DNA from: an uncultured bacterium
Lineage (GTDB): Bacteria; Patescibacteriota; Minisyncoccia; UBA6257; 2-01-FULL-56-20
Direction of reading: 5' to 3'
Assembly (NCBI GenBank): GCA_963844965.1
Contig: CAWJQC010000005.1
Span: 1-13,233 of the forward strand
DNA length: 13,233 bases
Shown: piece after piece, positions 1 through 13,233 of the stretch
How the letters are laid out: the number at the start of each line of letters is the position of its first letter
How positions within the stretch are numbered: position 1 is the first letter of the stretch
Made by a program: the position numbers and the translations under genes
The notes under the pieces: model-generated
What the model saw: the letters and a program-made list of their open reading frames with translations, nothing else
The model's database searches: none
What the model was told of the DNA's origin: nothing

Positions 1-1
1 A

Positions 2-1261
2 ACGAAAGAGGAATTGGAAAAATACTTGAAGCTTGTTGAAGAAGCGCAAAAACGCGACCACAGAAAACTGGGTAAACGTCTTGACTTGTTTACTTTTTCA
101 GATATGGTCGGCAGCGGTCTCCCGCTTTGGACACCGAGAGGAGCTCTGGTCCGGGGATTGTTGAATGAATATGTAGAATCGCTACAAGCAAAAGCCGGAT
201 ATACCCAAGTTTGGACGCCGCAGATCGCGAAAGCGGAACTTTTCAAAACATCCGGCCACTACGATAAATACCGGGAAAGCATGTTCCGCGTAAAATCAAA
301 TTACTCCGACGAGGAATTCTTTCTGAAACCCATGAATTGCCCCCAGCACACGCAGTTCTATGCAAGCCAGCCGCGGAGCTACCGCGACTTGCCGCTGCGT
401 TATACCGACTTCGCGATGCTCTACCGCGACGAAAAACCCGGCGAACTGAATGGCCTCGCGCGCGTCAGATCGTTCTCCCAGGATGACTGCCATATTTTCT
501 GCCGCGAAGACCAGGTTGACGAGGAAATTGACGTAGCGCTCGCCATGATAAAGGAAATTATAGGAACTTTCGGCCTCAAGTATCGCTATCGCCTTTCAAC
601 AAGCGACAAGGCGCATCGGGAAAAATATATAGGCGATCCGAAAACGTGGGACAAGCTGGAAAAGTGGGCGGAGGAAATTATGAAACGCAACGGCATTGAA
701 TACTTTGACGGCCCCGGCGAGGCGGCCTTCTACGGACCGAAAATGGACCTCATGGCAACGGATGCTCTTAGCAGGGAGTGGCAGCTCTCAACCGTGCAAA
801 TTGACTTTTTCCTGCCGGAGAGGTTCGGGTTATCGTACATTGACAAGGGAGGAAAAGAAAAACGGCCAGTTATGATCCACCGCGCGATATTGGGCTCGCC
901 CGAACGTTTCATCATGGTGCTTCTGGAGCACTTGGCCGGCGCGCTCCCGCTTTGGCTCGCGCCCACTCAGGCGGAGATCATAAACGTCGGTTCAGACCAA
1001 AGAAAATATGCGGCTAGTATCCACAAACAACTCTCCGACGCCGGCCTGCGCGCGAACCTGAGCGACGAAAATCTTACCGTCGGCAAACGCATCCGCGAAG
1101 CGGAACTTATGAAAATTCCTTACATCCTCGTCGTCGGCGAAAAAGAAGAAAAAAACGGGACGGTTAACGTCCGTCATTATCGCCGCGGGCAGGAGGGAGA
1201 AGTTAAAAGCGAAAAGCTGATTGAAAAGATCAAAAAAGAAATAGAGGATAAGGTCATATAA
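2..1261 (+). CDS. thrS: Threonyl-tRNA synthetase, 5'-truncated by the window edge (catalytic class II core plus anticodon-binding domain)
   Basis: The open frame runs from position 2 with no start codon in the window. The translation contains RDHRKLGKRLDLF, class-II motifs (FRVRSFSQDD.HIF, GPKMD) and a C-terminal anticodon-binding domain (ILVVGEKEE..GTVNVR). TAA stop at 1259-1261. The TTG at 14 in the ORF track is internal, not the true start. Confidence 0.9.
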   Translation, partial: TKEELEKYLKLVEEAQKRDHRKLGKRLDLFTFSDMVGSGLPLWTPRGALVRGLLNEYVESLQAKAGYTQVWTPQIAKAELFKTSGHYDKYRESMFRVKSNYSDEEFFLKPMNCPQHTQFYASQPRSYRDLPLRYTDFAMLYRDEKPGELNGLARVRSFSQDDCHIFCREDQVDEEIDVALAMIKEIIGTFGLKYRYRLSTSDKAHREKYIGDPKTWDKLEKWAEEIMKRNGIEYFDGPGEAAFYGPKMDLMATDALSREWQLSTVQIDFFLPERFGLSYIDKGGKEKRPVMIHRAILGSPERFIMVLLEHLAGALPLWLAPTQAEIINVGSDQRKYAASIHKQLSDAGLRANLSDENLTVGKRIREAELMKIPYILVVGEKEEKNGTVNVRHYRRGQEGEVKSEKLIEKIKKEIEDKVI

Positions 1262-1269
1262 ATTGATTT

Positions 1270-1295
1270 GGGCTCCCCGCGAAAGCAGGGAGCCC
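1270..1295. terminator. GC hairpin immediately after the thrS stop (GGGCTCCC-10 nt loop-GGGAGCCC)
   Basis: Perfect 8-bp inverted repeat at 1270-1277 and 1288-1295, starting 9 nt after the thrS TAA. The following T-tract is weak (ttgaatt), so this may be a weak or bidirectional terminator. Confidence 0.45.
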
Positions 1296-1302
1296 TTGAA
1301 TT

Positions 1303-1354
1303 GGGAGGGGTCGGCGACCGAGCTTAAAGCCCTTCCGCCGACCGCAGACCTCCC
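1303..1354. repeat. Long composite GC-rich stem-loop (GGGAGG-GGTCGGCG ... CGCCGACC-gcaga-CCTCCC)
   Basis: A 6-bp plus 8-bp nested inverted repeat seen directly in the sequence. It lies between the thrS stop and the stop of the minus-strand small gene and forms a second structured element in the convergent junction. Confidence 0.4.
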
Positions 1355-1367
1355 ACTTGATACACAA

Positions 1368-1751
1368 TCACTTAGGCGGCAGAAGTTCTGCCACCGGCCG
1401 GGATAAGGGCTGACCGGCGGAGTTGGTCATCCTTGCAAACCAAAGCCCCCTCTTCCCGTTCCAGCGAAACCCGTCAATGACCGCCCTACCGGACCCGTGC
1501 CGACCCTTGCGGTAGCGGACCGTTGTCCCCTTCCGGATGACGAACTGCTTGTCATCGCTAGGAGGTGGTTCATCGAAATGCGGGCCAGACACTGAATCTC
1601 CGTTTCCGTTTTCTTCCTCCGCAGAGGGGACGGCGAAAATCTCACGCGGGCTCATCCCCACTGACCGACCAAACCGGAGCCAGATGCAAATGAATCCAGC
1701 CAGGATCACAAGGAACGCGATTAAAAAAAACATGGGTGGTACGTTTGGCAT
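1368..1751 (-). CDS. Small membrane-anchored protein, 127 aa (N-terminal TM helix, acidic linker, basic Gly/Arg-rich C-terminus), function unknown
   Basis: ATG at 1751 is preceded by GGAGGT (1763..1758) with a 6-nt spacer. A consensus promoter lies upstream. The N-terminus MPNVPPMFFLIAFLVILAGFICIWL is a hydrophobic helix. TGA stop at 1368-1370 is followed on the minus strand by hairpins. I recognise no homolog. Confidence 0.6.
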   Translation of the reverse strand: MPNVPPMFFLIAFLVILAGFICIWLRFGRSVGMSPREIFAVPSAEEENGNGDSVSGPHFDEPPPSDDKQFVIRKGTTVRYRKGRHGSGRAVIDGFRWNGKRGLWFARMTNSAGQPLSRPVAELLPPK

Positions 1752-1800
1752 GCTCACACCTCCAGAATGGATTTCTCAATAATGCCAGACAACTGTCTCC

Positions 1801-1829
1801 ATTATATACTAACTAAAATAAAATGTCAA
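1801..1829 (-). promoter_or_regulatory. Perfect consensus sigma70 promoter TTGACA-N17-TATAAT on the minus strand, driving the 127-aa gene
   Basis: Minus-strand read: gggcTTGACAttttattttagttagtaTATAATgg. The -35 is at 1829..1824 and the -10 at 1806..1801, with a predicted TSS near 1793 and a 5'UTR of about 40 nt to the SD/ATG. Confidence 0.65.
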
Positions 1830-2014
1830 GCCCACATCCCCTGCCCAAAATAGTGGTCATAGTAGGCCCGACGGCAAGCGGCAAGAGTCGCTCCGACCAT
1901 TTTCTCGGAACCGCGGTCCTTCGGCTCCTGCGGCCAAAGTCCGCTGCTTCTCGGCGTCAAAACTTTTGCCCCGCAAAAGGCCAAACTTTTGACGCCTGCG
2001 AAAGCTTCCTCTAA
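1823..2014 (+). pseudogene. Relic of a MiaA N-terminus (P-loop PKIVVIVGPTASGKSR) without the rest of the enzyme; probably a decayed paralog fragment or leader ORF
   Basis: The first ~20 residues match the MiaA signature GPTASGKS and the true miaA N-terminus (PKIVAIIGPTASGKSK). Many codons differ at synonymous positions. Downstream of the P-loop the translation is unrelated to MiaA. It overlaps the -35 of the divergent promoter. Confidence 0.3.
1953..1996. promoter_or_regulatory. 10-bp-armed palindrome GGCGTCAAAA-N24-TTTTGACGCC with a nested 7-bp hairpin (CTTTTGC-ccc-GCAAAAG); the right arm carries the miaA -35
   Basis: Perfect inverted arms at 1953-1962 and 1987-1996, with an inner hairpin at 1963-1979. 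The direct repeat CAAA(A)CTTTTG occurs twice. Candidate operator or attenuator. Confidence 0.4.
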
Positions 2015-2017
2015 AAT
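1989..2017 (+). promoter_or_regulatory. miaA promoter TTGACG-N17-TAAAAT giving a nearly leaderless mRNA
   Basis: The -35 TTGACG is at 1989-1994 and the -10 TAAAAT at 2012-2017. The predicted TSS near 2024-2025 is only ~7 nt before the ATG at 2032. No SD is present. Confidence 0.5.
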
Positions 2018-2031
2018 AGTCCTCACTTGGA

Positions 2032-3027
2032 ATGATTAAAGCAATACGACCAAAGATCGTTGCAATTATAGGTCCAACTGCATCCGGCAAGAGCAAGCTA
2101 GCCATTAAGCTTGCACACAAATTCGGCGGTGAAATCGTCTCCGCCGATTCGCGCCAGATTTACCGCGGGATGGATATCGGGACTGCCAAGTTACCACTTG
2201 GCAAAATTCCCAATTTCCCCGCCTGCGCCGAGGCTTCGGCGGGCAGGCAATTTCCAATTTCCAAAATTCACCTTATTGACATCAAAAATCCCGACGAAAA
2301 TTATACCGCCGCCGATTACAAAAAGGATGCAATCGCCGCGATACGAAAAATTTTACGCAAGGGCAAACTCCCAATACTCGTAGGCGGCACGGGACTTTAC
2401 GTTAAAGCGGTCACGGATAATTTGGACATTCCCGCGGTCGTGGCCGACGAAAAACTCCGCCGTCGGTTGGAGTCGGAAGCGAAGAAACGCGGCTTGGACT
2501 TCTTGTTCAAAAAACTGGTCAAGCTTGATCCAGAAGCAGCTTATATCGTTGACCCCAAAAATCCGCGGCGCGTGATAAGAGCACTGGAGGTCACCATAAA
2601 AACCGGCAAGCCGTTTTCCGCACAACGAAGAAGGGGCGAGCCGCTTTTCGATTCGTTCATAATCGGCATTAAAACGCCGGGAGGTATGCTCAGTAAAAAA
2701 ATCAACGCGCGTGTGGACGAAATGATCAAAAACGATCTCGTGGGTGAAGCAGAAAATTTGCTGGAAAGATACGGACCAAGTCACAAAGCATTTGATTCCA
2801 TCGGCTACCGCGAGGTTATCCACTATCTGAACGGCGAGCTCGTGCTTGATGAGGCCGTGGAACTAATAAAGAAGAACACCAAAAACTACGCCAAGCGGCA
2901 AATGACGTGGTTCAGAAAAGACAAAAATATCCATTGGGTCGGCGGTGAAAAGGCGGCGTTCGAACTTACGAAAAAATTTCTGATTGGTCAGGGCAGCTGT
3001 AGCTTTTCGCGGAATAGGGTAAAATAA
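2032..3027 (+). CDS. miaA: tRNA dimethylallyltransferase (isopentenyl-tRNA transferase)
   Basis: P-loop IVAIIGPTASGKS, then ADSRQIYRGMDIGTAKLP, HLIDI and LVGGTGLYVKA. TAA stop at 3025-3027. It carries an extra ~13-residue insert between GTAK and HLIDI. Confidence 0.9.
   Translation: MIKAIRPKIVAIIGPTASGKSKLAIKLAHKFGGEIVSADSRQIYRGMDIGTAKLPLGKIPNFPACAEASAGRQFPISKIHLIDIKNPDENYTAADYKKDAIAAIRKILRKGKLPILVGGTGLYVKAVTDNLDIPAVVADEKLRRRLESEAKKRGLDFLFKKLVKLDPEAAYIVDPKNPRRVIRALEVTIKTGKPFSAQRRRGEPLFDSFIIGIKTPGGMLSKKINARVDEMIKNDLVGEAENLLERYGPSHKAFDSIGYREVIHYLNGELVLDEAVELIKKNTKNYAKRQMTWFRKDKNIHWVGGEKAAFELTKKFLIGQGSCSFSRNRVK
2203..2269 (+). repeat. In-frame mini-insert inside miaA: a GC hairpin (2221-2248) flanked by AAAATTCC/CAATTTCC direct repeats
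   Basis: GCCTGC-GCCGA-ggct-TCGGC-gg-GCAGGC forms a stem-loop. CAATTTCC-type repeats lie on both sides. It encodes LPLGKIPNFPACAEASAGRQFPISKIH, which is absent from typical MiaA between GTAKP and HxLIDI. Confidence 0.4.
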
Positions 3028-3031
3028 ATAC

Positions 3032-4064
3032 ATGGCCTCTGGTCGTTTTGAAATCCAATTCTTCGCGGGACTCCTGCTTTTGTCCGCCGCGCTCATGATT
3101 TTTGTTTTTTATCCATGTCTGAACGCGCTTGTCATCGCCATCGCGCTCGCCGTCATTTTCCATCCCATCTATGCGAGACTGCTACGTCTCATGCCGAAAT
3201 GGGAATGGCTTGCCGCCCTGATTACGGTCATGCTAACCATCGCAGTTATTCTCGTTCCGCTCACGATTTTCGGATTCAAAATCTTCGCGGAAGCACAGGC
3301 TCTTTACACGAGCTTTGCCTCGGGCGACAAAGGACCGCTCCTGGAATTTCTCCACGGCAAACTCGCGGAACTTACGCCCGGACTCAATCTAGACCTGACT
3401 CAATACACCCAGCAAATTCTTTCCGCACTGCTTGGAAACCTGGGATTCGATCTTCTCCAGGATCGTCGGCGTCTTCGGTACTTTCCTGCTGGCGCTTTTC
3501 GCTCTGTATTATCTCCTGAAAGACGGCTTGAAACTGAGAAGGGCAATGGTAAAGATCAGCCCGCTTTCGCCTGAGAATTCAGCCGAAATCGTAAATCGCC
3601 TTCAGACGATGACCGGTTCCGTAATTACGGGAACCGTCGCCATGGCTGTCATACACGGAATTCTCGTCGGCCTTGGATTTCTCTTGTTTGGACTTACAAA
3701 CCCGGTACTCTGGGGATTGGTTGCCGTCGTAGCGGCATTTATACCGATAATTGGAACAGCGCTGGTCGTCATCCCCGGAATATTCTGGCTTGTGCTCACA
3801 CAAAATCTCGCCGGAGCGATCGGTCTCGCGCTTTGGGGAATCCTTATGCTCGGGCTCATAGACAACATCCTCAGGCCGCGTTTAATCGAGCGCCGCTCAA
3901 AAGTCCACCCTCTTCTCGTTCTTCTTTCCGTCATCGGCGGCCTCGCGCTTTTCGGCCCGACCGGATTCCTTCTTGGGCCTCTCGTCTTGAGCTTGTTCCT
4001 TGTGCTTCTTGAAATCTATCCGGCGCTCATACTGAAACGCGGCGACAAAACACGGTCCGTCTAG
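3032..4064 (+). CDS. AI-2E family transporter / PerM-like (UPF0118) permease, with an apparent +1 frameshift near 3446
   Basis: Two overlapping ORFs (3032..3574 frame 2; 3432..4064 frame 0) together give a typical ~340-aa multi-TM AI-2E protein. Frame 1 ends its homology at ..LLGNLG. Frame 2 continues SIFSRIVGVFGTFLLALFALYYLLKDG, the family-conserved segment. Skipping one nucleotide after gga (3443-3445) joins them. TAG stop at 4062-4064. Tightly coupled to miaA (4 nt). Confidence 0.75.
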
Positions 4065-4234
4065 GCAAGTCCATCTTCCCAGACCTAAACAGGCGCCAAG
4101 CGAGCGGAAAACAACAAAAAATGCGTATGGTAAAATAGTAATAGACCCCCCACACCAAACGAGAAGTTTCCCGAATACCGAACGCCGCTTCTCGTTTGAT
4201 ATGAGGGTAAAGGTCGTGAAAAAAATATTTATAT

Positions 4235-4507
4235 ATGGCCAAACAAGTCATTAAGCGCGGGGGGAAACGCGAGCCATTCCGGGCCGAGAAGCTGAGGAAG
4301 TCTGTTCGCGCCGCCTGCAGGGACACCCACATGTCGCCGGTCTGCATAAAAAAGGTAGTAACAAAAGTTGCCGGCCCGGTTCTGCGGTTTGCCGCGAAGC
4401 GGAAGGTGGTCAGGGTAGCGGTGCTCCGGAAAAAAGTTCTCGCCGGACTACGCAAGACGGAACCGGCAGCGGCAAAGGCCTGGCTGCGTTACGAGAGACG
4501 GCACTAA
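4235..4507 (+). CDS. Stand-alone ATP-cone domain protein (90 aa)
   Basis: VIKRGGKREPFRAEKLRKSVRAAC ... AKAWLRYERRH matches the ATP-cone consensus VIKRDGR.EPFD..KI ... Y..YRE.R, the NrdR/RNR N-terminal regulatory domain. No catalytic domain is attached and no SD is present. Confidence 0.75.
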   Translation: MAKQVIKRGGKREPFRAEKLRKSVRAACRDTHMSPVCIKKVVTKVAGPVLRFAAKRKVVRVAVLRKKVLAGLRKTEPAAAKAWLRYERRH

Positions 4508-4557
4508 GCCCAAAAGTGGGGGCAGGTAGTTTCTCTGTGGGTTTGTTTTTCATATTT

Positions 4558-4597
4558 AAAAACAGCGGCTTAGATGAGCCGCTGTTTTGTTCTTTTT
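4558..4597. terminator. Bidirectional rho-independent terminator between the ATP-cone gene (+) and the M29 peptidase gene (-)
   Basis: AAAACAGCGGC-ttagatga-GCCGCTGTTTT is an 11-bp stem. A T-run (ttgttcttttt) follows on the plus strand. The A-run upstream (tttaaaaa) gives a U-tract for the minus-strand transcript. Confidence 0.7.
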
Positions 4598-4652
4598 CGG
4601 TGTTTCCGATGCAGGAGCAACCGATGCTTCAGTGAAGTGAAAAATTGTGCTC

Positions 4653-5870
4653 CTAAACCGTGAACTTACCGTCTTTGTAAATCACTTTCGCGCGGCCGCC
4701 TTTAAGATATGCCGTTATGGTTCTCGGAGCGGTGGAAATCAAATCCTCGTGGATGGCGGAATCATTGAAACCGAGCTTTGCCCAGCCGGATTTTCCGACT
4801 TTCGTCGGATTGCCGCTGTAACAGTTGTGGAACGAGGCTCCGACGGCGATGTGGGTGTTGCCGTTCGGGCCGCCGATATTTTCGTCATAAAGCGTCTCGG
4901 CCATGAACTTCGTTATCCTTGAAAATCTTTTATCCGTAAGCGAAAATTCGCCGACCTTATTCCCGCCGGGCACGCCGATCATCTGCTTCAGCAGTTTTTG
5001 ATTCCGCTTCGCTTTCGCTTCAACGACGACGCCTTTCCTGAATTTTAGCTCAATGCCGGTCATGAGATGGCCGTGCGTATATACTGGCTGATTGAATTTT
5101 ATCCATCCCTCGGTGCCGCGCCAATCCGGGGAAGTATATATCTCAAAGCTCGGCATATTCCGTCCGCCGCCGCCCTGCCAAAGCCGTCTCTCGCCAAGCG
5201 TAAGCCAAAGGTCCGCGTCCAAGCTGTTCACATAGAGTTTTTCAATATTCATACTGTTCAATCGCCGCCTGATAGCGCTGATCTGCCGTTCAACGCTCCG
5301 CCACTTGGCTATCGGATTTGAAGCATCCAAAAAGCACGCCTCTTCTATTTGACGCCAATACTCCGCTTCGCTCAATCCGGCTTCTTTCGCCATCGCCGGC
5401 GTCCCATAGAGAGCTATCGTCCAGGTGAACTTGCCGAGATTTTCTTTTTCGTCACGCCAGTCCCTGAATGGCTTCATGGACCGGCTCCTCGCGACAATTT
5501 TCTTGGGGTCCACGCCTTTCAGCGCTTCCATATCCGTATCACTCGCAATAAAAATGTAGTGGTCAATCTGGTCAATCAAGCCGCGGAAATAACTGCTCGG
5601 GAAGAAATTTATTTGGCGCTCCTTGGCGTTCACGTAAAAGTCGCGACTGATGTTGAATTCGTGGTCGTTGTTCGGCTGATAACTGGAAATGGTGTGCCCG
5701 CCGACCCTCGTGATAGCCCTCAGAAGTTCAGCGTAGAGAGGTTTGGCGTATTCATAAGCAACGATATAGACAACTTCTCCCCTTCTCACGCCCCGGCCGC
5801 CGCCGAGCGCGAAATTGACAAGGACGTCAGCATACTTGCTTATAATTTTCCGGCTGGGTTTATAGGACAT
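4653..5870 (-). CDS. Aminopeptidase, MEROPS family M29 (AmpS/PepS/aminopeptidase T-like)
   Basis: 405 aa. N-terminal KYADVLVNFALG..GEVVYI and C-terminal ETLYDENIGGPNGNTHIAVGASF fit the M29 thermophilic metalloprotease pattern. TAG stop at 4653-4655. Confidence 0.75.
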   Translation of the reverse strand: MSYKPSRKIISKYADVLVNFALGGGRGVRRGEVVYIVAYEYAKPLYAELLRAITRVGGHTISSYQPNNDHEFNISRDFYVNAKERQINFFPSSYFRGLIDQIDHYIFIASDTDMEALKGVDPKKIVARSRSMKPFRDWRDEKENLGKFTWTIALYGTPAMAKEAGLSEAEYWRQIEEACFLDASNPIAKWRSVERQISAIRRRLNSMNIEKLYVNSLDADLWLTLGERRLWQGGGGRNMPSFEIYTSPDWRGTEGWIKFNQPVYTHGHLMTGIELKFRKGVVVEAKAKRNQKLLKQMIGVPGGNKVGEFSLTDKRFSRITKFMAETLYDENIGGPNGNTHIAVGASFHNCYSGNPTKVGKSGWAKLGFNDSAIHEDLISTAPRTITAYLKGGRAKVIYKDGKFTV

Positions 5871-5944
5871 GGGACTTGCCGTTAATTACCGAACGAAGCC
5901 GCTCATTAGCCGCCACCAAAATTACTTTCCAGAAGTTTCCTCGT

Positions 5945-6352
5945 TTACTTCAACAGCTCGGTTGTTTTCCCATCAAAATGCTCTCCTTCGTCGGCCTCGG
6001 CTTCTGCTTTCGTCTTGTGAATAACGGCGTCCTTGTGGTTCGGCGGGGAATAGACCGTGTAGAGCTTCATCGGCTCGGCCTTGGAGGTGTTTATTATGTT
6101 GTGCAACGCGCCGGCGGGAACGACGACGGCGAAGCCGTCGCTAATCGCGTGCTCAACACCGTCCAAAACCGCTTTCCCCTCGCCCGCCTCAACACGGATG
6201 AACTGGTCCAGGTGGTGGACTTCGGCGCCGATTTCCTCACCGGGCTTCAGGCTCATCACCACAAGTTGGCTATTTTTCGCCGTGTACAAAACCTGGCGGA
6301 AATACCCATTATCCAAAGACGCTTTTTCTATGTTTATTACGTATCCTTTCAT
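5945..6352 (-). CDS. Small cupin-domain protein (cupin_2-like), 135 aa
   Basis: Single cupin barrel with GEEIGAEVHHLDQFIRVEAGEG and VVVPAGALHNIINTS. TAA stop at 5945-5947. Confidence 0.65.
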   Translation of the reverse strand: MKGYVINIEKASLDNGYFRQVLYTAKNSQLVVMSLKPGEEIGAEVHHLDQFIRVEAGEGKAVLDGVEHAISDGFAVVVPAGALHNIINTSKAEPMKLYTVYSPPNHKDAVIHKTKAEAEADEGEHFDGKTTELLK

Positions 6353-6418
6353 TGTTTTAAAAAATTTGTAATTGTCGACCTTGCTATAATTTTATCATTT
6401 TCTTAAAAATCTCGCGAA

Positions 6419-7024
6419 TTATTTACATAAGCTTTTTATATCCCTCACTATTTCTGGAAAAGTTTCCTGCGTAAAATGTCCCCGGTTTTTGAATACCCTG
6501 ACGCGCGCGCGGGGCAACACTTTCCTGTATTTCTCAAAATCTGCAAATGGTACCTCGGGGTCGTTTACGCTGTGATAAAGAAAAATCTCGCCGCCTTGTT
6601 TTTCCAACAATTTAAGATTTTTCGGCAGAACGAAATCCGCGAGAGAATAATCTTGATCCCTGTCATCGTGCGACGCAGAAACCAAGAACGTTCCCCTTAT
6701 CTTTTTCGGAAACTTATTCTCGGACAAATATTTCGCCAGAAAAACCGCACCAAGCGAGTGGCCAACGAAAACAACGCCATTTTTTATATGAGGAATGAGT
6801 TTTTTGAACCAAATCTTCCATTCCAAGTACTTGGCGTTAGTTGGATTTGGCATCCTCGGCGCTACCACTTCAAATCCACTGCCAAGTTCCCTGCACAAAT
6901 TCTCTTTCCAGTCTGTTTTTCTAAGTTGCCTAATGTCAATCCTGCGGGCTTTCAGATAGGATATATATTCCTTATACGTACCGAATGTGCGCACCCCGTG
7001 GATTACGATTACCTGTTTCTTCAT
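6419..7024 (-). CDS. Serine hydrolase of the RBBP9/YdeN family (alpha/beta-hydrolase fold)
   Basis: N-terminal VIVIHG, nucleophile elbow GHSLGA, HDDRD, and a C-terminal GHF..E...I...KSL.K tail that parallels RBBP9/YdeN proteins. 201 aa. Confidence 0.7.
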   Translation of the reverse strand: MKKQVIVIHGVRTFGTYKEYISYLKARRIDIRQLRKTDWKENLCRELGSGFEVVAPRMPNPTNAKYLEWKIWFKKLIPHIKNGVVFVGHSLGAVFLAKYLSENKFPKKIRGTFLVSASHDDRDQDYSLADFVLPKNLKLLEKQGGEIFLYHSVNDPEVPFADFEKYRKVLPRARVRVFKNRGHFTQETFPEIVRDIKSLCK

Positions 7025-7101
7025 GTGTTGACTATTTCAAAAATTTTTCAAAAATTTCTTTGAGCACCGCTGGGTTGCCACGGCCCTTTAACTTCCCCGG
7101 A

Positions 7102-7150
7102 CAGTAGAACTGCGATCGGCCTTCGGCCATCACAAAATCGCAGTTCACTG
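7102..7150 (-). terminator. Long composite hairpin downstream of gatB (14-bp outer stem with a one-base bulge enclosing a GGCC-ttc-GGCC hairpin)
   Basis: CAGT(A)GAACTGCGAT ... ATCGCAGTTCACTG inverted repeat at 7102-7116 and 7137-7150, starting 19 nt past the gatB stop (7169). There is no clean U-tract, so this is a terminator or RNA-stability element. Confidence 0.35.
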
Positions 7151-7168
7151 CCGGGCAGGCATCGCTTT

Positions 7169-8579
7169 CTACTTTAGAGCTTCAGTCAGTAATTTCCTTA
7201 ACTCCTCAGGATTAGCCCGACCTTTCGTTTTCTGCATTATCTGGCCGATGAGAAACTGCAGGCTCGCTGCCTTGCCCTTTTTGTAGTCCTCAACCGCTTT
7301 GGGATTTTTCTCTATGATACTCATTCACGACTCTTTCCAATTCGCTGGTGTCCGAAACCGTTTCCATACCTTCGCTCTTCACGATCTCCTCCGGGTCAAG
7401 GCCAGTTTCAAACATTTTTTTCAGAGCGTCCTTCGCTTGGCGGCTGCCGATTTTTCCCTGCTCAATAAGCGCGACGAGGTGCGCCAGATGTTCCGGTTCC
7501 ACTTTAATATCGGCAAAACCGATGCCGGATTCGTTCATTAGGCCCACAAGGTCGGATGTTAGATAGTTGAAAACCAGAACGGCGTCGCCGTCCGATTTTT
7601 GTTCCCTCAATTCGCTCACGGCTTCCTCAAAATACCCAGCGAGTGCGGGCTCGCCCACCAAGGTATCTGTTCTCTGCACACCCAATCCATATTCTTCTTC
7701 AAACCGCACGCGTTTCACATCCGGCAACTCCGGCAATGCGTCGCGCAGTTTTTCAATATCAAAAACTTTCGTTTCAAACGGCGGCAGGTCCGGCTCCGGG
7801 AAATAGCGGTAGTCGTGCGCCTCTTCTTTTGACCGCTGGCTCACCGTCATCTGTTTCACGTCATCCCAGCCGCGCGTCTCGTGCGCCACCTTTTCGCCCT
7901 TCTCCAAAATTTCCTGCTGGCGCTTAAGTTCATAAGCAATCGCCGCGCCGACTGCTTTGAACGAATTGATGTTCTTCAATTCCGTCTTCGTGCCCATATT
8001 CAAACTCACATTCGCTTCTATGCGCATCTGCCCGCGCTCCATATCAGCGTCCGAGACGCCCAAGTACCTCAAAATTAATTGAAGTTCCCGCGCGAATTTC
8101 ACGACTTCTTCCGCCGATTTCAAGTCCGGTTCGGTTACAAGTTCCATAAGCGGAACGCCCGCGCGGTTGAAGTCAACCAAACTGGAGTTGATTTTATCGT
8201 CATGAACCAATGTTCCCGTGTCCTCCTCCAGATGGACGCGCCTGACGCGCACGCCGTTCAGTTCCCCGCCTGAGACAATCGGCTGGTCGTATTCCGAAAT
8301 CTGGTAGCCCTTCGGCAGGTCGGGATAAAAATAATTTTTGCGGTCAAACTTCGCGACGGGATTGATTTTCCCACCCAAAGCGAGACCGACTTTGATAACC
8401 GACTCCACTGCCTGCATATTTATAACAGGAAGCGTTCCCGGATGACCCAAGCATATTGGGCAAACATTCGTGTTCGGATGCTTCTCGTCCGAGTCGTTCA
8501 GCGAATCGCAGAACATTTTTGTCCGCGTCCTGAGCTCGGCGTGGATTTCTAGACCAATGGTGGGTTTATATTTATCCAT
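7169..8579 (-). CDS. gatB: Asp-tRNA(Asn)/Glu-tRNA(Gln) amidotransferase subunit B, with an apparent +1 frameshift near 7319 separating the catalytic part from the C-terminal YqeY-like tail
   Basis: The 429-aa ORF (7290..8579) is GatB up to ..SELERVVNE. The adjoining frame (7324..7169) encodes IIEKNPKAVEDYKKGKAASLQFLIGQIMQKTKGRANPEELRKLL, the canonical GatB C-terminus (compare IVDEVIANNPQSVEDFKNGK..GFLVGQIMK). Removing one nucleotide joins them as VVNE-IIEKNPKAVEDY with no gap relative to homologs. Confidence 0.85.
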
Positions 8580-8596
8580 GTTGTGGGCTTACTTGT

Positions 8597-8660
8597 CCGC
8601 CGCAGGTTTAGCGAAGGCGGATGTTCCATGTAATCTATTCTAAACCGCCGCGCAGGTTTT
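8597..8660. repeat. Two direct repeats CCGCCGCAGGTTT (8597-8609) and CCGCCGCGCAGGTTTT (8645-8660) in the divergent gatB/bicupin control region
   Basis: Seen directly in the sequence, about 48 bp apart. One lies in the gatB 5'UTR and the other in the spacer of a candidate gatB promoter (minus-strand TTTCCA-N17-TAGAAT). Confidence 0.3.
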
Positions 8661-8669
8661 GGAAATAGC

Positions 8670-8697
8670 TTGACGAAAAACAGAAACCGTATAAAAT
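8670..8697 (+). promoter_or_regulatory. Candidate promoter TTGACG-N16-TAAAAT for the bicupin gene
   Basis: -35 at 8670-8675 and -10 at 8692-8697. The ~47-nt leader ends in the AAAGGAG SD, 9 nt before the ATG at 8745. Confidence 0.45.
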
Positions 8698-8744
8698 CCT
8701 ATCAGCATCCCAATCTTGGTTTTGACAGAAAGGAGCTCTGCAAG

Positions 8745-9473
8745 ATGAACAAAATGAACGTCTACGAGGAGCTGCCACTCGTGGCAAATGTCTGCAACCA
8801 ACTTCTGCGCGAGGTTGATAAAACGCCAGCATGGTCCATGGCGCACGTCCTTATGAACCCACGAGCATCGTCGCTGCCCCATCAACACTACAACACGGAG
8901 GAGTTATATATCATAACTCGCGGCACGGGGAATTTGGTCAAGAGGAGCGCTGGAAAGGAGCGGGCGCTCGTCGTAAAACCCGGAGATGTGATCCGAATCC
9001 CGCAATATGCTCACCACAAACTTGAGAATGCGGGAATCGTTAGTTTGGAACATTTGGTTTTAGCCACGCCGCCGTTCAACCCGACAGATGTTTATCTGAT
9101 TAAGGACTGGCGGGATCCCGACACGGCACCACAACCCTTCGTACAACCGCTAGTAACCGATTGTTTTGACGGAGCCAAAATTGTCGCCTACAAATTTCCC
9201 GACACGGCGAGCGTCGCCTTCGGCTGGGTTATGGCCGAAACTTCGCGGCACAAACTACCTCACTACCATAAAGAAATAACAGAACGCATCTTCGTGGTCG
9301 AAGGCGGGGGGTTTATAGAGCTCGAGGGTATTCTCCATGAAATCGTCACCGGCGACTGGCTCACCATAAAGCCGCGCGAAATCCACGCGCTTCGCAACAT
9401 CAACGAACAGCACATGGTCGTTGTCTGCATCTGCACGCCATGCTTCAGCATGGACGACGTATATTATATCTAA
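8745..9473 (+). CDS. Bicupin protein (two metal-binding cupin barrels), possibly a sugar-phosphate isomerase or dioxygenase-type enzyme; specificity unknown
   Basis: Start chosen at ATG 8745 with SD AAAGGAG, not the upstream TTG at 8670. Domain 1: PHQHYNTEELYIITRG ... PGDVIRIPQYAHHKLEN. Domain 2: PHYHKEITERIFVVEGGG ... GDWLTIKPREIHALRN. Both fit cupin motifs G(x)5HxH(x)3-4E(x)6G and PxG..H...N. TAA stop at 9471-9473. Confidence 0.7.
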   Translation: MNKMNVYEELPLVANVCNQLLREVDKTPAWSMAHVLMNPRASSLPHQHYNTEELYIITRGTGNLVKRSAGKERALVVKPGDVIRIPQYAHHKLENAGIVSLEHLVLATPPFNPTDVYLIKDWRDPDTAPQPFVQPLVTDCFDGAKIVAYKFPDTASVAFGWVMAETSRHKLPHYHKEITERIFVVEGGGFIELEGILHEIVTGDWLTIKPREIHALRNINEQHMVVVCICTPCFSMDDVYYI

Positions 9474-9481
9474 TCGTCCTC

Positions 9482-9513
9482 ATGCCCGCTCGCCAAGAAC
9501 GGGCATTTTAGTT
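9482..9513 (+). terminator. Rho-independent terminator after the bicupin gene (ATGCCCG-11 nt-CGGGCAT followed by TTTAGTT)
   Basis: 7-bp perfect stem at 9482-9488 and 9500-9506, then a T-rich tail, 9 nt after the TAA. Confidence 0.6.
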
Positions 9514-9554
9514 AAAAATCTTTATTGACAGAAGGCTACTTAATTATAAAAATC

Positions 9555-9573
9555 CCCCGGCTTTCGCCGAGGG
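9555..9573 (-). terminator. Minus-strand terminator hairpin (CCCGGC-tttc-GCCG(A)GGG) followed on the minus strand by AUUUUUAUAAUU
   Basis: This is the reverse-strand hairpin plus U-tract. It lies 8 nt beyond the TAG at 9581-9583, the stop of the alternative-frame C-terminus, and 57 nt beyond the ORF-track stop at 9630. Confidence 0.5.
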
Positions 9574-9580
9574 ATAGGAA

Positions 9581-10424
9581 CTAAACACGCGCTTCAAGAT
9601 TCAGCGCTAATTCGCCAGAATCGACGCGTTCAAGCAGCCGCACGATTGTCGCATACAGTTCGTGCGTTGAGCCGCACCGCCATTCCCAAAGTATTTCGCG
9701 CTCTCCGCGCATTCCTACCGGATACGGATAAGTGGAAGATTCCACGATTATGGGTCGAAAAGTCTGGCAAGAATTTTTGAAGCTGGCCGATGGGTTTCTG
9801 AACACCTTCCGGCACCCACTCCGGCGGCTTGACACCGAACCTGCGCAAATACATTTTCAGCTTGGATGATTTTTCATCGGTGTCCACGTCTCTCGGCGTG
9901 CCGTATCCTTCGAAATACACGACTGCATAGCGCTCCGCGTCAAGCAAGACGATATTGCCGGCAGTCAATGAATCCTTAAGCGGCAATGCCTCATTCACAA
10001 GCGTATGATATTCTTCGTTATATCGCCTGCAAAAGTCCGCAATAAAGTTCCAGTCGTCTTGGTCATAAACAACGGGGAGTTTCGGTGTTTCCTCAAGAAT
10101 ATTCTCCTCCCGATAATTACGCAAAGAAACTCTGCTGTATTTCTTCCAGAAGCTCCTCAGTTCCTCAAGCTTCAATCCACCACGCGGCCAAGATTGAAAA
10201 GCTGGACAGTTGAATCCTGCGTCAACGAGCTGCTGAATCCGGATATTCTTCAGAGGTAAAAGTTGTATCTTCGGGACGACTATGTTTCTTTTACGAAACA
10301 GATTTCCAATAAGATGCCCGAGCGGCGAAGGCCCATCGGCAGCTTTTGTGATATTTATAATGCCGAGCTTCTTCAATATGCGAGCGATTGCTTCGCGCTG
10401 GCTTCCAGTTCGCTTCATATACAC
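9581..10424 (-). CDS. Uncharacterised ~280-aa protein; the C-terminus probably continues in the +1 frame, ending at 9581 rather than 9630
   Basis: Start at ATG 10424 with GGGGGA 6 nt upstream. No family recognised by eye. The ORF-track frame ends in an Arg/Ala-rich tail (GRNARRARNTLGMAVRLNARTVCDNRAAA) that looks like out-of-frame translation. The alternative frame (..GMRGEREILWEWRCGSTHELYATIVRLLERVDSGELALNLEARV) uses ordinary codons and stops 8 nt before the terminator hairpin. The frame switch would be near 9720-9740. Confidence 0.5.
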
Positions 10425-10453
10425 CGTCCCCCTTATAAATCAACGCTGCCCCT

Positions 10454-10481
10454 ATTTTACAAAATTTTTTGAAAACGTCAA
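10454..10481 (-). promoter_or_regulatory. Candidate promoter TTGACG-N16-TAAAAT (minus strand) for the 9581..10424 gene
   Basis: Minus-strand read: caTTGACGttttcaaaaaattttgTAAAATaggggg. -35 at 10481..10476 and -10 at 10459..10454, about 30 nt upstream of the SD/ATG. Confidence 0.5.
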
Positions 10482-10506
10482 TGGTTGCAGATAGCTCGTT
10501 TCGGCC

Positions 10507-10535
10507 TTGACACTGCTTACTGTTCTCCGTTAATC
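10507..10535 (+). promoter_or_regulatory. Possible divergent promoter TTGACA-N17-TTAATC for the 10661..12454 operon
   Basis: Consensus -35 at 10507-10512 and a weak -10 at 10530-10535, leaving a ~120-nt leader containing a small palindrome CCGCA-tcg-TGCGG (10556-10568). Confidence 0.3.
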
Positions 10536-10660
10536 TTCCGATAGGAGCATGTGTCCGTTTCCGCATCGTGCGGATTCAGCGACTGGCTCGTTTTACAACT
10601 TAGCCGAACCAGAAGTGTCCATTGATGACTGCTGGCGGTTTCCTGCAAAGGGAGAACGCC

Positions 10661-10978
10661 ATGCAAACGGCCAATATCACGCTTGAACGCGTCCTGCCGA
10701 TTGAGCAAGCTTTTGCGGCGGCACGAGAAGCAGTCCTTGAAAAAGCCGACGGTGAGAATATTTTTTTCTACAAAGACAAAACATTGCAGCTTCAAGATCT
10801 TTATCCGAGAGAACTGAATTCCGCCGCACTTTACCTCTTGGAAGAAAATGTGGCTTTTCAGCGCGAACTGCGGAAATATCTTCTGGAGCGGTATGGAATT
10901 GACACGCTGCGACTATCCGCGGTCGTGCACCTCGGAAACCGAAAAGGGTATCATCGGAATGATTCCCCCTTACGTTGA
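10661..10978 (+). CDS. Hypothetical protein (105 aa); possibly the N-terminal part of a single protein continuing into the ParB/Srx-like ORF
   Basis: ATG 10661 is preceded by AGGGAG with a 6-nt spacer. The upstream TTG/ATG at 10622/10625 lack an SD. No recognisable domain. It ends in a TGA immediately after a C5 run (10965-10969). Confidence 0.5.
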   Translation: MQTANITLERVLPIEQAFAAAREAVLEKADGENIFFYKDKTLQLQDLYPRELNSAALYLLEENVAFQRELRKYLLERYGIDTLRLSAVVHLGNRKGYHRNDSPLR

Positions 10979-11318
10979 AATTTCGGAGGAGTTGGTGAGG
11001 ATCATACCGCTTGACGGAGATCGCGAACCTCCTCCGTCGCAAATACTTAACGTGCCGATTTTGATCGACGGATTGCACCGCGCGGCTCTTGCGGATGAAG
11101 AAAAGATTCCGCTTCGCTGCATCGTCTGTAGCGGAAACTTTGACCGCCGATACCTCTATACCTCTTACGCCGCGCATGGGTCCGAAATAAAGTTATACAA
11201 GAAAGTTCCACCAGTGAAAAAACGTTATAGGCGACAGAAAGAATATTCCTTCATGCGACCACTTGAGGTTTTCCGATTAACAAACGTCGGAGTTGGCGGC
11301 GAGTATGACAGGAAGTAA
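10959..11318 (+). CDS. ParB/Sulfiredoxin-fold (ParB N-terminal-like) domain protein, ~119 aa
   Basis: VEISEELVRIIPLDGDREPP parallels the ParB N-terminal box (I..I.pNP.QPR). ILIDGLHRAALADEEKIPLRCIV parallels the GxxR/GCHR motif region of ParB/Srx (iaGeRRwrAa..g...iP.iV). It overlaps the preceding ORF by 20 nt in the +1 frame. Its stop (11316-11318) sits inside the SD of the next gene. Confidence 0.5.
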   Translation: MIPPYVEISEELVRIIPLDGDREPPPSQILNVPILIDGLHRAALADEEKIPLRCIVCSGNFDRRYLYTSYAAHGSEIKLYKKVPPVKKRYRRQKEYSFMRPLEVFRLTNVGVGGEYDRK

Positions 11319-11329
11319 GGAGTGATTAC

Positions 11330-12454
11330 GTGCCAAAGAAAACGCTTGTGATTATCACCGGTCCTTCTCGCGTCGGTAAAACAACGATCATCGATAAACT
11401 TCTTGAGATTGTGCCATCTTCAGCGCGATTCGTAACAACGACTACGCGGCCACCACGACCCAAAGAACGGGACGGTGTGGACTATTATTTTCGGAGCCGT
11501 GAGGAATTCAAAGCTGGCATAGAGAGCGGCGAGTTTATCGAGTGGGTGGAATCATACGGGCATTTCTATGGAACTTCCAGAATTGAACTTTCGAGACTGA
11601 TGGACAGCAATTCTGTACTGTTTGCCGCTACTGACACTCGCGGAGTCGTCGGCCTCAAGCAGGAATTTCCTCAAGCCGTCACCGTCTTCGTTAGGCCGGG
11701 CTCAATGGAAGAACTGGAAAAACGGATTGCAAACAGTACCGAGTTAACACCCGACTCTATTCAAAAAAGAATGGCTGCGATTACAGATAAAATGCGGCGT
11801 GCCGGCGATTTTGACTACTTAGTTACGAACGCCGAAGGAAAACTCGGCGACGCAGTACAAGCGATATTCAGTATACTCAAAAACCATACCACCTGGCGCA
11901 TCGGCTTTGACCTCGACGGCGTGGTCATAGACCATACCGCGAATAAGATATCTGTTGCCGAAAGATTGGGGATCCGACTCGCTCCGCGAGAGACACCGTC
12001 GAATATCATGAAGATGAAAGTCGACCCGCAGATCTACAGAAAGATCAAAAAAACGATATATGGTGACCTCTCCGTAGAACTGCTAGCCCCGATAATGCTC
12101 GGAGCGGAAAATGTTCTGGCCAAGCTTAAAACGGCAAAATTTCCGCTCTTCCTTATCTCCATAAGACCGACCACCGAAGAACCGATAGCGTGGCTTAAGA
12201 ACCGCGGTTTATGGGAAAAATATTTCGACAGCCAAAATGCATTTTTTGTAAAGGAACGGGTCGAAAAGGATGAAATTGCGCGCAAACTCATGCTGGATAT
12301 TTTTCTTGATGATGAACCGAGTACGCTACGTACAATGCCTTCGGTACCGAAAAAATTTCTTTTCGATCCTTATGGCGTTTACCCGGAAAACCTAGAGTCT
12401 TACGCTGTGGTGTCTGGCTGGAAAGAGTTCGCTGATGTGATTTTGTCTCTATAA
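11330..12454 (+). CDS. Fusion protein: N-terminal guanylate kinase domain plus C-terminal HAD-superfamily NT5C-type 5'(3')-deoxyribonucleotidase-like domain
   Basis: GTG start with SD TAAGGAG 7 nt upstream. Gmk hallmarks: GPSRVGKTT, TTTRPPRPKERDGVDYYF, FIEWVESYGHFYGTSR, FDYLVTNAEGKLGDAV. The C-terminal half shows IGFDLDGVVIDH (HAD motif I), FLDDEP and VVSGWKEF, which parallel NT5C-family nucleotidases (D.DGVL, LIDDnP, vsGW.d). TAA stop. Confidence 0.8.
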   Translation: MPKKTLVIITGPSRVGKTTIIDKLLEIVPSSARFVTTTTRPPRPKERDGVDYYFRSREEFKAGIESGEFIEWVESYGHFYGTSRIELSRLMDSNSVLFAATDTRGVVGLKQEFPQAVTVFVRPGSMEELEKRIANSTELTPDSIQKRMAAITDKMRRAGDFDYLVTNAEGKLGDAVQAIFSILKNHTTWRIGFDLDGVVIDHTANKISVAERLGIRLAPRETPSNIMKMKVDPQIYRKIKKTIYGDLSVELLAPIMLGAENVLAKLKTAKFPLFLISIRPTTEEPIAWLKNRGLWEKYFDSQNAFFVKERVEKDEIARKLMLDIFLDDEPSTLRTMPSVPKKFLFDPYGVYPENLESYAVVSGWKEFADVILSL

Positions 12455-12462
12455 AAATTGAG

Positions 12463-12500
12463 AATAAAAAATGCCCCCTTCAAGATGGGGCATTTATTTT
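12463..12500. terminator. Bidirectional rho-independent terminator (AATAAAAA-ATGCCCC-9 nt-GGGGCAT-TTATTTT) between convergent genes
   Basis: 7-bp GC stem at 12471-12477 and 12487-12493, flanked by an A-run upstream and a T-run downstream. It lies 9 nt after the fusion-gene stop and 14 nt after the minus-strand DNPH1-like stop. Confidence 0.65.
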
Positions 12501-12514
12501 CCCAAAATTCTTTT

Positions 12515-12976
12515 CTACGCCAATCTCTTTAGCAATTCCTCGGGCGTGGAAACGACTTCATGGATAAGTTTGTGGCTGGAGGGCTCTTCGTACAAATCGT
12601 TGGGATAACTTCCCATCAGCGTTTTCGGATGCAGGGCATAGCACATTTTTCCGGCCATGGCCGCGGCGAAAAGTTCACCGTTCGTGTTCGCACCAAGATA
12701 GCCGTCCTTGTTGAAAATAAAACAAACGTCGGCGACGCGCACTTTGCGGAAAAGATGGTCGTACACTTTTCCCGCGACAGTTTCGCGGTAATTCGCGTCA
12801 GCGGCGAGCCGGTCCTTCTCGTGAAGCTGTTCAAATCCCATCGGCCGCTCTTCAAAATTCGGCTCCAATATGACGGGATGCAATCCTTTTTCCGCGGCAA
12901 GTTTGCGCAGCTCGGCTATGAATTCGGCCAAATCTTTTTTAAAACGGACACTCGTGCAAAAAACGACGGATTTCAT
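12515..12976 (-). CDS. DNPH1/Rcl-like 2'-deoxynucleoside 5'-phosphate N-hydrolase / nucleoside 2-deoxyribosyltransferase-fold protein (153 aa)
   Basis: The N-terminus KSVVFCTSVRF parallels DNPH1 (YFCGSIRGG). The core ADVCFIFNKDGYLGANTNGELFAAAMAGKMCYAL matches the NDT/DNPH1 motif (sDavvA.ld....GTafElGyA.A.gKPv). TAG stop at 12515-12517. Confidence 0.7.
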   Translation of the reverse strand: MKSVVFCTSVRFKKDLAEFIAELRKLAAEKGLHPVILEPNFEERPMGFEQLHEKDRLAADANYRETVAGKVYDHLFRKVRVADVCFIFNKDGYLGANTNGELFAAAMAGKMCYALHPKTLMGSYPNDLYEEPSSHKLIHEVVSTPEELLKRLA

Positions 12977-13233
12977 CCCATTAGAAGCAGGTCGCGGTCA
13001 GCGCCCACTTATGATTATGTTTATAATGCAAAGACTTTGACTCCCATCCCGTTATATATTTTCCGCAATGCGACCGCGGCTTCTAACGGGATCATCCCAT
13101 TAAGTATAGACCAGAAAACAAAAAAGTCCTGTGGACAACTGGACTTCAAAATTCCACCAGACAATAAGAAGCGGGTCAAATCAGCTTCAACTCTTTTAGA
13201 ATAAAGTACCAGGGCTTTTTTGTTTTGTTACAT

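Follow-up and report, generated by a model that had tools for sequence, protein, structure and literature searches.

A rare minus-strand gene between thrS and miaA in a Patescibacteria contig, predicted to encode a membrane-anchored basic barrel

Positions 1262-1830 of the window, by which we mean the whole 13,233-nt stretch of DNA that was analysed, hold a very rare, lineage-restricted and otherwise ordinary minus-strand gene with its own expression signals. We are highly confident that this gene, here called ORF127, is genuine and conserved, codes for a protein and has a promoter of its own, and its product is, according to structure prediction, a transmembrane (TM) helix followed by a flexible linker and an extremely basic Tudor/SH3-like barrel of about 60 residues. 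Joined with the roles inferred for the protein (a tether) and for the hairpins behind it (terminators), the gene, its signals and the fold form what is probably the best overall explanation of this region.

The gene, its promoter and its relatives

The elements needed to express ORF127 lie on the minus strand as follows:

1829-1824, minus strand: -35 hexamer TTGACA of the ORF127 promoter
1806-1801, minus strand: -10 hexamer TATAAT, with a 17-nt spacer to the -35 hexamer
1752..1794, minus strand: 5' UTR, short (about 42 nt) and unstructured, with the Shine-Dalgarno (SD) sequence GGAGG at 1763-1759
1751..1368, minus strand: ORF127 coding sequence, 127 aa, stop included, with the ATG at 1751-1749 and the stop TGA at 1370-1368

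A preliminary description of this DNA had proposed a 127-aa ORF with a near-ideal SD, preceded by a promoter matching the sigma70 consensus at all 12 positions with optimal spacing, and both proposals were borne out. The GGAGG lies 7 nt 5' of the ATG, while a GTG at 1757 is a less likely start because it adjoins the SD directly. The promoter has the sigma-70-type elements (TTGACA, TATAAT and a spacing of 17 +/- 1), is the only 12/12 match in the window and had no counterpart in any of 200 dinucleotide-preserving shuffles (0/200). It looks functional and would be very strong, with a transcription start expected near 1794 on the minus strand. The same description had gone too far, however, in calling full-consensus promoters rare, since related Patescibacteria loci totalling 1.39 Mb contain 27 perfect TTGACA-N16-18-TATAAT sites, many of which precede small membrane or secreted proteins. 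A literature search on Patescibacteria promoters yielded no match.

These signals recur in relatives. The homologue in locus L161 also has a 12/12 promoter, at an offset identical to that in the window, and the gene in the corresponding slot of L084 is preceded by TTGACA-17-TATGCT with a TG extension (10/12). Moreover, the -35 hexamer of ORF127 overlaps the ATG (1823-1825) of a relic miaA start ('ATGTCAA'), and this overlap is also found in L161, L084, L033 and at least seven more loci. The idea of a structured leader or riboswitch was dropped because the 5' UTR lacks structure both in the window (fold z = -0.5) and in L161.

A full HMMER scan of 1.84e9 protein representatives returned one clear homologue of ORF127, the 113-aa protein P0002 (E=2.8e-12), which has the same architecture and occupies the thrS/ORF/miaA slot of another Patescibacteria contig (L161) in the same orientation as in the window. 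Between the two ORFs, identity at codon positions 1, 2 and 3 is 68, 70 and 32%, with pN 0.31 and pS 0.81, substitutions distributed as in coding DNA. Of the three frames, frame 0 scores best for coding (0.04, with -0.35 and -0.45 in the other frames), although this is the lowest among the genes of the window (0.04 versus 0.14-0.37 bits per codon). A third, very diverged cluster fills the same slot in L084, the closest syntenic genome, and in L162-L166; hhalign aligns it collinearly with ORF127 (P=0.0026), and its members show a dN/dS of 0.3-0.5 between strains. By HMMER alone, using an HMM of the window and L161 proteins against all ORFs of all loci, the L084 member scored below significance (E=1.6).

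The family is small. Only three clusters at 90% identity exist in 5.8e9 sequences, and word-indexed searches, started from the single protein and continued with 2- and 3-sequence profiles, matched these same three. An exact-sequence contig look-up with the ORF127 protein gave no match, and when 160 related loci were searched with the ORF (tblastn) and with 1262-2031 (blastn), the only hits were to the P-loop of miaA. The preliminary description had recognised no family for the protein, in agreement with our searches of Pfam, NCBIfam, PHROGs, PADLOC and PDB sequences, which gave no family match at E<=1 to 10, and no relative turned up in viral contigs or phage genomes.

A mosaic locus between thrS and miaA

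The GC-rich island described earlier is present, in that a 300-nt stretch from 1301 is the GC maximum of the window (0.607 against a mean of 0.500, SD 0.038, +2.8 SD), but values of 0.58-0.59 occur elsewhere in the window, which makes the contrast genuine but modest. ORF127 has a GC3 of 0.65 (0.44-0.63 in neighbouring genes) and a GC2 of 0.50; since GC3 is near that of the neighbours and GC2 is high, the excess sits in the Gly/Arg/Pro/Ala content. The homologous blocks in L161 and L084 likewise exceed the GC of their respective contigs by 2-4 points. We infer that the excess reflects a Gly/Arg/Pro/Ala-rich protein plus the stems, and not foreign origin. The earlier suggestion of a horizontally inserted cassette is accordingly weak as far as composition goes, and there are no mobility genes (integrase, transposase) near ORF127, whose neighbours are housekeeping genes; the locus is nonetheless a mosaic, with the following parts:

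950..1261, plus strand: thrS 3' part (anticodon-binding domain), L084/L161-like, as is the ORF block, and unlike thrS nt 14-950
1823..1888, plus strand: relic of the 5' end of an ancestral miaA (MSSPHPLPKIVVIVGPTASGKS), 22 codons followed by unrelated sequence
1889..2031, plus strand: 143-nt spacer with a hairpin at 1953-1996 and a promoter-like TTGACG-17-TAAAAT (1989-2017) before intact miaA
2032..3027, plus strand: intact miaA (Pfam IPPT, E=1.6e-75)

Residues 1-300 of the thrS product are about 80% identical to L001-L007 and only 28-60% to L161, whereas residues 301-415 share 40-50% identity with L001-L007 and 64-88% with L161 and L084, the switch falling at nt 930-975 in the conserved AGALPLWL motif. 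By these identities thrS combines sequence from two lineages. The locus is demonstrably a mosaic, so DNA may have been transferred here by recombination.

At the other end, the miaA start that had been placed at 1823 is only the 22-codon relic, the intact gene beginning at 2032. The relic matches the start of the intact L161 MiaA at 17 of 22 aa; in its last 42 nt, 34 are identical to L161 and all eight differences (8/8) are synonymous, implying that these last 14 codons were coding until recently. By blastn the relic matches the P-loop regions of other miaA genes, while the spacer behind it resembles no locus examined. The intact miaA is 58-60% identical to those of L081-L084, and the genes downstream of it are syntenic with L084 (57-74% identical). 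The two miaA 5' copies in the window share 29 of 42 nt and are the sole flanking repeat. A tandem duplication of the miaA start was rejected, as no similarity extends past the P-loop codons at the 209-nt offset and the copies differ at 13 of 42 nt. Nor did we find, in the window or the loci, a second copy of the second hairpin (1303-1354) or of 1889-2031 that would point to a MITE or other repeat.

The slot itself is variable. Presence of the segment in relatives, which the preliminary description had proposed to examine, held for L161, L084 and L162-L166, but elsewhere the slot is empty, with thrS and miaA adjacent (L001, L002, L052, L075), or carries other cargo (L003, L004, L032, L033, L066). 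Depending on the genome it is empty or carries a multi-TM protein of 173 aa, a gene resembling miaB, or a set of three small TM proteins. L084 and L166 differ in patches of 50-100% identity, and recombination is, from such comparisons, rampant in this Patescibacteria clade. The dS of the L084-type ORF between strains is low (0.075, versus 0.37-0.69 in the flanks), but a sweep of the cassette was dropped as its explanation because the entire region is such a patchwork and the pattern is not ORF-specific.

Two explanations other than the preferred one, a native gene in its resident setting, bear on this mosaic. In the first, which is possible although we would not expect it to hold, the first ~950 nt come from a co-occurring Patescibacteria population and were joined in assembly at the conserved thrS stretch, leaving the ORF locus native and unremarkable. 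The window is the entire 13,233-nt contig, the switch lies ~950 nt from its end inside a highly conserved motif, and everything from ~970 onward is consistent with an L084-like background, all of which would fit such an artefact. The join is nevertheless in frame and ThrRS uninterrupted, and genuine recombination mosaics occur between related strains. Moreover, an artefact leaves the miaA relic beside a complete miaA unexplained, and since that join is not at homologous positions a k-mer chimera is impossible there.

The second, which we consider unlikely, is the horizontal transfer of a block of ~940 nt (~950-1888) comprising the anticodon-binding part of thrS, the hairpins, ORF127 with its promoter and 22 codons from the start of a donor miaA. 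It would have entered another lineage of Patescibacteria through a homologous crossover in AGALPLWL on one side and, on the other, an illegitimate join ahead of the resident miaA. The flip in thrS from L001-L007-like to L161/L084-like identity, the L161-like relic that was coding until recently, the second and complete miaA start 143 nt further on, the variable cargo of the slot and the rampant recombination seen between L084 and L166 all fit this account. Homology-facilitated illegitimate recombination, the mechanism proposed here, is documented in bacteria (PMC3240628). Like cases of such recombination or of xenologous gene displacement, the window has one junction in a conserved thrS motif and another that is non-homologous, with a truncated miaA start beside a complete copy, although the donor and recipient roles and the left junction are conjectural here.

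Against such a transfer, L084, which carries the same type of block, is also syntenic with the window downstream of miaA, so that the 5' 950 nt of thrS may be what is foreign or misassembled and the ORF native. GC3 is normal, the GC excess is common to the homologous blocks elsewhere, and neither a nearby integrase or transposase nor a viral or phage relative was found. All relatives are at most 80% identical at the nucleotide level, too distant to orient or date an event.

A broader and more speculative idea, which we rate as decidedly improbable, is that the thrS-miaA junction of Patescibacteria is a hot spot of cassette exchange. It would receive small, highly expressed membrane proteins behind a near-consensus promoter whose -35 hexamer sits in the miaA start (ATGTCAA), with lineage swaps by recombination anchored in conserved motifs of thrS and miaA, both tRNA-related housekeeping genes, and the window, with its hybrid ThrRS and miaA relic, would record one such event. 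ORF127 would then belong, with the L084 protein and possibly the slot proteins of L033, to a fast-evolving family of membrane-tethered basic Tudor-like barrels, and its cytoplasmic domain would bind RNA or DNA at the membrane.

Predicted architecture and topology of the protein

For the protein itself, the earlier layout of a TM helix, an acidic linker and a basic Gly/Arg/Trp-rich tail was correct, and the AF2 model divides the coding sequence as follows:

1659..1742, minus strand: codons of the N-terminal TM helix (residues 4-31; AF2 helix 4-31, pLDDT of the block up to 88)
1551..1658, minus strand: codons of the disordered acidic linker (~residues 32-67)
1383..1550, minus strand: codons of the basic C-terminal small beta-barrel, Tudor/SH3-like (~residues 68-123)

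The C-terminal domain is modelled with a pLDDT of 82.8 and a pTM of 0.64, from an alignment that is very shallow because only three 90%-identity clusters exist. In the model, four to five antiparallel strands within ~60 residues superpose on known Tudor/SH3-like members, and the closest folds would be small barrels such as the ERCC6L2 Tudor (6hq9), the 53BP1 Tudor, the PHF1/PHF19 Tudor, the Spt5 KOW and the SH3-like domain of ribosomal L2; a BFVD fold search with ORF127 returned generic small barrels only. Unlike the Tudor, SH3 and KOW proteins, to which it has no similarity at the level of Pfam models, ORF127 is bacterial, TM-anchored and far more basic, and its Tudor-like fold carries no implication of methyl-lysine reading. 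Residues Y80, F95 and W104 are common to the window and L161 proteins. The linker has a pLDDT below 50 at residues 30-58 and 65-70 and a net charge of -6, an acidity that is not kept in L161.

The C-terminal domain carries a charge of +7 to +12 and has a pI of 10.8-12.0 in all five slot proteins examined (5/5), with net +12 in ORF127. The helix of ORF127 has no charges ahead of it and arginines just behind it (RFGR), followed by the net +12 domain. By the positive-inside rule this predicts an N-out/C-in orientation, which would place the barrel on the cytoplasmic side of the membrane. In that position it could bind a polyanion, most likely RNA or DNA and possibly an anionic lipid or a protein partner, a proposal made from charge, as a small beta-barrel fold specifies no ligand, and the protein might act as an abundant membrane tether. 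We put this function forward only tentatively.

YajC, an accessory subunit of the Sec translocon (PF02699), is an abundant protein of ~110 aa with one N-terminal TM helix and a small beta-rich cytoplasmic domain. ORF127 resembles it in size class and in the order of a single N-terminal TM helix and a small beta-rich domain. It was rejected as a YajC since there is no Pfam match, hhalign against an approximate E. coli YajC sequence aligned only 12 TM residues with a probability of 0.4%, and the charge is very different.

The opposite orientation, N-in/C-out, would expose the basic SH3-like barrel on the cell surface, where it could bind polyanions of the cell wall or of a host surface in the manner of the wall-binding SH3b domains of bacteria. 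We regard this as quite unlikely, even though it would suit an epibiotic lifestyle of Patescibacteria, SH3-like barrels belong to the fold class, small membrane or secreted proteins lie behind many of the perfect promoters in related loci, and the cargo of the slot varies and evolves fast, which is common among surface proteins. No positive residue precedes the helix, and Arg/Lys follow it directly in the window, L161 and L033 proteins (L084 being ambiguous). Moreover, a net +12 domain would be hard to translocate, and the n-region of a signal peptide is absent. No SH3 family of Pfam matches at E<=10, including the wall-binding SH3b profiles SH3_3, SH3_4 and SH3_5, and charge predicts a cytoplasmic C-terminus.

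Hairpins of the transcript and significance of the gene

The three strong stem-loops that had been pointed out in this segment were all found again:

1375..1396, strand unspecified: stem-loop in the last codons of the coding sequence (PVAELLPP), -16 kcal/mol, z -3.3
1303..1354, minus strand: long GC-rich hairpin, the nearest one downstream of the ORF stop; putative terminator or 3' stabiliser
1270..1295, minus strand: hairpin GGGCUCCC...GGGAGCCC, conserved and located between the thrS stop and the ORF; putative two-way terminator, better on the strand of the ORF

An independent function of the stem-loop at 1375-1396, which is partly kept in L161, is doubtful because it is built from the codons of the most conserved peptide motif. 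The hairpin at 1303-1354 folds with -36.0 kcal/mol on the minus strand versus -29.4 on the plus strand and is found only in the window, with no counterpart in L161. The stem at 1270-1295 recurs at the corresponding position in L161, where it is twice as stable on the strand of the ORF (-22.1 kcal/mol, z -5.2) as on that of thrS (-11.5, z -2.1). The whole 106-nt spacer between thrS and the ORF folds with -51.3 kcal/mol on the plus strand (z -5.3) and -61.3 on the minus strand (z -7.4), and none of the shuffles folded as stably.

Folding better on its own transcript, the hairpins would end or stabilise the ORF127 mRNA, and would keep the very strong promoter from antisense transcription into the convergent thrS. 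A terminator role is probable on these grounds. ORF127 shares with a strong sigma-70 and terminator unit the TTGACA-17-TATAAT promoter, the SD GGAGG and, between convergent genes, 3' hairpins rich in GC. It differs from the canonical unit in that the tails behind the stems on the ORF strand, AAUUCAAGGG and AAAUCAAUUUAU, lack a canonical U-tract, and in that its -35 hexamer lies within codons 1 and 2 of the divergently oriented miaA (ATGTCAA), an overlap that recurs across Patescibacteria. A terminator scan of the window made no call at the hairpins (1270-1354), and canonical terminators were found elsewhere in it, at 4559-4588 and 9552-9575.

That a structured non-coding or cis-regulatory RNA is the primary feature and the ORF incidental, as the preliminary description had entertained, is hardly credible: the hairpins are dense and their z-scores significant, but no Rfam family matches in a search at E<=1 (the best, BjrC68, covers the first hairpin only, with 19.2 bits against a gathering score of 39, E=0.42), the leader is unstructured, the third codon position is saturated while the first and second are conserved, the homologue is found at the protein level with shared architecture, and two of the hairpins come after the stop codon, at the usual place of terminators, while the third consists of conserved codons.

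The genomes of Patescibacteria (CPR) are small and rich in unannotated small membrane proteins, some of which probably mediate their host-dependent lifestyle. ORF127 defines one such family of small membrane proteins, in which a membrane anchor carries a basic, Tudor-like barrel; the family is under purifying selection and has conserved, strong expression signals. Neither this nor the side observations on the locus are surprising enough to upset current views. For the evolution of CPR genomes, those side observations (the hybrid ThrRS, the displaced miaA start, the promoter built into the start codon of miaA in different lineages and the variable slot) may outweigh ORF127 itself, suggesting that gene content in CPR turns over by recombination within housekeeping genes.

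ORF127 as a protein gene

The 13,233-nt window is a complete contig of a Patescibacteria/CPR bacterium. Its closest ThrRS relatives, from Patescibacteria MAGs, reach 73-76% amino-acid identity at most, and the closest MiaA relatives at most 60%. Between these two genes we recovered every element of the preliminary description, namely an ORF (ORF127), its SD, a promoter matching the consensus at 12 of 12 positions, three stem-loops and the GC maximum:

1261: end of thrS
1751 to 1368, minus strand: ORF127 coding sequence, 127 aa (ATG at 1751, stop at 1370-1368)
1763-1759, minus strand: SD GGAGG preceding the ORF127 ATG
1829-1824 and 1806-1801, minus strand: promoter TTGACA-17 nt-TATAAT (promoter scan)
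1270-1295, 1303-1354 and 1375-1396: inverted repeats (inverted-repeat search)

Mechanistically this expression unit is a standard one, made of a strong promoter, an SD, a coding sequence and hairpins.

By sequence comparison, ORF127 is a genuine protein gene. A word-indexed homologue search with its protein matched only the query itself. HMMER, run exhaustively against 1.84 billion representatives, recovered P0002, a 113-aa protein of the related contig L161 (E=2.8e-12; residues 51-126 are 55% identical) and, more weakly, the repeated domain of an 805-aa protein, P0003. P0002 has the architecture of ORF127 and a nearly identical C-terminal motif, PLSRPVAEL.PP, and its gene sits at precisely the corresponding position and on the corresponding strand, converging with thrS and diverging from miaA. 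Between the C-terminal domains of the two genes, identity at codon positions 1, 2 and 3 is 68, 70 and 32%, with pN 0.31 and pS 0.81, a pattern that marks a protein under purifying selection. The codon-usage score of the region is highest in frame 0; it is lower than that of every other gene in the window, consistent with an unusual composition.

In the related loci L084 and L162-L166, the slot between thrS and miaA is occupied by a third cluster (P0004, P0006 and P0007; 129-132 aa, labelled 'hypothetical protein'), with the TM-plus-basic-tail architecture of the ORF127 family. It aligns collinearly with that family (hhalign P=0.0026, 28% identity), a similarity not significant by HMMER alone, and its dN/dS between strains is 0.3-0.5. 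A profile of all three sequences found no further members among 5.8 billion clusters. The gene is real and conserved, yet its distribution is narrow. As a side observation, P0003, which is Ser/Asn-rich, encoded outside the window and without a Pfam match, contains four copies of a domain whose similarity to the ORF127 barrel is weak (E=1.2e-5).

In an AlphaFold2 model of full ORF127, residues 4-31 form a helix with good confidence, residues 30-70 are disordered and residues 77-123 make up a beta domain; modelled alone from a three-sequence alignment, the C-terminal 65 residues reached pLDDT 82.8 and pTM 0.64. This domain carries a net charge of +12 (pI 12.0), and basicity of +7 to +12 recurs in the proteins of L161 and L084, as well as in two proteins of similar build from the slot of another relative, L033. 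The acidic linker is not conserved. Because charged residues are absent ahead of the helix and Arg residues come right after it, the positive-inside rule predicts an N-out/C-in topology, in which the barrel would be cytoplasmic. The product resembles Tudor/SH3-like barrels at fold level only; its architecture is like that of YajC, with which it shares no sequence relationship. No described family includes it, and it is a membrane-tethered small beta-barrel protein of unassigned function.

Promoter and hairpins

The promoter at 1829-1801 is the only 12/12 match in the window, and no such match arose in any of 200 dinucleotide-preserving shuffles. L161 has a 12/12 promoter with the same 17-nt spacer and offset, and in L084 the promoter reads TTGACA-17-TATGCT, extended by TG. 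In all three the opening miaA bases (ATGTCAA) are complementary to the -35 hexamer, giving a near-consensus divergent promoter with its -35 at the miaA start:

1823-1829: window
3253-3281: L161
5955-5983: L084

A -35 over the miaA start, at a fixed offset and with 9-12 of 12 matches, also occurs in the related loci L033, L039, L106, L156, L046, L095, L102, L107 and L141, where the divergent gene varies, encoding mostly small membrane proteins and sometimes soluble ones. The overlap implies either that RNAP occupancy is mutually exclusive where miaA starts, or that the promoter is portable and anchored to miaA. Full-consensus promoters had been described as rare; in this phylum they are not exceptional, with 27 perfect TTGACA-N16-18-TATAAT sites in 166 loci totalling 1.39 Mb (~1 per 50 kb) against a chance expectation of ~1 in total. 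Upstream of many of the 27 promoters' genes the product is a small protein, TM or secreted, with a hydrophobic helix at its N-terminus.

Folding against shuffles revealed no significant structure in the ORF127 5' UTR. For the 106-nt thrS/ORF127 spacer the same comparison gave z scores of -5.3 (plus strand) and -7.4 (minus strand), the whole spacer folding at -61.3 kcal/mol on the ORF strand versus -51.3 kcal/mol on the thrS strand. Hairpin 1 (1270-1295; GGGCUCCC...GGGAGCCC) is kept at the same position in L161, where it folds at -22.1 versus -11.5 kcal/mol on these strands; it is far more stable on the ORF transcript because the G.U pairs there are C.A mismatches on the thrS strand. Hairpin 2 (1303-1354) is found in the window only. 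Both lack a U-tract, and canonical terminators are present elsewhere in the window. The hairpins probably terminate or stabilise the ORF127 mRNA and shield thrS from antisense transcription by the very strong ORF127 promoter.

Origin of the locus

Composition gives weak grounds for a foreign cassette, yet the locus is mosaic. GC in 300-nt windows peaks at 1301 (0.607, +2.8 SD), a modest contrast since 0.58-0.59 is reached elsewhere in the window. GC3 of ORF127 is 0.65 versus 0.44-0.63 elsewhere, and its GC excess sits in GC2 (0.50), which reflects amino-acid content; the orthologous blocks of L161 and L084 likewise stand 2-4 GC points over their own contigs. No mobility genes were found near ORF127, nor viral relatives in viral/phage collections.

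ThrRS residues 1-300 share ~80% identity with the related loci L001-L007 and 28-60% with L161 and L084, and residues 301-415 share 40-50% and 64-88%, respectively. The lineage switch falls at nt 930-975, within the AGALPLWL motif, with the join in frame. At the nucleotide level the catalytic core (nt 14 to ~950) is 70-80% identical to L001/L003-type genomes, and the anticodon-binding domain (~970-1261) is 65-85% identical to the L084/L166/L161 type and 35-48% to the L001/L003 type; the switch lies ~950 nt from the contig end. The hybrid thrS arose either by recombination at a domain boundary or as a chimera of the assembly.

On the other side, 1823-1888 codes for MSSPHPLPKIVVIVGPTASGKS, the start of an L161-type MiaA, as a 22-codon relic whose last 42 nt are identical to L161 at 34 of 42 positions, all differences being synonymous. 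Its frame continues into unrelated sequence, and 143 nt later a complete miaA begins at 2032:

1889-2031: 143-nt stretch with a hairpin at 1953-1996 and TTGACG-17-TAAAAT at 1989-2017 (10/12)

Since the last 14 codons of the relic differ from L161 only synonymously, the relic and the complete second miaA suggest that the ancestral miaA was truncated fairly recently, with another copy in its place.

ORF127 may be native, the left 950 nt being foreign or a contig-end chimera, or the ORF127 block (~950-1888) may have been imported into another lineage. Past miaA, the 412-kb contig L084 is the nearest relative by synteny (M29 peptidase 74%, hydrolase 70%), and this synteny favours a native ORF127 without deciding between the two.

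Two further features were seen in this part of the window. Within miaA, a GC-rich hairpin-forming stretch at 2217-2260, ccccgcctgcgccgaggcttcggcgggcagg, codes for PNFPACAEASAGRQFPIS, an insertion specific to the lineage that follows the GTAK motif, and L084 MiaA has a longer, different insertion at the same point. At 3032-4064, a frameshift divides the AI-2E family transporter between two overlapping ORFs, 3032-3574 (Pfam positions 2-131) and 3432-4064 (Pfam positions 135-326); this is either a pseudogene or a sequencing error.

The thrS-miaA slot among relatives

The order thrS then miaA occurs in 13 of 81 genome loci (thrS loci L001-L080), so the adjacency is widespread, and among these 13 the slot ranges from 0 to 1.7 kb with variable cargo. 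Some slots are empty; others hold a 173-aa multi-TM protein (L003) or a miaB-like radical-SAM gene (L032, L066), and that of L033 has three small TM proteins, two of them with basic beta-rich tails and two with perfect promoters. Across the 5 kb shared by L084 and L166, 100-nt windows alternate between 95-100% and 50-85% nucleotide identity, with MiaA 74.5% and ThrRS 95% identical, a patchwork that points to extensive recombination or strain-mixed assemblies in the clade. The variable slot and the patchwork identity of close strains across the region suggest that recombination is common at the thrS-miaA locus. More notable than the ORF127 gene itself are the hybrid thrS, the relic of miaA and the promoter inside the miaA start codon.

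Follow-up and report, generated by a model that had tools for sequence, protein, structure and literature searches.

Gene Content and Synteny of the Locus

The window, meaning the whole stretch of DNA that was analyzed, is an entire metagenomic contig of 13,233 bp from a Candidate Phyla Radiation (CPR; Patescibacteria) bacterium. It carries an intact miaA gene and, between this gene and its divergent neighbor, a short stretch encoding a second MiaA-like N-terminus (the relic), a spacer with a long palindrome, and promoter-like motifs on both strands (Table 1). The small neighboring gene begins with an ATG at 1751–1749 on the minus strand, has the SD sequence GGAGGTG, and encodes a protein without a Pfam match. 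A weak orthologue is encoded at the same position in the related locus L086 (33% identity over 93 aa, E = 2e-6 / 9e-9) and, as judged by eye, in L084 too. The AI-2E gene is broken by a 1-nt frameshift near 3446, and tblastn with the corresponding L081 protein places the frame switch between residues 138 and 139. The genes beyond it are, in order, ATP-cone, M29 peptidase, Ser-hydrolase, GatB, cupin, and guanylate kinase.

Table 1. Coordinates of the genes and sequence features around miaA in the window.
Feature	Position	Strand	Basis
ThrRS-like aaRS	14-1261	+	Pfam/ORF scan
Small membrane-anchored protein gene, 127 aa, divergent neighbor of miaA	1368..1751	-	ORF list, translation
Putative promoter of the small gene, consensus sigma-70, TTGACA-17-TATAAT	1829->1801	-	Promoter scan, 12/12
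Relic, presumed first 22 codons of ancestral miaA (MSSPHPLPKIVVIVGPTASGKS)	1823..1888	+	Translation, alignment with relatives
Mechanical ORF, 63 aa: relic head plus unrelated 41-codon tail	1823..2014	+	ORF list, translation
Orphan spacer, ~143-144 nt, with palindrome and current miaA promoter motif	1889..2031		Similarity searches
Imperfect 44-bp palindrome	1953..1996		Inverted-repeat search, shuffles, RNA fold
Promoter-like TTGACG-17-TAAAAT, presumed current miaA promoter	1989..2017	+	Promoter scan, 10/12
Intact miaA (tRNA dimethylallyltransferase), 331 aa	2032..3027	+	Pfam PF01715
AI-2E family transporter gene, 3′ of miaA	3032..4064	+	Pfam matches split over two ORFs

The comparisons drew on 80 related miaA loci, on 7 extra contigs, and, for the similarity searches, on a set of 87 miaA loci. 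Synteny is shared on both sides of the junction between the relic and miaA: ThrRS (+), the small gene (-), miaA (+), AI-2E (+), and the genes from ATP-cone onward to GatB. The proteins flanking miaA are orthologous between the window and its closest relatives, and the order miaA to AI-2E is the same in L081. What sets the window apart is the distance between the small gene and miaA, which is 61–137 nt in relatives versus about 280 nt here; the additional length is accounted for by the 66-nt relic and about 144 nt of unrelated spacer.

The Intact miaA Gene

The intact gene matches the IPPT profile PF01715 over its whole length (E = 1.6e-75, profile positions 1–243 of 243 covered), and its product has the MiaA P-loop GPTASGKS at residues 14–21. 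The full-length IPPT domain together with this N-terminal P-loop places the protein in the MiaA family. The protein begins MIKAIRPKIVAIIGPTASGKSKLAIKLA, the current N-terminus being MIKAIRPKIVAIIGPTASGKSKLAIKLAHKFGG. At E <= 1e-60, 2333 homologues of the window MiaA were found. The best of them are CPR proteins, with identities given as 62–65% or, for those from Wolfe-, Azam- and Liptonbacteria-like MAGs, as 55–65%. The exact MiaA sequence is known from one contig only, the next best homologue being 65% identical.

Among 120 homologues, the MiaA body is closest to a clade comprising P0003, P0013, P0004, and P0005. A donor search comparing the current MiaA with the same 120 homologues segment by segment gave no mosaic signal, and the current N-terminus is not markedly nearer to any of them than is the rest of the protein. 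GC3 is 0.37 in the first 30 codons of miaA versus 0.55 in the whole gene; this dip is not significant, because another stretch reaches 0.40.

A Second miaA Start Upstream

The ORF list contains a 63-aa frame upstream of miaA that translates as MSSPHPLPKIVVIVGPTASGKSRSDHFLG, followed by further residues up to the stop, and its head is MSSPHPLPKIVVIVGPTASGKSRSDHF. The original prediction took this head for a MiaA N-terminus, and the comparison with homologues bears this out. From the initiator Met onward, 18 of the 22 relic residues are identical to those of P0005 and likewise to those of P0059, the nearest of the 120 homologues, and 16/22 to those of P0004. The 14-residue spacing to the P-loop glycine is the same as in real MiaA N-termini. 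An agreement that begins at the Met and keeps this spacing rules out a chance P-loop match. At the nucleotide level, 35/48 nt are identical between the relic and L081, and a tblastx alignment with the miaA gene of L084 begins at the ATG and is 82% identical across 22 aa.

The MiaA homology ends sharply after codon 22 (about 1887/1888). When matched to a MiaA profile covering residues 22–56, the tail of the ORF reaches -3.3 bits in the relic frame and no more in the others, and the 63-aa ORF has no Pfam match at E <= 0.01. Because MiaA is found only in its first 22 residues, the ORF is a gene fragment and not a member of the family, and for annotation the lesson is that this 63-aa frame ought not to be entered as a gene. 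The relic had also been described as decayed, a term that does not suit it: its 22 codons are pristine, the junction is sharp, and the tail does not resemble MiaA. A stretch SAASR in the tail recalls SADSR of MiaA at about the right distance from the P-loop, but residual homology past the P-loop was rejected and the likeness treated as chance, because of the negative profile score and unconvincing Smith–Waterman p-values. An intron, a bypass, or a frameshift linking the relic to the body of miaA was likewise dismissed: miaA itself possesses a complete N-terminus, and no Rfam intron was found.

When the window is aligned with its nearest relatives, the relic and its upstream context fall on the true miaA starts of those relatives, with ATGTCAAG in common. 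The aligned sequences read ...ctaaaataaaATGTCAAGCCC in the relic, ...TATTATataaaatATGTCAAGTGCC (also given as ...tattatataaaatATGTCAAGTGCC) in L081, whose MiaA, P0004, is 65% identical to that of the window, and ...TATAATaaaataaATGTCAAGTACG (also given as ...tataataaaataaATGTCAAGTACG) in L084, which encodes P0005. Since the relic aligns with the miaA starts of relatives, and since P0004 and P0005 belong to the clade closest to the MiaA body, the relic is best read as the ancestral miaA start of this lineage, at its ancestral position. A comparison with relatives had been suggested along with the original prediction, and its outcome, that the relic corresponds to their true miaA start, favors one of the two origins proposed there, a displaced ancestral 5′ end.

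Divergence of the Two P-Loop Copies

The P-loop regions of the relic and of miaA form a nucleotide repeat (1844–1887 and 2050–2093) that is 70% identical. Over the 16 alignable codons, 17 of 48 nt differ (3, 3, and 11 at the first, second, and third codon positions), and these differences leave 13 of 16 residues identical and the remaining three conservatively replaced. When 17 random substitutions were simulated, the number of identical residues averaged 6.1 with a maximum of 12, and none of 200,000 trials reached 13. Differences concentrated at third positions, with 13/16 residues kept, therefore indicate that both copies diverged inside working miaA genes and were juxtaposed later. Judged by this pattern, nearly all of the divergence between the two copies accumulated within functional miaA genes. 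The earlier view that this is not a recent repeat agrees with these counts (17/48 nt different, mostly synonymous), whereas the other origin proposed at that time, an old partial duplication, is unlikely, as the synonymous-only divergence is that of two copies that were each part of a working gene.

A different duplication has to be considered, in which miaA was duplicated in tandem long ago, both genes were functional for a long time, and the upstream copy was then mostly deleted, leaving 22 codons; the spacer would be a remnant of its 3′ end fused to the old intergenic region. Such a history also predicts divergence under purifying selection and a sharp junction, needs no foreign DNA, and accords with the finding that the MiaA body is closest to the clade (P0003, P0013, P0004, and P0005) whose N-termini resemble the relic. 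However, neither a tandem miaA nor a second P-loop was found in the 80 related loci or the 7 extra contigs, nor does the spacer resemble the miaA 3′ end or the intergenic regions of relatives. Two miaA genes are also unlikely to be kept for long in a reduced CPR genome, which counts against this history. Duplication followed by deletion is less parsimonious than replacement of the gene or of its 5′ end, and we consider it unlikely.

It could also be asked whether the relic and the intact gene are adjacent in the real genome at all, or whether the assembly is chimeric or contains a misjoined segment. The arrangement was seen once, in a single 13.2-kb metagenomic contig, which also has the 1-nt frameshift in the AI-2E gene, and P-loop DNA can share exact words of 19–22 nt between CPR lineages. 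The two copies in the window, however, have no exact word longer than 8 nt in common, so no k-mer links them, and a join at the P-loop would run on as miaA sequence instead of giving way to 144 nt unrelated to it. The two sides differ little in base composition, and each flank is collinear with the same relatives. Given the short shared word and the collinear flanks, an artifact is very unlikely. The longest shared word, GGCAAGAG, lies at the end of each copy; it is not diagnostic of the junction, because it covers the conserved GKS codons.

The Spacer and Its Palindrome

The spacer resembles nothing that was searched. Neither blastn nor tblastx matched it to any of the 87 miaA loci or to other parts of the window. 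Smith–Waterman comparisons with miaA bodies, the miaA 3′ end, and the intergenic and upstream regions of relatives were not convincing: seven of eight gave p > 0.1, and the eighth, with L081, gave an uncorrected p of 0.02. Translated in six frames, the spacer had no match among 5.8 billion proteins, and no plausible frame had a Pfam match. Two exact-word scans of viral contigs found no exact match. The Rfam 15 covariance models gave no match across 1750–2100 (E <= 1), and searches for tRNA and tmRNA were negative. As the spacer has no match of any kind, a foreign origin can be read only from the divergence pattern of the two P-loop copies.

The palindrome in the spacer lies where the original prediction had placed it, with perfect outer arms of 10 nt (GGCGTCAAAA/TTTTGACGCC) and a right arm overlapping the -35 hexamer of the miaA promoter motif. 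Its full arms are 18 nt long (1953–1970 and 1979–1996), pair at 16 of 18 positions (89% complementary), and enclose a loop of 8 nt. The 13.2-kb window contains one inverted repeat that is this good (at least 16/18, loop of 3–12), whereas just 1% of 300 dinucleotide shuffles contain any, and the sequence folded as RNA has an energy of -27.1 kcal/mol (z = -3.6). The palindrome is non-random.

Overlap with a -35 hexamer had led to the proposal that the palindrome is an operator, at which a dimeric repressor controls both miaA and the downstream transporter gene. Besides the statistics, the geometry fits: the right arm (1979–1996) holds the hexamer TTGACG at 1989–1994, a fit of sequence geometry alone, and each arm contains a mini-palindrome CAAA(A)CTTTTG, the two being 23 bp apart. 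Repressor operators such as the LexA- and TetR-type palindromes do overlap -35 or -10 elements, with a usual size of 14–24 bp. The palindrome is like them in its dyad over the -35 but unlike them in its atypically large size (44 bp with 18-bp arms) and in having no conservation, no second site, and no nearby regulator. No second copy was found in the window, no dyad lies 5′ of miaA at any of the 87 loci, and none of the window ORFs scanned encodes a transcription factor, whether with an HTH or another regulator domain. Moreover, miaA is a housekeeping gene for which we know of no dedicated repressor. In E. coli, miaA is transcribed from multiple promoters within the mutL-miaA-hfq operon, with an SD-led transcript, and to our knowledge has no palindrome of this kind; the window gene belongs to the same enzyme family, but its locus lacks hfq and mutL and its gene context is wholly different.

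Other copies of the dyad, which the original prediction expected if there were a regulon, were sought beyond the contig as well. A metagenome scan with the pattern GGCGTCAAAA-N18-30-TTTTGACGCC returned at least 120 loci, and among the matches listed, all interiors are unrelated to that of the palindrome. They include terminator-like hairpins that recur in contigs from gut metagenomes, and assembly JAAUXT01 contributes a repeat family. As none of the matches listed shares the interior, the outer arms by themselves lack specificity. An operator at this site is improbable, and a regulon built on it is unsupported.

Three other identities were tried and rejected. The terminator scan does not list the palindrome as an intrinsic terminator, the sequence after the stem being TGCGAAAGCTTCC. 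An invertible promoter switch was dismissed because just 8 nt separate the arms. A MITE, a REP sequence, or another repeated mobile element does not agree with a single copy in the window, viral contigs without an exact match, and an interior unshared among the matches listed. Most simply, and as a default reading in which its function is unproven, the palindrome is passenger DNA of an imported promoter region.

Predicted Promoters and 5′ Ends

A promoter scan of 2 kb found 4 sites, compared with 1.5 +/- 1.2 in shuffled sequence. One of them is the TTGACG-N17-TAAAAT motif upstream of miaA, present as originally described, together with the lack of an SD sequence. Its -10 hexamer ends 14 nt 5′ of the miaA ATG, without a purine-rich SD between them, and with standard spacing from the -10 element the TSS is predicted at about 2024–2025, leaving a leader of about 7 nt. 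The earlier description of miaA as nearly leaderless is therefore plausible on sequence grounds. The absence of an SD is nothing special to miaA, because many genes in the window have none.

In bacteria, leaderless (TA-led) genes are recognized by a TANNNT motif whose first T precedes the start codon by about 12 nt (PMC3160421). Four relatives (L004, L081, L084, and L086) resemble these genes: exactly 7 nt separate the miaA ATG from a -10 hexamer that scores 5–6/6 and has its first T at -13, and there is no SD. In this CPR clade, miaA is probably expressed from a leaderless mRNA, a habit with which the short leader predicted for the window gene agrees. The miaA gene of the window resembles TA-led genes in having no SD but does not share their spacing, since its TAAAAT has the first T at -20 and stops 14 nt short of the ATG, which predicts the short leader rather than none. 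At the relic, the same plus-strand -10 position scores only 3/6. A literature search on leaderless translation in CPR bacteria found nothing specific.

On the minus strand, the first reading of the sequence had overlooked a candidate promoter of perfect consensus that may serve the small gene and whose -35 overlaps the start codon of the relic. This -35, TTGACA, is the reverse complement of TGTCAA in relic codons 1–3. The same overlap (ATGTCAA, with TTGACA over the miaA start) is found in six relatives (L001, L004, L006, L060, L081, and L084). The arrangement is like that of back-to-back divergent promoters that share a coding start, as the neighbor's -35 is the reverse complement of the first three miaA codons, but here the gene that is overlapped is a dead stub, and the putative promoter of the neighbor matches the consensus perfectly.

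These motifs bear on whether the 63-aa ORF could be maintained as an upstream ORF, translated from the old promoter, with re-initiation at the SD-less miaA ATG and with the hairpin as a modulator. The frame stays open from the relic to a TAA stop at 2012–2014, which lies within the -10 motif and 17 nt 5′ of the miaA ATG; miaA lacks an SD; and the relic ATG is preceded by a weak plus-strand promoter match (ATGCCA-17-TATACT, 9/12). However, by our estimate an open tail of 41 codons arises by chance with a probability of about 14%, the tail has no homologue among the 5.8 billion proteins, and the leaderless -10 geometry of relatives is lost at the relic. A better promoter match lies directly 5′ of miaA, and many other window genes without an SD have no upstream ORF. 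Retention as an upstream ORF is very unlikely. A broader version, in which stub, spacer, and palindrome together form a functional leader whose operator or hairpin acts jointly with the 63-codon ORF to control MiaA synthesis, is decidedly unlikely too. If it were true, the overlap of a leaderless miaA with the neighbor's -35 would be a case of promoter competition, escaped here through a separate miaA promoter.

Proposed History of the Locus

The best explanation of the locus, and one that we hold to be somewhat probable, is that the 5′ end of miaA, or the whole gene, was replaced by a diverged copy next to the old 22-codon stub. Positions 1823–1888 (66 nt) would be where the miaA gene of this lineage originally began, from the start codon through the P-loop. 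In the ancestral state, miaA would have started here with a -10 element 7 nt upstream and hence given a leaderless mRNA, and its first codons (ATG TCA A..) would also have served, when read on the complementary strand, as the small gene's -35 (TTGACA). Recombination would then have brought in, right after resident codon 22, either the 5′ end of a diverged miaA or the entire diverged gene.

The incoming piece would have been accompanied by some 144 nt of the DNA upstream of it. This DNA would have supplied both the 44-bp palindrome and the new promoter, TTGACG-17-TAAAAT, which ends about 14 nt short of the new ATG. The likely route, and the simplest one known, would be one-sided, homology-facilitated illegitimate recombination with DNA presumed to come from another CPR lineage. 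This mechanism is an established way for foreign DNA to integrate, one junction being homologous and the other illegitimate (PMC3240628), and a study of Vibrio gene displacement cites it as a mechanism (PMC5361080). The sharp, non-homologous junction after 1887 and the divergence under selection fit such an event. The right-hand (homologous) junction was not located, because every relative is at least 35% diverged.

After replacement, the stub would no longer be a gene. It may persist because little time has passed on the scale of neutral decay, and also because the neighbor's -35 is made up of its first bases. Indeed, the first bases of the old start are plausibly shielded from deletion because they form that -35. 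The putative -35, however, covers only about the first 7 nt of the stub and not the P-loop codons, and the intact state of these codons is better explained by a recent event. The old promoter region, with a perfect consensus for the neighbor and its leaderless -10 geometry lost, may now serve the neighbor only.

Comparison With Known Systems and Implications

Remnants of gene replacement have been described before (PMC3240628), including those in the T6SS clusters of Vibrio cholerae (PMC5361080). As proposed for the window, a diverged homologue displaces the resident gene, a fragment adjoins it, and one junction is sharp. In contrast to those cases, the gene concerned here is a housekeeping gene for tRNA modification, its host is a CPR bacterium, and all that is left is a 5′ stub of 22 codons.

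The finding is a modest one, a small evolutionary scar that adds one more case to a class of recombination scars already known. It leaves the understanding of MiaA and of CPR biology as it was, unless the palindrome proves to be regulatory. The locus would also illustrate that an overlapping promoter of a neighboring gene can preserve the stub of a dead one. Recombination and gene flow in CPR bacteria are hard to observe, and the miaA locus would offer a clean example, datable in principle, of the homeologous replacement of a gene or of its 5′ end in a CPR genome.

Putative divergent promoters at the miaA start in CPR relatives

In six of the CPR relatives used for comparison (L001, L004, L006, L060, L081 and L084), miaA begins with ATGTCAA, and the same heptamer opens the miaA relic in the window. 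Read in reverse complement, this start is TTGACA, which serves in many CPR relatives as the -35 element of a promoter-like site for the divergent upstream gene. In the other direction, the miaA ATG of L004, L081, L084 and L086 is preceded by a -10 box at a distance of exactly 7 nt. This arrangement points to two back-to-back promoters that overlap and are conserved as a pair, with miaA probably leaderless. In the relative L086, the promoter-like site of the small gene (TTGACA-17-TAAAAT) falls within ...aagTTGTCAAGGGCG, a sequence similar to ATGTCAAG, which is found at the miaA start in L081 and L084 as well as in the window relic. aagTTGTCAAGGGCG is located ~66 nt 5' of the true miaA ATG of L086 (ATGTCAGT). 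In L086, the miaA start may have been displaced in a separate event, over a shorter distance.

Coordinates of the features (window positions unless L086 is named)
Feature	Location	Strand
ThrRS-like synthetase ORF	14-1261	
ATGTCAA of the miaA relic	1823-1829	
Repeats in the hypervariable MiaA loop	2205-2262	
AI-2E transporter gene, region of the -10-like TAAAAT and the ATG	3011-3034	
AI-2E transporter, first ORF	3032-3574	
AI-2E transporter, second ORF	3432-4064	
Extra base in the AI-2E transporter gene	near 3446 (3432-3460)	
Small-gene promoter-like site, L086	4419-4448	minus
True miaA ATG, L086	4508	

Repetitive DNA

Within miaA, a hypervariable loop of the protein is bordered by GTAK on one side and HLIDIKNP on the other. 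The loop DNA contains two nearly identical direct repeats of 14 nt, AATTCCCAATTTCC and AATTTCCAATTTCC, 44 nt apart, on either side of a G+C-rich sequence that resembles a hairpin, CCCGCCTGCGCCGAGGCTTCGGCGGGCAGG. The loop is short in about half of 120 MiaA homologues; 11 of the 120 have an insert of the ISNFQF(L/I)ISK type, whose coding sequence is made of AATTTCC-like repeats. It looks as though short repetitive DNA has been inserted recurrently into a tolerant MiaA loop.

A large repeat family from a single assembly, JAAUXT01, turned up fortuitously in the metagenome scan for the outer arms of the palindrome (L092, L103, L111, L115, L118, L120 and ~30 more loci among the matches listed). The repeat unit, 45-47 nt in length, reads GGCGTCAAAA(A)TT..CAATGG/CCATTG..TTTTGACGCC with GACGTC motifs on its flanks, and dozens of JAAUXT01 contigs carry it among the matches listed. 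The family is possibly a satellite or MITE, and it is unrelated to the window.

Neighboring genes and translation starts

The ThrRS-like ORF (415 aa) starts 14 nt from the contig end, after an in-frame stop. It aligns with the L081 enzyme (591 aa) from residue 177 to residue 591, and the N-terminal tRNA_SAD/editing part is therefore missing. The ORF may have been truncated or frameshifted, or the enzyme may be short by nature, as is the 401-aa synthetase of L082.

In the AI-2E transporter gene, which lies downstream of miaA, one additional base breaks the reading frame into two ORFs, and alignment with the intact L081 orthologue places the frame change between residues 138 and 139. The frameshift is either a fresh pseudogene or an assembly consensus error. 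At the start of this gene, a -10-like TAAAAT lies 6 nt upstream of the ATG and there is no SD. Among the window genes inspected, those encoding the M29 peptidase, GatB and the Ser-hydrolase also lack an SD; strong SDs precede gmk and the small gene. This organism may often initiate translation independently of an SD or on leaderless mRNAs.

Follow-up and report, generated by a model that had tools for sequence, protein, structure and literature searches.

Split genes in the window

The window analysed here is one whole MAG contig of 13,233 bp (NCBI and ENA records) from a Parcubacteria-like organism. It contains four genes that are each distributed over two open reading frames (ORFs): an AI-2E/PerM-family permease gene, gatB, an unnamed gene of ~280 aa, and a ParB-CE gene. 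In every case the reading frame shifts by +1 from the upstream to the downstream ORF, and the offsets of 400, 1255, 589, and 226 nt all equal 1 modulo 3. A one-base deletion restores a full-length ORF in all four genes, and alignments of the repaired proteins with their nearest homologs show no gap at the junction. The initial annotation had reported four disrupted loci with the same +1 correction, and the ORF coordinates together with the Pfam splits bear this out. The gap-free alignment that it described for the rejoined PerM and gatB products also holds, and the same is true of the unnamed gene and the ParB-CE gene. A fifth disruption was not found in the window, where ThrRS, MiaA, M29 aminopeptidase, Gmk, an ATP-cone protein, cupins, and a hydrolase are intact. 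The junctions were placed by scoring all possible single-base deletions against a homolog profile (in bits).

The permease gene (3032..4064, plus strand) consists of ORFs at 3032-3574 and 3432-4064, the latter in the +1 frame, and encodes 343 aa once one base is removed. Its homologs are 343-344 aa long and 76-79% identical. The PF01594 match is split into profile positions 2-131 and 135-326, and repair turns it into one stretch (2-326 of 327). Site 1 lies at 3445..3449 on the plus strand, where the four bases TTCG (3446-3449) stand for one residue between the codons GGA and ATC in the context GGA-T-TCGA-TC. The deletion scan peaks at 3445-3447 (GNLG-S-IFS, 445.2 bits), deletion of C3448 gives L at 443.0 bits, and the ortholog DNA reads GGG TTG ATA. 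The junction first proposed, at ~3446, was right.

The gatB product is part of the tRNA-dependent amidotransferase, an enzyme that cells lacking AsnRS or GlnRS normally require. The gene (7169..8579, minus strand) is present as an ORF at 7290-8579 (429 aa) and a +1-frame ORF at 7169-7324 (51 aa), and it encodes 469 aa once one base is removed. GatB_N is followed by a GatB_Yqey domain that is split into 2-107 and 100-148 and becomes one stretch (2-148 of 148) after repair, and the C-terminus is in one frame in 12 genomic homologs. The extra base of site 2 lies somewhere within TGAATGAGTATC (gene strand; 7316..7327, minus strand), a slot bounded by a TGA in the +1 frame at 7327-7325. Deletion of 7319 scores 215.2 bits, but the whole range of 7319-7326 scores 213-215 bits and the exact base is not singled out. 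The original position of ~7319 is acceptable, being inside the slot. A TCG at 7330-7328 is directly 5' of site 2, and removal of T7319 creates GAGATC.

The unnamed conserved gene (9581..10418, minus strand) is found as ORFs at 9630-10424 and 9581-9835 (+1 frame) and encodes about 278 aa when repaired. No Pfam family was found for it, and all 11 of its homologs (277-312 aa) are single ORFs. Site 3 (9755..9762, minus strand) reads GAC TTT TCGA CCC on the gene strand, where the homologs have D-F-R-P-I, and the scan peaks at 9758-9762 (DFRPI, 401.7 bits). The ParB-CE gene (PF24392; 10661..11318, plus strand) comprises an ORF at 10661-10978 (105 aa) and a +1-frame ORF ending at 11318, and encodes 218 aa once one base is removed. 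Repair lifts its Pfam score from 20.5 to 33.1 bits, and its 11 homologs (150-252 aa) are without exception single ORFs with PF24392. Site 4 (10933..10938, plus strand) reads CAC CTC GGAA ACC against H-L-x-T-E-K-G in the homologs; the scan peaks at 10933-10935 (HL-E-TEKGII, 314.2 bits), and removal of one G gives CTCGAA, which contains TCGA. The initial annotation had placed the junctions of these two loci 20-30 nt away from the homolog-based positions. Its choice of 9720-9740 for site 3 scores at most 387 bits and destroys a conserved YPYPVG motif, and its choice of a C5 run at 10965-10969 for site 4, with the homopolymer context that this implied, is wrong (291.4 bits as opposed to 314.2 bits). 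Nor is the ParB join only one possible reading, as had been suggested, since its support equals that of the other joins.

All examined orthologs of the four genes match the repaired length in a single ORF. A comparison with orthologous loci had been suggested from the start, and it shows the frameshift in none of them. The upstream and downstream parts have identities to their nearest homologs of 0.75 and 0.80 for PerM, 0.64 and 0.69 for ParB-CE, 0.57 and 0.51-0.54 for the unnamed gene, and 0.69 and 0.55 for GatB, the last value being over just 49 aa. Conservation downstream of the breaks is thus about equal to that upstream in all four genes. None of the four sites is in a long homopolymer, the longest run being T4. 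The initial annotation had also argued from the uniform direction of the shifts. All four are indeed +1, but four of four in one direction gives p = 0.125 in a two-sided sign test, and the direction by itself is weak evidence.

Comparison with a second assembly

The window shares 5,938 bases, at 99.8-100% identity, with four short Logan contigs from run ERR10755942, and this match identifies them as the same strain. Logan is a k-mer assembly of the run, and of the four frameshift sites it covers site 3 only. The contigs end at 10928 and restart at 11068, and site 4 falls in between. The Logan paper makes no statement of run selection by sequencing platform.

There are just five difference clusters between the window and Logan in the shared bases. 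All five are at or beside a CpG. In four of them the change falls on the C or G of a CpG in TCG context, a class of position that accounts for 7.5% of the bases, and the binomial probability of finding four of five clusters there is ~1.5e-4. One of the five coincides exactly with frameshift site 3, where C9757 of the window has no counterpart in Logan contig L081; the latter reads TTT TGA CCC and is one base shorter there. The unnamed gene is not intact in L081 either, as it has an in-frame TGA where the homologs have a conserved Arg. As a result, its sequence calls for a minimum of one more error, or for CGA>TGA being a real variant.

The other differences include an intergenic substitution at 9537 (minus-strand reading), with GTAGCC in the window and GTCGCC in Logan. 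Two are in gmk (11593..11651, plus strand), where the window has TTTCGAGA and Logan has TTTC-AGA at 11593, and where TCGG is replaced by TCAG in Logan at 11651. In the M29 aminopeptidase gene (5029..5030, minus strand), the window has GGCGTCGTCG and Logan has GGCA-CGTCG. The 1-nt deletions in Logan break the M29 aminopeptidase gene and gmk. Their window counterparts are intact, with the Gmk domain (2-179 of 182) and PF02073 (4-406 of 406) in one stretch each. Genes broken in Logan and intact in the window indicate that the ERR10755942 read set makes indel errors at a CpG/TCG motif. Half of the differences are gene-breaking indels between near-identical sequences, which is unlike natural divergence.

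Motif association and proposed origin of the frameshifts

With the best repair, a TCGA adjoins the deleted base at sites 1, 3, and 4. The probability of this at three or more of four sites is 3.6e-4 when calculated post hoc, and ~6e-3 for the TCGA association after correction for the 16 palindromic tetramers. At least three of the four sites are at or against TCGA; site 2, beside a TCG and a potential GATC, is not tied to a motif. The initial annotation had left the choice open between insertion-type error, biased decay, and recoding. The evidence favors the first and makes the other two unlikely, because the second assembly is without the extra base at site 3, the differences between assemblies cluster at CpG/TCG, and the frameshift sites cluster at TCGA.

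We consider it likely that the four +1 frameshifts arose as motif-linked errors of the consensus, for which base modification in DNA sequenced by long reads is the probable source, and that they are not part of the biology of the organism. Each frameshift would be a single spurious base in the deposited consensus. In the most likely mechanism, a base in the TCGA motif of the organism's DNA would be modified, and long reads prone to indels, most plausibly from a nanopore platform, would give an ambiguous pyrimidine or purine call at the motif. The consensus or polishing step would then write two bases in place of one. Site 3 illustrates the process: the homologs imply TTT-CGA-CCC (F-R-P), ERR10755942 has TTT-TGA-CCC with the C as T, and the deposited TTT-TCGA-CCC has both. 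The proposal of a single context-specific error process would account for four errors in the same direction. The true genes would be intact, encoding PerM of 343 aa, GatB of 469 aa, an unnamed protein of about 278 aa, and ParB-CE of 218 aa. A counter-point is that Logan has deletions at its indels and the window has insertions at its errors, and the two consensus procedures must therefore behave differently. The error pattern hints that the organism modifies TCGA, and perhaps GATC. Both tetramers are under-represented in the window (21 TCGA and 32 GATC observed versus about 51 expected), and their low counts fit the proposed modification.

Nanopore consensus errors near methylated motifs take the form of T/C and A/G ambiguity (Lohde et al. 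2024, Genome Res, PMC11610573; PMC11610603), with strand-specific mismatches at modified bases (PMC11610603). The errors described here resemble them in recurring at a short motif, being neither random nor homopolymer-bound, and in showing T/C or A/G ambiguity, here at 9757, 11651, and 5030. They likewise persist through the consensus and make false differences between identical strains. The published methylation-linked errors are mostly substitutions in cultured isolates, and indels are unmentioned (PMC11610573). In contrast, the window has 1-nt insertions that result in false pseudogenes in a MAG, and the TCGA/TCG motif is deduced from the error positions alone.

Alternative explanations

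The lesions are present in the deposited sequence and could be real, recent pseudogenes in a decaying organism or strain with an insertion bias, perhaps at a TCGA/CpG mutational hot spot. Reduced genomes are established in Parcubacteria-type organisms, and L081 has a lesion at the same codon of site 3, where TGA replaces the Arg of the homologs; CpG deamination classically turns CGA into TGA. Decaying symbiont genomes such as those of Buchnera and Blochmannia also carry frameshifted genes, some of which are rescued by transcriptional slippage at long poly(A). The window is similar to these in having single-base frameshifts in several genes of a small-genome bacterium, essential ones included. 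However, accurate sequencing has confirmed the symbiont lesions, which are in A homopolymers about 9 or more bases long, whereas the longest run at our sites is T4 and the independent assembly disagrees. Decay would also have struck four of ~14 genes, including gatB, yet there are no extra stops and no second indels, and downstream identity equals upstream identity. The same-strain assembly does not have the inserted base at site 3, and it has other frame-breaking indels where the window is intact, so that each of two strains ~3 substitutions apart in 5.9 kb would need a private set of fresh pseudogenes. We find decay unlikely. It is very doubtful that the extra bases are real in another sense, as 1-nt insertions that arose in a burst and were directed at TCGA, for example by error-prone repair at a restriction/modification target, in genes that are being lost or +1-corrected. 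Real insertions would mean simultaneous loss of PerM, the GatB C-terminus, and two conserved genes, or their expression via an unrecognised +1 correction. In a weaker variant, just the CGA>TGA change in Logan would be real, and the population would be polymorphic for a nonsense codon.

The contig would still be wrong if the consensus were a chimera of two co-existing alleles, with CGA and TGA merged to TCGA by the assembler at site 3. The bases at this site (T and C in the window, T in Logan, C implied by the homologs) agree with such a merger, and the Logan breaks flanking site 4 (10928 and 11068) are what a de Bruijn graph produces at a branch or a coverage gap. A chimera nevertheless leaves unexplained the clustering of the differences at CpG/TCG and of the sites at TCGA, as well as the gene-breaking Logan indels, and we hold it to be quite improbable. 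Least probable, and to our minds barely credible, is recoding by programmed or tolerated +1 ribosomal frameshifting, frame-restoring transcript slippage, or UGA as a sense codon in the lineage. The shift is +1 in all four genes, as in the programmed frameshift of prfB (RF2), where one nucleotide is skipped at CUU UGA C with an upstream Shine-Dalgarno-like element. Unlike prfB, the four unrelated genes share no slippery codon and no in-frame stop or rare A-site codon, and their frameshift is not conserved, no ortholog having one. The U-UUU context of site 3 is slippery and would permit +1 re-pairing (UUU-U), but re-pairing is not possible at GGA-UUC-G, GAG-UAU-C, or CUC-GGA-A (sites 1, 2, and 4), and long homopolymers for slippage are absent. 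GGAAACC occurs near sites 1 and 4, but in a different register at each, and its three occurrences compare with 2.4 expected. TGA stops are absent from the 12 solid genes of the window (7 TAA, 5 TAG), as a sense UGA would have it; yet relatives stop at TGA, as in gmk of L087, the ~3,300 codons of the window contain no in-frame TGA, and the sole Logan TGA (L081) aligns with a conserved Arg and not with Trp or Gly.

Implications

If the frameshifts are motif-linked consensus errors, as we favor, a public MAG contig has about one false frameshift per 3 kb. Homopolymer-aware filters would miss such errors because they are not in homopolymers. In downstream databases the errors raise the number of pseudogenes and break proteins into pieces. 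A 429-aa GatB, PerM halves of 180 aa and 172 aa, and a 262-aa fragment are recorded as separate proteins, and these truncated products are recorded from the window contig alone. The frameshifts do not have much biological importance and matter for data quality. The four genes are almost certainly intact in the organism, and it should not be scored as being without a functional GatB or PerM.

Gene content and neighbourhood of the contig

The contig is complete at 13,233 bp in both NCBI and ENA, with a GC content of about 50%. Its genes lie in the order thrS (truncated by the left end), miaA, an AI-2E/PerM permease, a stand-alone ATP-cone ORF, an M29 aminopeptidase, a small cupin, a serine hydrolase, gatB, a bicupin, an unnamed conserved gene, a ParB-CE (PF24392) gene, gmk fused to about 190 extra residues, and a 153-aa ORF. 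The ATP-cone protein (4235-4507, + strand, 90 aa) covers PF03477 positions 1-86 of 88 and has no adjoining zinc-ribbon or reductase domain. A putative gene of 129 aa lies between thrS and miaA (1368-1757, - strand); it has a hydrophobic N-terminal segment and a TGA stop, belongs to no Pfam family, and its exact product is absent from the protein collection. Rfam and tRNA scans of the window gave no match.

The closest genomic GatB loci belong to uncultured Parcubacteria/Patescibacteria MAGs at no more than 69% identity (69% in L001 and 66% in L002, the two nearest relatives). The gatB-miaA-thrS neighbourhood is repeated in many of the nearest MAGs, and L001 and L002 align with the window at the DNA level for gatB only. 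The gmk fusion (11330-12454, + strand) contains guanylate kinase residues 4-183 followed in frame by the extra residues. These begin with RIGFDLDGVV, by eye a HAD-like DxD motif, and have no Pfam match. In a 67%-related lineage gmk is an ordinary 185-aa gene with a TGA stop; at the fusion point the window agrees with L084, a contig from another assembly of this strain. The unnamed gene of about 280 aa, the ParB-CE gene and gmk are neighbours in the window (9581-11318). They also lie together in two contigs from a related lineage (L087:777-3095 and L088:353-2671), where their order and orientation differ from the window. The unnamed family carries the conserved motifs YPYPVG and WEWR.GS.H.LY, has no Pfam model and has only about 12 detectable members.

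Four genes split in the same direction

The permease, gatB, unnamed and ParB-CE genes (sites 1 to 4) are each present in two pieces, with start offsets of 400, 1255, 589 and 226 nt, all equal to 1 modulo 3. The Pfam matches are split accordingly for AI-2E_transport (profile 2-131 and 135-326) and GatB_Yqey (2-107 and 100-148). Removal of one base restores proteins of 343, 469, 278 and 218 aa, in which AI-2E is a single stretch (2-326 of 327), GatB_Yqey is a single stretch (2-148 of 148), and the ParB-CE score rises from 20.5 bits, below the cutoff, to 33.1 bits, above it. The repaired proteins match their homologs in length and align with them without a gap at the junction. The sequence therefore does contain the four splits, all in one direction, and the four +1 disruptions of the initial annotation are borne out by the offsets and by the full-length repaired genes. 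A two-sided sign test on the uniform direction (4/4) gives a p of only 0.125. A fifth, opposite-direction frameshift was sought in six frames in the gaps at 1263-2031 and 4065-4652 and none was found; these gaps hold just the ATP-cone ORF and the unassigned 129-aa ORF.

Placement of the extra bases

Each base around each site was deleted in turn, and the product was scored against a homolog profile. At site 1 (3445-3449), deletion within 3445-3447 scores best (445.2 bits; reading GNLG-S-IFS). Deletion of C3448 gives L at 443.0 bits, the same residue as in the two closest homologs (DNA GGG TTG ATA), and the corrected sequence is predicted to be GGATCGATC or GGATTGATC. At site 2, the best deletion is at 7319 (215.2 bits; VVNE-IIE), any deletion in 7319-7326 is within about 2 bits of it, and the slot extends over 7316-7327, its limit set by a +1-frame TGA; the predicted correction is GAGATC or a neighbouring variant one base shorter. 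At site 3 (9755-9761), deletion within 9758-9762 is best (401.7 bits; D-F-R-P-I), restoring an Arg found in 8 of 11 homologs, and GACTTTCGACCC is predicted. At site 4 (10933-10937), deletion within 10933-10935 is best (314.2 bits; H-L-E-T-E-K-G), predicting CACCTCGAAACC or CACCTGGAAACC. By these scores two of the four positions first proposed stand and two move. The third had been placed at 9720-9740, where the score is at most 387 bits and the conserved YPYPVG would break, and the fourth at a C5 run that reaches 291.4 bits as against 314.2. No long homopolymer occurs at any of the four sites.

Comparison with a second same-strain assembly

In the Logan assembly of run ERR10755942, a protein search recovered a protein of 220 aa with 100% identity to the product of the unnamed gene. 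Following exact proteins led to four Logan contigs, which span 8322-10928 (L081), 5488-6549 (L082, 100% identical), 11068-11975 (L084) and 4093-5453 (L085) of the window. Five clusters of differences occur in 5,938 shared bases. One, at 9757 (window TTTTCGACC, Logan TTTT-GACC), is frameshift site 3. The others are at 9537 (GTAGCC in the window, GTCGCC in Logan), 11593 (TTTCGAGA, TTTC-AGA), 11651 (TCGG, TCAG) and 5029-5030 (GGCGTCGTCG, GGCA-CGTCG). The differences at 11593 and 5029-5030 disrupt gmk and the aminopeptidase, respectively, in the Logan contigs. Since both genes are full-length single Pfam matches in the window, the Logan read set produces indel errors. Half of the differences are gene-disrupting indels between otherwise near-identical sequences, which is a signature of the sequencing process and not of divergence. 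All five clusters lie at or beside CpGs. In four of them the affected position is the C or G of a CpG in TCG context; such positions account for 7.5% of bases (binomial P ~1.5e-4).

Independent coverage is available for one of the four frameshift sites, site 3. For the genes at sites 1, 2 and 4, protein searches yielded no further near-identical copy, and two exact cluster look-ups placed their products on this contig alone. Between 10928 and 11068 the Logan contigs leave a gap of 139 nt, with site 4 inside; such a gap would be the expected behaviour of k-mer assembly if the reads were inconsistent there.

Sequence motifs at the frameshift sites

With the best-scoring deletion made, the sequence is GGA-TCGA-TC at site 1 and TT-TCGA-CC at site 3, and site 4 can be repaired to CC-TCGA-AA; the removed base directly adjoins TCGA at all three. 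The window has 21 copies of TCGA against about 51 expected. The chance that at least three of four random four-base slots can be repaired to TCGA contact is 3.6e-4, or about 6e-3 after correction for 16 palindromic tetramers, as the motif was picked post hoc. At site 2, TCG lies directly 5' of the slot and removal of T7319 gives GAGATC, but no motif can be assigned. Insertion of a T into GATC (GTATC/GATAC near sites 2, 3 and 4) was considered as another common cause. Homolog alignments place sites 3 and 4 elsewhere, and a GTATC repair there gives poorer profile scores and loses the conserved YPYPVG; at site 2 alone the idea survives as one of several possible options.

Origin of the frameshifts

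Site 3 is the most informative of the four. The codon implied by homologs is CGA (Arg); the k-mer consensus of Logan has TGA and the deposited contig has TCGA, which amounts to a T/C ambiguity with both bases entered. T/C and A/G ambiguity beside methylated motifs is a failure described for nanopore consensus sequences (Lohde et al. 2024, PMC11610573; PMC11610603). Most plausibly, a long-read platform prone to indels produced the deposited contig and the errors arose at a modified base within TCGA; sites 1, 2 and 4 would be errors of the same kind as site 3. Two observations count against a consensus artefact: Logan is itself wrong or variant (TGA) at site 3, and its indels are deletions while those of the window are insertions. 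The in-frame TGA (L081:1171-1173, window 9758-9755 region) stands where 8 of 11 homologs carry Arg. A C>T miscall could account for it, as could a true nonsense allele that arose in the population by CpG deamination. An assembly artefact from merged alleles seems improbable as the source of the four frameshifts.

Real and recent pseudogenes are also improbable, if slightly less so. Identity to the nearest homologs is equal on both sides of each break, unlike what decay would leave: 0.75 upstream and 0.80 downstream for PerM, 0.64 and 0.69 for ParB-CE, 0.57 and 0.51-0.54 for the unnamed gene, and 0.69 and 0.55 for GatB, where the downstream part is just 49 residues. Additional stops or indels are absent from all four genes, and no ortholog carries the frameshift. 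Translational recoding is very improbable, as a codon able to re-pair in the +1 frame occurs at site 3 only. GGAAACC, which occurs near sites 1 and 4, was examined as a shared signal for recoding and rejected (3 copies against 2.4 expected, in different registers at the two sites). Reassignment of UGA could be suggested by the Logan in-frame TGA and by the absence of TGA from 12 solid-gene stops (7 TAA and 5 TAG); it fails because relatives stop at TGA, the Logan TGA falls opposite a conserved Arg, and in-frame TGA codons are absent from the window. The relatives' use of TGA indicates that its absence among the 12 stops is probably due to sampling and lineage preference. These stops include 1259-1261, 3025-3027, 4062-4064, 4653-4655, 7169-7171 and 9581-9583, and the share of TAG (5/12) is unusually high. 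In each of the four frameshifted genes the upstream frame terminates at a TGA.

Of the three causes offered in the initial annotation, artefact is thus favoured, by the disagreement at site 3 and the TCGA/CpG clustering, over genome decay and recoding. Several palindromic tetramers are strongly depleted against about 51 expected (CTAG 9, GTAC 19, TCGA 21, ACGT 28 and GATC 32), and CGCG is in excess (116). The depletion of TCGA and GATC is compatible with restriction-modification pressure on both motifs implicated in the errors. In summary, the four +1 frameshifts are likely a motif-linked consensus artefact: a real pattern of the sequence, and most probably not a feature of the organism.

Follow-up and report, generated by a model that had tools for sequence, protein, structure and literature searches.

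The gene for subunit B of the Asp-tRNA(Asn)/Glu-tRNA(Gln) amidotransferase (gatB) is divided between two open reading frames (ORFs) in the DNA analysed here, and the split is probably a sequencing or consensus error consisting of one spurious inserted base. The extra base is thus likely to be absent from the real DNA. The window, by which we mean the whole stretch analysed, is an entire public contig of 13,233 bp, and its relatives come from MAGs of the Patescibacteria/Paceibacteria (CPR).

Layout of gatB and position of the extra base

As deposited, gatB lies on the minus strand and consists of an ORF of 429 aa (8579..7290; ATG at 8579, stop TGA at 7292..7290) followed, in the +1 frame relative to it, by a second ORF of 51 aa (7324..7169; MSIIEKNPKAVEDYKKGKAASLQFLIGQIMQKTKGRANPEELRKLLTEALK). 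The longer ORF begins MDKYKPTIGLEIH, and its C-terminal end is given as ...VVNEYHREKSQSG / ...SELERVVNEYHREKSQSG. The two overlap by 35 nt (7290-7324), and an in-frame TGA (7327..7325) stands directly 5' of the shorter one. Both products are on record as separate proteins, the 429-aa one from NCBI and ENA. A sequence-only reading of the window had reported the premature TGA at 7290-7292, the split by a single extra base and the continuation of the C-terminal part in the next frame, and all of this is borne out by the ORFs and by codon alignment. The parts of gatB are as follows.

7290..8579, minus strand: gatB, frame-0 part; residues 1-420 are genuine GatB and the last 9 (YHREKSQSG) are out-of-frame read-through to the TGA
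7319..7321, minus strand: surplus nucleotide of gatB, placed by codon alignment with the relatives L088, L089 and L001 and by the repaired ORFs
7169..7324, minus strand: gatB tail ORF in the +1 frame; its last 49 codons are 7318..7172, followed by a stop

Pfam searches place GatB_N (E 2e-105) and GatB_Yqey profile positions 2-107 on the 429-aa ORF, and GatB_Yqey positions 100-148 of 148 on the 51-aa ORF (E 1e-16). The 429-aa ORF alone scores 537.6 bits against NF004012, above the cut-off, and covers profile positions 2-437 of 481; the 51-aa ORF covers 430-479 of 481 in the GatB equivalog profile. In the deposited form PF02637 is divided, and PF02934 and PF02637 are brought together in a single polypeptide by deletion of one base. 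The break had been described as falling between the catalytic body and a YqeY-like tail. It actually falls inside Pfam GatB_Yqey, after the helical domain, and it removes most of the small C-terminal tail domain.

That missing part is encoded by the 51-aa ORF, which includes the Lys-rich motif YKKGKAAS. The +1-frame tail retains, in conserved form, this KXGKXK-type motif, whose function here is predicted, and the helices that follow it. [quoted passage not shown] Both are homologous, in their C-terminal helix bundle, to the 51-aa ORF. Unlike them, this ORF is a fragment that joins up with gatB on removal of one base, and for this reason we do not regard it as an independent gene.

Codon alignment reveals exactly one surplus base in the window, which reads GAG-T-ATC where relatives have GAA-ATT, GAA-GTT or GGG-GTT. 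The DNA of L001, L088 and L089 is in frame across the corresponding junction. T 7319 is most likely the extra base, judging from the alignment, with G 7320 and A 7321 equally compatible with the relatives. Deletion of one base at 7319-7321 yields a single GatB ORF of 469 aa, with scores of 605.2 bits against NF004012 (cut-off 338; profile 2-479 of 481) and 547.7 bits against TIGR00133 (cut-off 314.8). The repaired junction, VVNE|IIEKNPKAVEDYKKGK, aligns without gaps with VVKEILEKNPKAVEDYKKGK of a relative, and alignment to the solved GatB chains 3h0l_B and 3al0_B also crosses the junction gap-free. Junction sequences in the closest relatives are ...VVKEILEKNPKAVEDYKKGK, ...VVKEVLEKNPKAAEDYKKGK or ...IVKGVLEENPAAVADYKKGK.

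Two other explanations of the local sequence were rejected. With the extra base assigned to the A5 run (GAAAAAT, ~7305-7309), the product would read NEYHRENPKAV, whereas IIEK of the +1 frame fits the [IV][IL]EK of relatives. Reading the TGA as a sense codon fails as well; the frame-0 sequence beyond it is not GatB-like and contains more stops.

Over its full length the repaired protein matches bacterial GatB (NF004012/TIGR00133; 3h0l_B, 3al0_B, 3ip4/2df4_B): it comprises the cradle/catalytic GatB_N, the helical domain and a tail bearing the Lys-rich motif, it belongs to the same length class (469 aa), and its gene sits at the same place in the gene order as in relatives. The deposited sequence departs from bacterial GatB in that its frame breaks after codon 420, leaving the last 49 residues in the +1 frame.

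The sequence-only reading had proposed a search for the same split in orthologs, and it is absent from the best 120 relatives listed (81% identity downward), in all of which gatB is unsplit, with both Pfam domains in one protein. GatB lengths among the listed relatives are ~455-520 aa, plus two forms of ~650 aa. These long forms (P0037 and P0054; Paceibacteria/Liptonbacteria GatB) have an additional PF13366 (GxxExxY) domain, and P0003, P0005 and P0008 have low-complexity inserts after the LVHE motif. The GatB of the window has neither PF13366 nor such an insert.

Also intact is gatB in two syntenic relatives, L001 (a 137-kb contig) and L089 (GCA_040960625.1). The window, L001 and L089 have in common the gene order h153, hypothetical, gatB, alpha/beta hydrolase, M29 peptidase, ATP-cone, (AI-2E), miaA and ThrRS. 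Neither gatA nor gatC is present in the 13.2-kb window, and gatB is likewise solitary in L001 and L089.

Other split genes and disagreement between assemblies

Three further split genes were found by tblastn of the proteins of syntenic relatives against the window.

3032..4064, plus strand: AI-2E family transporter, split into ORFs 3032..3574 and 3432..4064; surplus base at 3445/3446
9581..10424, minus strand: conserved hypothetical protein, split into ORFs 10424..9630 and 9835..9581; extra T in the T4 run 9761..9758
10622..11318, plus strand: ParB-CE-domain protein, split into ORFs 10622..10978 and 10848..11318; extra base within 10942-10949

The AI-2E junction reads GGA-T-TCG-ATC in the window and GGT-TCG-ATC in L089, whose intact 338-aa orthologue follows one frame of the window as far as 3445 and the next frame from 3447 on. 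The AI-2E Pfam profile is matched at 2-131 by the first ORF and at 135-326 by the second, and the C-terminal part matches residues ~140-340 of proteins of ~340 aa. This gene is missing in L001 between miaA and the ATP-cone gene. The hypothetical gene (junction GAC-TTTT-CGA) is the orthologue of a 285-aa protein adjoining gatB in L001. That protein is encoded in one frame in L001 and aligns to frame -2 and then to frame -3 of the window. Its T4 run sits directly before TCGA. For the ParB-CE gene (junction CGA-AAA-GGG-T-ATC) the extra base could equally be in the A4 or the G3 run. The N-terminal part has a weak match to PF24392, and seven homologues of 214-252 aa are contiguous over VVHLGNRK|GIIGMIPPYVE.

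Each of the four split genes regains a full-length ORF when one base is deleted. Every lesion is an insertion, and these genes contain no deletions, nonsense codons or second lesions. Four of the ~15 genes on the 13-kb contig are thus split, at ~1 lesion per 3.3 kb. Breakage of several unrelated genes by single-base indels, with both halves conserved, is a pattern that we take as a mark of artefact.

Contigs assembled by Logan from run ERR10755942 (L090, L091 and L092) represent the same strain and are 99.8-99.9% identical to the window over 3.1 kb. L090 corresponds to window 4093..5453 (1359/1361 positions identical), L092 to 11068..11975 and L091 to 12379..13215. None of the three extends over any of the four window frameshifts, and their evidence on these is thus indirect. 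A literature search for the run gave no result. Relative to the window, L090 and L092 carry two single-base deletions at sites other than the four window frameshifts: one at 5029/5030, and one that takes the G of TCGA at 11593. Each breaks a gene (the M29 peptidase and gmk, respectively) that is intact and consistent with its homologues in the window. Three substitutions (5030, 11651 and 12858) also distinguish the Logan contigs, two of them G/A. Single-base indel disagreement between the assemblies therefore runs at ~1 per 1.5 kb, and each time an ORF is lost in one of them. Assemblies of one strain thus differ by single-base indels, at sites outside gatB, which is also a mark of artefact.

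Half of the six indel events (the four in the window and the two in the Logan contigs) are in or adjoin TCGA, the gatB site not being among the three. The association has a family-wise p of ~0.002 over all 4-mers, and in a simulation 0.17% of random placements were as strong. Motif-linked indels are typical of systematic miscalls, such as nanopore data may show at modified bases, and the TCGA pattern suggests systematic, context-dependent miscalls in this case. A single common error process is plausible, with the reservation that the Logan indels are deletions and the window lesions insertions. We also considered a GATC (Dam-like) cause. Deletion of T creates GATC at three sites, yet equally good repairs do not, and the window still has seven intact GATCAT/ATGATC sites; the idea is a weak lead at most.

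One feature counts against an error at gatB. Homopolymers are the commonest place for indel errors, but the gatB insertion is outside any homopolymer.

Similarly fragmented genes occur in other public contigs. In L084 and L085 (ENA ERZ25039540 and ERZ25039529) gatB, miaA and ThrRS are each called in several short pieces. Judging from the 'contig_N' names and the gene calls, we infer that the split gatB of these contigs reflects indel errors of error-rich long-read assemblies. The other database proteins that consist of a stand-alone GatB tail are either pieces in contigs of the L084/L085 type or genes cut by contig ends. The window resembles L084 and L085 in that unrelated neighbouring genes are broken with both halves conserved; it differs in its lower lesion density (~1 per 3.3 kb).

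Among the public collections searched, none contained an intact copy of the same gatB sequence, and no other assembly was found to cover the gatB site. Looked up as exact sequences, the 429-aa and 51-aa products gave no match beyond the window contig, and none of nine proteins in repaired form (three GatB variants, AI-2E, the hypothetical protein and ParB-CE) had an exact match in the collection. The best match in a scan of GTDB species representatives was only 69% identical, the genome of the window being absent from that set. JGI metagenomes gave no match to the DNA pattern across the gatB site, with or without the extra base. A query with the repaired C-terminal 110 aa retrieved only fragments of ≤67% identity, in a search that also missed the window's own proteins and is thus non-exhaustive.

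The window has other features that are unconnected with the four lesions. A diverged 22-codon copy of the 5' end of miaA (MSSPHPLPKIVVIVGPTASGKS; window 1823-1888 vs 2047-2094) lies ~200 nt upstream of the miaA start. Its core of 44 nt (1844-1887) has 70% DNA identity to 2050-2093, and after the copy come unrelated sequence and an 18-nt inverted repeat (1953-1996). The copy looks like a relic of rearrangement or gene replacement. At 11330-12454 (plus strand), one protein of 374 aa joins a guanylate kinase (Pfam residues 4-183) in frame to a C-terminal half of ~190 aa. With its FDLDGV motif, this C-terminal half looks like a HAD-type or deoxyribonucleotidase domain.

A genuine mutation or a functional split

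The main alternative is a real and recent +1 frameshift in gatB and in the three other genes, either in an eroding genome or as minority or hitch-hiking alleles caught in the consensus. We consider this unlikely, while giving it appreciable weight. The deposited sequence does carry the frameshift, with 429-aa and 51-aa products on record, and the position of the gatB insertion outside a homopolymer suits a mutation. Patescibacteria have reduced genomes and depend on hosts. At least one relative, L001, does without the AI-2E gene at this position, and the loss of some of the four genes is conceivable. Several points speak against this. None of the four genes has more than its one lesion, and apart from it their reading frames are fully open and conserved. 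Insertions account for all four lesions, although mutation in bacteria generally favours deletions. Among the best 120 relatives listed, gatB is intact in every one, and there is indel noise between independent assemblies of this strain.

The condition of the tail also bears on this alternative. No stop occurs in the 49 codons of the gatB tail, whose protein sequence is 84% identical to that of L001. Compared with L001 by the Nei-Gojobori method, the tail has dN 0.117, dS 0.63 and dN/dS ~0.19, and dN for the rest of gatB (0.148) is comparable. The tail is without decay, and thus the gatB frameshift is either evolutionarily brand-new or not real. With dN/dS at ~0.19, inactivation would have to be extremely recent and to have occurred simultaneously in four genes.

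If the frameshift is real, GatB cut at residue 420 would lose the tail domain and hence tRNA binding. The cell would then require AsnRS/GlnRS, a second gatB, or its host.

The sequence-only reading had suggested that, if the break is real, GatB is made as two polypeptides or by +1 recoding. This would involve a +1 shift near G-TAT-CAT that gives full-length GatB, or assembly of the body with a 51-aa tail peptide started at ATG 7324. Neither fits the unsplit relatives, the lack of a recoding signal, the three other genes broken in the same way, or the Logan indels, and we consider functional expression from the split gene very improbable.

One point in its favour is the heptamer GTATCAT, of which the two strands of the window together contain just two copies. 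Both are at junctions (gatB and ParB-CE) in sense orientation, and the frame-0 codons at both are TAT-CAT-Arg. The AI-2E and hypothetical-gene junctions, however, have no motif in common with these two, and at ParB-CE the surplus base fits the A4 or G3 run equally well. The tail ORF is well conserved and has its own ATG, with AAGAG 6 nt upstream. This ATG is 32 nt upstream of the stop of the body, a poor geometry for coupling, and the split would run through the first helix of the tail domain. The ATG (7324..7322) is probably fortuitous.

Programmed +1 frameshifts of the prfB type use CUU UGA C with an upstream SD-like element, and programmed frameshifts and natural splits are normally conserved. 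The gatB site resembles the prfB type only in the +1 direction and in the short overlap of the frames; it lacks the slippery P-site codon, the A-site stop, the spaced SD-like element and the conservation. Its frame-0 codons are AAT GAG TAT CAT AGA, none of which re-pairs in the +1 frame (this includes GAG, TAT and CAT). The frame-0 stop is ~27 nt 3' of the shift site, with no stop codon at the site itself. The site has no known hungry-codon context and is not slippery, and no SD-like element is present at prfB-like spacing, the sole purine-rich stretch (GGAAAGAG) being 10-17 nt upstream. The RNA of 7345..7225 is predicted to fold less stably than shuffled controls (z = +1.39), which argues against a stimulatory structure downstream. 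Of slippery codon, conservation and stimulatory element, none was found at the gatB site. A real and tolerated extra base, with GatB produced through an unconventional +1 shift at G-TAT-CAT or as an enzyme in two pieces, is very improbable. If it were so, several genes of this genome would depend on recoding or split expression, and a split or recoded GatB would be unusual in a transamidation-dependent lineage.

Implications for the assembly and for the organism

In the favoured explanation, an assembly error, at least four single bases would have been wrongly inserted in the contig, the spurious base at 7319-7321 among them. These errors would most likely stem from indel-prone reads or from polishing, possibly as motif-linked systematic miscalls. 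With about a quarter of the genes of this public MAG contig broken by single-base insertions, the evidence points to a quality problem. The contig, and probably the whole assembly, is unfit for inferring pseudogenes, gene loss or recoding, and the TCGA-linked indel pattern is a possible handle for its correction. Likewise, the stand-alone GatB_Yqey 'proteins' of L084 and L085 should not be taken for natural splits.

As for the organism, gatB would be a normal single-ORF gene for subunit B of the amidotransferase in a Patescibacteria/Paceibacteria MAG. The cell would make one protein of 469 aa from it, and the 429-aa and 51-aa ORFs would exist in the database record only.

Follow-up and report, generated by a model that had tools for sequence, protein, structure and literature searches.

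A recurring ParB-CE, HAD phosphatase and NMP kinase gene module of Patescibacteria with a possible role in free-nucleotide handling

A stand-alone protein of the ParB-CE family is encoded in a recurring Patescibacterial module together with a HAD phosphatase, an NMP kinase (Gmk or Tmk) and a protein of ~280 residues. We assign roughly even odds (about 0.5) to the reading that this is an accessory module, centred on ParB-CE, that handles free (deoxy)nucleotides by phosphotransfer or hydrolysis. The copy described here lies in a window of 13,233 nucleotides, meaning the whole stretch of DNA that was analysed, and its features are given in Table 1. ParB-CE is a known and catalogued family, and the new element suggested by the gene neighbourhoods is a non-immune genomic context for it. 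The family has reportedly been predicted to be a nucleotide-targeting effector, 'CE' denoting conflict effector (Nicastro, Burroughs, Iyer and Aravind, NAR 2023). This sole prior proposal of a role, nucleotide degradation in immunity, rests on genomic context, and a search of the literature found no biochemical study of any family member.

Table 1. Coordinates of the module genes, the convergent neighbour and the intervening hairpin in the window
Feature	Coordinates	Strand	Remarks
Gene for an uncharacterised ~280-aa protein ('w264 family')	9581..10424	-	Conserved ParB-CE partner; divergent, upstream; 1-nt frameshift at 9757-9761
ParB-CE family gene, ParB/sulfiredoxin fold (predicted), 218 aa once repaired	10661..11318	+	Split into a 105-aa ORF and a 119-aa ORF
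Guanylate kinase domain of the 374-aa fusion	11330..11893	+	PF00625, TIGR03263, motifs
HAD-superfamily phosphatase domain (NT5C-like/BT0820-like), fused in frame to Gmk	11894..12454	+	HAD motifs I-IV
GC-rich hairpin between convergent genes, A-rich/T-rich flanks, terminator-like both ways	12460..12500	.	RNA fold
153-aa protein, highly conserved in Parcubacteria, NDT-like flavodoxin fold probable	12515..12976	-	Neighbour, outside the ParB-CE module

The two ORFs at the ParB-CE position are, on the sequence evidence, halves of one gene, separated by a 1-nt (+1) frameshift in an A4G3 run (AAAAGGG, 10942-10948). The joined 218-residue protein scores 30.9 bits against Pfam ParB-CE (PF24392; gathering cut-off 23), the 105-residue ORF alone gives a sub-threshold 20.9 bits and the 119-residue ORF alone has no score against this family. 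All 20 full-length homologues (204-252 aa) align end to end across the join, and each of them carries PF24392. The first-pass annotation had described a 105-residue unknown overlapping a ParB/Srx protein by 20 nt; a single frameshifted gene takes the place of this pair, and the ParB/Srx assignment itself is retained, the repaired protein passing the Pfam threshold and being predicted to have the ParB/Srx fold.

The structure model of the repaired protein has the ParB/Srx alpha/beta fold. Asp136, Gly137, His139 and Arg140 form a DGxHR motif that is invariant in 21 aligned sequences and 98-100% kept in 110 members of the wider family, as part of a near-universal pattern common to both groups (Y..Y..PPxxE..DGxHR..P..W..P..K). 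We take DGxHR to be equivalent to the phosphate-binding Gly-x-x-Arg type motif of Srx and ParB (GERRxR, GGCHR), an assumption made from the fold and not by residue-level superposition. Modelling thus predicts an NTP-binding fold of the ParB/sulfiredoxin type with a DGxHR phosphate-binding motif. The solved structures closest to the model are enzymatic members of the fold, namely sulfiredoxin and the free serine kinases SerK and SbnI, and not DNA clamps. A canonical ParB, i.e. a partition CTPase clamp, was rejected as an identity: the protein has only 218 residues, Pfam finds no HTH, ParBc or dimerization domain in it, and a ParA gene is absent from all ParB-CE loci examined. An action on DNA, whether as a partition protein or clamp or as a DNA-modification accessory of the DndB/DpdB type, is extremely improbable on the same grounds, the top matches of the model being small-molecule enzymes and the loci examined containing no transglycosylase, methylase, TGT, Dnd or Dpd partner. 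Nothing at these loci points to the modified-base or DNA-modification role considered earlier.

Linkage was surveyed over ~11 distinct ParB-CE loci (L numbers below), some of them mutually related and the window counted among them. A HAD phosphatase adjoins ParB-CE in the window and in L001, L002, L003, L007 and L010, where the orthologues are 34-52% identical; in L020 (P0182) a more distant HAD domain, to which tblastn gives no match from the window HAD, is fused to ParB-CE. The adjacent kinase is Gmk in the window, L001, L003 and L007 and of the Tmk family in L010, L018 and L020; the window, L001, L003 and L005/L014 have the gene for the ~280-residue protein beside ParB-CE. Gene order and strand vary from locus to locus, a pattern that favours selection on proximity over inherited synteny. 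In L010, ParB-CE lies amid genes for dCMP deaminase, NT5C, a dCMP-deaminase/DCD-dUTPase fusion, Tmk, ThyA and DHFR, i.e. within a dTMP-synthesis (thyA-tmk-folA) operon, and the surroundings of the ParB-CE loci are housekeeping in character (MreBC, aminoacyl-tRNA synthetases, TopA, DprA, RRF and GatB). The recurrence of HAD phosphatase, NMP kinase and ~280-residue neighbours points to a role of ParB-CE in free-nucleotide handling. The combination matches no named system and has no meaningful match in PADLOC, in line with the first-pass annotation.

The kinase and phosphatase of the window form one polypeptide. Its GTG start (11330) is preceded at 7 nt by an AAGGAG Shine-Dalgarno sequence that overlaps the TAA codon ending the ParB-like ORF (11316-11318), bearing out the tight plus-strand packing reported previously. 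The N-terminal part is, from its sequence, a canonical guanylate kinase, with 120.5 bits against PF00625 (8.7e-35, cut-off 25.2), 161.1 bits against TIGR03263 (equivalog cut-off 160.45), a P-loop (GPSRVGKT), GMP-binding motifs (TTTRPPR and YGT) and DTRG. The C-terminal part retains HAD motifs I-IV (DLDGV, Ser89, Lys125 and LDD, following the pattern DxDG...S...K...DD); all six aligned HAD sequences share the Asp pair of motif I and the Ser and Lys residues, and LDD is present in the five with an intact C-terminal half. This domain matches a BT0820-type HAD profile (E = 1.8e-05), and its best PDB profile match is 2obb. Of the earlier designation as a Gmk-NT5C fusion, the kinase, the HAD superfamily and the fusion are supported by scores and motifs; the NT5C label is not, the window domain scoring 15.9 bits against PF06941 (gathering cut-off 24.8). 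The NT5C matches of the orthologues in L010 (precomputed, E ≤ 1e-5) and L001 (weak) make a relationship plausible, membership of the window domain itself being sub-threshold. Compared with canonical Gmk and HAD enzymes of the NT5C/BT0820 type, the single polypeptide occurs solely in this contig among the loci examined: Gmk and HAD are encoded as separate genes in L001, L002, L003, L007 and L010, the Gmk homologues next to ParB-CE in L001, L003 and L007 having 188-193 residues.

The partner gene lies outside the unit boundaries drawn at first (10425-12976), which therefore missed it. In the window it is read as two ORFs (9630-10424 and 9581-9835), and the repaired 278-residue protein aligns end to end with its 12 homologues (277-312 aa). 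None of these homologues contains a Pfam domain, and the protein itself has no match in Pfam, the PDB, PADLOC or PHROGs.

Patescibacteria are generally thought to depend on nucleotide salvage. In a free-nucleotide module, ParB-CE would bind an NTP and either hydrolyse it or catalyse phosphotransfer with a free (deoxy)nucleotide as donor or acceptor. The HAD enzyme would strip a further phosphate, and the adjacent NMP kinase would re-phosphorylate (d)GMP or dTMP. Acting together, the enzymes would tune how far scavenged (deoxy)nucleotides are phosphorylated and how their pools are balanced. The fusions of the ParB-CE domain to HD, NUDIX and HAD domains elsewhere in the family, the lack of defence or mobile-element signals and the pairing of a '-CE' effector with a HAD phosphatase in PUA-Calcineurin-CE-HAD (PMC12871103) also speak for this reading. 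Against it, a hydrolase beside a kinase would run a futile cycle unless regulated. The rarity of the clade, with 22 clusters among 5.8 billion proteins in the homologue search and occurrence in two of 185,579 species representatives in a pattern scan, is likewise odd for a housekeeping function. The naming of the family as a predicted conflict effector also counts against the reading.

The convergent 153-residue gene had been included in the unit as a DNPH1-like N-glycosidase. Together with ParB/Srx and Gmk-NT5C it could form one module that salvages or sanitizes modified deoxynucleotides such as hm-dUMP, a reading that would suit the nucleotide theme of all four genes and the hairpin common to the convergent pair, and that we consider very improbable. 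The hairpin (about 12460-12500; -16 kcal/mol, z = -2.27) is terminator-like, as expected from the shared bidirectional terminator proposed earlier, and is unlisted by a consensus terminator scan because its loop is 9 nt long. A structure model of the protein resembles nucleoside 2-deoxyribosyltransferases (NDTs) at low confidence (pLDDT 60), TIR and REC domains scoring nearly equally, and the fold is probably a flavodoxin-like one of the NDT type. The DNPH1/NDT identity fails every sequence test: 12.3 bits against Nuc_deoxyrib_tr/DNPH1 (PF05014; threshold 28.8, E = 0.19), no NDT or DNPH1 chain at E ≤ 10 when the family profile is searched against the PDB, and an hhalign probability of 0.7% with human DNPH1, the sequence of which was checked against the PDB. 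In this non-significant alignment the FCxSxR and G..E..A..GK segments line up with human DNPH1 motifs, but an invariant valine (Val5) stands opposite the tyrosine of the DNPH1 sequence LYFCGS, which we take to be a catalytic residue. The DNPH1-like label is therefore withdrawn, and the protein is regarded as a distinct and very conserved Parcubacterial family relative to DNPH1/Rcl and the nucleoside 2-deoxyribosyltransferases of PF05014.

The neighbourhood of the 153-residue gene also speaks against a modified-deoxynucleotide route. The other ParB-CE loci examined all lack it, so that the nucleotide-themed linkage around the ParB-like gene stands and the trio as originally drawn does not; nor was a base-modifying enzyme found nearby. 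In relatives it is a core gene of its own widely conserved Parcubacterial cluster (dCMP deaminase-Tmk-P-loop-NUDIX-153aa-GatB), with NUDIX upstream and gatB directly downstream. The block in the window occupies a variable slot between the 153-residue gene and gatB, which adjoin directly in relatives; by this gene order it appears to be placed as an inserted island would be, a further point against the free-nucleotide reading. Being strongly conserved, unannotated and part of a core nucleotide-metabolism cluster, the 153-residue protein merits separate study.

Three genes in the 13-kb window are frameshifted (ParB-CE, the 280-residue partner and an unrelated AI-2E transporter). The window and a Logan assembly differ at the disrupted site of the partner gene, the independent Logan contig L013 having an in-frame TGA at that same site, and the Logan contig stops 14 nt short of the ParB-CE frameshift. 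The window ParB-CE also deviates at six of 41 highly conserved columns; one of the six holds a tryptophan that is invariant in 110 relatives. These features would be expected if there were no functional module here, either because a housekeeping gmk-HAD gene stands by chance beside two pseudogenes or because the frameshifts are meaningless assembly errors. This explanation is improbable, since the linkage recurs in other genomes with intact genes and the 153-residue gene, which served as an internal control, differs at just one of 74 conserved columns, indicating a low substitution error rate; gene death in this contig would in any case be irrelevant to the function of the module elsewhere. 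ParB-CE and its partner are disrupted in this contig and may be decaying.

Such decay, together with a frameshifted HAD gene in L003, is typical of dispensable genes and could also be the mark of a nucleotide-depleting immune or toxin module, in which ParB-CE and HAD would act as a two-enzyme (d)NTP-degrading effector like PUA-Calcineurin-CE-HAD and the NMP kinase as a sensor, activator or reset function. The 'conflict effector' name of the Pfam family, the fusion of its domain to HD, NUDIX or HAD phosphohydrolases in the wider family, the sporadic distribution of the clade and the position of the block in a variable slot are consistent with this. Also in its favour, defensive dCTP deaminases reportedly have an N-terminal nucleotide-kinase domain (Tal et al. 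2022). A HAD co-effector also has a precedent (PMC12871103). We nevertheless consider an immune or toxin role unlikely. The module lacks a sensor domain, and ParB-CE does not occupy the position of a conflict or immune effector in the 'CE' sense, its neighbours being housekeeping and nucleotide-metabolism genes (in L010 the thyA-tmk-folA operon) and not defence islands. PADLOC-DB 2.0 gives no match for ParB-CE, the 280-residue protein or the 153-residue protein, the matches elsewhere being weak P-loop ones of the Gmk domain (mad8, E = 2.1e-05, 22 bits) and a single marginal one to PDC-S08 (E about 1e-3) where the HAD domain begins. No phage or viral-contig homologues and no plasmid signal were found, the kinase reaches the equivalog threshold for housekeeping Gmk, and identities of 33-67% among clade members do not indicate notably fast evolution. 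The defence role raised initially thus gains no positive support beyond the family name.

Within the free-nucleotide reading, a more specific version is a tentative possibility: the Patescibacterial ParB-CE and its private 280-residue partner could constitute an unrecognized housekeeping-type nucleotide enzyme of the ParB/sulfiredoxin fold, in complex with the HAD nucleotidase and NMP kinase. Its activity might be, for example, that of an NTP-dependent (d)NMP/(d)NDP phosphotransferase or, alternatively, of a dNTP-to-dNMP phosphohydrolase feeding dCMP deaminase and ThyA. Such an enzyme would stand to the 'conflict effector' versions as their metabolic ancestor or counterpart, and it would supply a missing step in the nucleotide salvage of ultra-small bacteria. 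More generally, the stable gmk/tmk-HAD-280-aa setting provides a concrete, testable hypothesis connecting the ParB-CE fold with free nucleotides. The clade may show how nucleotide-depleting immune effectors relate to housekeeping enzymes, and the module bears on the management of nucleotide pools in Patescibacteria.

Compared with sulfiredoxin, SerK and SbnI, ParB-CE has no detectable sequence similarity (the PDB profile search was empty and hhalign against human Srx gave 0.7%), lacks the catalytic cysteine of Srx (DGLHR versus FGGCHR in the Srx sequence compared) and has an additional N-terminal alpha/beta region and a C-terminal tail. The Patescibacterial clade differs from the wider PF24392 family in being stand-alone and extended by a basic C-terminal tail (KKxYRRQxxYSFMRP...YGRK), in being surrounded by gmk, tmk, thyA and housekeeping genes and accompanied by a 280-residue partner of its own, and in showing neither a sensor nor a defence context; the window copy is in addition frameshifted and without the invariant tryptophan. 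In the PUA-Calcineurin-CE-HAD anti-phage system, a '-CE' phosphoesterase and a HAD phosphatase convert dNTP to dNDP and then to dNMP, with the HAD phosphatase performing the first step of this two-enzyme (d)NTP dephosphorylation cascade (PMC12871103). The module resembles that system in pairing a '-CE' protein with a HAD phosphatase (PMC12871103). Unlike it, the module has no defence context in PADLOC, and the catalytic fold is that of ParB instead of a calcineurin-like one. The PUA sensor and filaments belong to PUA-Calcineurin-CE-HAD, whereas the window module has an NMP kinase and the 280-residue protein linked in place of the sensor.

Around ParB-CE (PF24392), a HAD phosphatase, an NMP kinase and a previously unnoticed 280-aa protein recur as neighbours, as seen when ParB-CE loci from other assemblies were searched by tblastn with the window proteins. 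An orthologous HAD phosphatase adjoins ParB-CE in six loci (counting the window), an NMP kinase adjoins it in seven and the 280-aa protein in four (window included); in L020 ParB-CE also occurs fused to a HAD domain that is more distantly related. Gene order and orientation are shuffled from locus to locus, which reads as a signature of functional coupling and not of frozen synteny. As a rough estimate, chance would place an NMP kinase beside ParB-CE in a few per cent of cases per locus, assuming about five such genes in a genome of about 1,000 genes. The full ParB-CE alignment offered no sufficiently conserved stretch as a query, and a search with a narrower alignment returned only two loci in GTDB species genomes and four in JGI metagenomes, and the contigs of L015 and L017 are too short for the arrangement to be judged. 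The association proposed in the first-pass annotation is real and conserved; its borders had been misplaced, two of the ORFs being one gene, the 280-aa partner having been missed and the 153-aa gene being an unrelated neighbour.

Coordinates of the features discussed and gene orders around ParB-CE (L numbers, loci from other assemblies; 280aa, the 280-aa partner)
Locus	Feature or gene order	Position (strand)	Remark
Window	280aa(-), ParB-CE, Gmk-HAD fusion		
Window	AI-2E transporter gene	3032-4064 (+)	overlapping ORFs 3032-3574 and 3432-4064
Window	142-aa ORF	4027-4455 (-)	no Pfam match
Window	176-aa ORF	5876-6406 (+)	no Pfam match
Window	280-aa gene	9581-10424 (-)	break at 9757-9761
Window	ParB-CE gene	10661-11318 (+)	A4G3 run 10942-10948; P170A, W173G 11166-11180; TAA 11316-11318
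Window	Gmk-HAD fusion gene	11330-12454 (+)	GTG at 11330
Window	153-aa gene	12515-12976 (-)	
L001	280aa(-), ParB-CE, Gmk, HAD(-)		
L002	HAD(-), ParB-CE		
L003 (= L004, L016)	ParB-CE, Gmk, HAD, 280aa		
L003 (= L004, L016)	HAD gene	7205-7783	matches window HAD domain in two reading frames; apparently frameshifted in that deposited assembly
L005 (= L006, and matching L014)	ParB-CE, 280aa		
L007	HAD(-), Gmk, ParB-CE		
L008	ParB-CE, NYN		
L010	dCMP deaminase, ParB-CE, NT5C/HAD, dCMP-deaminase/DCD-dUTPase fusion, Tmk, ThyA, DHFR	1235-6412	dTMP-synthesis operon with embedded ParB-CE
L018	Tmk-family kinase divergent from strong ParB-CE		ParB-CE 120.6 bits
L020	ParB-CE, ParB-CE-HAD fusion, Tmk (overlapping genes)	804-3432	fusion 439 aa
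L013	segment at the 280-aa gene break	1141-1199	in-frame TGA
L021-L026	153-aa core cluster	739-5916	
L011	256-aa protein	6518-7288 (-)	in 153-aa/gatB slot; weak DUF4406 (NDT-clan) match
L026	223-aa ORF	4504-5175 (-)	in 153-aa/gatB slot; GatB called only as C-terminal fragment

Several of these loci have features of their own. The stand-alone ParB-CE, the ParB-CE-HAD fusion and the thymidylate kinase of L020 form a three-gene operon, which is a tandem duplication of the ParB-CE domain within one module. The fusion protein of L010 is unusual, with matches to dCMP deaminase, DCD and dUTPase in 322 aa. L015 (CAYGED010000260.1, 2.2 kb) carries DprA and a Patescibacteria-type ParB-CE that is 47% identical to that of the window, and its bin label, 'uncultured Coxiellaceae bacterium', is probably a binning error.

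In the window, ParB-CE had been described as two genes, a 105-aa unknown and a 119-aa ParB/Srx protein, and is a single gene split by a frameshift. ORF A alone scores 20.9 bits against Pfam ParB-CE, below threshold, and ORF B alone gives no match; joined at the A4G3 run, they yield a 218-aa protein scoring 30.9 bits (cut-off 23). Two separate ORFs are ruled out by this increase and by the homologues, which are single proteins of 204-252 aa covering 92-100% of the repaired length. The alignment runs uninterrupted through the join (GNRKG/IIGMIPPYVEISEE in the window, the slash marking the join, versus GIIAMIPPYVEVSEE in the closest homologue). The tight packing originally described holds, with the stop codon of the ParB-like ORF lying within an AAGGAG box 7 nt before the GTG of Gmk-HAD. 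Between the plus-strand genes and the 153-aa gene lies a terminator-like hairpin, GC-rich and bordered by A-rich and U-rich stretches (-16 kcal/mol, z = -2.27). Notable repeats were sought in the divergent promoter region and none was found, and neither the Rfam nor the tRNA scan detected a feature in the window. This window corresponds to a whole metagenomic contig of 13,233 bp, which also encodes a class II aminoacyl-tRNA synthetase, MiaA, an AI-2E transporter, an M29 peptidase, GatB and a bicupin; its proteins have their nearest relatives in Patescibacteria/Parcubacteria MAGs.

Three genes of this 13-kb contig are frameshifted: those of the AI-2E transporter (whose two ORFs match Pfam profile positions 2-131 and 135-326, respectively), the 280-aa protein and ParB-CE. 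L013, assembled independently in Logan from the same population and 99.9% identical to the window, reads TTTTGA where the 280-aa gene is broken, with an in-frame TGA at a codon that specifies Arg or Ser in homologues; the window has TTTTCGA and a frameshift there. L013 ends at window position 10928, 14 nt short of the ParB-CE frameshift. Since the two assemblies disagree at the break, the frameshift sites suggest either population or strain heterogeneity or error-prone sites. The window ParB-CE is also off consensus at six of the 41 columns with conservation of 90% or more, including P170A and W173G, and its closest relatives have zero to two such departures. Trp at 173 is kept in 110 of 110 wider-family members examined and Pro at 170 is near-universal. 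The 280-aa gene departs at eight of 78 conserved columns, versus one in its closest relatives, and the 153-aa gene, used as a control, at one of 74. These counts suggest that ParB-CE and its 280-aa partner are under relaxed constraint here with gmk-HAD intact, and the ParB-CE departures may represent decay; sequencing error is a possible alternative.

The confidently predicted structure of the repaired ParB-CE (pLDDT 88.6, pTM 0.85) gave human sulfiredoxin, the pNOB8 ParB N-domain, Atu1540 and the serine kinase SerK as the top-ranking Foldseek matches. The scores are modest (E about 0.05, probability up to 0.97), and their agreement with one another favours the ParB/Srx fold assigned to the protein at the outset. 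Sequence kinship with sulfiredoxin was rejected (hhalign 0.7%), a PDB profile search against solved structures being empty, so that the link is at the level of the fold only. The protein has neither an HTH nor a dimerization domain. Invariant across the clade are D136-G-x-H139-R140, P102-P-x-V-E106 and a basic C-terminal tail. Across 1.84 billion representatives, a full HMMER scan identified 563 relatives (44 below 1e-30), with about 17 of the best 150 exceeding 400 aa. Ten unusually long relatives (296-519 aa) were scanned: five combine HD with ParB-CE (the HD being C-terminal in one of these), three carry an additional NUDIX domain and one an additional HAD domain, and one has no second domain.

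The guanylate kinase of the Gmk-HAD fusion is canonical, as first annotated, and occupies the N-terminal 188 residues. All four HAD motifs are retained in the C-terminal 186 residues, whose NT5C match is below threshold (15.9 bits) and to which the BT0820 phosphatase (2obb) is the closest relative of solved structure. Relatives carry Gmk and HAD as two separate genes. Since no hidden stop or start was found in the other frames at the junction, the fusion is treated as genuine and peculiar to this contig.

The 280-aa family comprises 12 clusters, making it as rare as the ParB-CE clade, and its gene adjoins ParB-CE in every locus whose context was visible. Searches of Pfam (all 13 members), PDB profiles, PADLOC and PHROGs gave no match, and hhalign indicated no relationship to ParB-CE or to a 259-aa ORF of L020. 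A PPDK_N/PpsA-type ATP-grasp was also considered and is unsupported, given an hhalign probability of 0.2% against an E. coli PpsA N-terminal sequence.

The 153-aa protein had been called DNPH1-like, an identity that received no significant support from Pfam (E = 0.19), from a family-profile search of the PDB or from an hhalign comparison with human DNPH1, whose sequence had first been verified against the PDB. The protein belongs to a very strongly conserved family and probably has an NDT-like fold with an invariant Glu. It has 345 homologues, 67-97% identical among the 120 matches listed, among which the named ones are from Parcubacterial lineages and none has a Pfam domain. Membership of the module is ruled out by the absence of the gene (tblastn) from every other ParB-CE locus fetched and by its own conserved neighbourhoods. 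The Liptonbacteria order runs L11, dCMP deaminase, Tmk, a 378-aa P-loop protein (AAA_17), NUDIX, 153aa and GatB, with the 153-aa gene and gatB abutting; two other genomes have a NUDIX gene close upstream of the 153-aa gene, directly in one and one gene away in the other. In the window, a block of cupin, 280-aa, ParB-CE and Gmk-HAD genes lies between the 153-aa gene and gatB, so that the convergent arrangement follows from the position of this block. The slot is variable among genomes, and L012 has a 41%-identical paralogue of the 153-aa gene two genes upstream.

The first-pass annotation proposed a modified-nucleotide, DNA-modification or defence module. The evidence (the fold, the conserved motifs, ParB-CE fusions to nucleotide phosphohydrolases of three classes, and recurrent linkage to a HAD phosphatase, NMP kinases and thymidylate-synthesis genes) points to a metabolic module acting on the nucleotide pool, with a probability of roughly one half. 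ParB-CE would bind an NTP at DGxHR and hydrolyse a (d)NTP or (d)NDP, or move phosphate to or from a free (deoxy)nucleotide, and the HAD enzyme and NMP kinase would set opposite fluxes. A nucleotide-depleting immune or toxin module is an unlikely alternative to which the family name lends itself. The term 'CE' reportedly originates with Nicastro et al. in 2023, who are said to predict a nucleotide-degrading role in immune systems for certain versions of ParB. A literature search on ParB-CE, PF24392 and HD-CE found nothing relevant. In PMC12871103, 'CE' is given as 'conflict effector'. The surroundings of ParB-CE are housekeeping genes (MreBC, TopA, DprA, RRF and aminoacyl-tRNA synthetases), PADLOC and PHROGs had no match for ParB-CE, and a mobile or viral origin found no support, since neither ParB-CE nor the 280-aa protein had a match among 50,697 phage records or in IMG/VR contigs. 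The remaining alternatives together carry little weight.

Among known systems, PUA-Cal-HAD includes a HAD phosphatase able to carry out the first step of a cascade, from dNTP to dNDP (PMC12871103). The ParB-CE family itself is already known, with a predicted function, and its Patescibacterial context appears to be new.

What the first reader, a model, noticed from the sequence alone, without database searches (positions are those of the whole stretch)
11330..12454. Guanylate kinase fused to a 5'(3')-deoxyribonucleotidase-like HAD domain: a kinase and a phosphatase for (d)NMPs in one polypeptide
The N-terminal ~190 residues carry every Gmk signature, and the C-terminal ~180 residues carry NT5C/HAD motifs starting at DLDGVVIDH. 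A nucleotide kinase and a nucleotide phosphatase in one chain would be a futile cycle unless the domains have diverged substrate specificity (for example GMP versus a damaged or modified dNMP) or are reciprocally regulated. As far as I know this is not the usual architecture for gmk.
Basis: partly seen in the sequence, partly recalled or inferred. Interest (0 to 1): 0.55.

Follow-up and report, generated by a model that had tools for sequence, protein, structure and literature searches.

The report
Guanylate kinase fused to HAD nucleotidase
A tiny symbiotic-type bacterium (Patescibacteria) encodes one protein that joins a guanylate kinase to an NT5C-like phosphatase, a combination found nowhere else in billions of sequences; it appears to be a one-off version of a kinase-plus-phosphatase gene partnership that is common in these bacteria and whose function is unknown.

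Summary
Confirmed. ORF 11330-12454 (+), 374 aa, is one frame: a guanylate kinase (res 4-184; Pfam E 9e-35, passes the TIGR03263 cutoff), a ~6-residue linker, then a HAD phosphatase (res 191-374). An independent 907-bp assembly is identical across the junction. That matters because this contig has at least 3 homopolymer frameshifts elsewhere.

All four HAD motifs are intact. The HAD model (pLDDT 96.7) is closest to NT5C enzymes, but the domain is below Pfam's NT5C cutoff, so it is NT5C-like, not a proven member.

All GMP ligands of the kinase are kept. The invariant P-loop Gly is Arg (0/145 homologues) and one LID Arg is Ser. This mirrors the type I / type II thymidylate kinase swap and suggests compensation.

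No other Gmk+HAD fusion of this family turned up in 1.84 billion representatives or 125 loci. The HAD family is mostly Patescibacterial and standalone. It sits next to a TMPK-like P-loop gene in 12/19 loci and is fused to AAA_33 kinases in 3 clusters. A ParB-CE gene recurs beside it, also here.

The 'futile cycle' framing is wrong. An NMP kinase and a nucleotidase compete for one NMP, which is a branch point.

Best reading: a bifunctional (d)GMP-node enzyme. The biochemistry is untested. New variant of a known kind; moderate interest.

The parts
11317..11322 (+). Shine-Dalgarno AAGGAG, 7 nt before the GTG start; it overlaps the TAA stop (11316-11318) of the upstream ParB-CE-like gene
   Evidence: Read directly from the sequence
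11330..12454 (+). Whole fusion ORF, 374 aa, GTG start, TAA stop
   Evidence: The same protein is on record as P0394
11339..11881 (+). Guanylate kinase domain (residues 4-184)
   Evidence: PF00625 E 8.7e-35; TIGR03263 161.1 bits vs cutoff 160.45; solved Gmk structures at E 1e-29 to 1e-24
11360..11386 (+). P-loop GPSRVGKTT (residues 11-19). R14 (codon 11369-11371) replaces a Gly that is invariant in Gmk
   Evidence: Gly in 69/69 and 74/76 homologues; Arg in 0/145. Same P-loop position as the catalytic Arg of type I TMP kinase, GVDRAGKS (PMC3169407)
11735..11737 (+). S136 in the LID, where Gmk homologues have Arg (yeast R135 by my own count of the Guk1 sequence)
   Evidence: Arg in 62/69 and 62/76 homologues. 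R132 and R147 are retained
11882..11899 (+). Linker NHTTWR between the domains; the A5 homopolymer lies at 11880-11884
   Evidence: Identical in the independent contig L130
11900..12451 (+). NT5C-like HAD phosphatase domain (residues 191-374) with a four-helix C1 cap
11909..11923 (+). HAD motif I, D194-L-D196-G-V198 (nucleophile and Asp+2)
   Evidence: D9 and D11 are invariant in the 107-member family alignment A4
12158..12160 (+). HAD motif II, Ser277
   Evidence: At least 90% conserved in A4
12266..12268 (+). HAD motif III, Lys313
   Evidence: Invariant in A4
12308..12313 (+). HAD motif IV, D327-D328
   Evidence: At least 90% conserved in A4
12471..12500 (.). Hairpin ATGCCCC/GGGGCAT followed by a T-tract, between the convergent fusion gene and the 153-aa ORF; probable bidirectional terminator
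   Evidence: -16 kcal/mol, z -2.75
10622..11318 (+). ParB-CE-family gene, frame-broken near 10926-10965 (C5 run), ending 11 nt before the fusion ORF; probable operon partner
   Evidence: As split, ORF 10622-10978 scores 20.5 bits. After a 1-nt repair the 231-aa product scores 26.6 bits against a cutoff of 23. It carries an IDGLHR motif. L003's neighbour of a standalone HAD gene is the same Pfam family (27.4 bits)

Best explanation
SHOWN. The gene is a real single ORF in a Patescibacteria (Paceibacterota/Liptonbacteria-like) contig. It encodes an N-terminal guanylate kinase and a C-terminal NT5C-like, C1-capped HAD phosphatase. All residues needed for HAD catalysis are present, and so are all residues that bind GMP. 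The HAD family is widespread in Patescibacteria and is repeatedly coupled to P-loop nucleotide-type kinases. The coupling is by divergent adjacency to an AAA_28/TMPK-like gene, by N-terminal fusion to AAA_33 kinases, and here by fusion to Gmk. A ParB-CE-family gene is a second recurrent neighbour.

INFERRED. (1) Both domains are active. In the kinase, the catalytic arginine normally supplied by the LID (Ser136 here) has moved to the P-loop (Arg14), as in type I versus type II thymidylate kinases. (2) The protein works at the (d)GMP node of a salvage-dependent cell. The kinase domain commits canonical GMP/dGMP to the diphosphate pool. The nucleotidase domain removes phosphate from nucleoside monophosphates that are surplus or that the kinase rejects, for example non-canonical ones. 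This is a branch-point triage, not a futile cycle. (3) Fusion fixes the two activities at 1:1 and co-localises them. In this genome the Gmk domain fills the 'kinase slot' of the conserved kinase + HAD (+ ParB-CE) module.
For: Reality of the fusion: one frame, no stop, and no internal start within 38 codons. An independent assembly is identical across the junction. The sister fusions P0131, P0202 and P0226 have the same kinase-N / HAD-C order with similarly short linkers.

Kinase: PF00625 and TIGR03263 are passed. T36, R40, R43, E46, Y52, E71, Y80, T82, D102, K17, R132 and R147 are all kept. G14R together with R136S matches the TMPK type I/II precedent at the same P-loop position (PMC3169407).

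Partnership: 12 of 19 loci have a divergent AAA_28/TMPK-like gene upstream of the HAD gene. Three representatives are AAA_33-HAD fusions. ParB-CE neighbours occur in L003, L010, L013 and L018 and in the window.

Context: CPR bacteria often cannot synthesise nucleotides (PMC7304191). The close relatives have Tmk, NUDIX and a Cmk-like kinase in the same neighbourhood. NT5C enzymes regulate nucleotide pools together with kinases (PMC3706368).

Against: The Gmk domain also departs from strongly conserved positions other than G14 and R136: S34F, D100A, E154K and P124G. Its TIGR03263 score clears the cutoff by only 0.65 bits. Activity is therefore not assured.

The fusion is a singleton. Close relatives (GatB 77% identical) lack Gmk, HAD and ParB-CE at this locus, so there is no evidence of selection for the fused state.

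The contig has at least 3 frameshifts, and the independent contig has its own 1-nt deletion inside gmk. Either the data are noisy or the genes are decaying.

Whether a second, canonical gmk exists in the genome cannot be seen from a 13-kb contig.
Confidence: 0.45

Rival explanations
1. Sequencing artefact. gmk and the HAD gene are really two genes, and an indel error, for example in the A5 run at the junction, merged them.
For: The contig carries frameshifts in GatB (~7320, T5), the 285-aa-family ORF (~9780, T5), the AI-2E transporter (~3450) and the ParB-CE gene (~10926-10965, C5). So homopolymer indels are frequent, and the junction has an A5 run.
Against: I enumerated all 525 single-base indels over 11800-11905. 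No deletion gives the HAD part a canonical start. Insertions give starts only 32-36 codons upstream in another frame, which means a ~100-nt out-of-frame overlap with gmk and a non-homologous leader. Only 4 specific insertions create a start de novo. Standalone homologues start 8-11 residues before IGFDLDG. The independent Logan assembly has the identical junction. Kinase-HAD fusions with the same order exist independently.
Confidence: 0.08
2. One half is a pseudo-enzyme. The Gmk domain is catalytically dead (G14R, R136S, D100A, E154K) and serves as a guanine-nucleotide sensor or scaffold that regulates the HAD phosphatase. The reverse is also conceivable.
For: There are several substitutions at columns that are at least 88% conserved in Gmk. 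The equivalog score is borderline. Eukaryotic MAGUK GK domains are a precedent for non-catalytic Gmk folds that still bind ligands; they appear among the PDB hits.
Against: The Walker Lys/Thr, all GMP-binding residues and two of the three LID arginines are intact. MAGUK GK domains, by contrast, have lost the P-loop (own knowledge). The G14R + R136S pair has a known functional precedent in TMP kinases. All HAD catalytic residues are intact.
Confidence: 0.15
3. Sequential pathway instead of competing reactions. The HAD domain acts as a 3'(2')-phosphatase on scavenged nucleotides such as guanosine 3',5'-bisphosphate (pGp) or 3'-phosphorylated RNA breakdown products. It releases 5'-GMP, which the attached kinase converts to GDP. 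This would be a small-molecule analogue of T4 Pnkp logic.
For: The order, kinase at the N-terminus and HAD at the C-terminus, is the same as in T4 Pnkp (own knowledge). It recurs with AAA_33 kinases, and one weak hit of P0131 is to bacterial Pnkp (TIGR04075, E 0.002). NT5C enzymes are 5'(3')-nucleotidases by name and accept 3'-phosphates (own knowledge). Fusing consecutive steps is the commonest reason for enzyme fusions.
Against: There is no direct evidence on substrate. The P0131-Pnkp hit is one of 15 equally weak P-loop hits. The HAD has a C1 cap, unlike the capless Pnkp phosphatase. Most family members are paired with a TMPK-like kinase, not a G-specific one.
Confidence: 0.12
4. Incidental, possibly decaying fusion. 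Two neighbouring accessory genes were joined by a small deletion in a variable genomic region, with no selected functional coupling, and the locus may be eroding.
For: It is a singleton. It lies in a stretch that differs among close relatives. The adjacent ParB-CE gene is frame-broken. The independent contig carries a frameshift inside gmk. Both domains are only about 40-48% identical to their nearest relatives, while the flanking genes are 70-86% identical.
Against: Essential GatB is frame-broken too, so the frameshifts are better explained by sequencing error than by decay. All catalytic residues of both domains are retained. The RBS and terminator are intact. The same HAD family has been fused to kinases at least twice independently and is adjacent to kinases in 12/19 loci, which argues for functional coupling.
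Confidence: 0.15

Closest known systems
Bacterial guanylate kinase (Gmk; TIGR03263 / PF00625; e.g. PDB 7u5f, 1znw, 2an9, 2j41)
   Same: Full-length Gmk fold match (E about 1e-29 to solved Gmks). The Walker Lys/Thr, GMP-binding residues (T36, R40, R43, E46, Y52, E71, Y80, T82, D102) and LID R132 and R147 are conserved.
   Different: It carries a C-terminal HAD domain. P-loop Gly14 is Arg (0/145 homologues). LID Arg136 is Ser. It also has S34F, D100A and E154K. Identity to any known Gmk is only about 40-44%.
NT5C family 5'(3')-deoxyribonucleotidases (PF06941; human/mouse cdN and mdN, PDB 2jao, 1q92, 1mh9, 6g2n; S. epidermidis 3bwv)
   Different: Sequence identity is 14-19%. The window's domain is below the Pfam gathering score. 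His202 stands where NT5C has the Phe that follows motif I (DMDGVLADF; own knowledge of mdN). The substrate is unknown.
Type I thymidylate kinases (human, yeast)
   Same: Arg at P-loop position 4 (GxxRxGK[ST]) together with absence of the corresponding LID Arg (PMC3169407).
   Different: A different NMP-kinase family. No Gmk with this arrangement is known to me or was found here (0/145).
T4 polynucleotide kinase-phosphatase (Pnkp)
   Same: One chain with an N-terminal P-loop kinase and a C-terminal DxDxT/V HAD phosphatase (own knowledge).
   Different: The Pnkp phosphatase is capless and acts on polynucleotide 3' ends, and its kinase is not a Gmk. Here the HAD has a C1 cap typical of small-molecule phosphatases.
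Uncharacterised AAA_33-HAD fusion proteins (P0131, P0202, P0226) and standalone HAD + divergent AAA_28/TMPK-like gene pairs in Patescibacteria
   Same: Same HAD family (E 1e-34 to 1e-54 to the family profile). Same kinase-N / HAD-C order and a short linker.
   Different: The kinase partner belongs to a different P-loop family with no similarity beyond the Walker A motif.

Membership tests
Guanylate kinase (TIGR03263 / PF00625) | Profile score above the curated cutoff | tested here: met
   PF00625 120.5 bits vs 25.2. TIGR03263 161.1 vs 160.45, which is borderline
Guanylate kinase (TIGR03263 / PF00625) | GMP-binding residues (yeast S34, R38, R41, E44, Y50, E69, Y78, S80, D100) | tested here: met
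   T36, R40, R43, E46, Y52, E71, Y80, T82, D102. Thr in place of Ser34 occurs in 10 of 145 homologues
Guanylate kinase (TIGR03263 / PF00625) | P-loop G-x-S-G-x-G-K-[ST] | tested here: not met
   The window has GPSRVGKT. The Walker Lys and Thr are present, but the fourth-position Gly (143/145) is Arg
Guanylate kinase (TIGR03263 / PF00625) | Three LID-region arginines (yeast R131, R135, R146) | tested here: not met
   R132 and R147 are present. The middle one is Ser136, where 124/145 homologues have Arg
Guanylate kinase (TIGR03263 / PF00625) | ATP:GMP phosphotransferase activity | not testable with these tools
   Needs an enzyme assay or complementation
HAD superfamily phosphatase | Motifs I-IV (DxDx[TV], S/T, K, DD) on a Rossmannoid core | tested here: met
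   D194, D196, V198, S277, K313, D327, D328. Confident HAD fold
NT5C 5'(3')-deoxyribonucleotidase (PF06941) | Pfam gathering score | tested here: not met
   18.3 bits for the domain alone, 15.9 in the full protein, against a cutoff of 24.8. Relatives P0202 (42.9), P0121 (29.4) and P0244 (27.1) do pass
NT5C 5'(3')-deoxyribonucleotidase (PF06941) | Closest fold, with a four-helix C1 cap | tested here: met
NT5C 5'(3')-deoxyribonucleotidase (PF06941) | (Deoxy)nucleoside monophosphate as substrate | not testable with these tools
   No member of this subfamily has been characterised. Gene neighbourhood (kinases of TMPK, AAA_33 and Gmk type) is only suggestive
T4 Pnkp-like kinase-phosphatase | P-loop kinase at the N-terminus and HAD phosphatase at the C-terminus in one chain | tested here: met
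T4 Pnkp-like kinase-phosphatase | Capless (C0) HAD that admits polynucleotide ends; PNK-type kinase | tested here: not met
   The model has a ~55-residue four-helix cap. The kinase is a Gmk

The most novel reading that the evidence does not exclude
Patescibacteria possess a previously unrecognised three-part nucleotide-processing module: a ParB-CE protein, an interchangeable P-loop kinase, and an NT5C-like HAD phosphatase. Its kinase slot can be filled by unrelated kinases (TMPK-like, AAA_33, or Gmk as here). In this genome the module runs a sequential 'phosphate-editing' route on scavenged guanine nucleotides. The HAD removes a 3'(2') or otherwise misplaced phosphate, and the attached Gmk then makes GDP. 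The Gmk uses a P-loop arginine in place of the LID arginine, a catalytic layout not known in guanylate kinases.
Probability: 0.12. Interest if true: 0.7.

Novelty: new variant of a known kind. Interest (0 to 1): 0.5.

Why it matters
Organisms of the Candidate Phyla Radiation generally cannot make nucleotides and must process scavenged ones, yet how they manage their nucleotide pools is poorly known. This gene is a natural 'Rosetta stone'. It links an uncharacterised HAD family, widespread in Patescibacteria, to nucleotide-monophosphate kinases and so gives that family a testable function.

It also offers what would be the first guanylate kinase with the catalytic arginine moved from the LID to the P-loop. 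That would extend the type I / type II distinction known for thymidylate kinases to a second NMP-kinase family.

Both points can be tested directly with one recombinant protein and a few point mutants. The limits are that the fusion is a singleton on an error-prone metagenomic contig and that nothing here shows the two activities are kinetically coupled.

Tried and rejected
1. Full-length structure model. Two mixed alignments (A3; A8, with duplicated query anchors) put the Gmk rows onto HAD columns (9-18% identity), so I dropped the full-length prediction and modelled only the HAD domain.
2. AFDB50 fold search as an architecture census: the library was not available.
The shallow alignment A7 gave pLDDT 42.6, which is unusable. 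phmmer against the PDB, Pfam, NCBIfam, PHROGs and PADLOC gave nothing. My guess that it is nucleoside-deoxyribosyltransferase-like remains unsupported.
4. Defence-system idea for the ParB-CE / kinase / HAD trio: PADLOC gave only weak P-loop hits. Rejected for lack of evidence.
5. Phage origin: no relative of the HAD family in IMG/VR; only a weak hit to phrog_420, of unknown function.
6. Literature search for 'ParB-CE' returned only ParB-Cerulean and ParB-centromere papers. A search for Gmk-HAD fusions found nothing relevant.
7. Local profile of the AAA_28/TMPK-like neighbour against all window ORFs: no homologue in the window. So the window has no second kinase of that type, and ORF 9630-10424 is not one. 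It is a frame-broken homologue of a 285-aa protein of unknown function in relative L126.
8. Fusion partners of distant HAD relatives (GT4 in L027, VKOR in L024, unknown ~500-aa proteins) say nothing about nucleotides.
9. Exact look-up of the window's proteins in the contig index failed for the fusion and for GatB. The cluster look-up showed both are on record.
10. The kinase domain of P0131 against the PDB gave only generic P-loop kinase hits.
Full report
OBSERVATION. An AAGGAG Shine-Dalgarno sequence lies 7 nt upstream and overlaps the stop codon of the preceding gene. A stable hairpin followed by a T-tract (12471-12500; -16 kcal/mol, z = -2.75) separates it from a convergent gene. Residues 4-184 match Pfam Guanylate_kin (E 8.7e-35). 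They also match NCBIfam's guanylate kinase equivalog TIGR03263 (161.1 bits, cutoff 160.45) and some 25 solved guanylate kinases (E 1e-29 to 1e-21). Residues 186-374 give only sub-threshold Pfam hits to NT5C (15.9 bits in the full protein, 18.3 bits alone, cutoff 24.8). They do have clear homologues of their own.

IS THE FUSION REAL? This needed care. The window turned out to be an entire deposited 13,233-bp metagenomic contig (GatB self-hit P0274), and it is visibly frame-damaged. GatB switches frame at ~7320, and its last 49 residues continue in another frame at 84% identity to a relative. A 285-aa-family ORF switches at ~9780, the AI-2E transporter at ~3450, and the ParB-like gene near 10926-10965. 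Several of these sites are 5-base homopolymers, and the junction contains an A5 run (11880-11884). Three results argue against an artefact.

(i) Gmk homology runs to residue ~184 and HAD homology starts at ~190, in the same frame, with no stop and no ATG/GTG/TTG for 38 codons upstream of F193, the residue before motif I.

(ii) I enumerated all 525 single-base indels across 11800-11905. No deletion gives the HAD part a canonical start. Insertions give starts only 32-36 codons upstream in a different frame, which would mean a ~100-nt out-of-frame overlap with gmk. Only four specific insertions create a start de novo. Standalone homologues begin 8-11 residues before the IGFDLDG motif.

(iii) An independent Logan assembly of run ERR10755942 (L130, 907 bp) is identical to the window from 11068 to 11975, including the A5 run and the whole junction. 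The only differences are a 1-nt deletion at 11593 and one SNP at 11651.

I put the artefact probability at about 8%. What remains is a read-level error shared by both assemblies.

THE KINASE HALF. I compared it with 69 + 76 Gmk homologues. The Walker Lys/Thr are present. So is every GMP ligand: T36, R40, R43, E46, Y52, E71, Y80, T82 and D102. By my own count of the yeast Guk1 sequence these correspond to S34, R38, R41, E44, Y50, E69, Y78, S80 and D100. LID arginines R132 and R147 are also present. Two things are not canonical. The P-loop reads GPSRVGKT, with Arg14 where Gly occurs in 143 of 145 homologues and Arg in none. The middle LID arginine (Arg in 124 of 145) is Ser136. There is an exact precedent for this pairing in another NMP kinase family. 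Type I thymidylate kinases (human GVDRAGKS) carry the catalytic Arg at this same P-loop position. Type II enzymes have Gly there and supply the Arg from the LID (PMC3169407, citing Lavie 1998). I therefore read G14R + R136S as a compensated relocation, not as inactivation. This is inference. The further departures (S34F, D100A, E154K, P124G) and the borderline equivalog score keep a pseudo-enzyme reading alive at ~15%.

HOW UNUSUAL IS THE ARCHITECTURE? No other Gmk + this-HAD fusion was found in any of these sets:
- the 290 significant hits to the whole protein, where every one of the 120 listed covers at most ~60% of the query, through the Gmk half;
- the best 150 of the exhaustive HAD search;
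- 47 HAD loci from GTDB species genomes and metagenomes, none with gmk within ~4 kb;
- 78 gmk loci from JGI metagenomes, none with the HAD;
- viral contigs.
Fusions of Gmk with other HAD families were not surveyed, because AFDB50 was unavailable.

The HAD family is overwhelmingly Patescibacterial: Yanofsky-, Lloyd-, Harrison- and Niyogibacteria and the Parcubacteria group. It keeps company with P-loop kinases in three ways.

(1) In 12 of 19 non-redundant loci, the gene upstream and divergent from the HAD gene encodes a ~240-aa P-loop protein. It is directly adjacent in 10 loci and has one gene in between in 2. It matches AAA_28 above threshold (29-33 bits against 27) and weakly matches thymidylate kinase and dNK (Pfam, PHROGs, NCBIfam). 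In L019 it is fused to a CYTH domain.

(2) Three cluster representatives (P0131, P0202, P0226) are fusions of an AAA_33 kinase (N-terminal) to this HAD (C-terminal) with a short linker. Their kinases form one family that is unrelated, beyond Walker A, to Gmk or to the AAA_28 neighbours.

(3) The window has Gmk in the same N-terminal position.

A second recurrent neighbour is a ~230-aa ParB/Srx-like protein with a DGxHR motif, found in L003, L010, L013 and L018. L003's copy passes Pfam ParB-CE (27.4 bits). In the window, the two overlapping ORFs at 10622-11318 become a single 231-aa ParB-CE protein (26.6 bits against a cutoff of 23) once one base is removed. That gene ends 11 nt before the fusion ORF. 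Its similarity to the other ParB-like neighbours is collinear but very weak (5-6 bits), so this link is tentative.

The window therefore contains all three recurring parts, with Gmk in the 'kinase slot'.

GENOMIC SETTING. GatB places the organism among Paceibacterota/Liptonbacteria-like Patescibacteria (73-81% identity to named MAGs). Close relatives share the order ThrRS, MiaA, M29 peptidase, Ser-hydrolase, GatB. They also share a highly conserved 152/153-aa ORF (82-86% identical) that lies next to NUDIX and thymidylate kinase. Between that ORF and GatB, however, they carry different genes: no Gmk, HAD, ParB-CE or cupin. One relative has an archaeal-type (d)CMP-kinase-like gene in the same slot and orientation (TIGR02173, 90.3 bits, below the 102.1 cutoff). 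So the fusion sits in a variable stretch of a nucleotide-metabolism neighbourhood. Both of its domains are only ~40-48% identical to anything known, whereas the flanking genes are 70-86% identical to the relatives' copies. The 13-kb contig cannot show whether the fusion is the cell's only gmk.

MECHANISM. The 'futile cycle' concern does not apply. Gmk converts GMP to GDP, while a 5'-nucleotidase converts GMP to guanosine. The two share a substrate, and neither reverses the other. Classical nucleotide substrate cycles pair a nucleotidase with a nucleoside kinase (PMC3706368).

My best-supported model has confidence ~0.45 as a whole, and ~0.75 for the narrower claim of a real fusion with both domains probably active. 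It is a bifunctional enzyme at the (d)GMP branch point of a salvage-dependent cell; CPR bacteria often lack nucleotide synthesis (PMC7304191). The kinase commits canonical GMP/dGMP. The NT5C-like domain dephosphorylates monophosphates that are surplus or that the kinase rejects. The fusion enforces co-expression and proximity.

The rivals are:
- a sequential route in which the HAD is a 3'(2')-phosphatase feeding 5'-GMP to the kinase, Pnkp-like logic (0.12);
- one domain being a pseudo-enzyme or sensor (0.15);
- an incidental or decaying fusion (0.15);
- a sequencing artefact (0.08).

NOVELTY AND SCORE. Both domains are known kinds, and kinase-HAD chains are known (T4 Pnkp). The Gmk + NT5C-like combination appears to be new, as does a guanylate kinase with a P-loop arginine. 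The conserved kinase / HAD / ParB-CE neighbourhood in Patescibacteria appears undescribed as well. I rate it a new variant of a known kind, interest 0.5. It is a real and testable oddity that gives a handle on an uncharacterised CPR enzyme family. Against that, it is a singleton on a noisy contig with no functional data.

Noticed in passing
window 7172-8579 (-), break near 7320: GatB is frame-broken. Residues 3-444 of a relative's GatB align in one frame (8570-7326) and residues 447-495 in another (7318-7172, 84% identity). The break lies by a T5 run. An essential gene being broken suggests sequencing error, not decay.
   Followed up: yes
window 3032-4064 (+), break near 3445-3465: The AI-2E family transporter is split into two overlapping ORFs (3032-3574 and 3432-4064) that match profile positions 2-131 and 135-326. 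This is a frameshift.
   Followed up: partly
window 9584-10424 (-), break near 9780: An ORF with no Pfam hit is a frame-broken homologue (45% identity) of a 285-aa protein of unknown function next to GatB in relative L126. It is inverted relative to GatB compared with that relative.
   Followed up: partly
window 12515-12976 (-): A 153-aa ORF convergent with the fusion is 82-86% identical in relatives whose GatB is only ~77% identical. In those relatives it lies next to NUDIX and thymidylate kinase, and L126 has a 41%-identical paralogue there. No hit in Pfam, NCBIfam, PHROGs, PADLOC or the PDB, and the AF2 model failed (pLDDT 42.6). A very conserved protein of unknown function in a nucleotide-metabolism neighbourhood.
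   Followed up: partly
window 1-1261 (+): The contig starts inside a threonyl-tRNA synthetase gene: the ORF aligns to residues 220-637 of the relative's ThrRS. The window is the entire deposited contig of 13,233 bp.
   Followed up: yes
L130 (Logan ERR10755942), equivalent to window 11593 and 11651: The independent contig has a 1-nt deletion inside gmk (not in a homopolymer) that truncates the protein at residue 89, plus one G>A difference. This is either strain variation, real inactivation in part of the population, or read error.
   Followed up: partly
L019:2617-3909 (-): The TMPK/AAA_28-like P-loop neighbour of the HAD gene is fused to a C-terminal CYTH (triphosphate tunnel metalloenzyme) domain in a Parcubacteria MAG. 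This is another hint that the module handles nucleotides or polyphosphates.
   Followed up: no
L007:3302-3892 and 3971-4555 (+): Two tandem paralogues of the HAD gene in a Lloydbacteria MAG, still next to the divergent P-loop gene.
   Followed up: no
P0129 (352 aa); L027:3971-5647; L024:3980-4999: Other fusion partners of this or related HAD domains: a phosphoglucomutase/phosphomannomutase domain I fragment (P0129), a GT4 glycosyltransferase (L027), and a VKOR membrane domain (L024). They show that distant relatives of the family are not restricted to nucleotide contexts.
   Followed up: partly
L126:13752-15353 (-) versus window ~3032-4500: Between the M29 peptidase and MiaA, the close relative carries a reverse transcriptase (RVT_1, group II intron-like) and an ATP-cone protein, where the window has the AI-2E transporter. 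This is a second variable spot in otherwise conserved synteny.
   Followed up: no
window 8670-9473 (+): A 267-aa bicupin-like protein (two Cupin_2 stretches) lies between GatB and the fusion module. It has no counterpart in the relatives' loci.
   Followed up: no
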